Source of the DNA: a virus | DNA length: 41,175 bases | Direction: 5' to 3' (one strand) | IMG/VR virus record: IMGVR_UViG_3300002168_000007 | Span: 1 to 41,175 of that record | Part shown: piece by piece, positions 1-41,175 of the stretch | How positions within the stretch are numbered: the first letter of the stretch is position 1 | How the letters are laid out: the number at the start of each line of letters is the position of its first letter | The notes under the pieces: model-generated | Databases searched by the model: none | Told to the model about the DNA's origin: nothing | The model's input: the letters and a program-made list of their open reading frames with translations, nothing else | Made by a program: the position numbers and the translations under genes

Positions 1-98
1 ATTAATCTATCACTTATATAAACTTACTATGTTCTGTTTTTACTTCTTTTGAATATACAAAAATTCCATCAACTTCTTTAAGTATCTTATCTATATCT
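1..98 (+). repeat. Terminal overlap, copy A (identical to 41078..41175)
   Basis: Base-by-base comparison: attaatctatcacttatataaac...atcttatctatatct occurs at both window ends. Confidence 0.95.
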
Positions 99-205
99 TG
101 TCTCATTTCTTTTATGTCATATCCAAATACATCAAACTCTTGCCATACTCCGTTTTTATCTTCATAAGTAACATTTAATTGTAGTTTAGGCTTTGTATAG
201 TTCAT
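14..205 (-). CDS. Hypothetical protein, last gene of early operon (63 aa)
   Basis: ORF track. SD AAGGAGGG lies 5 nt upstream of the ATG. Confidence 0.6.
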   Translation of the reverse strand: MNYTKPKLQLNVTYEDKNGVWQEFDVFGYDIKEMRQDIDKILKEVDGIFVYSKEVKTEHSKFI

Positions 206-206
206 A

Positions 207-380
207 TTATCCCTCCTTTCTCTCCTTTATTAATTCTTCTAACTCTTCTAAATCATCTTTTGTTGCTTTAGTCCTAATAAAACTCCTAGCAGCACTTCTA
301 GCACCTAAATAATTTGTTTTATCTTTATTCTGTTGTCTATACTTTTGTTTTGCTCTCTTTTGTGCTTCAGTTAGTGGCAT
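207..380 (-). CDS. Small basic protein (57 aa, MPLTEAQKRAKQKYRQ...), not in ORF track
   Basis: Hand translation. GGAG lies 9 nt upstream. The ORF exactly fills the gap between flanking genes. Confidence 0.5.
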   Translation of the reverse strand: MPLTEAQKRAKQKYRQQNKDKTNYLGARSAARSFIRTKATKDDLEELEELIKERKEG

Positions 381-383
381 GTT

Positions 384-710
384 TTATATCTCCTTTTTAG
401 AATCGTTATATTTAATTATTTCTTTTTCAATTTCTTTTATGTCTAAAGTACCTTCATCCTCAAACAATAATATTTCTTCTGAATAATCTCCCTCTAGTGA
501 TGAATAGAATGTAACTGCTGCTATAACCTTTTCCCCATTTCTCCTGGTGTATCTAAACAATTCATATTCAGTACCACCCTTTATGCCAAATAATATACCT
601 GTTGAAAGTGCATAAGGCTTTGCAACTCCTAATTTTTTATAAACAACATTATTCCTTTTTAAACTTTCTTCCATTTCTCCATCATACCATACAACATCTA
701 ATAATTTCAT
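384..710 (-). CDS. Hypothetical protein (108 aa)
   Basis: ORF track. Tightly packed with neighbours (stop/start within 2 nt). Confidence 0.65.
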   Translation of the reverse strand: MKLLDVVWYDGEMEESLKRNNVVYKKLGVAKPYALSTGILFGIKGGTEYELFRYTRRNGEKVIAAVTFYSSLEGDYSEEILLFEDEGTLDIKEIEKEIIKYNDSKKEI

Positions 711-711
711 T

Positions 712-1182
712 TTACATTATTCCTTTCTCTTCGTAATAATCTTCTAATGCGTTACTTAAAAACTTTATATTAGATTCATTTTCAAATAATCTGTCACTTC
801 TAAATATTAATTTCCCGCAGTATGATTTCATGTAATACATATATGTATCTATTACCTTGCCTGCTTTTGTTTCATTATTAATATTGTCCTCAATTTCTTT
901 TATTTTTTGAGATATTATTTCTCTTTCATCTTCATAGAATTCATTTCCTATTGTGTCTAAGTCTTTAAGATCATCAATCGCCTTATTTATTTTTTCCCTT
1001 AAATCCTTTGCGTATTTAATTTGCTTTTCAGTTCCTTCTAATTTTACCATTCCTTCAACCTCCTTATTATTGTAAAGGAAAGTTAAACAAATTCCTAATT
1101 GAGCCTTGTAATCAACCTCTGGATATTCTCTTTTTATTTCTTTTGTTAATTCATGTGCTTTCTTTAATAAATTCATTTTCAT
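712..1182 (-). CDS. Hypothetical protein (156 aa). The start may be the second ATG at 1176.
   Basis: ORF track. SD AAAGAGG lies upstream. First gene after a promoter-like region. Confidence 0.7.
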   Translation of the reverse strand: MKMNLLKKAHELTKEIKREYPEVDYKAQLGICLTFLYNNKEVEGMVKLEGTEKQIKYAKDLREKINKAIDDLKDLDTIGNEFYEDEREIISQKIKEIEDNINNETKAGKVIDTYMYYMKSYCGKLIFRSDRLFENESNIKFLSNALEDYYEEKGIM

Positions 1183-1209
1183 GACCTCTTTCCTTTACTT
1201 TATGATTCT

Positions 1210-1238
1210 ATTATATACCCAATTGTATACAAACACAA
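1210..1238 (-). promoter_or_regulatory. Candidate sigma-A promoter inside the early region (TTGTGT-17-TATAAT)
   Basis: On the minus strand, TATAAT is at 1215..1210 and TTGTGT at 1238..1233, with a 17-nt spacer. Lies downstream of the 1272..1311 terminator and upstream of gene 712..1182. Confidence 0.4.
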
Positions 1239-1256
1239 TATACAAACTATACAAAA
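1226..1256 (-). repeat. Three direct copies of TTTGTATA overlapping or upstream of the -35 region
   Basis: Plus-strand TATACAAA at 1226-1233, 1239-1246 and 1249-1256. Confidence 0.7.
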
Positions 1257-1271
1257 AATTCACTTTTCTTT

Positions 1272-1311
1272 TGTATAAATAAACAAGAGTAGTAAATAAA
1301 TACTACCCTTG
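1272..1311 (-). terminator. Intrinsic terminator after gene 1320..1511
   Basis: Minus strand: CAAGgGTAGTA-tttatt-TACTACtCTTG followed by TTTATTTATAC. Confidence 0.6.
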
Positions 1312-1319
1312 TATGTCAA

Positions 1320-1511
1320 TTATTCATGGAATTCAATATAGTTATTTATTACAATTTGTTCATAAGATTCATTACTTATTAATATTTCATGCTCAATAGC
1401 CCTTATATCGTCTATACAAGTTATACCATCTACTACTTCTATATTCGCATTAGCAATACCGCTTCTGCCATCTTTTAAAAAGTAATTATAAAATATAAAA
1501 TATGTTTTCAT
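1320..1511 (-). CDS. Hypothetical protein (63 aa)
   Basis: ORF track. SD GGGGGGA lies 5 nt upstream. Confidence 0.55.
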   Translation of the reverse strand: MKTYFIFYNYFLKDGRSGIANANIEVVDGITCIDDIRAIEHEILISNESYEQIVINNYIEFHE

Positions 1512-1652
1512 TATATCCCCCCTATAACATCTATTTTAAATATTTTTCTTTAATTTTTTTAATTATCAAATCTCTTTGGCCATTACTCCCATTATCTATT
1601 CTAAAATTATGATACTCCTCACTGAAACAAACACTTTCAATCATATTCTATA

Positions 1653-2183
1653 TTATAACATCTTAAAACCAATTATCTCTTTTACAATTTTATCTCTTGT
1701 ATTATAAGCTGTTTTTCTACTTACATGTATCTTATCAGCGATTTTCTCTGGTTTCATCTTTTGATTATACATTAGATTAATGAAGTATTTAATATCCTCA
1801 TTAAACATGTTAATTACTCTCTCCATCTTGTTAGTCTTGAGTTCCAGGTTCCTTAGCTTATACTCTTCTTTATATAATTGTGTTAAATAATGCTTTTGTT
1901 CTCTTTGTAATGCTGTTATTTGACTTTCTACAGCCTTTTCCACCGCACTATTGCCGTTACTTGATGTTTGTACTCTCTCGTCAAAACCGACTGCTTGTAT
2001 ATCTACTGTGAAGTTTATATCACAATTAGCTATTTTATTATCTATTTCATCAATTACTTTGGTTAGATCATCTATATTCTTTTTAGTTGCTTCCTTCTTT
2101 TTCAAATCTTCATAATATTGATATAATTGTTTTTCTGTCTTTCTAAAAGTGTATTTATTATCTTTCTGTTCAACACACATCAT
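1653..2183 (-). CDS. Putative transcription regulator with sigma-70 region-4-like C-terminal HTH. Candidate late-gene activator or antiterminator.
   Basis: C-terminal MKPEKIADKIHVSRKTAYNTRDKIVKEI resembles a sigma r4 / RinA-ArpU-type HTH. It sits near the end of the early operon, where late regulators usually lie. Confidence 0.5.
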   Translation of the reverse strand: MMCVEQKDNKYTFRKTEKQLYQYYEDLKKKEATKKNIDDLTKVIDEIDNKIANCDINFTVDIQAVGFDERVQTSSNGNSAVEKAVESQITALQREQKHYLTQLYKEEYKLRNLELKTNKMERVINMFNEDIKYFINLMYNQKMKPEKIADKIHVSRKTAYNTRDKIVKEIIGFKML

Positions 2184-2190
2184 ACTACTT

Positions 2191-2221
2191 CCCCCTATTC
2201 GTCTTTTATTTGAATTGCGAA
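2191..2221 (-). repeat. Stop-to-SD intercistronic element, copy 6
   Basis: Minus strand: TTCGCAAT-TCAAAT-AAAAGA-CGAATAGGGGG. Begins 1 nt after the stop of 2223..2465 and ends at the SD of 1653..2183. Confidence 0.7.
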
Positions 2222-2222
2222 T

Positions 2223-2465
2223 TTACTTATGAATTATAATCATTAAAAAATCATTAATTGTCTCGATTCTATCTACTGTATAATCTCCATAGTCTAAAAA
2301 CATTGTGTCACCTTCTCTATTATCAACATCAATTGGTCTATATTCTGATAATGAATTATCTTTATCATTCAATCCCCATATTTCATATTTAAAATATCCT
2401 TTTCCTTCGACATATAAAGTAACATTATCTACTCTTAACACTTTTCTTAAATCATTTAATTTCAT
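2223..2465 (-). CDS. Hypothetical protein (80 aa)
   Basis: ORF track. SD GAAGGAG is provided by element copy 1. Confidence 0.6.
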   Translation of the reverse strand: MKLNDLRKVLRVDNVTLYVEGKGYFKYEIWGLNDKDNSLSEYRPIDVDNREGDTMFLDYGDYTVDRIETINDFLMIIIHK

Positions 2466-2472
2466 AAAATCT

Positions 2473-2500
2473 CTCCTTCACATTTTAATCATATTGTGAA
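2473..2500 (-). repeat. Stop-to-SD intercistronic element, copy 1
   Basis: Minus strand: TTCACAAT-ATGATTAAAATG-TGAAGGAG. Confidence 0.75.
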
Positions 2501-2503
2501 TTA

Positions 2504-2656
2504 TTACTTTCTTTTAAATCCATATTTATTAATTAACATATATTTTATACCTAGCAACTCTCTGTTAGCTTTTCTTTTAGCTTTTAAGAAGTTAATATCA
2601 TAAATTTTCATATTAATTTTAGCTAACCTTGTCACCATTTTTTGATGTTTATTCAT
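2504..2656 (-). CDS. Small basic protein (50 aa, MNKHQKMVTRLAKINMK...), not in ORF track
   Basis: Hand translation. GGAG lies 6 nt upstream. Bounded by element copies 2 and 1. Confidence 0.45.
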   Translation of the reverse strand: MNKHQKMVTRLAKINMKIYDINFLKAKRKANRELLGIKYMLINKYGFKRK

Positions 2657-2662
2657 AAAAAA

Positions 2663-2696
2663 CTCCATATCCTTTTAATCATATTTGTATTGTGAA
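2663..2696 (-). repeat. Stop-to-SD intercistronic element, copy 2
   Basis: Minus strand: TTCACAAT-ACAAAT-ATGATTAAAAGG-ATATGGAG. Confidence 0.7.
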
Positions 2697-2698
2697 AC

Positions 2699-2872
2699 TT
2701 AATTTTGTTTTGTAATAATAAAAGAATTATTTACAAATTCTAAATCTTGTTCAACCTCTGAAAGCATTTCTCCACCATCTTCTACAATTTTCCTCGCTTC
2801 CTCTTCACTGTTAGCTTCAACATAATATTTCTCTGTTCCTATAACTTTAACTTCTACCATAAAAACTGCCAT
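2699..2872 (-). CDS. Hypothetical protein (57 aa from the ATG at 2872; the ORF track extends to 2896)
   Basis: The internal ATG is preceded by TAGGAGGT and a 5-nt spacer. The upstream ATG has no SD. Confidence 0.55.
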   Translation of the reverse strand: MAVFMVEVKVIGTEKYYVEANSEEEARKIVEDGGEMLSEVEQDLEFVNNSFIITKQN

Positions 2873-2892
2873 AACCAACCTCCTATTACTTT

Positions 2893-3132
2893 TCATCTTT
2901 TAATTATTTTCTCTACTTCTTGAATTACGTATCTGATTTCTTTACACTTATTTTCGCTATTAAGTTCCGCACATCTTTTCTCTGCCATTTCATAATCATC
3001 TGTAAACCCTTTATTCTCGCCATTTCCACACCAAATTTGCATGGGATAATCCTTAATACTGCAATCTAATCTAAGAACTTCTTTTGAATAACATATATTA
3101 AATTCATTATTTATCTTTCCTTTACTTTTCAA
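2893..3132 (-). CDS. Hypothetical Cys-containing protein (79 aa, TTG start as in ORF track)
   Basis: ORF track. No clear SD, so the start is uncertain. Confidence 0.45.
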   Translation of the reverse strand: MKSKGKINNEFNICYSKEVLRLDCSIKDYPMQIWCGNGENKGFTDDYEMAEKRCAELNSENKCKEIRYVIQEVEKIIKR

Positions 3133-3226
3133 TTACGTGGAGTTCATAAAATTTAACACTAAATTCTCCACTGCTTGGACTTCTTTTTAAATTAAATTCC
3201 ACATTTCCATACTTTTCCTTTATGCA

Positions 3227-3313
3227 TTACTTTTTCACTTCAATATCTTCCATTTCTTTTTCGTGAAAAAGTAAGAATCCTATACATTTTTCATCTCCAC
3301 ATTTACACTTCAT
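3227..3313 (-). CDS. Tiny Cys-rich ORF (28 aa, MKCKCGDEKCIGF...). The frame stays open for 34 more codons after its TAA.
   Basis: ATGA overlap with the upstream ORF 3310..3483. See the finding on the interrupted ORF. Confidence 0.35.
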   Translation of the reverse strand: MKCKCGDEKCIGFLLFHEKEMEDIEVKK

Positions 3314-3483
3314 TTCTCACACCCTCCAATTAATTCGCATTTAGATTCTAATTCTTTTTCAATTAAGGTTATTTTCTCTAAATGATTATCAAGGTTACAC
3401 TCTATTTCCCATTTATATTGCTCTAATAAATCTTTTAAGACATTGACTTCTAAATCTTTAATATATTCTTTGAAGTTTCTCAT
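3310..3483 (-). CDS. Hypothetical protein (57 aa, MRNFKEYIKDLEVNVL...), not in ORF track
   Basis: Hand translation. SD GAAGGAG is supplied by element copy 3. Confidence 0.5.
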   Translation of the reverse strand: MRNFKEYIKDLEVNVLKDLLEQYKWEIECNLDNHLEKITLIEKELESKCELIGGCEK

Positions 3484-3493
3484 TGCTACTTAT

Positions 3494-3521
3494 CTCCTTC
3501 ACATTTTATTTGTATTGCGAA
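3494..3521 (-). repeat. Stop-to-SD intercistronic element, copy 3
   Basis: Minus strand: TTCGCAAT-ACAAAT-AAAATG-TGAAGGAG. Starts immediately after the TAG of 3522..4076. Confidence 0.75.
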
Positions 3522-4076
3522 CTATAATTTTCTTCCACATATAGGGCAAAAATTTATTTTTTTATAATCAAAATTAAAAGCATCATCACCTACTAATTGA
3601 TTATTACCATCAATGTATACACCATCACACCCATCGGATAGTAATAAGTCTCTATCATCAATATCAACGCAACAATATCTGCAAACAGAATTTTCTTTAA
3701 TTGTATTAGGTATCTCAACTATTGTATAAATATATTTATCTGTTGATACTTTTTTTAAGAATTCTTCTCTATATTTCATAGGGATTGAAGGGTAAAATAA
3801 TTCATTATCCCCTTTTTCTTTCATGAGTAATTTCATATGTTCATAAGCTTTAGCATAACAAGCTTTAGTTCTTATAACGTCATAACACAACTTGCCAACT
3901 ATAACACTATAATACATTCTTAATTCATATCTTGTATTGTCTGTAACAATATATTCATTTGAATATCTGTATAACTTGCCATTGCTGGTTGTTATTTCGT
4001 ATTTACATGTTTCACAATCTACCTTAACATCTATAACATCAATATATTCATGACTTAATATATCATATATTTTCAT
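3522..4076 (-). CDS. Cys-rich protein with putative zinc-ribbon motifs (184 aa)
   Basis: CETC near the N-terminus, CRYCC internally, CPICGRKL at the C-terminus. SD comes from element copy 4. Confidence 0.7.
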   Translation of the reverse strand: MKIYDILSHEYIDVIDVKVDCETCKYEITTSNGKLYRYSNEYIVTDNTRYELRMYYSVIVGKLCYDVIRTKACYAKAYEHMKLLMKEKGDNELFYPSIPMKYREEFLKKVSTDKYIYTIVEIPNTIKENSVCRYCCVDIDDRDLLLSDGCDGVYIDGNNQLVGDDAFNFDYKKINFCPICGRKL

Positions 4077-4083
4077 TGAACCT

Positions 4084-4111
4084 CTCCTTCATCTTTTAAT
4101 CATAATCCGAA
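4084..4111 (-). repeat. Stop-to-SD intercistronic element, copy 4
   Basis: Minus strand: TTCGGATT-ATGATTAAAAGA-TGAAGGAG. Starts immediately after the TAG of 4112..4648. Confidence 0.75.
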
Positions 4112-4648
4112 CTAAAATAACTTCCCATGCATCTTTTCTCTTGTCTTATTCTTGTCCATCTTCTTTTTAATTTCAGTTTCTATATCTATTTCTAATCCTC
4201 CTACAAGATCAGAAAGTCTAATATATACATCTGCTAATTCTTCTTTAAAATTATCTGCATCACCTTTTCTTAAGCCTTCTACTGATTCTGATATTTCTCC
4301 TATAGTTAGTATTAAGAATTGATTTATATATGCTGTTTTTATATCTTCTACATAATCTGCAAACCATAATTCATCAGATATTTTATAATAAGCATCCCAA
4401 AATCCCTTACGTACTGCATTTTCATGAGCCTTTTCTACTAACTCTTTTATAGTTAATCCGTTGTTTACTTCTAGCATTATTGCACTTCTATTATTTCTAA
4501 GATGCTTTAACAATTCATCTTTATCTATAAAATCTTCTTTGTAAGTTAAAATTGCTCCTTCATCAGCATTTTTGAGATTATTTATTAATATCTCCTTTTG
4601 TTTATCACTCAAACTTTCAATAAATTCTAATATTTTTCTATCTATCAT
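4112..4648 (-). CDS. MazG-like nucleoside triphosphate pyrophosphohydrolase with an N-terminal extension
   Basis: The C-terminal half (GEISESVEGLRKGD...FKEELADVYIRLSDL) matches the EexxE/ExxD helices of the MazG/dimeric-dUTPase fold. Confidence 0.65.
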   Translation of the reverse strand: MIDRKILEFIESLSDKQKEILINNLKNADEGAILTYKEDFIDKDELLKHLRNNRSAIMLEVNNGLTIKELVEKAHENAVRKGFWDAYYKISDELWFADYVEDIKTAYINQFLILTIGEISESVEGLRKGDADNFKEELADVYIRLSDLVGGLEIDIETEIKKKMDKNKTREKMHGKLF

Positions 4649-5079
4649 TTATTTTTCACCTTTCTATTATTACTTCTTATTTTCTTTAACTCATAGAAAT
4701 CTATAAAACCATACTTATCACCATGCTTTAGATTTCTTGCAACTATAGACAGCTTTAAATCTCTATATCTCCAGTGAAATAACTTAATCCTCATTTCTCC
4801 TTGTTGTGTAGTCATTCCCTTTACATCTACATATTCCACACTATCATCATTATGATATATAGTGAAATCAACTGTATATGTTATAGGTCTATACTTCTTA
4901 CCTTCCTTCTCAAAACCATCTACAAGAACAAACTTCTCTTGTAATTCAAAGTTTTTAATTTCTCCTTTTGCTCTTCTTATCTTTAGTGCTTCATAGTATT
5001 TCATTTCATCTTTAGAATCAAAAGTTATTCCATCACATTCAGCTTTTTTACTGTTGTATTTTGACATATTCTCACTCAT
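4645..5079 (-). CDS. DUF1064-type protein (putative PD-(D/E)xK-like nuclease or resolvase)
   Basis: KYNSKKAECDGITFDSKDEMKYYEAL...YTVDFTIY...VEYVDVKG is the typical DUF1064 pattern. ATGA overlap with the MazG-like gene. Confidence 0.6.
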   Translation of the reverse strand: MSENMSKYNSKKAECDGITFDSKDEMKYYEALKIRRAKGEIKNFELQEKFVLVDGFEKEGKKYRPITYTVDFTIYHNDDSVEYVDVKGMTTQQGEMRIKLFHWRYRDLKLSIVARNLKHGDKYGFIDFYELKKIRSNNRKVKNK

Positions 5080-5140
5080 TTCTTATATGATATTGATAGC
5101 CAAGTGAGAAAATTAGCTTGTAACCATATCCTCACTTAGG

Positions 5141-5168
5141 CTTATTCATCTTTTAATCATAATCCGAA
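5141..5168 (-). repeat. Stop-to-SD intercistronic element, copy 5 (SD part degenerated)
   Basis: Minus strand: TTCGGATT-ATGATTAAAAGA-TGAATAAG. Identical to copy 4 except in the SD. Starts immediately after the TGA at 5169-5171, not after the SSB amber codon. Confidence 0.75.
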
Positions 5169-5219
5169 TCAGAATGGAACCTCCTCCGAATCGTCAACTG
5201 GATTATTCCACCCATCATC
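5169..5219 (-). other. In-frame post-amber extension encoding the canonical SSB acidic C-terminal tail (DDGWNNPVDDSEEVPF, then TGA)
   Basis: Hand translation downstream of the TAG at 5220-5222: GAT GAT GGG TGG AAT AAT CCA GTT GAC GAT TCG GAG GAG GTT CCA TTC TGA. Confidence 0.7.
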
Positions 5220-5564
5220 CTAATTATTGTTGTTAGTTGTTGTATTATTCTTAGCCCACTCTACACCGTCGAACATATCAGCTACTACTTCTGTAACATA
5301 TCTTTTAGTACCGTCTTTAGCTTCATAATCTCTTATAGTTAACTTACCGTTAACCCACACTTTTTGTCCTTTTAAAACATTGTTAGCGAAGAACTCTGCT
5401 TGTTTACCCCATACCACAATATTTACAAAATAAGTCTTTTTGTTTTCTCTGTATCCGTCGTTAACAGCTATACTAGTTGTTGCAACTGGTGTACCTTTCC
5501 CTGCTGTCATTCTTAATTCTATTTCCTTACATACGTTCCCTGAAATTGTTATTCTATTTGCCAT
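5220..5564 (-). CDS. ssb: Single-stranded DNA-binding protein, OB-fold core (114 aa to the amber codon; 130 residues if the TAG is read through)
   Basis: Typical SSB OB-fold (VWGKQAEF...KGQKVWVNGKLTIRDYEAKDGTKRYVTEVVAD) and an Asn/Thr linker. Confidence 0.9.
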   Translation of the reverse strand: MANRITISGNVCKEIELRMTAGKGTPVATTSIAVNDGYRENKKTYFVNIVVWGKQAEFFANNVLKGQKVWVNGKLTIRDYEAKDGTKRYVTEVVADMFDGVEWAKNNTTTNNNN

Positions 5565-5581
5565 TTATATCTCACCTTTCT

Positions 5582-5752
5582 TTATTTTGTATTTATTATC
5601 GTTGCTACTTGTTCTAATACAATACATGCAATTGCTGTTATAAACATTATTCTTAAACTTATAATACTACTTACAAATAATGATATTATTGCAGCAAATG
5701 TACATACTATAATTTCTAAAACACTTAATCTTTTAATTAATTTGTTATTCAT
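5582..5752 (-). CDS. Small membrane protein (56 aa from the ATG at 5752; the ORF track extends to 5779)
   Basis: Two hydrophobic segments. AGAGGGTG lies 6 nt upstream of the internal ATG. Confidence 0.5.
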   Translation of the reverse strand: MNNKLIKRLSVLEIIVCTFAAIISLFVSSIISLRIMFITAIACIVLEQVATIINTK

Positions 5753-6356
5753 TAATATCACCCTCTTTCTTTTCTTCATATTTAATTAAATTATTTAATA
5801 TTTCTTCTGCTTTTTTGTGGCAATTATCTAAAACACACTCAATTATCATACCTTGTTCAAAACTTAAATTATTTTCTCTATAGAATTTTATTTTATCTTC
5901 ACTATCTATAATTAAATTTTCGACATATCTTCTGTTTAGATATTCCCTAGCTTTCTTTAAGTCCTCAATGCCATTTTTATTTTTGTATCTAACTAAATAC
6001 TTGATGATATTTCCAGTTACAAATCCAATTTCGTACTTGTTACAGAACTCAATTACATCATAGCTTCCTTTATGATAGTACCCAGGTATAATATTTTTTT
6101 CTTTTATGTCTTTAAGATCATCTAGTGTTATTGTTTGTTCTGATATGCTGTTAATTGTATTTACTGTTTTATTGTGTTTACCAATGTAATCTTTTGCTAT
6201 ATGAACATTTTCAACATAATTTTTACTATTTGTACAATCAAGTACTTTTAAAAATGGACATTTTCGTTCAAAACAATTTACAGGACATTTTATATTTAAT
6301 ATATTTCCATCATTCTCAACTACTATTTTGCAAAATTCTAAAATCTTATCTTCCAT
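5745..6356 (-). CDS. DUF3310-family phage protein with an N-terminal Cys-rich region
   Basis: YHKGSYDVIEFCNKYEIGFVTGNIIKYLVRYKNKNGIEDLKKAREYLN matches the DUF3310 signature. Confidence 0.6.
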   Translation of the reverse strand: MEDKILEFCKIVVENDGNILNIKCPVNCFERKCPFLKVLDCTNSKNYVENVHIAKDYIGKHNKTVNTINSISEQTITLDDLKDIKEKNIIPGYYHKGSYDVIEFCNKYEIGFVTGNIIKYLVRYKNKNGIEDLKKAREYLNRRYVENLIIDSEDKIKFYRENNLSFEQGMIIECVLDNCHKKAEEILNNLIKYEEKKEGDINE

Positions 6357-6366
6357 ACTTTACCTC

Positions 6367-7281
6367 CTACACATTTAATATCGCTTTACCTTCCTCAAAT
6401 TCTTGATTGATAACATCTATAGCCTTTTGTCTTATGTTTTCTAATTCTTCTAAACTTGTGTATCTTACTCCATCTTCTCTAATAACTTCTACTTCTTTAC
6501 TTTCTTTATCTTCTGTTTTCATCACAGTGTAACTATAATTCTTAGCTTGTACTTCTAATCTTGTACTTTTCTTTATTGACATGATTTCTATACCATTTCT
6601 CGCTTTATTTTGTACCTTGTCAGCTTGTTTTGTATCTTCTTCGATTAATTTATCGTTTGATATTGTTTTTTCTTCTGCTGGCTTTGCATCGCTTTCTATG
6701 ATATTTGCTTTTTCTAAATCTTCTTTTGTTACTTCATCTATTCCCATAGCCTTAGCTAATTTAGTAACATCTGCTGCAACCTCCTTGTTGTATTCTGTTC
6801 TTATTCTCTTTACTGCATTAGTAATCATGCTTTTAGATAATTGTGGATAAGATTCATTTAATTTCAACTTAATTTCTTTATCCTTTATTCCTCCTTCCAT
6901 CATTTCTCTAGCTTCTTTTACCATCTTGTTCTTAACATCTTCTAATGTTTTCAAATAACCATCTCCTAACATACTTTTTAATTTATTTATTTTTTCTGTA
7001 TCTTCTCCCATGATGTTAATTAACTTAGTTATAAATGCTTGTACTTCTTCAAGTTCCATGTCGTATTCTTCAATCATTAATGCAGTAAGACATCTATCTA
7101 CACTTTCCATTACACTATTGCCATGGTCTACCGCTTTACGCTTTATTTCTCCAATTATCAATTCATATTTATCTTTAGACAAAGTATTTAACCAACTGTA
7201 TAATGTTTCTTTCTTTTGTTCCGCTTTCTTATACTCTTTTTTATATTCTCGTTCTCTTTTACGTCTTTCCGCCCTATTCAC
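6367..7281 (-). CDS. Hypothetical K/E-rich protein (304 aa)
   Basis: ORF track. Lies between the helicase loader and the DUF3310 gene. Confidence 0.7.
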   Translation of the reverse strand: MNRAERRKREREYKKEYKKAEQKKETLYSWLNTLSKDKYELIIGEIKRKAVDHGNSVMESVDRCLTALMIEEYDMELEEVQAFITKLINIMGEDTEKINKLKSMLGDGYLKTLEDVKNKMVKEAREMMEGGIKDKEIKLKLNESYPQLSKSMITNAVKRIRTEYNKEVAADVTKLAKAMGIDEVTKEDLEKANIIESDAKPAEEKTISNDKLIEEDTKQADKVQNKARNGIEIMSIKKSTRLEVQAKNYSYTVMKTEDKESKEVEVIREDGVRYTSLEELENIRQKAIDVINQEFEEGKAILNV

Positions 7282-7288
7282 ACCCTAA

Positions 7289-8044
7289 TCACTCCTTTAT
7301 GTCTCTTAATCTGTAGCTATATTGTTTTCCTTCAAAAGTAACTATATTATTTCCACACATTTCTAATATTCTTCCTGCCAGTGCTTCATCTAGTTCTATA
7401 AGCTGTTGTGGCAGCAATTCAGTACTTATTACTGTAGAAAGCATATTGTTATATCTATAATTAATAATGCTGTATATGTGCTTTATATCGCTTTCTGACA
7501 ATGTGCCAACTAACTTACCATTTTTTACTTTGTCTTTAAATAAATCATCAATTATTAATAATTTTGCATTGTAGTATTTTCCTATAAGCCTTAAGTAGTA
7601 TTCATTATCCATACTGTTAGCCTTTAATTCTCTTATAATCTCCAGGTAAGGCATATAAATAACTGCTATACCTTTTTCTAATAAAGCTGCCCCTATACCT
7701 ATAGATAAATGAGATTTCCCTGCTCCAGGATTACCTGCGAATAATATTGACTTTGTAGGTTCGTATGTTTTTATATAATTTACTGCCATTTCTTTTGCTT
7801 TTTTTCTAGTATCATTATTAACAATATATTGATTAATCTTTTTTACTTTTGAAGGGTCTAGTCCAAATCTTCTCCAACTCTCTATATTTTCTTGTTTTAT
7901 TCTACAAGCACATTTTTTATATGCACTCTTTTCTCCAATACCTGTAACAATCCAACCTGTATCACGGCATATTTCACAATTATGCTTTATGTTTTTCTTT
8001 TGTGCTTTGCTTCTTAATACTTTTAATTGATCTACTAGTTCCAT
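7289..8044 (-). CDS. DnaC/IstB-like AAA+ helicase loader (251 aa from the ATG at 8044; the ORF track extends to 8119)
   Basis: Walker A GNPGAGKSHL, Walker B LLIIDDL, N-terminal CEICRDTGW...CAC zinc motif. GGGGTGAGGA SD precedes the ATG at 8044, just after the upstream stop. Confidence 0.8.
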   Translation of the reverse strand: MELVDQLKVLRSKAQKKNIKHNCEICRDTGWIVTGIGEKSAYKKCACRIKQENIESWRRFGLDPSKVKKINQYIVNNDTRKKAKEMAVNYIKTYEPTKSILFAGNPGAGKSHLSIGIGAALLEKGIAVIYMPYLEIIRELKANSMDNEYYLRLIGKYYNAKLLIIDDLFKDKVKNGKLVGTLSESDIKHIYSIINYRYNNMLSTVISTELLPQQLIELDEALAGRILEMCGNNIVTFEGKQYSYRLRDIKE

Positions 8045-8054
8045 ATCCTCACCC

Positions 8055-8894
8055 CTAAAAATCAATATCTTCAAATTCTGCATTGTATTTAGCAATATTT
8101 TCTTCACTAAATTGTTCATTTATTTCTTGCTTTAGTTTTTTGTATTCTTCCTTTGAAAAATTATTTAACTCTTCTTTTTGACTTCTATTGCCATAAGAGT
8201 TGTAATTATTTTTTTTAGGAAATACAGATAACCAACAATTACATATACTTTCTTCTAACCTCTCTATCTTTTCTGTATCATTTGTTGCTAAGGTATCTAA
8301 CTTCTTCAATAAAGTTTTTAAGGCTCTATCTGTCATTGGTTTCTTTTGTGACTTTCTCATTTTTAAGAAGTCTTGTAGTGTTTCTACTAATTCAAAGTTA
8401 GAAGTATAAGTGTTAATTATTTCATCTAATGCAGATGCTTTTTTCTTTTTCTCTTTTTTATTACCTATACTATCCTTACCTATACTATCCTTACCTATAC
8501 TATCCTTACCTATGCCGTCCATTGGTTGTCCTTGGGACGTCCCACTATCTTTTTTTCTATCTGCTCTTTCCTTAGATTCTAATAATTCTACATCTGGATT
8601 AACTTGTAATAATATATTTTTATATATTGAATCTACTTTCCTATCTGCTCTTATTTTGTTGTGTTCTTGCCAATCAACTATAAAACTTACTAAATCTTCA
8701 TTAAGTATTGTTATATATCCTTTAGATACTAATACTCTTAAATCATCTTCTGTTGCTCCTGTCATTCTTAAAGTTGTAAATGCTTCTACAACACCATCAT
8801 CATCTGCTCTCATTCCTAGATCATAATATAGAAGGCGAGAAGAAGAAGGCATCTTTAAGAATTTAGCAGATTCTATTATTTTTAATGAAAACAT
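8055..8894 (-). CDS. Replication initiator / replisome organiser with a winged-helix-like N-terminus
   Basis: N-terminal AKFLKMPSSSRLLYYDLGMRADDDGVV... resembles RepA_N/replisome-organiser domains. Sits directly upstream of the DnaC-like loader and contains tandem iterons. Confidence 0.65.
   Translation of the reverse strand: MFSLKIIESAKFLKMPSSSRLLYYDLGMRADDDGVVEAFTTLRMTGATEDDLRVLVSKGYITILNEDLVSFIVDWQEHNKIRADRKVDSIYKNILLQVNPDVELLESKERADRKKDSGTSQGQPMDGIGKDSIGKDSIGKDSIGNKKEKKKKASALDEIINTYTSNFELVETLQDFLKMRKSQKKPMTDRALKTLLKKLDTLATNDTEKIERLEESICNCWLSVFPKKNNYNSYGNRSQKEELNNFSKEEYKKLKQEINEQFSEENIAKYNAEFEDIDF
8461..8520. repeat. Tandem 15-bp iterons (3 perfect, 1 degenerate) inside the initiator gene. 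Candidate ori.
   Basis: ttacctatactatcc x3 (8461, 8476, 8491), then ttacctatgccgtcc (8506). Encodes GKDSIGKDSIGKDSIG. Confidence 0.8.
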
Positions 8895-8915
8895 TCTCCT
8901 TTGTGCGATAAGTCA

Positions 8916-9041
8916 TCACTCCTTTAATAGTTTCTCAACTTCTAAAGCCTTGTCGTAAGGGATAAGGGTATACCCCATATTCCCTACAACAACTTTTATA
9001 AATATTCTTCCGTTTATTTTTAGCGGTATATGTTTAATCAT
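8916..9041 (-). CDS. Small ORF (41 aa, MIKHIPLKINGRIFIKVVVGN...), not in ORF track
   Basis: ATGA overlap with the ERF stop. Fills the gap to the initiator gene. Confidence 0.4.
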   Translation of the reverse strand: MIKHIPLKINGRIFIKVVVGNMGYTLIPYDKALEVEKLLKE

Positions 9042-9631
9042 TTATTACCACTCTCTTTTACTTGGCAATTCATACATAAAACCTTTTTGAACTTGTTATA
9101 TGAAAATTTTGCTATCTTTTCAGTTACTTCTTTACCGCAGTTTTTGCAGCTATAAGTTTTGTTGCCGGTATTATTATTTACTGCTTTATTTTGTGTTCTG
9201 TTAGAAGTATCTCTAGCATCAGGATCATCACCGTCTGTTGGTGCTTGAAAGAACTTCAATATAAAATATCTCTCACTGTAAGTTAAGGCACTACCAAAAC
9301 TTTTTGATATATCATCTTGTGCACCGTAGTATTTCCAATTAACCTTTATGACTTCTTCTGGATTTTCAGCATTAACCCATGTATAAATCATGTCACCATT
9401 TACAATAAAATCTGTTTTTTCTTCGTCTTTACTATTTTTGTAATTAAAAGTTTCAGTATGGTCTACACCCACACATTCTGGAATTAAAAGAACTCCTAAT
9501 TCATCCATCTTAGTCCTAATCTTTCTTATAGCTTGGCTACCACTTACATATTGGTATCTGTACCCTTTAGTATCCTTACAAAAATCTATAACATCTTTTC
9601 TTATTTCAATTAATTTTTGTTGTAAATTCAT
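9038..9631 (-). CDS. ERF-family single-strand annealing recombinase with a C-terminal zinc ribbon
   Basis: SKSFGSALTYSERYFILKFF matches the ERF core motif. C-terminal CKNCGKEV...CMNC. SD TAGGAGGA. Confidence 0.75.
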   Translation of the reverse strand: MNLQQKLIEIRKDVIDFCKDTKGYRYQYVSGSQAIRKIRTKMDELGVLLIPECVGVDHTETFNYKNSKDEEKTDFIVNGDMIYTWVNAENPEEVIKVNWKYYGAQDDISKSFGSALTYSERYFILKFFQAPTDGDDPDARDTSNRTQNKAVNNNTGNKTYSCKNCGKEVTEKIAKFSYNKFKKVLCMNCQVKESGNK

Positions 9632-9640
9632 AATATCCTC

Positions 9641-10123
9641 CTATCTTATCCTTAGACTTTCGCTTTGCTTTAAAATTGCACCTTGTACGTCTTTACCGTT
9701 TTTAAGGTCTTGTAATATAGCTTTCTTATCTAAAGTCTCTGTAAGTACCTTGTAGTCGCTAGAAATGATATTTGCATTAGTTATTTCTGCACTAGGTGAA
9801 TTTTTTACAATATTGAATGAGAAAGTACCAGATTTAAATTTAGTTTTGCCTGTCATTTTCATATTATCTTCAAGATATTGCTTTAATCTTTTATTACTGT
9901 TTTCTAAAGCCTTTCTACGTTCTGAAAGTCTCTTTTCTTCTTCCTTAAATGCTTTTATATCAGCTTCATTGTTTTTTAATATCTTAGCTATATTTTCAGC
10001 CTTGTCCTCAATTTCTTCTCCTAAAGAATTTAATACTGCTACAAGTTCCTCGTTATCTTCTCCGTTTTCTAAAAGATATTCAATGTTTTTATATCCTGTA
10101 GATAATTCGTAAAGCTTTGCCAT
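9641..10123 (-). CDS. Siphovirus Gp157-like protein (commonly paired with phage recombinases)
   Basis: N-terminal MAKLYELSTGYKNIEYLLENGEDNEE and a coiled-coil body typical of the Gp157 family. Immediately upstream of ERF. Confidence 0.6.
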   Translation of the reverse strand: MAKLYELSTGYKNIEYLLENGEDNEELVAVLNSLGEEIEDKAENIAKILKNNEADIKAFKEEEKRLSERRKALENSNKRLKQYLEDNMKMTGKTKFKSGTFSFNIVKNSPSAEITNANIISSDYKVLTETLDKKAILQDLKNGKDVQGAILKQSESLRIR

Positions 10124-10509
10124 TATTTATCACCTTCTTTATAGAATTTATAAATATTCCAATATTCGTATTTATCAGTTGTAAAGCTTGTTTTGCCATC
10201 CTCCCAACAATACACGACACCACTTGAATAATTCTTAAAATGTCTCTTATGCCATTCATCTTTAATATCTTTTTTTACTAATATTTTTGTATCAATAGGT
10301 ATTTCATTCCATTTTATATCCTTTTCATATTCTTCAAATTCTAAAGTTACTATTCCATAACTGTTGTAAAATGAAGTTATATCTGTGTCTAGGTCGTTTT
10401 TTAAATAAAAACAATCTCCTTCATTTACGACTTCCCATATATTATTGTGTGAAATTTCTCTATAGACTTTGCCTATATTTTCTTCTTTTAAAATTTCCCA
10501 AAGTTTCAT
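10123..10509 (-). CDS. Hypothetical protein, paralogue B of 10736..11125 (128 aa)
   Basis: Shares MK-WEI-K-EN, IWEV, LEFEE, P-DTKILV, W--RHF--Y, WN--K-YKEG with paralogue A. Confidence 0.7.
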   Translation of the reverse strand: MKLWEILKEENIGKVYREISHNNIWEVVNEGDCFYLKNDLDTDITSFYNSYGIVTLEFEEYEKDIKWNEIPIDTKILVKKDIKDEWHKRHFKNYSSGVVYCWEDGKTSFTTDKYEYWNIYKFYKEGDK

Positions 10510-10736
10510 TCTTCAACCTCCAATACTCTTGATAATTCGTAGTGATAATCTTTAACTGTATTTTGTGTAGCTGTTGTAGTACCTTTTAAGTCTGTAATAT
10601 CGTTTCTAATATCGCTTATATTCTCTCTCATAATGTTTAAATATCCCTCTATGACCTTAATATTAAGCTCTAACTGGTCTATATTGCTTGTTAGAGTGTC
10701 TGCAATATCTTTGTATTTTCTTGCTTGCCAAGCCAT
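10506..10736 (-). CDS. Small coiled-coil protein (76 aa) sandwiched between the paralogues
   Basis: ORF track. Start and stop overlaps on both sides (TAATG / ATGA). Confidence 0.6.
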   Translation of the reverse strand: MAWQARKYKDIADTLTSNIDQLELNIKVIEGYLNIMRENISDIRNDITDLKGTTTATQNTVKDYHYELSRVLEVEE

Positions 10737-11125
10737 TATTCTTCACCTTCTTTGTAGAGTTTTGCATAGTTCCAAGATACACACCCATCTTTTTGGGAAT
10801 AACTAGTAGTACCTTTATTCCAAGCTAAAACCTTACCCTTCATATATTTAGCAAAGTGTCTACGTTCCCATATGTCGTCTTCACTATCTCTAACTAATAT
10901 CTTTGTATCAACTGGAACCTCAGACCAATCTACAACTTCTTCAAAGTCAAGTTCTGCTATTTCAGATAGAGTATATAATTTCCAAATATAACCCCCATTG
11001 TCAGTTACTAAATCACATGTTGTTTTATATGGAGTTCTTTCTACAAATACTTCCCATATATACCCATTGCTATCCTTAAATTTACTTTTTGAATTTTCTT
11101 GTTTACATATCTCCCAAGCTTTCAT
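10736..11125 (-). CDS. Hypothetical protein, paralogue A (129 aa)
   Basis: ORF track. SD TAGGAGGT lies 6 nt upstream. Confidence 0.7.
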   Translation of the reverse strand: MKAWEICKQENSKSKFKDSNGYIWEVFVERTPYKTTCDLVTDNGGYIWKLYTLSEIAELDFEEVVDWSEVPVDTKILVRDSEDDIWERRHFAKYMKGKVLAWNKGTTSYSQKDGCVSWNYAKLYKEGEE

Positions 11126-11187
11126 TTAAATACCTCCTAATGAATCCTTTTACCATACCATGTTTTAATATTTCTCTTCTTATCCTT

Positions 11188-11298
11188 TTATCTTTTAGTT
11201 ACATAGTCCATAAATTCATCATCTTTTTTCTTAGCTTTTAAAGCTTTTCTCTTTTGTAAGTCTTGATAAGTTTTTAGTGCAAGTTCTTTAGTATCCAC
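11188..11298 (-). CDS. Possible small basic ORF (36 aa, GTG start)
   Basis: AAGGAG lies 8 nt upstream of the GTG. Hand translation VDTKELALKTYQDLQKRKALKAKKKDDEFMDYVTKR. Confidence 0.3.
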   Translation of the reverse strand: MDTKELALKTYQDLQKRKALKAKKKDDEFMDYVTKR

Positions 11299-11310
11299 AG
11301 CGATCACTCC

Positions 11311-11339
11311 TTGTTTTAAATTTAAAGTTGTGTTATAAT
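11311..11339 (+). promoter_or_regulatory. Plus-strand (antisense) promoter TTGTTT-17-TGtTATAAT
   Basis: TTGTTT at 11311-11316, a 17-nt spacer, and an extended -10 TGT-TATAAT at 11331-11339. Confidence 0.45.
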
Positions 11340-11345
11340 CTCATT

Positions 11346-11398
11346 GAATTATTTTGTGTGTGCTTAGCTATTGGCGGATAGTTAGGCATTTTCTTTTA
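11346..11398 (+). ncRNA. Candidate ~50-nt antisense sRNA (OOP-like), complementary to the 3' end of the AbrB-like gene and the downstream spacer
   Basis: The promoter above is followed by the hairpin GCTTAGCTAT-tggcgg-ATAGTTAGGC (11362-11387). Two G-U pairs form only on the plus strand. Then ATTTTCTTTT. Confidence 0.35.
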
Positions 11399-11630
11399 TG
11401 TCTTGTAAACAATCTTTGCAAATTAATTTGCCCCTAAAATTAATTACAGCTTTAGCTTCTTTACAGAATATACAACATGGTTCATATTTCTTTAATATGA
11501 TTTTGTCGTCTTCAGTATAGATTTCTAATACTGTCTCCTTTTCTTTCATACCGTACATGTCTCTTAATTCCTTTGGTAAAACAATCCTTCCTAATTGATC
11601 TAATCTACGCGCTATTCCTATTGACTTCAT
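11382..11630 (-). CDS. AbrB/SpoVT-family DNA-binding protein with a C-terminal Cys4 zinc-ribbon-like tail
   Basis: N-terminal GIARRLDQLGRIVLPKELR is the swapped-hairpin AbrB motif. C-terminal CCIFC...CKDC. Confidence 0.8.
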   Translation of the reverse strand: MKSIGIARRLDQLGRIVLPKELRDMYGMKEKETVLEIYTEDDKIILKKYEPCCIFCKEAKAVINFRGKLICKDCLQDIKENA

Positions 11631-11632
11631 AA

Positions 11633-12292
11633 TTAAACAACTCCTTTTATTTTTATTGATGGTCTACCCATCTTAACTTTTTTTAGATAACCTAACTCTC
11701 TAGTTCTATATATAATTGCTTCTAGTTCACTAGGTGTTAAGTTTAAAGCTTTTGAAATATCCTTTCTTTTATGACCTAACTCTACATATTCAATAACACT
11801 TAATATTGTTTCTTTTGAATGTTTTGAATCTCTAATATAGTTTTCAAAGCCTTTTTTATCTTTCTTAGGTTCAATATTATGTTTTGGTTCACAATACTCA
11901 TTCATGTACTTATTAAACAAATGACTTGCTTCTTCATAAGATGTATTTAAACTATCTGCTACATATTGTTTTAAACTAGATATAACTACTGTTTGATTAG
12001 TCTCTATAAGTGCTAAAATATCTTCTTCATTCCTTAACTCAACTTTATAGCCTACATTTCTATGTGTGTTTTCTGCTTTCTTTTTTTGTGTTTGAGGAAA
12101 CTCTATGCCATATCTTTTTTGAAAAGTATTTTTTATATGGCCTACTGATCCAGCTAATAAATTTGTTTCCTTACCTATCTCTCTATAACTTTTACCTTCT
12201 AGTAGTAAAGTAACTATAGTAGTTAATTTTTCTTTACTAAATTTAACTTTATTACAGCAACAATAATCAATAATACATTCATCTATTGTCAT
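11633..12292 (-). CDS. Dual-HTH DNA-binding protein (219 aa from the ATG at 12292; the ORF track extends to 12340)
   Basis: LEGKSYREIGKETNLLAGSVGHIKN and KRKDISKALNLTPSELEAIIYR HTH-like segments. GGGGGTGGA SD and a TAATG junction with the upstream mini-ORF. Confidence 0.65.
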   Translation of the reverse strand: MTIDECIIDYCCCNKVKFSKEKLTTIVTLLLEGKSYREIGKETNLLAGSVGHIKNTFQKRYGIEFPQTQKKKAENTHRNVGYKVELRNEEDILALIETNQTVVISSLKQYVADSLNTSYEEASHLFNKYMNEYCEPKHNIEPKKDKKGFENYIRDSKHSKETILSVIEYVELGHKRKDISKALNLTPSELEAIIYRTRELGYLKKVKMGRPSIKIKGVV

Positions 12293-12426
12293 TACATTCC
12301 ACCCCCTAGATAGGCTACAAATTGCCAAAATAGAAACCATGTTTTACTAAAAACTACTAAGAATATTACTCCTAGTCCAAATAATAAAAACCACTCTTTA
12401 ACATCTTCTTTTATTGCTTTTAACAT
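12292..12426 (-). CDS. Mini membrane ORF D (44 aa, MLKAIKEDVKEWFLLFGLGVIFLVVFSKTWFLFWQFVAYLGGGM)
   Basis: GAGGAGGAAG SD lies 4 nt upstream. TAATG coupling at both ends. Hydrophobic core. Confidence 0.55.
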   Translation of the reverse strand: MLKAIKEDVKEWFLLFGLGVIFLVVFSKTWFLFWQFVAYLGGGM

Positions 12427-12530
12427 TATTCTTCCTCCTCGTTATAATCACTTGTATTAAGACATACTGCTATAGATAAGATTCCTAACACTATAAGAAA
12501 TGTAACTATAAAAATAACTATCTTTAACAT
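12426..12530 (-). CDS. Mini membrane ORF C (34 aa, MLKIVIFIVTFLIVLGILSIAVCLNTSDYNEEEE)
   Basis: AAGGAGG SD lies 5 nt upstream. Single TM segment and an acidic tail. Confidence 0.55.
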   Translation of the reverse strand: MLKIVIFIVTFLIVLGILSIAVCLNTSDYNEEEE

Positions 12531-12543
12531 ATAAACCTCCTTA

Positions 12544-12624
12544 TTATTTAAAGTTTCTTATATTAACTAAAACTGCTATGGCTAAGATTAATAACACTAC
12601 AAGTATTGTAAGTACTATATTCAT
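12544..12624 (-). CDS. Mini membrane ORF B (26 aa, MNIVLTILVVLLILAIAVLVNIRNFK)
   Basis: GGGAGGTG SD lies 5 nt upstream. Single TM segment. Confidence 0.5.
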   Translation of the reverse strand: MNIVLTILVVLLILAIAVLVNIRNFK

Positions 12625-12628
12625 TTAA

Positions 12629-12772
12629 TCACCTCCCTATTGCTATATGTGCCACTGGCTCTTTATTAGATTGTTCTATTTCCTTTTCTTCATGTGATAT
12701 TTGCCATTCTAAGAATACGAATAATGCTGCTAGTAGTAAGAAAAATGATATTCTAATTAGTTTCTTTTTCAT
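12629..12772 (-). CDS. Mini membrane ORF A (47 aa, MKKKLIRISFFLLLAALFVFLEW...)
   Basis: GGGGAGG SD lies 6 nt upstream. N-terminal signal/anchor-like segment. Overlaps the end of 12753..13031 out of frame. Confidence 0.55.
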   Translation of the reverse strand: MKKKLIRISFFLLLAALFVFLEWQISHEEKEIEQSNKEPVAHIAIGR

Positions 12773-13031
12773 GAAATTCCTCCCCATCTACAAATAATTG
12801 ATAGAATAATTCATAAAGCATATCAACTACTGCATCATTTCTGCCTATAACTAATTCTTCATTGCCTATGTTGTAGAAAGTTATGCAATCTGTTGTAGGA
12901 TTATAAGAAATCCATCTTTCATCATCTATTGAAAAGCCTCCTTCAATAAAAACATGATCCGCAGTAACTATTTGAGTATCAGCTATCCCTGTTATAACAT
13001 CTACTAACTTATCAAAATTTGTTTTCTTCAT
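12753..13031 (-). CDS. Hypothetical protein (92 aa)
   Basis: ORF track. SD AAAGGAGAG. Confidence 0.65.
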   Translation of the reverse strand: MKKTNFDKLVDVITGIADTQIVTADHVFIEGGFSIDDERWISYNPTTDCITFYNIGNEELVIGRNDAVVDMLYELFYQLFVDGEEFHEKETN

Positions 13032-13045
13032 TATTAATCTCTCCT

Positions 13046-13819
13046 TTAAATTCCGTATTTTATTGCCATTTTACTAACTATAGACACATAGCCTTGTATT
13101 AATTTCTTATCTTCCGCTATAACATCTAGTACATTAACTTTTGCTATTTTAGATTTACTACAACCTTCTAGAGCCATGTTTTTCTTTTTATTAAGTAATC
13201 TTCTGTTTACATCTACTCCATAAGTGCTATTAAGTATCTTGTAACTTTCTTTTCTAATTACTTCTATATGTGTGTATCCTCCAAGCTTAGTTGCTATTTT
13301 ATTAATTATTTTTGTTGTATCTTCTCTCCATTGATTAGGACTTAAAGCAACTAAATCTCTTATATTTTGATTTTCTTCTTTAAGTCCGTTTACTTCTTCT
13401 TTAGTGTTGTTAATTTCAAGTCTTAAAGCTTTCATTTCTTGAAGTGATGATATTAAAACATCTTCGATACATTGTGGTTTGTTTTCTTTAATTCTGAAAT
13501 ATGTTTCAACTAATATGTCATATATTTCCCACGCTTTATCAGTATTTAAAGATTTTGCATGAAGCAAAGCTCCTTTTTCAGTCCATAGATATAAGCTTCT
13601 TACTTTACTCGGATTTTGTATTCCTAAATTTGAGGATTGCAAAAATTCTTTTAATTCTTCGCCTTGTAATAAGAAATAATGCTTTCCTTCTTTATACTTA
13701 TCCTTATTGTTATTAAAATTATTTGAAATAACCTTTTCTGTAGTTCCGTAACTTTCTGCAATAACACTTGTGGTCATAATTCTTTGATTTTTAAATTCTA
13801 ATGGTATTAAATTGCTCAT
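13046..13819 (-). CDS. ORF6N-domain antirepressor-like protein
   Basis: N-terminal FKNQRIMTTSVIAESYGTTEKVISNNFNNNKDKYKEGKHYFLLQGEELKEF matches the ORF6N/KilA-like antirepressor domain. Sits just downstream of the Cro-like gene. Confidence 0.7.
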   Translation of the reverse strand: MSNLIPLEFKNQRIMTTSVIAESYGTTEKVISNNFNNNKDKYKEGKHYFLLQGEELKEFLQSSNLGIQNPSKVRSLYLWTEKGALLHAKSLNTDKAWEIYDILVETYFRIKENKPQCIEDVLISSLQEMKALRLEINNTKEEVNGLKEENQNIRDLVALSPNQWREDTTKIINKIATKLGGYTHIEVIRKESYKILNSTYGVDVNRRLLNKKKNMALEGCSKSKIAKVNVLDVIAEDKKLIQGYVSIVSKMAIKYGI

Positions 13820-13830
13820 ATGTTCTCCTC

Positions 13831-13998
13831 CTACATATTTAAAGTAGCTTTGTAATAGTTAATCATGTTTTGCTTGTAGTCTTTAGTATTCTTAAAAGTA
13901 ACCCCTCCCTTGAATATTCCTTCAACCTTTTTCAATAGTTCTTGTGTCTCGTCATAAGTAAGTTCATTTGTTATGTTTTCTATTTTTTCTTTCATCAT
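13831..13998 (-). CDS. Hypothetical protein (55 aa from the ATG at 13998; the ORF track extends to 14019)
   Basis: AGGGGTG SD precedes the internal ATG ATG. Confidence 0.5.
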   Translation of the reverse strand: MMKEKIENITNELTYDETQELLKKVEGIFKGGVTFKNTKDYKQNMINYYKATLNM

Positions 13999-14197
13999 AT
14001 ACACCCCTTGCAAATTCATAAGACTTCATAATTTCTTCATAACTGCACTTGTATAAGTCCTTCATCTTTAGTAAAATACTCATAGAAGGTAAATACTGAT
14101 ATTGCTCTATTTTATATAAAGCAGATATTGAAATATCTAATTTCTTAGATGCAAATTTAGTAGTTAACCCTTGTTTTTTCCTAAGTTCTTTAAACAA
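13964..14197 (-). CDS. Cro-like XRE-family HTH regulator (start probably the TTG at 14197; the ORF track starts at the GTG at 14206)
   Basis: HTH LTTKFASKKLDISISALYKIEQ. GGAGG lies 8 nt upstream of the TTG. Divergent from the repressor gene. Confidence 0.7.
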   Translation of the reverse strand: MFKELRKKQGLTTKFASKKLDISISALYKIEQYQYLPSMSILLKMKDLYKCSYEEIMKSYEFARGVYDERKNRKHNK

Positions 14198-14230
14198 TTC
14201 TTGCACCTCCTTTCCGTTTGGTATGTCTAT

Positions 14231-14259
14231 ATTATGTCATGATTTGAGACAATGTTCAA
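14231..14259 (-). promoter_or_regulatory. Early (PR-like) promoter TTGAAC-17-CATAAT with an operator filling the spacer
   Basis: Minus strand: -35 at 14259..14254, -10 at 14236..14231. The spacer contains the 15-bp repeat 14237..14251. Confidence 0.55.
14237..14251. promoter_or_regulatory. Operator copy 1 (tcatgatttgagaca), perfect inverted repeat of 14402..14416
   Basis: The reverse complement equals tgtctcaaatcatga. Confidence 0.75.
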
Positions 14260-14393
14260 GTTCGATTATAAGCTATTTTAAACCATATTTAGTCTTATTA
14301 CATGACATAGTTAAATTAACTCTTCTACATTATTAATTGCTTTCTATAAATTAGAATTTCTTTAAATTTCATTCAAAATAAACATATGTTCTC

Positions 14394-14422
14394 TTTTAAA
14401 ATGTCTCAAATCATGATAATAT
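14394..14422 (+). promoter_or_regulatory. Repressor/integrase promoter candidate TTTTAA-17-TAATAT with the same operator in its spacer
   Basis: -10 TAATAT at 14417-14422. The operator at 14402-14416 lies in the spacer. Weak -35. Confidence 0.45.
14402..14416. promoter_or_regulatory. Operator copy 2 (tgtctcaaatcatga)
   Basis: Perfect 15-bp inverted repeat of 14237..14251. Extra TGTCATG half-sites at 14301-14307 (reverse orientation) and 14429-14436. Confidence 0.75.
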
Positions 14423-14477
14423 TTTAACTGTCATGAAAAGTAATGAGTTTTAAATGTAGTAAAGGTGGTAAAAATAA

Positions 14478-14837
14478 ATGAACTTAAAAGGTGAAAGAAT
14501 AAAGGAATTAAGAAAAGAAAGAGGTCTGTCGCAAGCTAAACTTGCAAAAGAATGTGGAATTAGTAGATCAGTAATCGCTATGGTTGAAAGTGGTAAACAA
14601 AATGGCGGTCGTGATTTTAATAAAGCTATTGCAAATTATTTTGGTGTTAGTATAGATTATTTAGAAGGTATGACAGATGATAGAAATAATAGTAAAGAAA
14701 GCTTAGTAAATGAATTTGTTCAATTTTTAATAGATAATGGTATTATTGAAGACGAAAACAATGTTGATGAAGAAACAGAACAAATAATTTTAAGTTTAAT
14801 AAGAAGAGAAGTGAAAAAGATTAAGGGGGATAAGTAA
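14478..14837 (+). CDS. CI-like XRE-family repressor (119 aa, no S24 peptidase domain)
   Basis: HTH LSQAKLAKECGISRSVIAMVESGKQ. Divergent from the Cro-like gene. TAATG junction with the integrase gene. Confidence 0.8.
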   Translation: MNLKGERIKELRKERGLSQAKLAKECGISRSVIAMVESGKQNGGRDFNKAIANYFGVSIDYLEGMTDDRNNSKESLVNEFVQFLIDNGIIEDENNVDEETEQIILSLIRREVKKIKGDK

Positions 14838-16321
14838 TGAGAATAGCAATATACACTAGAAAGAGTGTATACAAAGAATATAGTGAAAGTATAGATACAC
14901 AAATAGAGCTGTGTAAAAATTATTTTAGAAATGAGGGAAATGAATATGATGTATTTATCGACGAAGGTTTTTCTGGTGGTAACACTAAAAGACCTTCGTT
15001 TCTTAATATGATGGACTTAATAAGATTAGGGAAATTTGATGTAGTAGCAATATACAAAATAGATAGAATAAGCAGAAATATAGTAGATTTTTTTAAGATA
15101 TATGAGGAATTAGAAAAATACAATGTGAAGCTAGTATCAATAACAGAAAATTTTGATACTACTACACCGATTGGAAAAATGATGATGATTATGTTATCCG
15201 CATTTGCAGATATGGAACGTGAGAATATAAGGCAAAGGGTTAAAGATAATATGATAGCCTTAGCAAAGAAAGGATGTTTTACAGGCGGTTTTGTGCCTTT
15301 TGGGTGTGAAGTAGAAAAGAAGGAAGGTAAAAGTTATTTAAAAATTGTAGATACAGATATATTACAATTAATGTTTACTAAGTATCTGGAATTAGGAACT
15401 TTATATGCTACACAAAAATACCTTCTAGATAACAATATAAAGACCGTTACAGCAAGGAGTAGTTTAAGGGATATATTACGTAATCCTGTTTATTGTAAAA
15501 GCAGTGAGGAGGTTTCTAGGTACTTAGAAGATAAATATGAAGTAGTTGGTAAAGCTAATGGGAAAGGATATATAACATATGGAAAAACTAAAGGATATCC
15601 TATGCTAATTGTAGGTAAACATAAAGCTTGTATTGATGCAGATTTATTTTTAAAAGCTAATATGTTGATGGACAAGAATAAAGAAGATACAAGCAAAAGA
15701 AAAAGCAAGGTTTATTGGCTTTCTAATATACTTTATTGCCCTTATTGTGGCGGTAAATATACTATAGTTAACAGCGATAGAAACTCTTATTATGTATGTA
15801 CTCATAGAATAAATAGAAAATCTGGAGGTATGGGTAGAGATTTCACAAAAGAGAAATGTATTAACAATAAATATGTTAATGCTATAGAAATAGAAAAGAA
15901 GGTATCTAAGCTTATATATGCTTTAGAAGATAAAAAATATTTTGAATCTGTATACAGTAAAAGTGTTGGAGATGGTAATAAAAAAGAGATTGATATCCTG
16001 GAAGGTAAGATAAATAAGAATAATACCAGCATAGATAACCTGGTTGATAAGTTAACTGTTGCTAGTGACCAAGTTTCTAAAATACTTATGGATAAGATAG
16101 AAAAGTTAAATACAGAAAATAATGAATTAAAGATAAGTTTAGATAAGTTAAAAATAAAAGAAATGCAGAAAGCAGCAGATAATAACACTAAAGAAATAAA
16201 AGAGTGCATACACAAATTTAAAGATATAAAAGATAATGAACAGAAAAGAAAGTTAGCAAGCATAATATTTAAAAAGCTAATATATGATCCTGTTGCTGAT
16301 AAAATAAAGGTTGTCTTCTAG
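14837..16321 (+). CDS. int: Large serine recombinase (phage integrase)
   Basis: N-terminal resolvase domain (MRIAIYTRKS...), recombinase domain, zinc ribbon CPYCGGKY...YYVCTHR, C-terminal coiled coil. Confidence 0.9.
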   Translation: MRIAIYTRKSVYKEYSESIDTQIELCKNYFRNEGNEYDVFIDEGFSGGNTKRPSFLNMMDLIRLGKFDVVAIYKIDRISRNIVDFFKIYEELEKYNVKLVSITENFDTTTPIGKMMMIMLSAFADMERENIRQRVKDNMIALAKKGCFTGGFVPFGCEVEKKEGKSYLKIVDTDILQLMFTKYLELGTLYATQKYLLDNNIKTVTARSSLRDILRNPVYCKSSEEVSRYLEDKYEVVGKANGKGYITYGKTKGYPMLIVGKHKACIDADLFLKANMLMDKNKEDTSKRKSKVYWLSNILYCPYCGGKYTIVNSDRNSYYVCTHRINRKSGGMGRDFTKEKCINNKYVNAIEIEKKVSKLIYALEDKKYFESVYSKSVGDGNKKEIDILEGKINKNNTSIDNLVDKLTVASDQVSKILMDKIEKLNTENNELKISLDKLKIKEMQKAADNNTKEIKECIHKFKDIKDNEQKRKLASIIFKKLIYDPVADKIKVVF

Positions 16322-16369
16322 TATCGTTTTCGTACGAAGGGGGCATCCTTTTCGTACAAAAGTGATACT
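16320..16369. other. Candidate attP: 50-bp imperfect palindrome abutting the integrase stop codon
   Basis: AGTATCgTTTTCGTACgaagggggcatccTTTTCGTACaaaagtGATACT. Outer arms AGTATC/GATACT, inner GTAC elements, centre near 16344/16345. Confidence 0.45.
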
Positions 16370-16381
16370 TATATACAAAAG

Positions 16382-16402
16382 AAAAAGCTACCTTCTGGTA
16401 GC
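16382..16402. terminator. Bidirectional terminator hairpin GCTACC-ttct-GGTAGC
   Basis: On the minus strand it is followed by TTTTTCTTTTG. On the plus strand a T8 run lies 11 nt downstream. Sits between the int 3' end and the convergent small ORF. Confidence 0.55.
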
Positions 16403-16519
16403 ACAAGTAGCAGTTTTTTTTGTTCTTTTTATTTCTATAGACCTCTTTGCGTTTTCTAGACATTCTCTCGCTTCCTCCTCGTTACATTCTTTTAATAAAT
16501 TATTAATTTTATACTTCAT
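16388..16519 (-). CDS. Possible small hydrophilic protein (43 aa, MKYKINNLLKECNEEEARECLENAKRSIEIKR...)
   Basis: GGGGGA SD lies 8 nt upstream. Ends in the terminator hairpin next to the candidate attP. Confidence 0.35.
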   Translation of the reverse strand: MKYKINNLLKECNEEEARECLENAKRSIEIKRTKKTATCATRR

Positions 16520-16646
16520 TAGTTAGTTCCCCCTTTTTTAAACTTATAGCATAATATTTAATACCTCCTAAGATGTATATTATACTTCATATTATAATAT
16601 ATAGAAAGTGAATATTTTGTAAAAACTTGTAAACGTTTTAAATTTT

Positions 16647-16683
16647 AACAAAGAAAAGAGGTACAAAATTAATTTGCACCTCT
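16647..16683 (-). terminator. Intrinsic terminator of the metalloprotease moron
   Basis: Minus strand: AGAGGTGCAAA-ttaat-TTTGTACCTCT (one G-U pair), then TTTCTTTGTT. Overlaps the stop codon. Confidence 0.65.
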
Positions 16684-17250
16684 TTCTAAACTTAAAAAAT
16701 AATTATATATGTAAAGGTAATTACACTCAACCCAATCAGGAAACATTTTATATATAGCATACATTTGAGCGAAGCACTCTCTTTTATTAGCTGTAAAATA
16801 ACTTGTATCATATGCAAAACGTGAGAAGAAATCAGCTCTATTATTCCATATAGTATCAAATGAGTTTGTTTCTGATATAAAGCTTTTTGAACTATCTAGC
16901 ATATGCCCTAATTCATGATAAAAGTTATTATTCATTGTTTCTTCATCTGGGAAGTATTGAAGGTAAATCATCTTCTTATCATAATCAATTAACCCAGTAG
17001 CAAAATCTTTATATTTACTATCTATTCGATTAGGTGTTTGCCCTTCATCAAGAATTACTATGTGATAGTTGTTATTCTTCATATAATCTTTTAAATTACC
17101 ATTTATATTATTGTAGCAATCATTCATTGTGTTTTGAACTGTTTTATCATACTCACTTAATTTATCTTTAGCAGTAACAACTGTACCGCTATGTAATAAT
17201 GTTGCAGTTAAACTAATTGCAGTAAATAAAGTTATTATTATTCTCTTCAT
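16669..17250 (-). CDS. Secreted HExxH zinc metalloprotease, ATLF/M34-like (Pro-Pro-endopeptidase-like architecture)
   Basis: Signal peptide MKRIIITLFTAISLTATLLHSGTVVTA. HELGH motif. RECFAQMYAIY lies about 45 aa downstream, comparable to EEFFAESFAYYY of PPEP-1-type enzymes. Confidence 0.65.
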   Translation of the reverse strand: MKRIIITLFTAISLTATLLHSGTVVTAKDKLSEYDKTVQNTMNDCYNNINGNLKDYMKNNNYHIVILDEGQTPNRIDSKYKDFATGLIDYDKKMIYLQYFPDEETMNNNFYHELGHMLDSSKSFISETNSFDTIWNNRADFFSRFAYDTSYFTANKRECFAQMYAIYKMFPDWVECNYLYIYNYFLSLERGAN

Positions 17251-17271
17251 ACTTTCAACCCCTTTAGATAC

Positions 17272-17299
17272 ATTATATTACATTTTATATTAAAATCAA
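17272..17299 (-). promoter_or_regulatory. Moron promoter TTGATT-16-TATAAT
   Basis: Minus strand: -35 at 17299..17294, -10 at 17277..17272, followed by the SD AAAGGGG and the ATG at 17250. Confidence 0.55.
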
Positions 17300-17341
17300 T
17301 ATAATATTGTAATATATAGAAATTTGTGTTACTATAATAAT

Positions 17342-17426
17342 AGGTTTTTTACTTAAAAGTTCATAAACTCCTTTGAAGTTTTAATTTTTTATGGCAAAAG
17401 GGCTTGTTTATACAGGCTCTTTTTTA
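17342..17426 (+). ncRNA. Candidate ~85-nt plus-strand transcript between the moron and the lysis genes
   Basis: Plus-strand promoter TTGTAA-17-TACTAT (17307-17335). Hairpin GGGCTTGT-ttat-ACAGGCTC (17400-17419) has two G-U pairs that form only on the plus strand, then T6. Confidence 0.25.
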
Positions 17427-17454
17427 TTTATATATTTCTAATATGTATAATTGC

Positions 17455-17492
17455 AATAAAAAAAGAGGTAGTAAGGAATTAACCCTACTACC
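17455..17492 (-). terminator. Strong intrinsic terminator ending the late operon
   Basis: Minus strand: AGGTAGTAGG-gttaatt-CCTtACTACCT, then CTTTTTTTATT. Directly after the endolysin stop. Confidence 0.8.
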
Positions 17493-17498
17493 TTAATT

Positions 17499-18359
17499 CT
17501 ATTTATATATTTCTAGTAATTTGTTAAATGTATTTCTTCCTGCTATACCATCTACTACTAAACCGTTATTCCTTTGAAATTCCATAACCTTTTGCTTTGT
17601 GTTAGGTCCAAATATATCGTCAATTCCTGCTCCTACCCTACATTGTAACCATCCCACACATTGTCCTCTACTGCCTTGCCTTAAACATAGATTTTTTAGC
17701 ATTGTTTCTACTTGTTGTCCTCTTATGCCATCTACATATATATTTTGCCTGTAATCGTGGTTATATGCACTTTGTAAGTCTCTAAGATGTAGATTAACTG
17801 TAGAGGTATTATTTACTTGTACGTGGCTTGTAGTGGCTTGTGTAGTTGTTGTAGTTCCAACTAATCCTTTTACAATAGCATCAGCAATATTTTCTATATT
17901 ATTTCTATATAAATTAACATCAGATTGAGTATCAACAAAACATATTTCAATTAACATAGCTTCCATAGATGTTCCATTGATAACCGCTAGATTGTTCCCT
18001 AATTTAATACCTCTGTTTCTAAATCCTAATGAACATATATTATTTAATACATTTACTGCATAAGAATGTTGTTTTGCATTATATGTATATATTTCAGTAC
18101 CTACTCCGCCACCAGCATTTGCATGTATTGATACAAATAATTCTACATTGTTATTATTAGCAGTATCGCATCTTTTATTTAAGCTATTACTTGTACTACT
18201 TGCTGTAGATGGTCTGCACTCTATTACATTATGTCCTAATGTTCTTAATTTACTAATAACTTTATTGCCTACTGTGTTTATAATTTCCTCTTCTTTTATA
18301 ATACCTACTGCACCGCCGTCATAATTGCAGCCATGTCCTAAGTCTATACCTATTTTCAT
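17499..18359 (-). CDS. Endolysin: N-acetylmuramoyl-L-alanine amidase (Amidase_3) with a C-terminal PG_binding_1 domain
   Basis: MKIGIDLGHG...ELFVSIHANAGGGVGTEIY (Amidase_3). C-terminal GPNTKQKVMEFQRNNGLVVDGIAGRNTFNKL. Confidence 0.9.
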   Translation of the reverse strand: MKIGIDLGHGCNYDGGAVGIIKEEEIINTVGNKVISKLRTLGHNVIECRPSTASSTSNSLNKRCDTANNNNVELFVSIHANAGGGVGTEIYTYNAKQHSYAVNVLNNICSLGFRNRGIKLGNNLAVINGTSMEAMLIEICFVDTQSDVNLYRNNIENIADAIVKGLVGTTTTTQATTSHVQVNNTSTVNLHLRDLQSAYNHDYRQNIYVDGIRGQQVETMLKNLCLRQGSRGQCVGWLQCRVGAGIDDIFGPNTKQKVMEFQRNNGLVVDGIAGRNTFNKLLEIYK

Positions 18360-18402
18360 ATAAAAACCTTCTTTCTATATAAAATAAAAGAGTAGCATTA
18401 CA

Positions 18403-18684
18403 CTACTCTTCTTTACCTAATTGTTTAATAGTTTGATTTACTCCTACACTAACTCCCCAACACAAGATGCCTTGCAAGAATCCATTTACTATAACCTCTA
18501 GATTTACTTTATACTTAGCATTAATAATACTTAGTAGAATTGCAAATGTTATACCAAATAGCATTAACAATATTGTTATGTATTTATCTTTAATCATTTC
18601 GATTTTCTTAAAAAATACACCTACTACATAGATTGCAACTATTACTATTAATAAACTGCTTGGTATAAAACTCATAATGTCCAT
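18403..18684 (-). CDS. Holin (three predicted TM segments, 93 aa)
   Basis: Three hydrophobic segments and a charged C-terminus. Immediately upstream of the endolysin. Confidence 0.8.
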   Translation of the reverse strand: MDIMSFIPSSLLIVIVAIYVVGVFFKKIEMIKDKYITILLMLFGITFAILLSIINAKYKVNLEVIVNGFLQGILCWGVSVGVNQTIKQLGKEE

Positions 18685-18696
18685 AAAACATTCCTC

Positions 18697-18969
18697 CTAT
18701 TTAGATAAATTTAAAATAGCAAGTATATAACCTGCTATTCCTGCTATTATACCACCTAAGAATTTCATTATTAATTCATTCTTATTTTTTCTTTGTGTTT
18801 TGTCGAACTCGTCCCATCTATCATTCACTCTATTTACTGTTTTAATTAAGTCTTTTTGGTCAATTCTCATTTCTGTAACTGTTTTTTTTATGTCTTTCAC
18901 ATCATTTTCTAATGCTGTTAATCGTCTTTCTGTGTTTGTGTTTATAATTTCTTGTGCTTCACTATTCAT
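18697..18969 (-). CDS. XhlA-like lysis-associated membrane protein
   Basis: N-terminal coiled coil (RLTALENDVKDIKK...) and a C-terminal TM segment. Positioned upstream of the holin, as in PBSX xhlA-xhlB-xlyA. Confidence 0.6.
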   Translation of the reverse strand: MNSEAQEIINTNTERRLTALENDVKDIKKTVTEMRIDQKDLIKTVNRVNDRWDEFDKTQRKNKNELIMKFLGGIIAGIAGYILAILNLSK

Positions 18970-19077
18970 GTTACATGCCTATTTCCCTTTCTTTTTAGTT
19001 TTAAAGATATTTACTAGTTTTATCATTCCAGGATAAAATATTTTTTTAATCCAATCCCACATACTCACACCACCTTT

Positions 19078-19263
19078 CTATTTTTTGGTTGAAATCATGA
19101 GTGCAAAATACCCAATTATCCATATAGCTATAAAGATTGATTGAGTAATAAAAAATGTTCTTAATGTTTTACAATATTCTCTTGTAATTTTCTCTAGTCT
19201 CTCAAAATATTGGTCTTGTATATTGTCCATAAGTGCTTCTTGTTCTTCTGTTTTATTACTCAT
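19078..19263 (-). CDS. Small C-terminally anchored membrane protein (61 aa from the ATG at 19263; the ORF track extends to 19314)
   Basis: AAAGGAGA SD lies 4 nt upstream of the internal ATG. The upstream part of the tracked ORF is the terminator hairpin. Confidence 0.55.
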   Translation of the reverse strand: MSNKTEEQEALMDNIQDQYFERLEKITREYCKTLRTFFITQSIFIAIWIIGYFALMISTKK

Positions 19264-19289
19264 AATTTCTCCTTTCTGCTTTTGTAATA

Positions 19290-19319
19290 TAAAAAGAGAC
19301 TGGATATTGTCCAATCTCT
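19290..19319 (-). terminator. Terminator-like hairpin between the tail genes and the lysis cassette
   Basis: Minus strand: AGAGAtTGGA-caata-TCCAgTCTCT (the T-G wobble forms only on the minus strand), then TTTTATATT. Confidence 0.5.
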
Positions 19320-19348
19320 TAAAATTTAATTTTCTTCGTCTTTTCTAT

Positions 19349-21745
19349 CTATTGTGAATTAATTAATCTAAAATATCCAGTTATATCACATACACCTATA
19401 TAATCTCCACTAGTTACTACTGCAAAATCACCATTAACAATTCCAATTTTACTACCTAGAGCCACATCAGTTAATGAAGTATCTGAGATTTTAACATATC
19501 CATTAGTTTTTACTAGTATTTCTTCATTTGCAGTTGTACTAGTACTCATAGCCACACCATAAAATTTATAAGTATCTCTAGTTCCATGTGCTGTTACATA
19601 AAAACCATTACGTGCAACTGGTTTACCTTTAGAAATTGCACCATCTGCCATCATTACAGGGGTTTCATCAGAAAAGTTATACATATATTCATTACCATCT
19701 GTGGCAGTTATATCATACAATCCTTTAGTATTATTACTTCCTGTTATATCAAAGTCTATTCCCACACCACTTCCAGGAACTTCTTCCATCATCATTATTC
19801 CATTAAATTGACAGCCCATCATTTTAACTTTATTTTTAACTGTACTAGCCATGCCACCAAATTTAATAGAGCAGTTACCTTTACTTATAAATTTACAATT
19901 ATTAAATTCAATATCCGCAGGAATAGTAAAATTAACATTACTATGCAATCCAAATGCTAACTGTTTATTAGATATAAATTTACAATCTTTAAATCTACAT
20001 ATAGCACCATTATGAATACCGCTACCATATGCAACGTTGTAATAAGTGTCCTCTGCTATAAAATCACAATTTACAATGTTTCTTTTGCAATAAGTATCGG
20101 TATATGCAAAATCATCATGACAAGCATATCTTGTTTTTACACCTTTAATTGTTAAGTTTTCTAATCCTGCTGTACCTGCTAAATTTATTGTAGATATATT
20201 AGCATTTGCAGTATCACATGTATATTGTAATATTGTATTTTCTTTTTTACCTAATGCTTTTAAAGTAACATAATTAGGTACGAATAAACCATAGAAATCA
20301 CTAGCTGTTTTTTCATCATCTGTATAATAAGTATTAATATTATATGTTCCCTCGGGAATATACACCTCATATTGATTATCTTCACTTGGGTTTAAAGTCA
20401 TGTATTGAAATACACCTTTTAGGTTTATACTGCCATCCATAATTATTTTTGTTAGTTTAGGTATATTTTTAGATTTTTCTTGTAATGTTTGTATATCAGC
20501 ACTTGTTATATAATCGCACTCTTTAAACATATGTTGATATACTTCAAAATCTGTTTGTGTATCGCCTTCTTCTAATTGAAGATTAATAGTATAATCTGTA
20601 AAAGTTCCGCTACTCGGATATACTAACCAAAAATATTGTAAATCTGTTGCATCTGTTGGTGTAAAAGTGCTATATCTAGAAGGAGTGGCAATTGTTAATG
20701 AACAATTCAAACTCGCAACTTGTACCATAGGACTTTTATTAATAAGTCCACCACCTAAACCACTTGGAGCAGTTCCGTTTAAATAATTACAAGATACAGT
20801 ATAAGTTTTACTAGCATCTACATAATTTAATTCATCTGTTATGACAACAGCAGAAGACGCACCAGTTTTATCTATAGTACCATTAATAACAATTTTATCA
20901 GAATAAACATTTATTGTTGTACCAGCATAAGATATTGTTTTAGGAGTTAGCTTAAGTTTATTTTTACTAATTTCAACAAAATCTAAATGATTATAATTTA
21001 CACTCTTATCGCCCAATGCTTCACCGCTAGAAATTGCTCTTACTGCCCCTCCTACATTTGTATATGTAGTTCCATTTACAGTTCTTGCATCGATTAATTC
21101 TGCATCACCAGTTGTTGAACCACTAGGTAAACTTGTTAAAGCATCTATTCTTGCAGATTGTGTTTCTATGTCTACTGTATTTTTAGATACATTTATATTT
21201 GTAACATTTAAATCTGTTTTATTCGCCTTTTCTTCCAATTCTGAATTAATCGAACTTAACTCACTATCTACATAAGCCTTTTTAGCATAATTATTTAAAC
21301 TACCAGTTTGAATTGTTTGAACTAGTGTAGTGTTTAATGTTTGTAATTCTGTTATAGCATCTGTAATTACATCTTCGCTAACACTTCCTGGTTTCATACT
21401 AGTAGGTATTACTTTATATTCTCTTCTTATAGTACCTTTTCTCACAGTTCCATCACTAATAATAATGTTAAATGTTCCAGAGCCGCTATATTGTGCCACT
21501 GCTTCTGGTGTAATGATTTCAATATAATTTGTACCATATATTATATCGCCATCTTGTAAAAATGGGTGCCCATTAGGTTTCAGCCACTCAATACTAACCG
21601 TATCAGTATCTAACAAAGTGTAAGGAGTACCATTTTCAAGTAATTCTATCTTGAACGGCACTCCTTTATCCCCTTGATTGAGTGTAAATGCAGTTGTGTA
21701 ATCTTGTAGTACTAAATTACCTTTCAATGTTTGTTGACTTATCAA
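19349..21745 (-). CDS. Receptor-binding / baseplate upper protein: BppU-like N-terminus, coiled coil, beta-helix-like C-terminal region (TTG start)
   Basis: N-terminal TAFTLNQGDKGVPFKIELLENGTPYTLLDTDTVSIEWLKPNG resembles BppU_N. The C-terminal part has repeated NC-F/DC-F motifs typical of parallel beta-helices. Confidence 0.7.
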   Translation of the reverse strand: MISQQTLKGNLVLQDYTTAFTLNQGDKGVPFKIELLENGTPYTLLDTDTVSIEWLKPNGHPFLQDGDIIYGTNYIEIITPEAVAQYSGSGTFNIIISDGTVRKGTIRREYKVIPTSMKPGSVSEDVITDAITELQTLNTTLVQTIQTGSLNNYAKKAYVDSELSSINSELEEKANKTDLNVTNINVSKNTVDIETQSARIDALTSLPSGSTTGDAELIDARTVNGTTYTNVGGAVRAISSGEALGDKSVNYNHLDFVEISKNKLKLTPKTISYAGTTINVYSDKIVINGTIDKTGASSAVVITDELNYVDASKTYTVSCNYLNGTAPSGLGGGLINKSPMVQVASLNCSLTIATPSRYSTFTPTDATDLQYFWLVYPSSGTFTDYTINLQLEEGDTQTDFEVYQHMFKECDYITSADIQTLQEKSKNIPKLTKIIMDGSINLKGVFQYMTLNPSEDNQYEVYIPEGTYNINTYYTDDEKTASDFYGLFVPNYVTLKALGKKENTILQYTCDTANANISTINLAGTAGLENLTIKGVKTRYACHDDFAYTDTYCKRNIVNCDFIAEDTYYNVAYGSGIHNGAICRFKDCKFISNKQLAFGLHSNVNFTIPADIEFNNCKFISKGNCSIKFGGMASTVKNKVKMMGCQFNGIMMMEEVPGSGVGIDFDITGSNNTKGLYDITATDGNEYMYNFSDETPVMMADGAISKGKPVARNGFYVTAHGTRDTYKFYGVAMSTSTTANEEILVKTNGYVKISDTSLTDVALGSKIGIVNGDFAVVTSGDYIGVCDITGYFRLINSQ

Positions 21746-24350
21746 TTTTGATTACCTCACTTTCTATATCTATAATATTTTCTTTAGTATTTATTACTTC
21801 TGTTAGTCTTACATCTTCATAGTCTTTTTGTTTTGCTTTTATTTCAAAAGAAAATTCCAAGTTAGGGTTTTCACTTTCTACTATAAAATAATCTTCATGT
21901 AATTCACTAACCCATATATCACCACGACCATATTTTGATAAAAATACATGATAATCTTCTTTAGTGTTAACAGTTTCAAGAAAAATAGGGTCTAAATGTA
22001 TTTCTACTTTACATTTTTCCCTTGTATTGCTTTTGCCAATATCACCAAAATAACATTCTGTCGTTTCATAGGCACTTAAACGCCTATCTCCGTAGTGTTC
22101 TGTGGTTACCAATCTATTCTTAGTACCTCTTGCATCAAATGAGCCATAGCAAGTAACAGCACCGCTAAAATCTACATTACTGCCTTCCGAAATTGAATCA
22201 TTTCGGTGCATCGAAAAGCTTGCTACATAACTACCGTCCTTTTCATAAGAGAATCGCATTTCATTGTCATAATTACAGGCTATAAGCATATTGTTATTGG
22301 TAGAGCCTAATACCTTCCCACATACTGTATCACCGTTGTAAAACGTTGATTGACCTTTGACATCTATGTTATTTTTAACTGTTACAACTCCCCACATATC
22401 TACATTACAACCACCAACAACAGTATCATTTCTATGAATTAATAAAGCACTATAGTAAGTGCCATCTTTTAAATAATCTAAACATACAGAATTCGTTTCT
22501 CCACAACCAATTACTAAATTATTGCTTGTTGTACTGCCATACACAGTTCCTATTACTGTGTTTCTATCATTTTTTGTAAAATTAATCGCTTTACGCATTT
22601 CGAGTGGATTGTAATGACATACATCTGCAAAGAAGTCCGTTGTTTCTAATATACTGATTGGATAACCGTATGTACTATCAACATTATATTTATCAAACTG
22701 AATATAAGGATGATATAAACCATCGTCTGGATTGTAATATTCAATATTTAAAAAAGAATAATCTCTATGACCTAAAACCATAGACTTTTGAGTTGGGTTT
22801 TCTGCCCTTTGTAAACTAAATAAACCGCCTATAACTCTTGTCCCTTCATTATCGTAAAAAGTAAGTTTATTTTTATCTATTTGCATAGACTTTTGATTAT
22901 CGATAAAGAATTCCATACCATTTGTTCCACCCAAGTCCATTACAAAACTTCTGTCAACATTTTGTATTTTAATAACACTAAGAATTCCGGTACGAATAAG
23001 ACTAGCATTAATTACACCATCTATAGTAAATCCATATTCATATGATCCATAATGCCCATCTTGAGAAAAAGCTAAGCCATTTCTATTAATCCTTACAACA
23101 TTAATTGCCTTAGTTATATCTTTATTATCCATTACTAGAATTTCATTCTGCCTATATACCACATAAGAATCGCTAATACCGGCTTTAATAAGGCTATCTA
23201 TGTAAGAAGCTATATTATTACCTTTATTAGCGTATTGTTCTTTTAGGTCTGCTATTATTTGTTGGCTCGACATAGGTTTAACAATAATAGTATTTGATAA
23301 TGTTATTTCTTCTGTTCTTTGCAACATAACATTATATTTTTTACTTATAGCCCTAACATATATGTTTTGATTTAATCGTGGGATATAAACTCTTATTGTA
23401 TCACCTAGATAGCAAGTTTCTGCAACTTGATAATTTTCATATTCTTTAGTTTTGGCTAATTGTACGAAATTAACGTTGTAAGTTGCTTGTATTTTATCTA
23501 TATTACTATCACTAAACTCTAAAGCTATTCTTCTATCAAGTTCGGCTATTGCTTCGGCTTCAGTATCGTAGCCTTCATCAGAATTTTCATCTTTAACTTT
23601 AACATCATCATACTTAATAACATTACTATAAGTTTTTGCATAAGAATTAATTAAAGGGCTTTCTATCCAGTTACCTAATATTCCATTGTAGCCTTGTCCC
23701 CTTGCTCTAGTGACCAAATTATCGATATTAGAACTACCTTCAAACCCAGTAAGGTTTTTACCTTCTCGAATTGTAAAACCTCTTTCAGAACCGATTTTAT
23801 CGTTTATAGTTATATTGTAAGCGCGTCTTTGTATTTCTCCTCCCCAACGTGTAAGAAAAGAATTATCTTCAGTGCCTTGTATTGCTTCGTATACTGTTTT
23901 TCTAACGTAGTATGCTGTAGAAGTTCTAGTGATATCAGAGGTAACAGTAATATCTTCTTTGCCTTTACCCACTGAACTACTAATCATATATGTTAATGCA
24001 CTTAGACCGTTTTGTTCTGTTGGTCTAATATCATCTAAGAATAATGTCATAGTATCGCTTATTGTTATTTGTCTTGCAACTACATCTATATATCTTGTCC
24101 CTACTGTTACTTTGCTTATTCTAAATATTTCTTTACCATAGTCTTCTTGTACTTTTAATATAGCTTCTTCTACTAATAAATCTGTTATATCATCTTTAAT
24201 AATGAATCTTGCATCTAATGTATAACTACTAAAATCTTCTTCGGTGCTACAAGATACACAATAGTTGTCTAATGTTTTACCGTTAAACATCAGTACATTA
24301 GCCTTAGGCTCATTTGAGGGGAAATAGCTTATTTTTATTTGTTTTTTCAC
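21717..24350 (-). CDS. Tail-associated lysin-like protein (Tal / prophage tail endopeptidase family)
   Basis: Size and position after Dit. N-terminal region typical of siphovirus Tal. Internal duplication of about 60 aa near aa 600-750 (GSTTSNNLVIGCG... / GSTNNNMLIACN...). Confidence 0.7.
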   Translation of the reverse strand: MKKQIKISYFPSNEPKANVLMFNGKTLDNYCVSCSTEEDFSSYTLDARFIIKDDITDLLVEEAILKVQEDYGKEIFRISKVTVGTRYIDVVARQITISDTMTLFLDDIRPTEQNGLSALTYMISSSVGKGKEDITVTSDITRTSTAYYVRKTVYEAIQGTEDNSFLTRWGGEIQRRAYNITINDKIGSERGFTIREGKNLTGFEGSSNIDNLVTRARGQGYNGILGNWIESPLINSYAKTYSNVIKYDDVKVKDENSDEGYDTEAEAIAELDRRIALEFSDSNIDKIQATYNVNFVQLAKTKEYENYQVAETCYLGDTIRVYIPRLNQNIYVRAISKKYNVMLQRTEEITLSNTIIVKPMSSQQIIADLKEQYANKGNNIASYIDSLIKAGISDSYVVYRQNEILVMDNKDITKAINVVRINRNGLAFSQDGHYGSYEYGFTIDGVINASLIRTGILSVIKIQNVDRSFVMDLGGTNGMEFFIDNQKSMQIDKNKLTFYDNEGTRVIGGLFSLQRAENPTQKSMVLGHRDYSFLNIEYYNPDDGLYHPYIQFDKYNVDSTYGYPISILETTDFFADVCHYNPLEMRKAINFTKNDRNTVIGTVYGSTTSNNLVIGCGETNSVCLDYLKDGTYYSALLIHRNDTVVGGCNVDMWGVVTVKNNIDVKGQSTFYNGDTVCGKVLGSTNNNMLIACNYDNEMRFSYEKDGSYVASFSMHRNDSISEGSNVDFSGAVTCYGSFDARGTKNRLVTTEHYGDRRLSAYETTECYFGDIGKSNTREKCKVEIHLDPIFLETVNTKEDYHVFLSKYGRGDIWVSELHEDYFIVESENPNLEFSFEIKAKQKDYEDVRLTEVINTKENIIDIESEVIKIDKSTNIER

Positions 24351-24360
24351 ATTATCCCTC

Positions 24361-25077
24361 CTATAAGTAAGTTTCTCTATAAATTATTTCTGTTTTTGTT
24401 ACTGAACCAACTAATGAAAAAATATTATTACCTGAATCTAATTTAATATAATTCCCTATTGTATCCCAGTCTTTAGATTGACCATTACTATTAACACATT
24501 CCATGTTTTTACTATCTAACAATACATAATTATTAACGTTATTAATTTGCATTGTTTCTCCGTTATTAGTAATTTGAATATTGCCAGTTCCATAAACTTT
24601 AATTATCGTATCTGCTGCATAACTGCCAGTATTATAAACATTAAAGTTTTTACTTGTAGTAGTAAATGTAGTTTCTTCACAATTATATAAAAAAGGATCA
24701 ACTATAAAAGAAAGTTCTACTTCACCTAAGTTAATCGCTGTTTGTTTAAAACTTGTTAATATTACTTTTTTAACTAGATAACATTTATCGTTGTTAAATA
24801 TTAATCTATTATCATTAACGTTATTTAACCATTGTTTAATTTCATAAAGTTTTTCGTTTAAGTTACTTCCTCTTAAATCAAAAGAAAATTCTAATGTTCT
24901 GTCTTTGTAGTAACCTAAATCTATATACAAACTACCATTTCTACCCTCAACCTCTTGCTGTTCGTATACTTCATTATTTAATTCAATCTCTGGATAATCT
25001 GTAATATACAAATTCATATCTAAATTACTATTATTGTTAAAGTACAAAACTCCTTGTCTTATAGGTAAATCTATCAA
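24361..25077 (-). CDS. Distal tail protein (Dit), TTG start
   Basis: 238 aa, located between the TMP region and Tal. GAGGTG SD lies 5 nt upstream of the TTG. Confidence 0.65.
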   Translation of the reverse strand: MIDLPIRQGVLYFNNNSNLDMNLYITDYPEIELNNEVYEQQEVEGRNGSLYIDLGYYKDRTLEFSFDLRGSNLNEKLYEIKQWLNNVNDNRLIFNNDKCYLVKKVILTSFKQTAINLGEVELSFIVDPFLYNCEETTFTTTSKNFNVYNTGSYAADTIIKVYGTGNIQITNNGETMQINNVNNYVLLDSKNMECVNSNGQSKDWDTIGNYIKLDSGNNIFSLVGSVTKTEIIYRETYL

Positions 25078-25098
25078 ATTATCACCTCACTTTTTGCA

Positions 25099-25127
25099 TA
25101 AAAAAAGAACTAGTAAAAACTAGTTCT
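25099..25127 (-). terminator. Strong intrinsic terminator after the tail-module moron
   Basis: Minus strand: AGAACTAGT-tttt-ACTAGTTCT followed by a T-run (TTTTTTATG). Confidence 0.8.
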
Positions 25128-25614
25128 ATAAATACACTTCTTTATATTCATATTCGCATTCTTTTTTGATTTTTGAATTCAGTTCTTTTAAAAATTTATT
25201 CCAACCTGAACTACCTTCAAGTACTTGAAAATTCAAAACTTTTATTTCTCCATCACTAGATTTGTAATTAATAACTGCAAAGAAATCATAATCAGTCTTT
25301 TCTTTATCATTTATTGCACTCATACCACCAATTATTGCTCCTAGTTGTCCAAGAAGAATTCCACCAATCATTGCTCTACCTGCAACACTTTTTCTTTTTC
25401 TTATTATTTCTTCTTTACTAAAATAATTTACTGCTATTATTTGATTGTAATTCAGATGTATAACTGGCTTTTTATCAAGTATAACGTTTATATCCAAACA
25501 TTCTTTTTCATCATCTAAAGTTAATTTAACTATAGAATTTCTAGCATATTGATTTATCCCATCAAGGTATCTTAATTTTACACTTGTGTTCTTATTTCCT
25601 TTTTTAAAAAACAT
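25126..25614 (-). CDS. Membrane protein moron inserted between TMP and Dit (162 aa). Candidate superinfection-exclusion factor.
   Basis: Central glycine-zipper TM segment GRAMIGGILLGQLGAIIGGMS flanked by two soluble halves. Has its own terminator. Not part of the conserved tail gene order. Confidence 0.6.
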   Translation of the reverse strand: MFFKKGNKNTSVKLRYLDGINQYARNSIVKLTLDDEKECLDINVILDKKPVIHLNYNQIIAVNYFSKEEIIRKRKSVAGRAMIGGILLGQLGAIIGGMSAINDKEKTDYDFFAVINYKSSDGEIKVLNFQVLEGSSGWNKFLKELNSKIKKECEYEYKEVYL

Positions 25615-25652
25615 AACCCCAACCCCTAAAAACTTATATTATTACAATTATT

Positions 25653-27953
25653 TTACCGCCCTAAAGCATAATTGTCAAACTCTGATTGATAAGGAGAAAT
25701 TGAACGAGCAACCTCTCTTCCATCTATATCTATATGGTTTTGTATAACATTATTAACGTTTGGAGTAGGATTATTAATTACATTGTTAACATAGTTACTA
25801 CCTATATTCTTCATTCCTATACCTAAAGAATTGTTATTTACTGCATTTTGTAGCTTAGTATAATAATCTTTTAAGTTTGCCATTGTATCTTTAGTTAATT
25901 TAGGCATAGCATCTTCTACACCATTTCCAATACCTGGAGGTATAAAATAACCAATTTCCTTTTCGGCAACGACACTAGGGCTATGTATGCCAAGTCCTTC
26001 CTTAAATCCATCTACAATAGAACCACAAACACTAGATATTTTATTTTTTAACCAACTTATAGAACCTGTAATACCTTTCCATATACCTTGTACTATATTC
26101 TTGCCTATAGAAACCATTTGTGATGGTATACTCTTCATTGTATTAACTAAAGTGTCTTTAAATTGTTGACCTGCCTCTCTAGCTTTAAGAATCATATTAC
26201 CTACAAATTCCGCTACTTTCATTATTGTATTAGATAACCATTCTGCAACTCTACCTGGTAATTGTCTAAAGAAATTAATTACACTCTCTAAGAAGCTCTT
26301 CCCAAGCTCTATAGCTTTGTTAATCATTTGTTCTCGCCACTCAATTACTTTTGTTACAGTATTGACTAACCATTCCCATACACGACCTGGTAACTGCATG
26401 AACCATTCTATTACGTTGTTTATAATTTCTGGCACTGTAACTCTAATAAACTCTTGTACTTGCAACCAAATATTAACTATCTTTCCTAGCATAAGTCCTA
26501 AGAAATAACCTATTCGTTCTGGCAATGTTGCATAAAAATTTATTACATTAGTTATTATAGTTTTAACACCTTCAACCATTGTAGTAAATACATTACTAAT
26601 CCATGTTGTAATATTAGTCCATGTTTGACTTAAGAATTCTCCAATCCTTGTTGGTAGCTGTGCAAACCAGTTTATAACGTTGCTAATTATTTGTGGTATA
26701 GTGTTAGTGAAGAAATCGGCTATTGCCGTCCATACTACATCAAATACTGCTTTTATCGCGTTCCATGCTGCGGTTACTTTTTCTCTAAACGTATCACTTG
26801 TATTCCATAATGTTATAAATGCTACTACAAGACCTGCTATTAAAGCTACCACAAGCCCAATAGGATTAGCCATCATAACAACATTTAATAATTTCTGTGC
26901 TAATGTAAGTCCTGTTGTTGCTACTTGCCATGCTTTATATGCTTTAACTATAGCTGTTACTATTGTGTAAGTTTTAATCACTGTTAACAATGATAAGAAT
27001 AAAGCTGTAATTTGGGGTAAGTTACTTAAGAACCATGTTAATCCGTTAATTAGTGAAGGTAGGTATGTAACTACTAGATCAAGTAATTTAAGTGCTAGTT
27101 CTCCTAACGTTTCAGCTAAAGATGTAATAGAAGCTTGTACCTCTGGATTGTCTAAAGCTGTTTTTAATGAGTTACCTAGTTCATTAACTTTAACCATGAC
27201 ATTTTGTGCTATTGGATATAATAAGTCACCTAGTTTTTGGGCTATTTCTTGAATTGTAACTTGTGCTGTTCTGGTGCTGTTTGCCAATTGGTCGCTTGTC
27301 CTCGCGAAATCGCCTTGTGCATCTGCTGTTTGTGCCATTAAGTATTGATATCTTAGTGTTGTTTGTTCAGCTTGTGACATAGAGTTCCATGTTTTATCAA
27401 TACCTTGTGATAATGCGAATGCCTCCATATTAGCAACTGACATATTGATGCCGAGGGAACGTAACGGTTCAGTCTCCCCTGAAATTCCCGCACGAATTTT
27501 TTCAAATGTTTCCTCATGTGACAAATTATAAAAAGAACTCATATCCGCTGTTAATTCTGCCATGGCCATGGACATTTCTAAACTTGCTTCTGTAGTAAGC
27601 CCTGAACTTTTTAACATAGCACCTAAAGTAGATGAATATTTCTTAGCTTGTAATTCTGATAATCCAAAACTTTCCTTTGTAGTCTTAGCCCAATCATTAA
27701 TGGTATTTGCTCCTTCTCCGAATGTGACATCCACCACATTTTGTATCTCGGCAAGATCACTAGCAACTCCAATAGACTTTAATCCTAATGCACCTAAAGC
27801 ACCAGTAGCAACTGTAACCCCTTTTGCCGCTGTCTTAGCTATAGAACTTATTTTACTACCTACTTTTTCTAAACTACCTTCTAATTGTTTTACACCTTTT
27901 TCCGCACCACTCTGGTCTATATCAGTTTCAATGATGATTTTACCATCTGCCAT
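25653..27953 (-). CDS. Tape measure protein
   Basis: 766 aa. N-terminal TMP-type region, central hydrophobic helices, four ~44-aa W/F-rich repeats. Follows the chaperone genes. Confidence 0.9.
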   Translation of the reverse strand: MADGKIIIETDIDQSGAEKGVKQLEGSLEKVGSKISSIAKTAAKGVTVATGALGALGLKSIGVASDLAEIQNVVDVTFGEGANTINDWAKTTKESFGLSELQAKKYSSTLGAMLKSSGLTTEASLEMSMAMAELTADMSSFYNLSHEETFEKIRAGISGETEPLRSLGINMSVANMEAFALSQGIDKTWNSMSQAEQTTLRYQYLMAQTADAQGDFARTSDQLANSTRTAQVTIQEIAQKLGDLLYPIAQNVMVKVNELGNSLKTALDNPEVQASITSLAETLGELALKLLDLVVTYLPSLINGLTWFLSNLPQITALFLSLLTVIKTYTIVTAIVKAYKAWQVATTGLTLAQKLLNVVMMANPIGLVVALIAGLVVAFITLWNTSDTFREKVTAAWNAIKAVFDVVWTAIADFFTNTIPQIISNVINWFAQLPTRIGEFLSQTWTNITTWISNVFTTMVEGVKTIITNVINFYATLPERIGYFLGLMLGKIVNIWLQVQEFIRVTVPEIINNVIEWFMQLPGRVWEWLVNTVTKVIEWREQMINKAIELGKSFLESVINFFRQLPGRVAEWLSNTIMKVAEFVGNMILKAREAGQQFKDTLVNTMKSIPSQMVSIGKNIVQGIWKGITGSISWLKNKISSVCGSIVDGFKEGLGIHSPSVVAEKEIGYFIPPGIGNGVEDAMPKLTKDTMANLKDYYTKLQNAVNNNSLGIGMKNIGSNYVNNVINNPTPNVNNVIQNHIDIDGREVARSISPYQSEFDNYALGR

Positions 27954-27960
27954 AATCTAT

Positions 27961-28548
27961 TCACCCCCATTCTGCACGTTTTTTATTTAATAACTCTTGT
28001 TCTTCTTTACTAATCCTATCTTCTAAACTGTAGTATTTCTGTAAATCCGCATACATTTTACGTTCTTTTTTATCCTCAATAGATGTTAAATCAATAGTTC
28101 TGTAATTCATAATCTTAACTATTTCATTGTCATCTTTAAGGCTATTAAATAGCGCCATGAATTCCCACCAGTGAAGATTTTCTTTATTGAGGTTAATATT
28201 ATACTGTGACATAAAAGCTGTGAATATAAGGTCACTATCGGTCTCAAAATCATATGCTCTTTTATTGTTTCTTTTAAATATTCTCTTGCCTTGTTTAACT
28301 TTTTTGTTATCTTCTTCAATATTACCCCTAGAATAGAACCAATAAATTTTATTTATAGCTTCTTCTACGTTATCTGGTATTATAGGATAATAAAGTTTTA
28401 AAGCACCTAATAATTTCTCTTCTTCTGATAAACTATCATCTTGCATCATAAGGGCAAAAATAATAGAAGTACGAAAATCGCTATGAATTTCATACTTCTT
28501 TTTATCAATCTCTATGGTAGTAGGTAAATAGTCAATTAATATATTCAT
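27961..28548 (-). CDS. Gp15-family phage protein (second tail-chaperone-position gene)
   Basis: MNILIDYLPTTIEIDKKKYEIHSDFRTSIIF resembles the bacteriophage Gp15 family. ATGA overlap with the upstream gene. Confidence 0.6.
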   Translation of the reverse strand: MNILIDYLPTTIEIDKKKYEIHSDFRTSIIFALMMQDDSLSEEEKLLGALKLYYPIIPDNVEEAINKIYWFYSRGNIEEDNKKVKQGKRIFKRNNKRAYDFETDSDLIFTAFMSQYNINLNKENLHWWEFMALFNSLKDDNEIVKIMNYRTIDLTSIEDKKERKMYADLQKYYSLEDRISKEEQELLNKKRAEWG

Positions 28549-28883
28549 CTTCTTCTATTTACATGCTTGTTTATTGCTTCAAATTCTTTTTCATAACTTT
28601 TATTAGATGCTTCTATATATAAGAATAGTTCATCAACCGCTTTAGTACATTTTAATAGATTAGTTTTATTACCAAATATCTTTTTATCTGTACCATCACC
28701 AAATAGTCCGTTAAACAAATCAAATACTATTTCACAATGATATCTAATTAATTCAGATGTTTTATTAAACTCTGGTTTATCTTGTAACTTATTATTGTAT
28801 TCATCTTGTAATTCTTCAAATCTCTCCATGACTTCCGCGTCCATGAAATCTAAATCTTGTAATTCTACATTATTAATTTTCAT
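28545..28883 (-). CDS. Tail assembly chaperone (by position)
   Basis: 112-aa acidic protein between the major tail protein and the Gp15-like/TMP genes. Confidence 0.55.
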   Translation of the reverse strand: MKINNVELQDLDFMDAEVMERFEELQDEYNNKLQDKPEFNKTSELIRYHCEIVFDLFNGLFGDGTDKKIFGNKTNLLKCTKAVDELFLYIEASNKSYEKEFEAINKHVNRRR

Positions 28884-28905
28884 TTTACCTACTTCCTTTC
28901 ATTAA

Positions 28906-29394
28906 TTAGTCTGCTGTAAATGTCTTAGTTGTTGGATCAAATTCCCCTTGTGTCCAGTCAGTAACACCTTTAAACGAACCTGTGAATTGTAATTCTCCAT
29001 CTTCGTCATTTAGTTCATCAATAACTACAACTACCTTTCTTTCTCTAGCCTTGTAAGTTCCGTCAGTTGCTCCTGGAGCTTCTGTATCTACAATGCAATA
29101 ATCATAAATACAATCATCTCCAACTAATTCTTGTTCTGCTATCTTCTTTATAGCTTGTATAGCTGCTTCACTTTCTATAACATCAGCTGTAAAAGAACTC
29201 TCCCATTCATAAGATGTGATATTAGATGTTGCACTCTTTTGATGAATGTATCTTTTTGAAGTTGTTACTGGTGAAAAGCTTTCATTTAATTCTGAAAACC
29301 CCATCGTTAATCTTTCATAAGCATCATCAGCTGATGTTGCACCCTTTATTTTTAAGTAGTTTGCTACTACGTGTCTTGATTTTACACCACTCAT
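28906..29394 (-). CDS. Major tail protein
   Basis: 162 aa. Lies directly after the head-tail joining genes and before the chaperones. No sheath gene is present. Confidence 0.7.
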   Translation of the reverse strand: MSGVKSRHVVANYLKIKGATSADDAYERLTMGFSELNESFSPVTTSKRYIHQKSATSNITSYEWESSFTADVIESEAAIQAIKKIAEQELVGDDCIYDYCIVDTEAPGATDGTYKARERKVVVVIDELNDEDGELQFTGSFKGVTDWTQGEFDPTTKTFTAD

Positions 29395-29399
29395 TTTAT

Positions 29400-29822
29400 C
29401 TACTTCCTTTCTTTTAAATAAATTAAGTTAAGTTGTATTTGATAAATTGATTTATCTTCCTCTGTAGAAATAATATAAGGACTAGAAATTACTCTTATTT
29501 GAGTAGCTTCTAATCCTTCTTCTAAAGTAGGAAATATTCCATTGTTATTATTATTTTCTATCCAGTTAGAAAACTCCTCATAGAAGTTACTGTTATCAAT
29601 ATTGCATATTACATCAGCCGAATAAGGCTCTTTAGATGTAAATACAAACTGACATTGTTTTAACATTGAACCATCTATGTATCTTTTTAATACTGGATCG
29701 CAAGGAGTTTCCTCGATAGAAAAACTATCAAAATCATCTTCAAGATAATTAACATTAACATTGTATTCTTTTAAAGCAGGACAATTATTTATATATTCTT
29801 TTATTGCTTCTATAACTTTCAT
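29400..29822 (-). CDS. Head-tail joining / tail completion protein (minor-capsid-protein-3-like position)
   Basis: Synteny. ATGA overlap with the upstream gene. Confidence 0.55.
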   Translation of the reverse strand: MKVIEAIKEYINNCPALKEYNVNVNYLEDDFDSFSIEETPCDPVLKRYIDGSMLKQCQFVFTSKEPYSADVICNIDNSNFYEEFSNWIENNNNNGIFPTLEEGLEATQIRVISSPYIISTEEDKSIYQIQLNLIYLKERK

Positions 29823-30178
29823 TTCTTTCTTCCTCCTACAAAATTAGCAACTGATTGTACTATTTCATTACCGTGCTGTGTCCACATTCTTTTATCCCAT
29901 AATTTCCCACGTGTTCCGCCTAAACTTGTACCTTGCTTTCCCATTCCTTTATTAGAATAGTACTGAAGCTTAGCATAGGGCGCTGAAAATATAATTTGTT
30001 TTGTTTTTATTGTTACATCTATATCTTTTAACCGTCCAGTGTCATAAGGTACAAAATTATTCATCTTAGCGGCGCATTGTTTAGTAAAATATTGTTGTGC
30101 TTTACCGTCCTTATTCAAATACCTGCGTAATAAAATCTTTTGTGTTTTATCCATCTGTATCTTAACTGTATTACTCAT
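29819..30178 (-). CDS. Head-tail joining protein (minor-capsid-protein-2-like position)
   Basis: Synteny. Start and stop are coupled with neighbours. Confidence 0.55.
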   Translation of the reverse strand: MSNTVKIQMDKTQKILLRRYLNKDGKAQQYFTKQCAAKMNNFVPYDTGRLKDIDVTIKTKQIIFSAPYAKLQYYSNKGMGKQGTSLGGTRGKLWDKRMWTQHGNEIVQSVANFVGGRKK

Positions 30179-30498
30179 TATTTACACTCAATTTCCAATT
30201 TGTTAAATAGTTTTTGTGGTCTTACAGCTACGACCACCAACGGATTATATTTTTTAAGAAAATTGCTAACATTGAAATTATCTAAATCAACATCAACATC
30301 TCCTTTAATAATATAATCTCCAACATCTAAGACATTATTAAACGGGCTATAAATCATTGTGGTATCAACAATATTTACTACTTTGCCGCTAATACTAAAA
30401 TTTCTATTAGCTTGTACGTTACATCTATTTAATTTAAATGTAGAATAGCTTTTATCGGCTCCTACGTGGACTATGGTAATAGTTTCTTTACCAAACAT
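30178..30498 (-). CDS. Head-tail joining protein (head closure position)
   Basis: Synteny. Overlapping start and stop. Confidence 0.55.
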   Translation of the reverse strand: MFGKETITIVHVGADKSYSTFKLNRCNVQANRNFSISGKVVNIVDTTMIYSPFNNVLDVGDYIIKGDVDVDLDNFNVSNFLKKYNPLVVVAVRPQKLFNKLEIECK

Positions 30499-30772
30499 AA
30501 AAACACACCTTCTTAGGTAAAAGTGCCAGTATATCGGCTGTTATGAGGTTAGAAGAATTATAACCAGCTTCAAAACTTATTGATTGATTACCTTCAGTTA
30601 TAGAAGTTGCTCCTGCCAATGAATTATTATACATATTCCCCATTTTATTTGATAGCAAATTTACAGCAATTCCAAAATTAGTTCTTATATATTCTTTTGT
30701 ATATTCTCCGTTATAGTAATTAAAGATGGCTAGTACAGCCATCTCATTCAATTCAGTATCAGTAAAAGCCAT
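30488..30772 (-). CDS. Head-tail connector/adaptor protein
   Basis: 94 aa, immediately after the major capsid gene. Confidence 0.55.
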   Translation of the reverse strand: MAFTDTELNEMAVLAIFNYYNGEYTKEYIRTNFGIAVNLLSNKMGNMYNNSLAGATSITEGNQSISFEAGYNSSNLITADILALLPKKVCFYVW

Positions 30773-30784
30773 CTAATCACTCCC

Positions 30785-31711
30785 TTATTTTGCATCTTTT
30801 ATATTAACATAAAGTCCCTTTTGCTTGTTATCTAGTACCCAAATGTCATGGAACTTTCTGTAATCCATAGCCCATGCTCTAGCCTTTTGGTTAACTTCTG
30901 GTGTAAATATTCTCATGTTGTCAGTCTTTTGAACTGCGATAGGTACTTCTCTAGCAACAATTAAGAAGTTTATATCCTTACCATCTGTAGCCTTAGTGAA
31001 TCCACCTGCTTCTTGTCCTGATGTCTTACCATCATTTAAAGTTAATTTTGTTTTCATACAAGCATCTATAACTGGTACTAGTGGAACTCCATCGATAGAA
31101 GGAACTCTTGTATCTACACCATTTACTGCAAATGTTGCAGCTGCTAATTTTTCTCCATAATATTGGGAAACTAAAGCTTGTACATCATATGTAACATAAC
31201 ATACTAAATTACCAGTAAATCCTTCTTTTCTTAATTGTTGAATACCAACTTTGATTTTATCAACTATAGTAGTCTTTGCTGGAGTGTAGTCATATTCTGC
31301 TTGTGTATCTCCATCAACTCCCATAGCTATTTGAGACAATTTTGCTATTCTAATAGCATCAATCTCTGGCACTACCTTAGTTCTTTGGAATTCTCCCATC
31401 ACAGTTGAAGCTGTTACTACAAAATTAGTTTCATCAACGTATAATTCATCAAATGAGAAAGCTCTACCTCTGTCATATTCCATTTTTCTTGTTTCGTATT
31501 CGAATGTAATTCCACCAGATGCGAAACCGTCAGTTCTGTCATAGTTTCCTAAACCGTCCATATCTAGCTTAGGGATCTTAACTTCTGCCCCACCTTTATA
31601 AATTACTTGGGATGCATTTCCTTCCATCCACCCAGTCAATGCTCCTTGTGCTGCTGCTTTATCTAAATTCTTTTGAAATAATGTTGCTGTTGCAATAGTA
31701 TTAATTGCCAT
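30785..31711 (-). CDS. Major capsid protein
   Basis: 308 aa, directly after the scaffold gene. N-terminal MAINTIATATLFQKNLDKAA... is typical of pac-type Firmicute siphovirus capsid proteins. Confidence 0.85.
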   Translation of the reverse strand: MAINTIATATLFQKNLDKAAAQGALTGWMEGNASQVIYKGGAEVKIPKLDMDGLGNYDRTDGFASGGITFEYETRKMEYDRGRAFSFDELYVDETNFVVTASTVMGEFQRTKVVPEIDAIRIAKLSQIAMGVDGDTQAEYDYTPAKTTIVDKIKVGIQQLRKEGFTGNLVCYVTYDVQALVSQYYGEKLAAATFAVNGVDTRVPSIDGVPLVPVIDACMKTKLTLNDGKTSGQEAGGFTKATDGKDINFLIVAREVPIAVQKTDNMRIFTPEVNQKARAWAMDYRKFHDIWVLDNKQKGLYVNIKDAK

Positions 31712-31744
31712 AAAATATCACTCTCTTTCTTTTTTATAAATTAG

Positions 31745-32344
31745 TTATTGTACACCCATAGCACTAGCAATTTGTGCATTGAGTGAGTTATCAACGTTAC
31801 TTTCAGATGGTGGTGTATAAGAACTTGAACTTAATTTATTCTTAACTCCGTTATCTACTGCACCGTTGATTATTTTTTCTATAGATTCAATGTTTTGTGT
31901 AGTAGTTTCATCATTTTCGCCTAGCACAAAATTGATTAAATCTGCATTTAGCCCTTTTTCAGTAAGTACTTTTGTATATTTACTTGTCATATCCGCTTTA
32001 GTTTTTTCTTTTTCTAAAGCTTCAAATTTTGCTTTAAGTTCTTCCAATTCCAGTTGTTCTGGAGTTTTCTTTTTATTGTTTGCTTTCTTAAGTTCTTCCT
32101 CAATAATTTTTGGTAAAGTCTCTTCTTTAAATGTTGCAACACCCTTCCCAATTCCACTATCTAAAGCGGATTGATAATAAGCCTTTACCTCCTTATTGCT
32201 TTCAAGAACCTTTTTAAAATCTTCTAACCCTATAGATGTAATATCAAAAGGTTTAGCTAAACCTTCTATTTCTTGAATTGCTTCGTTTATATCTGCATCA
32301 TCTGCTATATCTTTTAATTTTTCTAATAATTCACTTTTTAACAT
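31745..32344 (-). CDS. Scaffolding protein (GP20-like)
   Basis: 199 aa, highly helical and charged (ELEELKAKFEALEKEK). Upstream of the capsid gene. Confidence 0.75.
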   Translation of the reverse strand: MLKSELLEKLKDIADDADINEAIQEIEGLAKPFDITSIGLEDFKKVLESNKEVKAYYQSALDSGIGKGVATFKEETLPKIIEEELKKANNKKKTPEQLELEELKAKFEALEKEKTKADMTSKYTKVLTEKGLNADLINFVLGENDETTTQNIESIEKIINGAVDNGVKNKLSSSSYTPPSESNVDNSLNAQIASAMGVQ

Positions 32345-32360
32345 TGTTTATCTCCTTTCG

Positions 32361-32454
32361 TCCAAGTAAGTGAGTATTACTCCCAAACAAGTCCTTTAGA
32401 TTAATATTTATTTACCCCTCTCCAAGTAAGTTTTTTACTCCAAACAAGTTTTAG
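32361..32454 (-). repeat. Two ~35-bp direct repeats (32361-32399 and 32421-32454), each holding two ACTTRYTTGG decamers, upstream of the scaffold SD
   Basis: Plus strand: TCCAAGTAAGTgagtaTTACTCCcAAACAAGTccTTTAG versus TCCAAGTAAGTtttTTACTCCAAACAAGTTTTAG. Confidence 0.8.
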
Positions 32455-32497
32455 GGTATAAAAAATAAGCCTGTTTAACGTCTAGTGCTTAAAGACA

Positions 32498-32525
32498 ATA
32501 GAAAAAGAGTAGCCTAAACTACTCT
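32498..32525 (-). terminator. Intrinsic terminator after the collagen-like gene, inside the head module
   Basis: Minus strand: AGAGTAG-tttagg-CTACTCT, then TTTTCTATTG. Confidence 0.65.
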
Positions 32526-32541
32526 ATATTTATCTGTTTTA

Positions 32542-34935
32542 TTAACTTTCGCTTACTGGATATGAGAATGAACCTTGTATGACATAAGTGCCTTCTTTAT
32601 CAAGGATATTACCATGTAATTTTATATCTGTACTTCCTCTATCTAAAACTACTGAAATAGAACTATTTGCTTCTACTACATTTAAGACGGCTTTTGTAGC
32701 AAATCCAATTTTAGGTAAGCTGGTTATATTAATCTTCGTATATCCATATGTCTTATAATCGCTAGGTGCATCAACATGAAGTTCGATTGTTACGTAACAA
32801 ATTCCATTAATTACTTTATATGAAGAACGGCTCTTCGATATAGTTAACCCTAAAGCGGTTTCGTCAAACTTTATCGATGTTTCTTTTACATCAGCAACAC
32901 TTGTAGTACATACTCTTGACCATGTAGGTCCAGTAACATCAATACCTTTTAATTGACCAATATATAAATAATTTTGAGCAATACTAGTACCAGCAGAAAT
33001 TTTAAATTCTATAGAGAATTTTGAATCTTGGTGTTTATGAATAATTAAAATTCCGTTTCCAAAAGGTACATTTGTTATAGAATAATTATCTACCATTTGG
33101 CATAATAAACTATTATCTGGCATATTCTTAAATATATTTTCTACTGTTATAGGTGTTGTTAATCCTAATTGACTTATATCAGTAAATGTTTTTATATTAC
33201 TATCTTTAACCTTATCATAAACACTCTTAGCACTAGGCACTTGTTCATTAGTAACAGTATCATCTAATGTGGTAACTATATCTTCCTTCATTAAGAACTC
33301 GTGCCAGCCACTCCATTCACCAAAGCCTGTTAAGTCAGCACTAGCACCTATAGTATTAACATAAATACGGCCACTAGTTGGACAGTAGAATGTTATATCT
33401 CTATATAGTGGGTCTTGTGATACATCTACAGAACAATAACCATAATTCATATTGTTAGGTAAGTCAGCACAGTTATTTGCATAAAAATAATTATGCGTTA
33501 ATGCACCGAAAGTTTTGGCATAATCTAATACACTTCCACCTTGTAAGTCGAATACATCTAAATAATGCTTGGATTCCAATTCATTTATAGCACCTACTAT
33601 ATTCTTAGAAGTTGTATTAAGTGCATCAGCATTACTATTTCTTAATAATTTATCATGCTCATTAATAGCATTTACTATGCTTGATTTATCCACTGTTAAT
33701 AAATCACTTCTATTACCTACAATTTCTTCAAATGTTAGAGTTGAAATAAATCCTGTAACACTAATGCCAGTTTTTAAAGTTACTTCGCTAGCATCTTCTT
33801 TAGCACTACCTATCCAAAGAGTTTGCACCCATTGCCCCAGTTGCTCCATAGGTTCGTCTATTATTATATACTCGTCAGTTGGTTCTTTTTGTTCACATTG
33901 TACTGTTTCCAATATTGTCGTAGTTCCATCTGCTATTGATTCCTTATATATTGTTGTTGTAATGGCATCTAAATCCATTATTACATAATAAGTATATGTA
34001 TCTTTATCGGTTTTACAAGGTGTATCCACTGTAAAAGTACCACAATATGGTTTCATACTATAGTATACTGCATATTTACCTGCTGTTAAATCAGTCGTAT
34101 TTGGTAAATACATTTTATACTTCCAAGCTGTATTGCTACCATTTCCATCTACTTGATAGTAATACCATGTTTTTAATTCTGTAGTATCATCTGCGATATC
34201 AGGTTTACTTGATACTATGTGTGTATCATTTGTCTCACCTACTAAACTATCAAGATAATCCTGTTCAGTTCCTATAAATCCATTTTTAACAGCTAATTCA
34301 TAGTTATTCATCCCTTGAATACCTTGTAGATTGCCCTTGTAACACCAACTATTATTAATACTGTTTGCATCATCTCTAATATAATAGTCACTTGTATCTA
34401 CATTGATATACATATCTCCTATATGAGAATCTGTTATTTCTACTACGATACTAGATTGGTTACTAGTTATTTCAGTACCTACAAAAATAGCACTCCCTAT
34501 CCCTTGTAAGTTAGGAGTGATTATTGAGCCGTCTGCATCTGTTAATTTTAGAGTATATTCGGTATCACTTTGAGTTGCTATTTCAATAGTAGGATTAACT
34601 CCATCTTCGCCCTTCTCTCCTTGTATACCTTGTATACCTTGTTCCCCTTTATCGCCTTTCTCTCCCTTGTCTCCTGTATCTCCTTTATCACCTTTGACAT
34701 TACCTACATTAATTGTTGTAGAATCTGAAAAGGTTAATATTAATTCATCATTAACTATTTCAGCATTTGTAATACTTACACCATCAGCAGGCTTGGGAAA
34801 TGTCATTGTACTTGAAGTTCCATTAGTCCAGTTAAAAGTAATACTGCAATTATCGTTGTCTACTGTAGCACTAGCTAAACCACTTTGAATTCCATTTACA
34901 AGTTTTTTACTTAAAGCATAAGTTACTATATCCAC
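32542..34935 (-). CDS. Collagen-like repeat fibre protein (797 aa, GTG start)
   Basis: Ten uninterrupted G-X-Y triplets (GDKGDTGDKGEKGDKGEQGIQGIQGEKGEDG). Fibre-type motifs SSIVNAINEH / KNIVGAINEL. GAGGTG SD. Confidence 0.8.
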   Translation of the reverse strand: MDIVTYALSKKLVNGIQSGLASATVDNDNCSITFNWTNGTSSTMTFPKPADGVSITNAEIVNDELILTFSDSTTINVGNVKGDKGDTGDKGEKGDKGEQGIQGIQGEKGEDGVNPTIEIATQSDTEYTLKLTDADGSIITPNLQGIGSAIFVGTEITSNQSSIVVEITDSHIGDMYINVDTSDYYIRDDANSINNSWCYKGNLQGIQGMNNYELAVKNGFIGTEQDYLDSLVGETNDTHIVSSKPDIADDTTELKTWYYYQVDGNGSNTAWKYKMYLPNTTDLTAGKYAVYYSMKPYCGTFTVDTPCKTDKDTYTYYVIMDLDAITTTIYKESIADGTTTILETVQCEQKEPTDEYIIIDEPMEQLGQWVQTLWIGSAKEDASEVTLKTGISVTGFISTLTFEEIVGNRSDLLTVDKSSIVNAINEHDKLLRNSNADALNTTSKNIVGAINELESKHYLDVFDLQGGSVLDYAKTFGALTHNYFYANNCADLPNNMNYGYCSVDVSQDPLYRDITFYCPTSGRIYVNTIGASADLTGFGEWSGWHEFLMKEDIVTTLDDTVTNEQVPSAKSVYDKVKDSNIKTFTDISQLGLTTPITVENIFKNMPDNSLLCQMVDNYSITNVPFGNGILIIHKHQDSKFSIEFKISAGTSIAQNYLYIGQLKGIDVTGPTWSRVCTTSVADVKETSIKFDETALGLTISKSRSSYKVINGICYVTIELHVDAPSDYKTYGYTKINITSLPKIGFATKAVLNVVEANSSISVVLDRGSTDIKLHGNILDKEGTYVIQGSFSYPVSES

Positions 34936-34950
34936 CTTATCACCTCGCTT

Positions 34951-35151
34951 TTATAATGGTTTCCATACTTTATTTTCTTCATCATATTTGTATGTATCAC
35001 TTGTTTCAAAATTAAATAAAATGTCGCCATTATCAAGTTTTACACCTAATAAATTTCCATCACTATCTGGTAAATGTTTATTCGCAGTAATATCTGCTGT
35101 TATACAATTATATTCCTTTAAAAACTCTGTTCTGTTTGCCAAAGTTATCAA
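34951..35151 (-). CDS. Hypothetical protein (66 aa from the TTG at 35151; the ORF track extends to 35190)
   Basis: GGAGG lies 8 nt upstream of the TTG. This start avoids overlap with the minor head protein gene. Confidence 0.5.
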   Translation of the reverse strand: MITLANRTEFLKEYNCITADITANKHLPDSDGNLLGVKLDNGDILFNFETSDTYKYDEENKVWKPL

Positions 35152-35165
35152 TTTACATTCCTCCT

Positions 35166-35897
35166 TTAACTTTCTACAGTGTAGTAACACCTACATTTTA
35201 TATGGATTTTTGCTGGTGGTCTATTTGGGTCATCTATTCTATAAGTTTCCCCATCTAAGTCCTTACATTCTGCACATGTTGCACCATCTAAAGTCGCATT
35301 ACGTGTAACTCTTTCTACTCCTGTATATTTACAAAATTCTTCAAACATATCTTGTCTAACATTGCTTATAGTATCTTCTACTAGCCTTTCAGCATTATAT
35401 TTACTAGTATTAAAAGCCTTTTCTATGTTTCTTCTCATTTGTTCTTTATTAATTTTACCATTAATAAAATCATCAACTTGTTTTCTTAAGTACTTACTAA
35501 TATCTTTGTTATTTTTCCAGATTCTATCACTATAGGTTTTACCATCTATAACCTTATTAGTAATTTTCTTTGCATCTTTAAGTTTATAGTTATAAAATCC
35601 TTCTAGCTTATCCAGTGTATTATTTATTAAACCTTTTGTTATTTTAATTTGGTTAGAAGATTCTTTATTAATGAAAGCAATTATCTTATTACTTAGCTTT
35701 TGATTTATAATAATGCTTTCCGCTTTATCAATTTTGAGGAAGTCCTCAATAACTTTATAATATAACAATAAAAGAGCCACCTCTTTAAGTAACTCCTCTT
35801 TATCATTTTTCTGTTCTTGATATATCTTTTTAAGTTCAGAATCAAGATCATCATATATACCAGAAATTAATTCTAACTCTTCATCTTTACTATACAT
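35166..35897 (-). CDS. Minor head protein (SPP1 gp7 / Mu F-like head morphogenesis protein)
   Basis: C-terminal TRNATLDGATCAECKDLDGETY motif. Follows the portal gene. Confidence 0.8.
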   Translation of the reverse strand: MYSKDEELELISGIYDDLDSELKKIYQEQKNDKEELLKEVALLLLYYKVIEDFLKIDKAESIIINQKLSNKIIAFINKESSNQIKITKGLINNTLDKLEGFYNYKLKDAKKITNKVIDGKTYSDRIWKNNKDISKYLRKQVDDFINGKINKEQMRRNIEKAFNTSKYNAERLVEDTISNVRQDMFEEFCKYTGVERVTRNATLDGATCAECKDLDGETYRIDDPNRPPAKIHIKCRCYYTVES

Positions 35898-37314
35898 TTT
35901 CTACACCGTTTGTGTTAGATTTTTCTTCATTAGAATTTTCACCTATAGACAAATAGTCGTTTGATGAAATTCTATTTAAATCATTTTTAAGTTCTTTCTC
36001 TATCTTTTCGCCCTCTGCTGCTACGTTTTCTATACGTGGTAACCAGCTTCTTAAAGTTTCTTTACTTACTGTATTTGTTGGAGCAATTTTACTAATCATA
36101 TCAGCCAAACCAGTTTCATCTACTGGTACATTAGGAGTAAATCCTATCTTTATAGTATTAGCATCATAATTCTTACTTTCTGTTAAATATAAATGTCTGA
36201 ATAAGCATTGTAAGCGAGTATATAATATATTACTCATAGCTTTCTCATTCATTTTACATTTAGCTTCTAATGATTGGAGCCTACTTCTTAAAGCTATACC
36301 ACTTAAATTACTTTGTAGCTTTTCATTAGTATTAACATGTGATGTTAAGGTATATATTAAATCTTTTAATTCATCCCTAGTACTTTTTATAAATGTATCA
36401 TTGACATTTTTTATTAACCAGTCAGCATCTTGTGTTGTTTTATCACCAAATAACATAATACAATTATTACGCACCACAGGCTCTTTCTTCTTGGGGTTTC
36501 CATTTTCATCTAGTATTACATTTCCATCTTTATCTAACTCTTCTTCTGCTTCTACTCCATATATTTTAAGTATGGCATTTCTAAAATCTGATATTTCACA
36601 TACTGCATCTGATAAATTAGTTTCTAAAGCATCTTGAAGGTTTTTAATAGTCTTGTATATAGTCTTATCACCTTCTAAATAGCCCCTATCTTCGTTGTAA
36701 GCCTTACCGCCTACCATACCAACACCAACTGGTAACATACCGAAATAATGTTCTGTAGAAGGAGCAACCTCTTGCCATTTATCATCAAGGTGATATATAC
36801 GTTCTTCTGTATATACATCTATATAAGTTGTCTCCGGTTCAAGTTGCTTCTTAAACATATGAAGGAAATACGTAGGAATATCATCCTTAATATACATGTA
36901 ACCATCCAAAGGAGTTACTATTTTATTCTTAAACTTGAACTTTTTAGGTTCATATTCTTCTCTGTAGTTAATCTCATAGCATAAACCATACTTTATTAAC
37001 TCTATTCCTAAGTTAATGTCATGATCTGCTTTATTATTCTTTAAATTATAAGCAATATCTTTAACTATTTGCTTATTATCTTCTAAGGAAGTGTATGTAA
37101 TGTCATTACCAAATGAATATTGTGCTTCCTCATCAACTAACTTTTGAATAAAATTCGTATTTACTTTTAGATTACTTCGCCCTTCTCTAGGTGTGAAGTT
37201 TAATAAACTATCTGTACTGCCGTAATAATAGCGATTTATGTCATGATAATATGGGTTCTTAGTTTGATAATCTGCATAACATTTTTGAATAAATTCTAAT
37301 TCTTCTTGTTCCAC
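35890..37314 (-). CDS. Portal protein (SPP1 gp6-like), GTG start
   Basis: 474 aa, immediately downstream of TerL. AAAGGAAGTG SD. Confidence 0.85.
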   Translation of the reverse strand: MEQEELEFIQKCYADYQTKNPYYHDINRYYYGSTDSLLNFTPREGRSNLKVNTNFIQKLVDEEAQYSFGNDITYTSLEDNKQIVKDIAYNLKNNKADHDINLGIELIKYGLCYEINYREEYEPKKFKFKNKIVTPLDGYMYIKDDIPTYFLHMFKKQLEPETTYIDVYTEERIYHLDDKWQEVAPSTEHYFGMLPVGVGMVGGKAYNEDRGYLEGDKTIYKTIKNLQDALETNLSDAVCEISDFRNAILKIYGVEAEEELDKDGNVILDENGNPKKKEPVVRNNCIMLFGDKTTQDADWLIKNVNDTFIKSTRDELKDLIYTLTSHVNTNEKLQSNLSGIALRSRLQSLEAKCKMNEKAMSNILYTRLQCLFRHLYLTESKNYDANTIKIGFTPNVPVDETGLADMISKIAPTNTVSKETLRSWLPRIENVAAEGEKIEKELKNDLNRISSNDYLSIGENSNEEKSNTNGVENV

Positions 37315-37329
37315 TTTAACACTTCCTTT

Positions 37330-39042
37330 CTATCTGTAAATTATGCTAAAACTAGGTCTTAACTGTATTTGATCTATATTATTAATAGCCATTTCAAGTG
37401 AATCTATAGCATCATCATGAATTGTGAATTTTTGACCTCTAAAATCTTGGACTTGTTTATTATATTCAACGTCATTTTCATTAAAGAGAACTTGTCCGCT
37501 GTTTATCTTATCTGTAATAGTCATTATTCTTTGGTCTTTATTTTGAGTATTATAAACTGTTATAACCTCTATATGTCTTTTTCTTAATCTAATATCTTTT
37601 GCTATTGCTTCCTCTATTCTGGTAGCATCTACACCCTTATATACATTCTTTTCTAGTACTACATGGGTTATATCTTCCCATTTTAGAAGTAACATAATAG
37701 TAAAATCTATATATCTATCAAATTCTGTCTTAGAATCGAACCTTTTCAAAGTTCCTTCTCTAACACAATAAAAGCCATTACTCTTACCTAATACAGTAAA
37801 TGCAGTAAAATCTGATTTAGCTGTATTACTTGCACCTTGGTCTATAGATAATAAAGTCTTTTCAAACTTCTTACTTTCCATTTCAATAGAAGGTATCTTT
37901 GCTATAGATTTTACCCATATATCACCAACACTTTCACAATCACACATAAGCTCTTGCATAAATGACAACCTTTTAGTAAAATAATCATTCATTAATTCAC
38001 ATGGATTGTATTTACCTTCCCATAAAGTAGTAAAATTCATTTCTTCTTCATGGTCATAATAAAAAGACTTGGCATTTTCTACTCTATTTTCATCTTTACT
38101 ATTCATTAAAATAGTTCGGTATTCTTGCCATAGTTTAGAATTTTCAACATATTCATCTATATCAAAATCTACTACAGCCCTTCTAAACACTTTAAAGGTA
38201 CTATCTTGTCTTACTGTATTAACTAGATCATCTGCTGCAAGTGGAGTTCCTATTACTATAAATTTAGTATCAATTCCTTGTTTCTTACCTTTTATTACTT
38301 TGGCTTTATCTCCAGCAGGAAGAATTTCTTTATATAGCTTATTTACTGTCTTTTCCTTTGCATTATCAGAAAGTATATCATCTTCTTTCAGTACATCATC
38401 GACAATTACTATTTGCGGTCTTTGTCCTCTGTATTTAGCACCTCTAATTGTACCGCCCCAAGTAAAACCTTGTACCTTAGTACCATTAGATAACTCTAAT
38501 TCTTCTTTATTTACTGTAAATTTCTTTGTATTTATTAACTCCCCAAAGGTTTCTTTTATCTTGTCATATCCTAAACAAGTCCTAACCTCTGATATAAACT
38601 CTTCCATAAGCTTATCCGTTTTACCTATAACTACCGTATACCTACTTATTTGATATACAGCCCCCCATGTTGCAGTTGATGTATTAACCACTGTACTCTT
38701 ACCAATACCTCTAGGAAGTATAAATTCCTCTCTATTAGTTTTATCGTTGATAAGTAAGTCATTTAATTCTTCAAATACCTCATAATGTACTGGTGCTAAT
38801 GGTCTTGAACTATTCTTGTTGGAAGGGATAAATAAATCTCTTAAGAAGTATAGATTAAAGAACTCTATGTCTGTTTTGCCTAAACTTTTAGCGATTAAAT
38901 CTAATCTATCCTTATTATTTTTTATTACAGCCTTAGCCTTGTCGCTACTTCCGTAATATTCACTTAAATACTTAAAAAGTAACACTACACTTAATTCAGT
39001 ATCTTTATATTCTTTATTGTTATAATAATATATCTTGTCCAT
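37330..39042 (-). CDS. terL: Terminase large subunit
   Basis: Walker A LPRGIGKST, Walker B IVIVDD, C-terminal nuclease-like half. 570 aa. Confidence 0.9.
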   Translation of the reverse strand: MDKIYYYNNKEYKDTELSVVLLFKYLSEYYGSSDKAKAVIKNNKDRLDLIAKSLGKTDIEFFNLYFLRDLFIPSNKNSSRPLAPVHYEVFEELNDLLINDKTNREEFILPRGIGKSTVVNTSTATWGAVYQISRYTVVIGKTDKLMEEFISEVRTCLGYDKIKETFGELINTKKFTVNKEELELSNGTKVQGFTWGGTIRGAKYRGQRPQIVIVDDVLKEDDILSDNAKEKTVNKLYKEILPAGDKAKVIKGKKQGIDTKFIVIGTPLAADDLVNTVRQDSTFKVFRRAVVDFDIDEYVENSKLWQEYRTILMNSKDENRVENAKSFYYDHEEEMNFTTLWEGKYNPCELMNDYFTKRLSFMQELMCDCESVGDIWVKSIAKIPSIEMESKKFEKTLLSIDQGASNTAKSDFTAFTVLGKSNGFYCVREGTLKRFDSKTEFDRYIDFTIMLLLKWEDITHVVLEKNVYKGVDATRIEEAIAKDIRLRKRHIEVITVYNTQNKDQRIMTITDKINSGQVLFNENDVEYNKQVQDFRGQKFTIHDDAIDSLEMAINNIDQIQLRPSFSIIYR

Positions 39043-39066
39043 GTGTTACTCCTTTCTTATTTAATA

Positions 39067-39114
39067 CAAAATAAAAAGAGTGGTCTTACTGCTGTCTCAC
39101 GACATGCGCCACTC
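39067..39114 (-). terminator. Terminator-like hairpin immediately upstream of the terL SD
   Basis: Minus strand: GAGTGG...(25-nt interior with a partial extra stem)...CCACTC, then TTTTTATTTTG. Weaker than the other terminators. Confidence 0.4.
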
Positions 39115-39253
39115 GATAAAACTTACTATTTAGTTATATGGTTTTTAAAACTACATAAAACCTAAAAAAATTTTAAAAAATTTTATAGCGATAACCTGAG
39201 CGCCTTCCAACTGTTTCCAGATAGAATAGGCGTGGGTATCTAACTATTACATC

Positions 39254-39361
39254 TAATGAGACATACAGTTAAGTCTAACTAGACATAATTTATGTTCTGT
39301 CTCCTTTGTCTCGTTAACCCCTCAACCCTTGATATTACTGGGTTCGCTTTATGTCTCATTA
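39254..39361. repeat. 12-bp perfect inverted repeat (39254-39265 / 39350-39361) enclosing a cluster of GAGAC/GTCTC and TAGAC/GTCTA motifs
   Basis: TAATGAGACATA versus TATGTCTCATTA. Palindromes GTCTA-ac-TAGAC (39273-39284) and TCTAATTAGA (39364-39373). TGTCTC x2 at 39298-39310. Confidence 0.8.
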
Positions 39362-39428
39362 ACTCTAATTAGACACTTTAGATTATATAAAAATACAAAT
39401 ACATATTATTGTGTATATATAGCAAACA

Positions 39429-39854
39429 CTACTTAGCTATCTTATCTAAATCAATAACATTACTATCATTATTATTATCATCTAGCAATGTATCAAGATC
39501 AATATTTTCAGCATCTTTATTGTTATTAGATACTTCTAATTCAGCCTTAGTAGTAGCTTTACCCAAGGAGCGGTCTAATAATGAGTTCAGGGCTTGTAGC
39601 CTTATAGCCTCACTATCCGCCGTGTAAGCGAGTTTTTTAACTGCGTCCAGTAATTCCCTTGTATCACCCTTAAGACTCGTTAGAGCCTCGTTACACATAA
39701 TCCGTCTTCGCCTGTCCATCTCGCGCTTTATTTCTTCCTTATTCATCCAGTCATAAATCGTCTGTCTAGACATCTTTAATTCTTTAGCAATATCAGCTTT
39801 TGACATACCTTCAGCTAACATACTAATCATTTTATTTTGTTTTTCAGTAAGCAT
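39429..39854 (-). CDS. terS: Terminase small subunit (HTH type)
   Basis: N-terminal HTH MSKADIAKELKMSRQTIYDWMNK, helical oligomerisation region, acidic tail. Upstream of terL. Confidence 0.75.
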   Translation of the reverse strand: MLTEKQNKMISMLAEGMSKADIAKELKMSRQTIYDWMNKEEIKREMDRRRRIMCNEALTSLKGDTRELLDAVKKLAYTADSEAIRLQALNSLLDRSLGKATTKAELEVSNNNKDAENIDLDTLLDDNNNDSNVIDLDKIAK

Positions 39855-39906
39855 TTTTACAATCCCCCCTTTCTGTAAAGTAAAATCTTACGTTTTTTTA
39901 TACATT

Positions 39907-39969
39907 CAAAAGGTGGCCTCCTATAGGTACATATATATTTATTTATATTTGTACTCATAAGCGGCCACC
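39907..39969 (-). terminator. Long hairpin plus a short U-tract between the dual-HTH gene and terS
   Basis: Minus strand: GGTGGCC...GTACAAATATA-aataaa-TATATATGTAC...GGCCACC, then TTTTGAATG. Starts right after the TAG stop. Confidence 0.5.
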
Positions 39970-40611
39970 CTAATTTAATAGTTTTGATAAGTCTAAATAT
40001 AGATCATTTTCTTTATCAACCTTAAATTTATTAACTCTAAAGCAATAAACTCCATTAATAATACTATAATAACTACTAATATCTGCTGTTGCTAGTTGTA
40101 ATTCATTAAGAGTAATATCACCATTTAAATATCTTTTCTGTAATTGCTTAAGAGCCTTAATATAAGACATGTTTCTCCAGAAGGAATTATATTCCTCTTT
40201 AGATACTTCAACAGCTTCATTATCTCCTAAAGTTAGTTTAAAATAATAAAAGCCGTCTCTTGACATAACTTTATTATCAATAAGTTTTTTATCCCATCTA
40301 ACAACAGTATTTTTATTAACACATGAATTAATAGCAATATCCTTTATACTAATAGCTTTATTTTGCAATCTATCATTTAAGTATTTTGTAAAGTTATAAG
40401 GCTTTCTAATATTTAAAGTAGATAAGGCCTTAATTCCTGGATTATCATTTTCAACTATGTTGTAAGTAGTTTTATTACCTTTAGATATATTAATAAGTTT
40501 ATAACCTAAAGTATTTAATTTTTTATTCAATGTATTACGTTTTTCCATTTTCCTAATACTATTTGTACTAGTATTTAATAATTCTGCTAATTGTTTTCTA
40601 GTGTAAATCAT
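39970..40611 (-). CDS. Dual-HTH DNA-binding protein, first gene of the late operon (213 aa from the ATG at 40611; the ORF track extends to 40638)
   Basis: HTH-like YTRKQLAELLNTSTNSIRKMEKRN and ISIKDIAINSCVNKNTVVRWDKK. GAGG lies 6 nt upstream of the ATG at 40611. Confidence 0.6.
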   Translation of the reverse strand: MIYTRKQLAELLNTSTNSIRKMEKRNTLNKKLNTLGYKLINISKGNKTTYNIVENDNPGIKALSTLNIRKPYNFTKYLNDRLQNKAISIKDIAINSCVNKNTVVRWDKKLIDNKVMSRDGFYYFKLTLGDNEAVEVSKEEYNSFWRNMSYIKALKQLQKRYLNGDITLNELQLATADISSYYSIINGVYCFRVNKFKVDKENDLYLDLSKLLN

Positions 40612-40885
40612 GTTTAACCTCATAAAAAATAAGAGCAACTACAATGTAATTACTCTTATAATCATAGGCGCTTTCGTCCTAACATTTTCGGTCTCCTATG
40701 TACCTATATATATCTTTACTTACTTTAATACTATTGTACCGCCCGCAAAAACGAGCCACGAAAGATATATCTATTATAATCGACTTATAGTCTTTGTAAT
40801 ATGCTTATTACCTCGCCACTTTATACACTTGCGTAGTGTAATGCTTATTTGACGCATTCACCGATAAATGATAAATATAAGCATT

Positions 40886-40910
40886 AAAAAACCACCGGTG
40901 GAGTCGGTGG
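40886..40910 (-). terminator. Promoter-proximal intrinsic terminator
   Basis: Minus strand: CCACCG-actccac-CGGTGG followed by TTTTTT. Confidence 0.7.
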
Positions 40911-41006
40911 CTTCTCATTACTTATACGAGGGGATGGTAAAAGTGTAATATCTTTTTCACAAAGAAAATATAATTAAAGAACGTATTTATTATTCTTTAC
41001 AATATT

Positions 41007-41015
41007 ATTATAGCA
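41007..41015 (-). promoter_or_regulatory. Extended -10 promoter element TGCTATAAT (candidate late promoter, no recognisable -35)
   Basis: The minus strand reads ...ACGTGCTATAATAATATTG.... The nearest upstream sequence is the phased repeat array. Confidence 0.45.
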
Positions 41016-41020
41016 CGTAT

Positions 41021-41061
41021 TTCTTGTAATTTTGTGTAATGTTTGTGTAAATTTTGTGTAA
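41021..41061. repeat. Four helically phased direct repeats TTTGTGTAA (one degenerate), spacing 10-11 bp
   Basis: Plus strand: TTCTTGTAA at 41021, TTTGTGTAA at 41031, 41042 and 41053. Confidence 0.85.
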
Positions 41062-41077
41062 TGAAAAAGCGATAGAA

Positions 41078-41175
41078 ATTAATCTATCACTTATATAAAC
41101 TTACTATGTTCTGTTTTTACTTCTTTTGAATATACAAAAATTCCATCAACTTCTTTAAGTATCTTATCTATATCT
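41078..41175 (+). repeat. Terminal overlap, copy B (identical to 1..98)
   Basis: Base-by-base identity with the window start. Contains the 3' part of gene 14..205. Confidence 0.95.

Follow-up and report, generated by a model that had tools for sequence, protein, structure and literature searches.

The closest described counterparts of the sequences considered here are the promoter-early stem-loop (PeSL) cassettes of T4-type phages, in which conserved motifs, short and intergenic, cluster where the genome is hyperplastic and rich in small non-essential ORFs, and in which crossovers have been mapped between the SD and the upstream boxes (Arbiol et al., 2010, PMC2839356; Comeau et al., 2014, PMC4122927). 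Indels and replacements between relatives end in these motifs, which serve as 'linker sequences' of modular evolution, and exchange between copies in direct orientation is expected to give deletions, duplications and circles. A PeSL consists of a strong sigma-70-like promoter together with a terminator stem-loop, making each cassette autonomous in transcription. In more general form, the conserved boundary ('linker') sequences of the modular theory have been reported for some lambdoid phages (summarized in PMC3233612, its references 20 and 21); there, homologous recombination at short conserved intergenic sequences would produce mosaic joints at gene boundaries, although the evidence is sparse and debated and many mosaic joints carry no conserved sequence (PMC3233612). 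It is an old question whether phage mosaic joints fall at gene boundaries because short sequences target them there or because selection acts on random illegitimate events, and clear cases of conserved boundary sequences are few. As to an element of this kind in Firmicute phages, the literature searched yielded nothing beyond the PeSLs of T4-type phages and the general model of 'boundary sequences', in agreement with an earlier note on this DNA whose author was aware of no named example.

The window analysed here, a 41,175-nt stretch of viral DNA (IMG/VR record IMGVR_UViG_3300002168_000007), belongs to a temperate phage that encodes a CI-like HTH protein and a large serine recombinase, the only integrase found. 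Its cassette segment is bordered upstream by the SSB gene (5169-5564, minus strand, with an in-frame TAG at 5220-5222) and downstream by the gene for an ArpU/RinA-like transcriptional regulator (phrog_36; 1653-2183, minus strand). Upstream of the segment the phage encodes SSB, Gp157 and an ERF-family single-strand annealing recombinase, whose gene (9038-9631, minus strand; PF04404, 45.1 bits against a cutoff of 25) is in the same operon. Between the SSB and regulator genes lies a family of repeated elements, all on the minus strand, of which five are full-length at 24 nt, one is 30 nt long and one is degenerate. The earlier note had listed six related minus-strand sequences between genes, and all six are present where it placed them; the degenerate seventh was not in its list. 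The core opens with box A (TTCRSAWT), continues with either box B (WCAAAT) or box C (ATGATT) and closes with box D (AAAA-NNN-GAA). In each of the six it begins 0-3 nt past the upstream stop codon and in five it runs directly to the SD of the next gene, just as had been described.

In the order of transcription, the first copy (TTCGGATTATGATTAAAAGATGAA, 5145-5168, 22.5 bits) is the exception: it directly follows the TGA at 5169-5171, which ends the full-length SSB frame (the frame broken by the TAG at 5220-5222), and leads not into an SD but into a leader of ~65 nt, with a hairpin, belonging to the DUF1064 gene. The second (4088-4111, 22.6 bits), which follows the TAG of a MazG-like gene and precedes the SD GGAG at 4084-4087, matches the first at 24/24 positions, so that the two form a perfect direct repeat flanking a DUF1064+MazG module. 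An identical pair had been noticed before, but as the fourth and fifth copies and over 23 nt; it is in fact the fifth and sixth of that list (4084-4111 and 5141-5168), and the identity extends over 24 nt. The remaining copies are TTCGCAATACAAATAAAATGTGAA (3498-3521, 23.8 bits), after the TAG of a 184-aa gene and before the SD at 3494-3497; the degenerate ATAATTAAAAGATGAA (2892-2911, 12.4 bits over model positions 5-24), in which a TGA within box D is the stop of the upstream ORF 2893-3132 and which is followed by the SD AGGAGG of a 65-aa gene; the 30-nt copy with both middle boxes, TTCACAAT ACAAAT ATGATT AAAAGGATAT (2667-2696, with a partial model match at 2671-2685 and the SD GGAG at 2663-2666); TTCACAATATGATTAAAATGTGAA (2477-2500, 25.1 bits), after TAATAA and before the SD at 2473-2476; and TTCGCAATTCAAATAAAAGACGAA (2198-2221, 18.6 bits), which runs into TAGGGGG, the SD for the ArpU/RinA-like gene, and at which a block of homology with the relative L001 sets in.

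The repeat family is real and beyond chance. The sequence ATGATTAAAA occurs four times, each time intergenic and on the minus strand, compared with 0.93 +/- 0.84 occurrences in shuffled sequence, and four were reached in 0/100 shuffles. A model of the 24-nt core, built from sequence alone and leaving out the SD, matches the window in full at five places (18.6-25.1 bits) and in part at two (~12.5 bits), all at 2198-5168 on the minus strand, and the next best match on either strand of the 41 kb scores 7.2 bits; as the model was built in part from the window copies, the informative part of this result is the absence of other matches in the window. The earlier note's proposal to search relatives with a motif model and to ask whether the motifs flank variable cassettes also bore fruit: 31 more matches were found in independent relatives (10 related loci), on the coding strand in 31/31, and all but one fall in the ssb-to-regulator segment. 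No Rfam family fits the element.

Every relative fetched contains the family, and gene content between ssb and the regulator gene is different in each. Units bounded by elements are present, absent or rearranged from one relative to another, and the orthologous regulator gene is preceded by an element in some and not in others. The family also extends to four contigs without tblastx similarity to the window or its relatives, three of which (L029, L030 and L061) have 2-4 copies between small genes and one of which (L032) has one clear copy. Within one genome as well as between genomes, the element is the only sequence common to otherwise unrelated units. In the same phages, gaps with an element are 40-48 nt long, whereas the others, of the type TAGGAGG...ATG, are 13-28 nt. 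Among 25 distinct variants T14-A18 and G22-A23 are invariant, and there are copies without box A, copies without box B/C and copies without box D.

Units are found in differing neighbourhoods, and identity between them starts and stops inside the elements. In the clearest instance, 3641-3879 of L003 and 4767-5005 of L004, spanning a 66-aa gene, are 100% identical, with the identity ending inside TGATTAAAA and CAAATAAAA and with different neighbours on either side. In L008 a 1914-bp duplication, again 100% identical, has its novel joint within TATGATTAAAA; this joint is compatible with tandem duplication, with a circle or with an assembly path, and since L008 is a short-read metagenome scaffold the duplication could have been assembled from a mixed population instead of a single molecule. 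All of the mapped joints in L003/L004 and L008 end at TAAAA. Where the window has five genes (4055-2225), L001 has a single 54-aa gene, and homology between the two resumes at 2225, four nt upstream of the element at 2198-2221. The elements themselves are chimeras of reassorted boxes: all four combinations of box B/C with the box D triplet, and all four of that triplet with the 3' flank, occur among the 25 distinct copies, which bears out the block shuffling reported from the window copies. Exchange is nevertheless not confined to the elements, because junctions that lack one carry homology breakpoints about as often (16/24, versus 24/30 for junctions with an element; Fisher p = 0.35). Block ends are concentrated in the elements (49/159 inside ~6% of the sequence), but this raw enrichment may be largely due to the general rule that phage mosaic boundaries fall at gene boundaries.

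The reading that we favor, with a probability of about 60%, is that the element is a portable, unstructured linker that fills the space from the stop codon of an accessory unit to the next SD in the variable ssb-to-late-regulator segment, and that it acts as microhomology for cassette shuffling. By analogy it would be a PeSL without promoter or terminator, in effect a T4-type PeSL cut down to its translational part, and in function it would correspond to the 'linker/boundary sequence' of modular theory. The 10-24 nt of identity between linkers would serve for homologous or homeologous recombination with co-infecting phages or prophages, and also between copies within one genome. The most likely catalyst would be the phage's own ERF-family annealing protein acting with SSB, a role suggested by the presence of its gene; compared with RecA, phage recombinases of the ERF type and others like Rad52 are far better at recombining sequences that have diverged (PMC3945230, PMC2327257). 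A crossover between two direct copies would delete or duplicate the intervening unit, and may free a circle able to re-enter at any other copy. A crossover within the linker should spare both neighbours because it falls past the stop codon, the ATGATT form supplies stops in all three frames, the A-rich RNA is unstructured and an extended SD, GAAGGAG, closes the linker; an incoming gene would then be translatable off the existing operon transcript. Stops in all three frames are seen in 13/25 variants, compared with 3.0 +/- 1.6 in shuffles, although the variants are not independent.

Of the roles put forward in the earlier note, it is that of module-boundary linkers for cassette exchange which gains from the variable units, the L003/L004 cassette, the L008 joint and the reassorted boxes. 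The PeSL features of short intergenic motifs in a region of small ORFs and of indels and replacements that end in the motif are both found here, the latter with the difference that element-free junctions serve about as often; use as linkers, and deletions, duplications and circles by recombination between direct copies, would be shared as well. The element nevertheless is only 24-30 nt long, has no sequence similarity to PeSLs, and occurs in a temperate, low-GC, siphovirus-like phage with an ERF-type recombinase rather than in a myovirus with the T4 UvsX system. It also lacks both promoter and terminator, and its cassettes would need to be read from the operon transcript. Promoter-like sites number 37, as against 35.3 +/- 5.7 in shuffles, and none recurs at the elements, where only box C (TATGAT) resembles a -10 and has no conserved -35; no terminator-like site was found in 1313-6000. 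As for boundary sequences, the present family has their hallmark, a short intergenic sequence common to otherwise unrelated adjacent modules, and in this region, as in the literature, many joints have no such sequence; but where that concept is general, the family seen here is a defined one of 24 nt, has about 30 copies among the relatives and can be written as a model.

Could the element instead be a cis-regulatory site in RNA, serving as an operator or enhancer of translation or as a place of processing, at which a phage or host RNA-binding protein or endoribonuclease reads single-stranded sequence by the SD and so co-regulates the accessory genes? The element occurs strictly in the sense orientation and in fixed phase with the SD, it is conserved in contigs with no other similarity, and its unstructured RNA would suit a single-strand binder; the invariant T14-A18 and G22-A23 in otherwise dissimilar contigs could equally reflect a sequence-specific binding factor. 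We nonetheless regard such a site as unlikely. Each of the boxes is dispensable in some copies, orthologues of the regulator gene exist with and without the element, and the copy at 5145-5168 and its orthologues lie ~65 nt from any SD. No RegA/RegB-like protein or RNA-binding regulator was recognized among 30 scanned window proteins, and the lack of an Rfam match also tells against it, as does the lack of conserved structure or covariation. The earlier note had proposed a short stem between a 5' TTCRC and a 3' GTGAA, CGAA or TGAA, with compensatory changes. No compensatory pair was found, 66% of cells pair compared with 68% in shuffles, and the folding energies (-0.8 to -3.6 kcal/mol, z -0.7 to +1.4) are those of shuffles; in orthologues of the copy upstream of the regulator gene TTCG becomes ATCA, TACG, TTTA or TTCA while the 3' arm CGAA is unchanged. 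The hairpin is not supported, and with it falls the structural argument behind both the operator or enhancer and the processing site, for neither of which was there computed support.

It is also conceivable, though improbable, that the similarity came about neutrally, a leader that worked having been copied along with genes by serial duplication and illegitimate recombination and kept by descent and hitch-hiking, with no part in targeting recombination or in regulation. The near-equal frequency of breakpoints at element-free junctions speaks for this, sequence space is limited for AT-rich spacers beside an SD, and copies do decay, that at 2892-2911 being degenerate and absorbed into an ORF. 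But the flanking genes are unrelated, so that gene duplication cannot account for the copies, and an unconstrained 24-nt AT-rich spacer should not remain 80-100% identical where other similarity is lost. Nor does neutrality account readily for identity blocks that stop inside the element at both cassette ends, or for the occurrence of all four box combinations.

A bolder version of exchange at the element, which we consider rather doubtful, is that the phage carries an integron-like cassette system with the copies as its dedicated recombination sites, units being excised as circles and re-inserted at any linker. Excision and re-insertion would then fall to the ERF annealing protein, perhaps aided by the DUF1064/RecU-like resolvase, the promoter-less array would be actively reshuffled rather than passively recombined, and the invariant TAAAA...GAA core, with joints ending at TAAAA, would mark a preferred crossover point. 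The resolvase gene is itself flanked by two identical copies. As with attC sites, a conserved element stands behind each promoter-less cassette ORF, a single promoter upstream serves the whole array, the small genes that make up the cassettes are unrelated and their excision as circles is conceivable. attC sites, however, are imperfect palindromes of 57-141 nt that form single-stranded hairpins and are recombined at a fixed point by the tyrosine recombinase IntI, with which attI and Pc are associated, whereas the present element has no conserved pairing, the integrase here is a serine recombinase, and no tyrosine recombinase was found among the scanned proteins, which are part of the window's ORFs. 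The reassortment of boxes also implies crossovers at several positions, unlike the fixed point of attC.

Very unlikely, finally, is a DNA operator, like the repressor-binding stoperators of mycobacteriophages L5 and Bxb1, where transcription of the accessory segment would be halted by a bound repressor or some other DNA-binding protein: short asymmetric sites that recur in small gaps between genes, always oriented alike to transcription, and a temperate phage with a CI-like HTH protein and serine integrase would fit, but stoperators are scattered genome-wide and match the early-promoter operator, while the present elements are confined to one segment of ~3 kb and absent from the repressor/early-promoter region (14207-14477), near which the only match is weak and on the plus strand (14484-14495, 6.8 bits, E 0.79), their nucleotide-level lock to stop codon and SD is nothing a DNA operator needs, and only a few variants have TTCACA/TGTGAA as a perfect inverted repeat.

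Under the portable-linker reading, the family suggests that a linker can function without the PeSL promoter and terminator if its cassettes lie inside an operon. The family is compact, can be written as a model, is present in several copies per genome and recurs in several uncultured low-GC phage lineages; with cassette joints resolved to the nucleotide and an ERF recombinase encoded next to it, the question of targeting versus selection becomes testable in a temperate phage of Gram-positive type. In metagenomic phage contigs the motif can also serve to mark off accessory-gene cassettes, where genes for anti-defence or host takeover are likely to reside.

As to the one copy that does not abut an SD (5145-5168), this is because a conserved hairpin (5098-5141, minus strand; -23.3 kcal/mol, z -2.7), which lies outside the repeat family, intervenes between it and the DUF1064 start codon; 15 of its pairs are kept in 6 relatives.

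The six related sequences that an earlier note had picked out between early genes are all present at the positions it gave, and they resolve into a 24-nt core that consists of box A (TTCRSAWT, 8 nt), one 6-nt middle box, which is either WCAAAT (box B) or ATGATT (box C), and box D (AAAA-NNN-GAA, 10 nt); the copy at 2667-2696 contains both middle boxes. The core starts 0-3 nt past the upstream stop codon and, in most copies, GGAG lies directly 3' of it. The identical pair that had been described as the fourth and fifth copies, matching over 23 nt, is in fact the fifth and sixth (4088-4111 and 5145-5168), and the identity extends over 24 nt. The sequence ATGATTAAAA occurs four times, always intergenic and always on the minus strand, as compared to 0.93 ± 0.84 times in shuffled sequences. 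When the window was searched with R1, a sequence-only model of the core built from 25 distinct element variants and excluding the SD, there were five full matches of 18.6–25.1 bits and two partial matches of ~12.5 bits, all on the minus strand within 2198-5168, while the rest of the window, searched on both strands, gave no score higher than 7.2 bits. Chance is excluded as the source of the repeat.

One of the partial matches is a degenerate seventh copy (2892-2911, minus strand) whose internal TGA is the stop codon of the ORF at 2893-3132. The region 2897-3310 (minus strand), which lies between two intact small genes, has no coding capacity beyond short, broken ORFs (one of ~30 codons with an ATG start, then stops, then one with a TTG start) and looks like decaying cassettes. 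Two tail-fibre segments, 19335-19358 and 21222-21245, were considered as extra copies but matched only a post hoc regular expression; R1 gives 5.6 bits for 21222-21244 and 19335-19358 is not among the matches listed, and for this reason, and because the two resemble each other, they were left out of the family. The resemblance is between the 3' end of a 798-aa tail-fibre-like ORF and a stretch further inside that ORF (19335-19364 and 21222-21251, minus strand; GATTAATTCAxAAT...GAAAAGxCGAA), and it may be the trace of a C-terminal module swap.

The element is shared with related phages: it is present in every relative fetched (contigs encoding homologues of the regulator protein, together with one IMG/VR contig, L001). 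In these relatives R1 has 31 matches, all on the coding strand and all located between ssb and the ArpU/RinA-like regulator gene, the sole exception being one upstream of a 304-aa gene in L001. The gene content of this segment varies from contig to contig and includes DUF1064, RecU-like, MazG-like and dUTPase_2 genes as well as many small ORFs without a family match. Gaps that bear an element are 40–48 nt long, whereas the other intercistronic gaps are compact (13–28 nt) and of the TAGGAGG...ATG type. The element is not obligatory. It precedes the regulator gene in the window, L001, L004 and L008-L015, but in L003 and L005-L007 a plain TAATCTAATAAGGGGGATAAAACTATG takes its place. Each box, too, is absent from some copies.

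Pattern scans of large collections returned mostly single matches, which were taken as chance, as were the scattered single matches to the DNA pattern in GTDB species genomes, one of them in a contig of 51% GC; no relative was found by protein in either the GTDB species genomes or the JGI metagenomes. The pattern scan of the JGI metagenomes gave 21 single matches, of which those in contigs L029, L030, L032 and L046 appear to be true copies. Multiple copies between small ORFs are present in a few short contigs of low GC (3-4 in L030, at least three in L061, all with AAAATGCGAA, and 2-3 in L029), and L032 and L046 have one clear copy each. No tblastx similarity (E <= 1e-5) was detected between L029, L030, L032 or L061 and the window and its relatives, and the element is the sole thing common to the two sets in that comparison. 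Downstream in L061 are a MazG-like gene and part of a terminase, the same genomic niche as in the window.

Several comparisons point to exchange at or beside the element. Where the window has five genes (4055-2225), L001 has a single 54-aa gene, and homology resumes at window position 2225, four nt before element 1 (2198-2221). A 66-aa gene is 100% identical over 239 nt between L003 and L004, with the identity beginning in TGATTAAAA and stopping in CAAATAAAA and with different neighbours on both sides. The metagenome scaffold L008 contains a perfect 1914-bp tandem duplication of six genes (641-2554 and 2544-4457) whose novel joint lies inside TATGATTAAAA, where the linker that follows ssb is joined with the one that follows the MazG-like gene; the repeat may reflect true duplication, a circle that was excised, or the route taken by the assembly through a mixed population, and under each of these readings the joint is a recombinant element. 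In the window, identical 24-nt direct copies flank the translationally coupled DUF1064 and MazG pair. Among the 25 variants, box B or C and the box D triplet, and likewise the box D triplet and the 3' flank, are seen in all four combinations. Box A tends to be linked to the gene before the element and the 3' flank to the gene after it; this is the pattern expected if crossovers hit several points within the linker.

Of the homology-block ends in the segment, 49 of 159 (31%) fall in elements, which cover ~6% of it, but this enrichment is lost under a junction-level control, in which a breakpoint is found at 24 of 30 element-bearing junctions versus 16 of 24 element-free ones (Fisher p = 0.35). 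As exchange also occurs at element-free junctions, the elements are one substrate for exchange and not the sole one. The same control agrees with the element being a neutral, hitch-hiking leader, a reading that we nevertheless consider unlikely given its conservation in contigs that have nothing else in common.

We favor, with a probability of roughly 0.6, a model in which the element is a stop-to-SD linker that provides microhomology for cassette shuffling. The step would be catalysed by the annealing protein of the ERF family (45 bits to PF04404), acting together with SSB. Compared with RecA, Rad52-like recombinases of phages, an Erf among them, are much more efficient on diverged substrates, and it has been suggested that they drive mosaicism (PMC3945230, PMC2327257). 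Crossovers in the linker should be harmless, as it sits past the stop codon and ends in GAAGGAG, which, when we align it with the typical 3' end of Firmicute 16S rRNA, can form a 7-bp SD helix. Stops in all three frames are present in 13 of the 25 variants, including the complete ATGATT-type linkers, as compared to 3.0 ± 1.6 in shuffles, although the variants are not independent, and three ORFs end at an element-internal stop (2893-3132 in the window, 4753-5070 in L001 and a 59-aa gene in L008).

An RNA operator or processing site would also account for an element that is sense-strand specific, adjoins the SD and has invariant positions, and the note had proposed a stem with compensatory changes. 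When this stem (TTCRCA/TGTGAA) was scored as columns 1-6 versus 19-24 in the 25 variants, 66% of stem cells were paired as compared to 68.1% in column shuffles, there were no two-sided changes, and the covariation score was matched or passed by 384 of 500 shuffles. At the informative fourth pair all four combinations are seen (G-U in 12 variants, A-U in 6, G-C in 3, unpaired in 4). In the orthologous copies that precede the regulator gene, the 5' arm varies (TTCG, TTCA, TTTA, TACG or ATCA) whereas the 3' arm is always CGAA. Five stop-to-start gaps have minimum free energies of -0.8 to -3.6 kcal/mol (z -0.7 to +1.4), which is the shuffle range. On pair counts, folding and the orthologous copies the proposed stem was rejected and, with pairing, covariation and fold energies all at shuffle level, the elements look unstructured; there was no match to an Rfam family. 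A mini-ORF in box C (ATG ATT AAA AGA TGA) and a start-stop ATGTGA were rejected as their frame and presence vary among variants, as were MazF-type ACA/UACAU sites, which are missing from ATGATT-type copies. The lack of structure, the optional presence at orthologous genes, the loss of any box and the failure to recognize a candidate binder among the proteins scanned make an RNA role improbable. A stoperator-like DNA operator is less probable still, as copies are limited to 3 kb and R1 finds none in the repressor region. No similarity to attP was found either.

The system closest to the proposed linker is the promoter-early stem-loop (PeSL) of T4-type phages (PMC2839356, PMC4122927), which has the same linker role in a hyperplastic region and whose crossovers have been mapped near the SD. 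However, what defines a PeSL is the combination of a promoter with a terminator stem-loop. Both were tested for and are absent here, so the element cannot be classed as a PeSL: there is no enrichment of promoter-like sites, and a promoter or terminator role was discarded as no site recurs. The element matches an older idea, that of conserved boundary sequences (PMC3233612), and its likeness to an integron array is one of layout only. In agreement with the note, our literature searches turned up no report of a comparable element from Firmicute phages.

The window (41.2 kb, 29.5% G+C) has nearly all of its genes on the minus strand; the plus strand encodes a large serine recombinase and an HTH protein that is CI-like. 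The minus strand then reads as one long lytic operon, in the order Cro-like, anti-repressor, AbrB-like, Gp157, ERF-family recombinase, DnaD-like and DnaC-like replication proteins, DUF3310, SSB, the run of small genes and the ArpU/RinA-type transcriptional regulator (phrog_36). The phage has no close cultured relative: a megablast search of 50,697 phage records found nothing, and the best portal match is to Clostridium perfringens phages (36% identity). The regulator protein has no more than 15 homologues among 5.8 billion proteins, all metagenomic; an identical 8.5-kb stretch is present in an assembly of public run SRR3184675. The only terminator-like site in 1200-6000 is at 1283-1312, after the regulator gene. 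This hairpin (minus strand) is conserved in L001 (9104-9135), L003 (6180-6215) and L004 (5765-5800) and, also downstream of the regulator gene, a conserved AT-rich block that resembles a promoter (TTTATACAAAAGAAAAGTGAATTTTTTGTATAGTTTGTATATTG...TATAAT) comes after it; together they probably mark the early/late boundary. Within the DnaD-like replication gene, a 15-nt tandem repeat, GGTAAGGATAGTATA, is present in ~3.3 copies (8461-8510, minus strand); it is iteron-like, and a replication origin may be located there. Two paralogous early-operon genes, both phrog_21026 (function unknown), lie at 10123-10509 and 10736-11125 (minus strand) with a 76-aa gene between them.

Two further features adjoin copy 6 (5145-5168). 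The SSB frame (5169-5222, minus strand) has an in-frame TAG at 5220-5222 where L001 has TAT (Tyr), and the conserved acidic SSB C-terminal tail (DDGWNNPVDDSEEVPF) lies past it, ending at a TGA that adjoins the element. The TAG is also present in L065, L066 and L068, other fetched assemblies of the same phage, and as TAG is an ordinary stop for other genes of this phage, the SSB tail seems to be truly truncated by an amber codon, not recoded or affected by a sequencing error. On the other side, the element is separated from the beginning of the DUF1064 or RecU-like gene by a hairpin (5098-5141, minus strand; stem AAGTGAGGATAT / ATTTTCTCACTT) that is conserved in L001 (7056-7100), L004 (3833-3876), L005 (4236-4280) and L008 (1177-1215). 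It has a folding energy of -23 kcal/mol (z -2.7), and six relatives preserve its base pairs, in two cases through compensatory changes. As no U-tract follows it, it is not an intrinsic terminator. Its 5' arm resembles the SD region of the downstream gene (GAGTGAGAA), so it is conceivable that alternative pairing controls translation.

Follow-up and report, generated by a model that had tools for sequence, protein, structure and literature searches.

Does an SSB gene end where its reading frame first stops, when the codons of its conserved acidic tail lie in frame directly behind that stop? This question is raised by a locus of the IMG/VR virus record IMGVR_UViG_3300002168_000007, of which we analysed positions 1 to 41,175; this whole stretch of DNA, 41,175 nt in length, is called the window in the following. 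In its SSB gene an amber codon separates the part encoding the OB fold and the linker from 16 further codons, which are followed by a TGA (Table 1). The original prediction, made from the letters of the window, had left a choice between programmed or leaky UAG read-through, dependence on a host amber suppressor, and a very recent nonsense mutation or a sequencing error. Our analysis indicates that the TAG is probably a genuine, recent and lineage-specific nonsense mutation, which gives a tolerated, tail-less SSB similar to SsbB.

Table 1. Features of the SSB locus and of the surrounding phage genome, in window coordinates
Feature	Coordinates	Strand	Remarks
SSB ORF	5564..5220	minus	114 aa, ATG at 5564; OB fold and Asn/Thr-rich linker; ends at TAG in the standard code
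Amber codon TAG	5222-5220	minus	Replaces the Tyr115 codon TAT, which is nearly invariant in the family
16 in-frame tail codons, DDGWNNPVDDSEEVPF	5172..5219	minus	Acidic C-terminal protein-interaction tip ...EEVPF, conserved in relatives
TGA	5171-5169	minus	Ancestral stop of the full-length 131-aa SSB; the related loci L012-L014 and L003 end in the same ...CCN TTC TGA
Intercistronic element copy (TTCGGATTATGATTAAAAGATGAA...)	5141..5168	minus	Directly behind the TGA at 5171-5169
Four related element copies	5141-5168, 4084-4111, 3494-3521, 2473-2500	minus	Each starts at the base after a stop codon
Intergenic hairpin	5098..5142	minus	Strong predicted fold, from the element to the DUF1064 gene (ATG at 5079)
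DUF1064, then MazG			Downstream of SSB
DnaC-like loader	7289-8119		
ERF annealing protein	9038-9631		
Large serine recombinase (integrase)	14837-16321	+	
CI-like repressor, ORF6N antirepressor, Gp157, DUF3310 protein			Further genes
Small and large terminase, SPP1-type portal, tail genes, Amidase_3 endolysin			Packaging, tail and lysis genes

By its domain, the window protein belongs to the bacterial-type SSBs. The SSB OB fold (Pfam: PF00436) was detected at residues 3-97 with 89.4 bits, the cut-off being 26. SSB chains of the PDB match the 114-aa protein with E-values from 1.5e-17 to 4.5e-09, the best of them being 7d8j (organism not listed), and the solved chains among the matches include the B. 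subtilis proteins SsbA (PDB: 6bhw) and SsbB (PDB: 3vdy, E=9.6e-12). All 33 columns that are invariant in an alignment of 65 sequences are kept in the window SSB, for example W52, G53, K54, Y80 and E92. The 114-aa product fits the OB-fold-only architecture, of about 113 aa, that is found in the tail-less SsbB type.

The codons behind the TAG read GAT GAT GGG TGG AAT AAT CCA GTT GAC GAT TCG GAG GAG GTT CCA TTC. They encode in frame the acidic tip ...DDSEEVPF, which only read-through of the stop would add to the product. Coordinates and peptide of this layout, with a frame that stops at TAG and then stays open for 16 codons up to the TGA, agree exactly with the original prediction. The peptide had also been recognised there as the SSB interaction tip, and this holds: it is homologous to the tail of the relatives and conserved in the alignment. 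Two other routes to a tail were considered and rejected. Synthesis of the tail as a separate peptide would need a start codon, and 5219-5172 contains no ATG, GTG or TTG in frame; a bypass by frameshift or slippage would need a homopolymer or slippery sequence before the TAG, and none is present.

To see what stands at the stop position in related proteins, the read-through protein was used as the search query. This gave about 60 close metagenomic SSBs with 75-89% identity, which stem from metagenomes of manure, bovine and other gut samples, wastewater and bioreactors. Ten clusters at 90% identity comprise 112 members in all, of which about 70 listed members were checked; close relatives and cluster members together make up about 170 related SSBs that were inspected. 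Every complete relative is uninterrupted and tailed and has a length of 128-132 aa, apart from a few listed with 142-145 aa, for which the alignment suggests additional N-terminal residues. The relatives align across 100% of the read-through protein and the tail columns are conserved; the 16 codons are therefore not a stretch that is open by chance. The amber position is occupied by Tyr in at least 90% of 64 aligned relatives. Across 65 aligned sequences D116, P130 and F131 are invariant, while Y115, D117, G118 and D121 are nearly so. A stop at codon 115 is absent from all of the about 170 family members inspected. The roughly 70 cluster members listed give the same picture, save for three short fragments and one protein, P0133. 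The latter, encoded on a 928-nt ENA contig, ends in ...NNKSYDEVGMIQ and its tail appears to be frameshifted, so it looks as if SSB-tail lesions arise sporadically elsewhere in the family.

The same comparison was made at the DNA level for about 25 relative loci (L003-L020, L024 and L026), which represent six distinct proteins. Codon 115 is TAT in every one of them, and thus the TAG of the window arose as a T>G change at the third base of the codon on the minus strand, which corresponds to A>C at position 5220 on the plus strand. The nearest 3' end is that of L003. Over the 51 nt from the Tyr or stop codon to the TGA, only TAT>TAG and GAT>AAT (D121N) distinguish the two loci, and this difference of two bases indicates that the lesion is recent. 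Fifteen of the 16 tail residues are identical to those of the nearest relatives. In the closest full-length relative, L012, there are two synonymous differences and one non-synonymous difference downstream of the stop. Comparing the codon in orthologous SSBs had been proposed as a check along with the original prediction; the orthologues have a sense codon here (Tyr, TAT in the DNA) and the tail frame is present. Of the explanations proposed at the outset, the very recent nonsense mutation is the one that agrees with relatives carrying TAT and with a closest tail only two bases away. Additional searches of IMG/VR and JGI metagenomes for relatives with an amber codon gave no hits and were uninformative, since IMG/VR returned a single family member in the control and the JGI collection missed the window's own sequence.

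L003 (IMG/VR UViG_3300049647_000259, 3001-3405) is also of interest in its own right. Its OB fold belongs to another lineage, with 53% amino acid identity to that of the window, and its linker, tail and downstream DNA are nearly those of the window, the similar stretch starting at about residue 79 with 86% nucleotide identity. This pattern suggests a mosaic junction within the gene. The tail is kept in every relative, even across this junction, at which the OB fold has been swapped.

The DNA behind the gene gives a second indication of where the gene used to end. An intercistronic element with a consensus of about TTCRSAWTATGATTAAAAKGTGAAGGAG is present in four related copies, three of which end in the GGAG ribosome-binding site of the gene that follows. 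The sequence TTCGGATTATGATTAAAAGATGAA has two exact occurrences, where chance alone would give 0. In the case of SSB, the element starts behind the TGA and not behind the TAG. In the related loci L012, L015, L024 and L026 it directly follows the stop of the tail, in L003 it begins two bases later, and it is kept in relatives although the next gene differs. The position of the element behind the TGA, here and in the relatives, supports 5169 as the ancestral gene end. This argument had been put forward from the window's letters and is borne out by four stop-adjacent copies and by the agreement of the relatives. The element could be a linker for recombination at module boundaries or a signal for translational coupling. 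It also holds a possible mini-ORF of four codons, ATG ATT AAA AGA TGA.

Several RNA folds are predicted in this region. The tail-coding RNA (5172-5230, minus strand) is predicted to form a long hairpin with the start of the element, with the TAG at its base. The sequence of the intergenic hairpin that follows the element is conserved in L003 and in the related locus L004, with no covariation, and the hairpin lacks a T-run of the terminator type. For the 155-nt stretch that comprises the tail hairpin and the downstream intergenic hairpin, the predicted fold has a z-score of -3.1. No Rfam family matches in the window.

The amber codon is present in independently assembled data. The exact 114-aa product was found on six contigs, from JGI/IMG, ENA and Logan. 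In two biogas-fermenter runs with different sample and study codes, here called X1 and X2 and of which one is SRR3184649, the SSB region is 100% identical to the window at word depths of 5.9 and 39.5, respectively, and neither run contains an alternative contig over the TAG site. Run X2 equals the window exactly across 20 kb at a word depth of about 40. Run X1 likewise carries the TAG and has a G>T at 11575 as its sole SNP relative to the window over 20 kb, so that the amber allele is found on two minimally different genotypes. An ENA contig of 41,203 nt also has the TAG; in the 6.3 kb compared, it departs from the window by just one unit of a 15-nt tandem repeat near 8499. A Logan contig from SRR3184649 shows no difference from the window in 1.8 kb. 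The TAG was thus assembled by different assemblers, namely Logan, a MEGAHIT-style k141 assembly (ENA) and JGI. A random sequencing or assembly error behind the TAG is very unlikely. As the comparison was made with assembler contigs, a minority TAT allele may be present in the population, and the samples may stem from one reactor system. The sequencing error named among the original explanations can be set aside on these grounds: the TAG stands in two runs and samples, in six contigs, and in an ENA assembly that has a 15-bp indel elsewhere.

We also asked how TAG is used in the rest of the genome. The stop codons of the 58 ORFs are TAA in 28 cases, TAG in 20 and TGA in 10, in a genome with 29.5% GC, and TAG is the terminator of 19 ORFs besides SSB. 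Close behind the TAG of the 20 TAG-ended ORFs there is no excess of back-up stops. Read-through at other genes would lead to fusions of terminase and portal (479 codons), of Gp157 and ERF (200 codons) and of two small membrane proteins (97 codons). TAG-ended genes stop where their homologues stop, for example the portal with 474 aa in both and a 304-aa protein with 304 aa in both. ARAGORN detected no tRNA genes in the window, hence there is no phage-encoded suppressor with a CUA anticodon. No other gene in the window is split by an internal TAG. A chain of four segments at 18403-19314, in the same frame and separated by TAG, was considered as a candidate and rejected, as every segment has an ATG of its own and encodes a separate small membrane protein. 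TAG stops often lie within TAGGAGG and so overlap the ribosome-binding site of the next gene.

Several other explanations have to be weighed against a recent nonsense mutation. That the true base is a T, leaving a TAT codon and an intact SSB gene, is extremely improbable in our judgement. In its favour, the evidence for the base consists of assembler contigs and not of raw reads, and the datasets may share a single origin; it is opposed by the same base at both word depths in two runs and samples, from several assemblers and on all six contigs. We give next to no credence to an alternative genetic code in which TAG is a sense codon of the phage. Such a code could be read from the in-frame TAG inside a conserved gene and from a share of TAG among the stops (20 of 58) that is fairly high for 29.5% GC, but TAG stands at homologous gene ends, a single gene has it internally, a suppressor tRNA is missing, and the TAG-separated chain resolves into membrane proteins with their own start codons. 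Recoding was rejected for these reasons. As far as its sequence features tell, the phage with its SSB is outside every class of recoding: relatives do not share the stop, no suppressor tRNA is encoded, and internal TAG codons are not spread over several genes. Functional suppression under the standard code seems unlikely. Here an amber-suppressor tRNA or Pyl system of the host, or the local sequence context, would yield tailed and tail-less SSB side by side and the tail would still be under selection. The tail frame is indeed fully open, with all but one of its residues as in the nearest relatives, the genotype is found in abundance, no other part of the genome is damaged, the predicted hairpin extends from the TAG to the element within the stretch of low z-score, and a suppressor could be present in the host. 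The recency of the mutation accounts equally well for the intact tail, however, and the stop site is not conserved, being absent in the about 170 relatives. The phage has no tRNA genes, and the 19 other TAG-ended ORFs, some of which read-through would fuse to another gene, show no excess of nearby back-up stops. Behind the stop there is a single substitution, the non-synonymous D121N, and it affects a column with at least 90% conservation. We know of no established bacterial read-through motif with which the TAG hairpin could be compared, and no structure of this kind is, to our knowledge, described as stimulating read-through in bacteria. The notion of a programmed or regulatory read-through device, which the original prediction had entertained, does not stand up to the absence of the stop from the relatives, the lack of a suppressor tRNA and the ordinary use of TAG at the end of 19 other ORFs.

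A further possibility is that the loss of the tail was itself selected, for example as an escape from a host defence system or regulator by which the tail of the phage SSB is recognised, or to give an SsbB-like SSB which does not titrate host partners. We consider this improbable. The allele is present at high depth and in two samples, the SSB of this lineage has unusually many changes in conserved columns, and natural tail-less SSBs exist (PMC3384303). Phage SSBs trigger defences such as Retron-Eco8, with escape mutations located in SSB; in the case of Retron-Eco8 with the T7 SSB, however, it is the OB fold that is sensed, and deletion of the tail has no effect on activation (bioRxiv 10.1101/2025.11.11.687766). 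Moreover, the truncation is restricted to a single lineage and does not recur in relatives, no defence system is known for the host, and the data are explained as well by the drift of a neutral or mildly harmful allele in a near-clonal bloom. It is likewise a slim prospect that the amber allele is kept as something useful, either with a leaky UAG that would keep the proportion of tailed subunits in the tetramer low, or with a complete tail loss that would evade a host factor recognising this tail while the host SSB does the recruiting.

The explanation that we prefer is thus that a temperate siphovirus, apparently active and with no other damage to its genome, underwent a change from TAT (Tyr115) to TAG in its SSB gene. 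The main product would be an SSB of 114 aa in which the OB fold is intact and followed by a short linker, and from which the last 17 residues (Y-DDGWNNPVDDSEEVPF) are missing. The lost segment is the conserved YDDGWNDPVDD-x-E-x-PF, the partner-recruitment tail of the family. Since all invariant OB-fold residues are kept, binding of ssDNA is expected, and by analogy to SsbB the truncated protein would still coat ssDNA. It would probably no longer recruit the phage ERF protein or the replication and repair proteins of the host, a loss which the phage would tolerate if the tailed SSB of the host supplies the recruitment. Background read-through of UAG in bacteria is normally well below 1%, a small fraction of a percent. 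Full-length SSB would be made only through such near-cognate read-through, unless the host carries a suppressor. The tail codons would still be intact because there has been too little time for decay.

The window SSB deviates from the consensus in four columns that are at least 92% conserved, namely D14E, G39R, Y115* and D121N, whereas the 60 close relatives have at most two deviations in columns conserved to this degree, with a median of 0. As a weak indication from one sequence and few sites, this would fit relaxed or altered constraint on this SSB copy, especially on the untranslated tail. The strict conservation of the tail means that its loss should be costly; yet the genotype occurs at a word depth of about 40 and in two samples.

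The acidic tip of SSBs is described in the literature as the docking site for partner proteins. In phage HK620, an SSB lacking six residues of the tail showed an approximately 10-fold lower stimulation of the annealing protein, while ssDNA binding was not abolished, and on DNA the tail-deleted SSB became a barrier to the annealing protein (PMC5928155). SsbB of B. subtilis is a functional tail-less SSB of 113 aa with a role in competence, which protects ssDNA and does not bind RecO (PMC3384303).

The locus is most readily compared with the homotetrameric SSBs (Pfam: PF00436; SsbA, PDB: 6bhw) that are found in Firmicutes and in the temperate phages infecting them: the window shares with them the OB fold, the short low-complexity linker and an encoded acidic tip that ends in a hydrophobic residue, Pro and Phe. 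As in Firmicute phages, the gene lies in a replication and recombination module, next to ERF and the DnaC-like loader. In contrast to Firmicute SSBs, the tip is placed behind a TAG and is outside the product of the standard code. The predicted 114-aa product resembles B. subtilis SsbB (PDB: 3vdy) in consisting of an OB fold and few additional residues with no acidic tail. SsbB, however, is a stable paralogue that has no tail-coding sequence, whereas the window retains the tail codons, has only tailed relatives and represents a fresh lesion. The tail deletions of HK620 SSB (six residues removed) and of T7 gp2.5 are alike in that the tail is lost, the ssDNA-binding domain is left and a loss of recruitment is expected. 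These amber or tail mutants come from the laboratory, whereas the window mutation is natural and stems from an environmental phage population. The A1 read-through protein of Q-beta and the phages that recode TAG as Gln share with the window a functional-looking extension behind an in-frame stop. They differ from it in that the stop of the window is not conserved, no suppressor tRNA is present, TAG is an ordinary terminator and one gene is hit.

The event is an ordinary one, a natural amber mutation in a phage SSB, and it opens no new mechanism. An annotation should describe the locus as an SSB gene that is interrupted by a premature amber codon and whose ancestral end is 5169; a short SSB followed by an intergenic gap of 140 nt would be a wrong description, and so would a recoding site. 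The phage also offers a natural experiment, as it is abundant and apparently active without an SSB tail that is otherwise strictly conserved. This suggests, as a modest hint, that the SSB tail is helpful and not indispensable in this phage group. If this is true, phage-borne SSBs of this type would be partly redundant with the host SSB.

The window represents a closed circle of 41,077 bp with a terminal direct overlap of 98 nt (1-98 and 41078-41175), and the contig of run X2 joins back on itself, which confirms the circle. The phage is a temperate siphovirus with 29.5% GC and, apart from SSB, intact. Its genes for integrase, repressor, replication, packaging, tail and lysis are full length, with sizes as in relatives (terminase with 570 aa compared with 574 aa in a relative). 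The phage with the amber mutation is apparently viable and active, and the closed circle at a word depth of about 40 argues that it would be competent for replication.

No nucleotide match to the window was found among GenBank phages, a scan of GTDB genomes with the SSB found nothing, and none of the RNA runs searched contains the phage. A scan with the terminase gave only an uncultured Clostridium MAG with 51% identity and Niallia with 33%. There are weak hints that the host may be a Clostridium.

Two other features of the genome were observed. The 15-nt tandem repeat (TTACCTATACTATCC and variants) is located at 8461-8520 in an ORF of the replication module (8055-8894, minus strand). The one-unit difference in the ENA contig and a break of the Logan contig at this site indicate that the copy number of this 5-aa repeat is polymorphic. 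Between the integrase and the lysis genes there is an ORF of 193 aa (16669-17250, minus strand) with a weak match to an anthrax lethal factor-like domain (Pfam: PF07737) of 25.5 bits, which is below the cut-off of 27.4; it may be a metalloprotease-like gene of the moron type.
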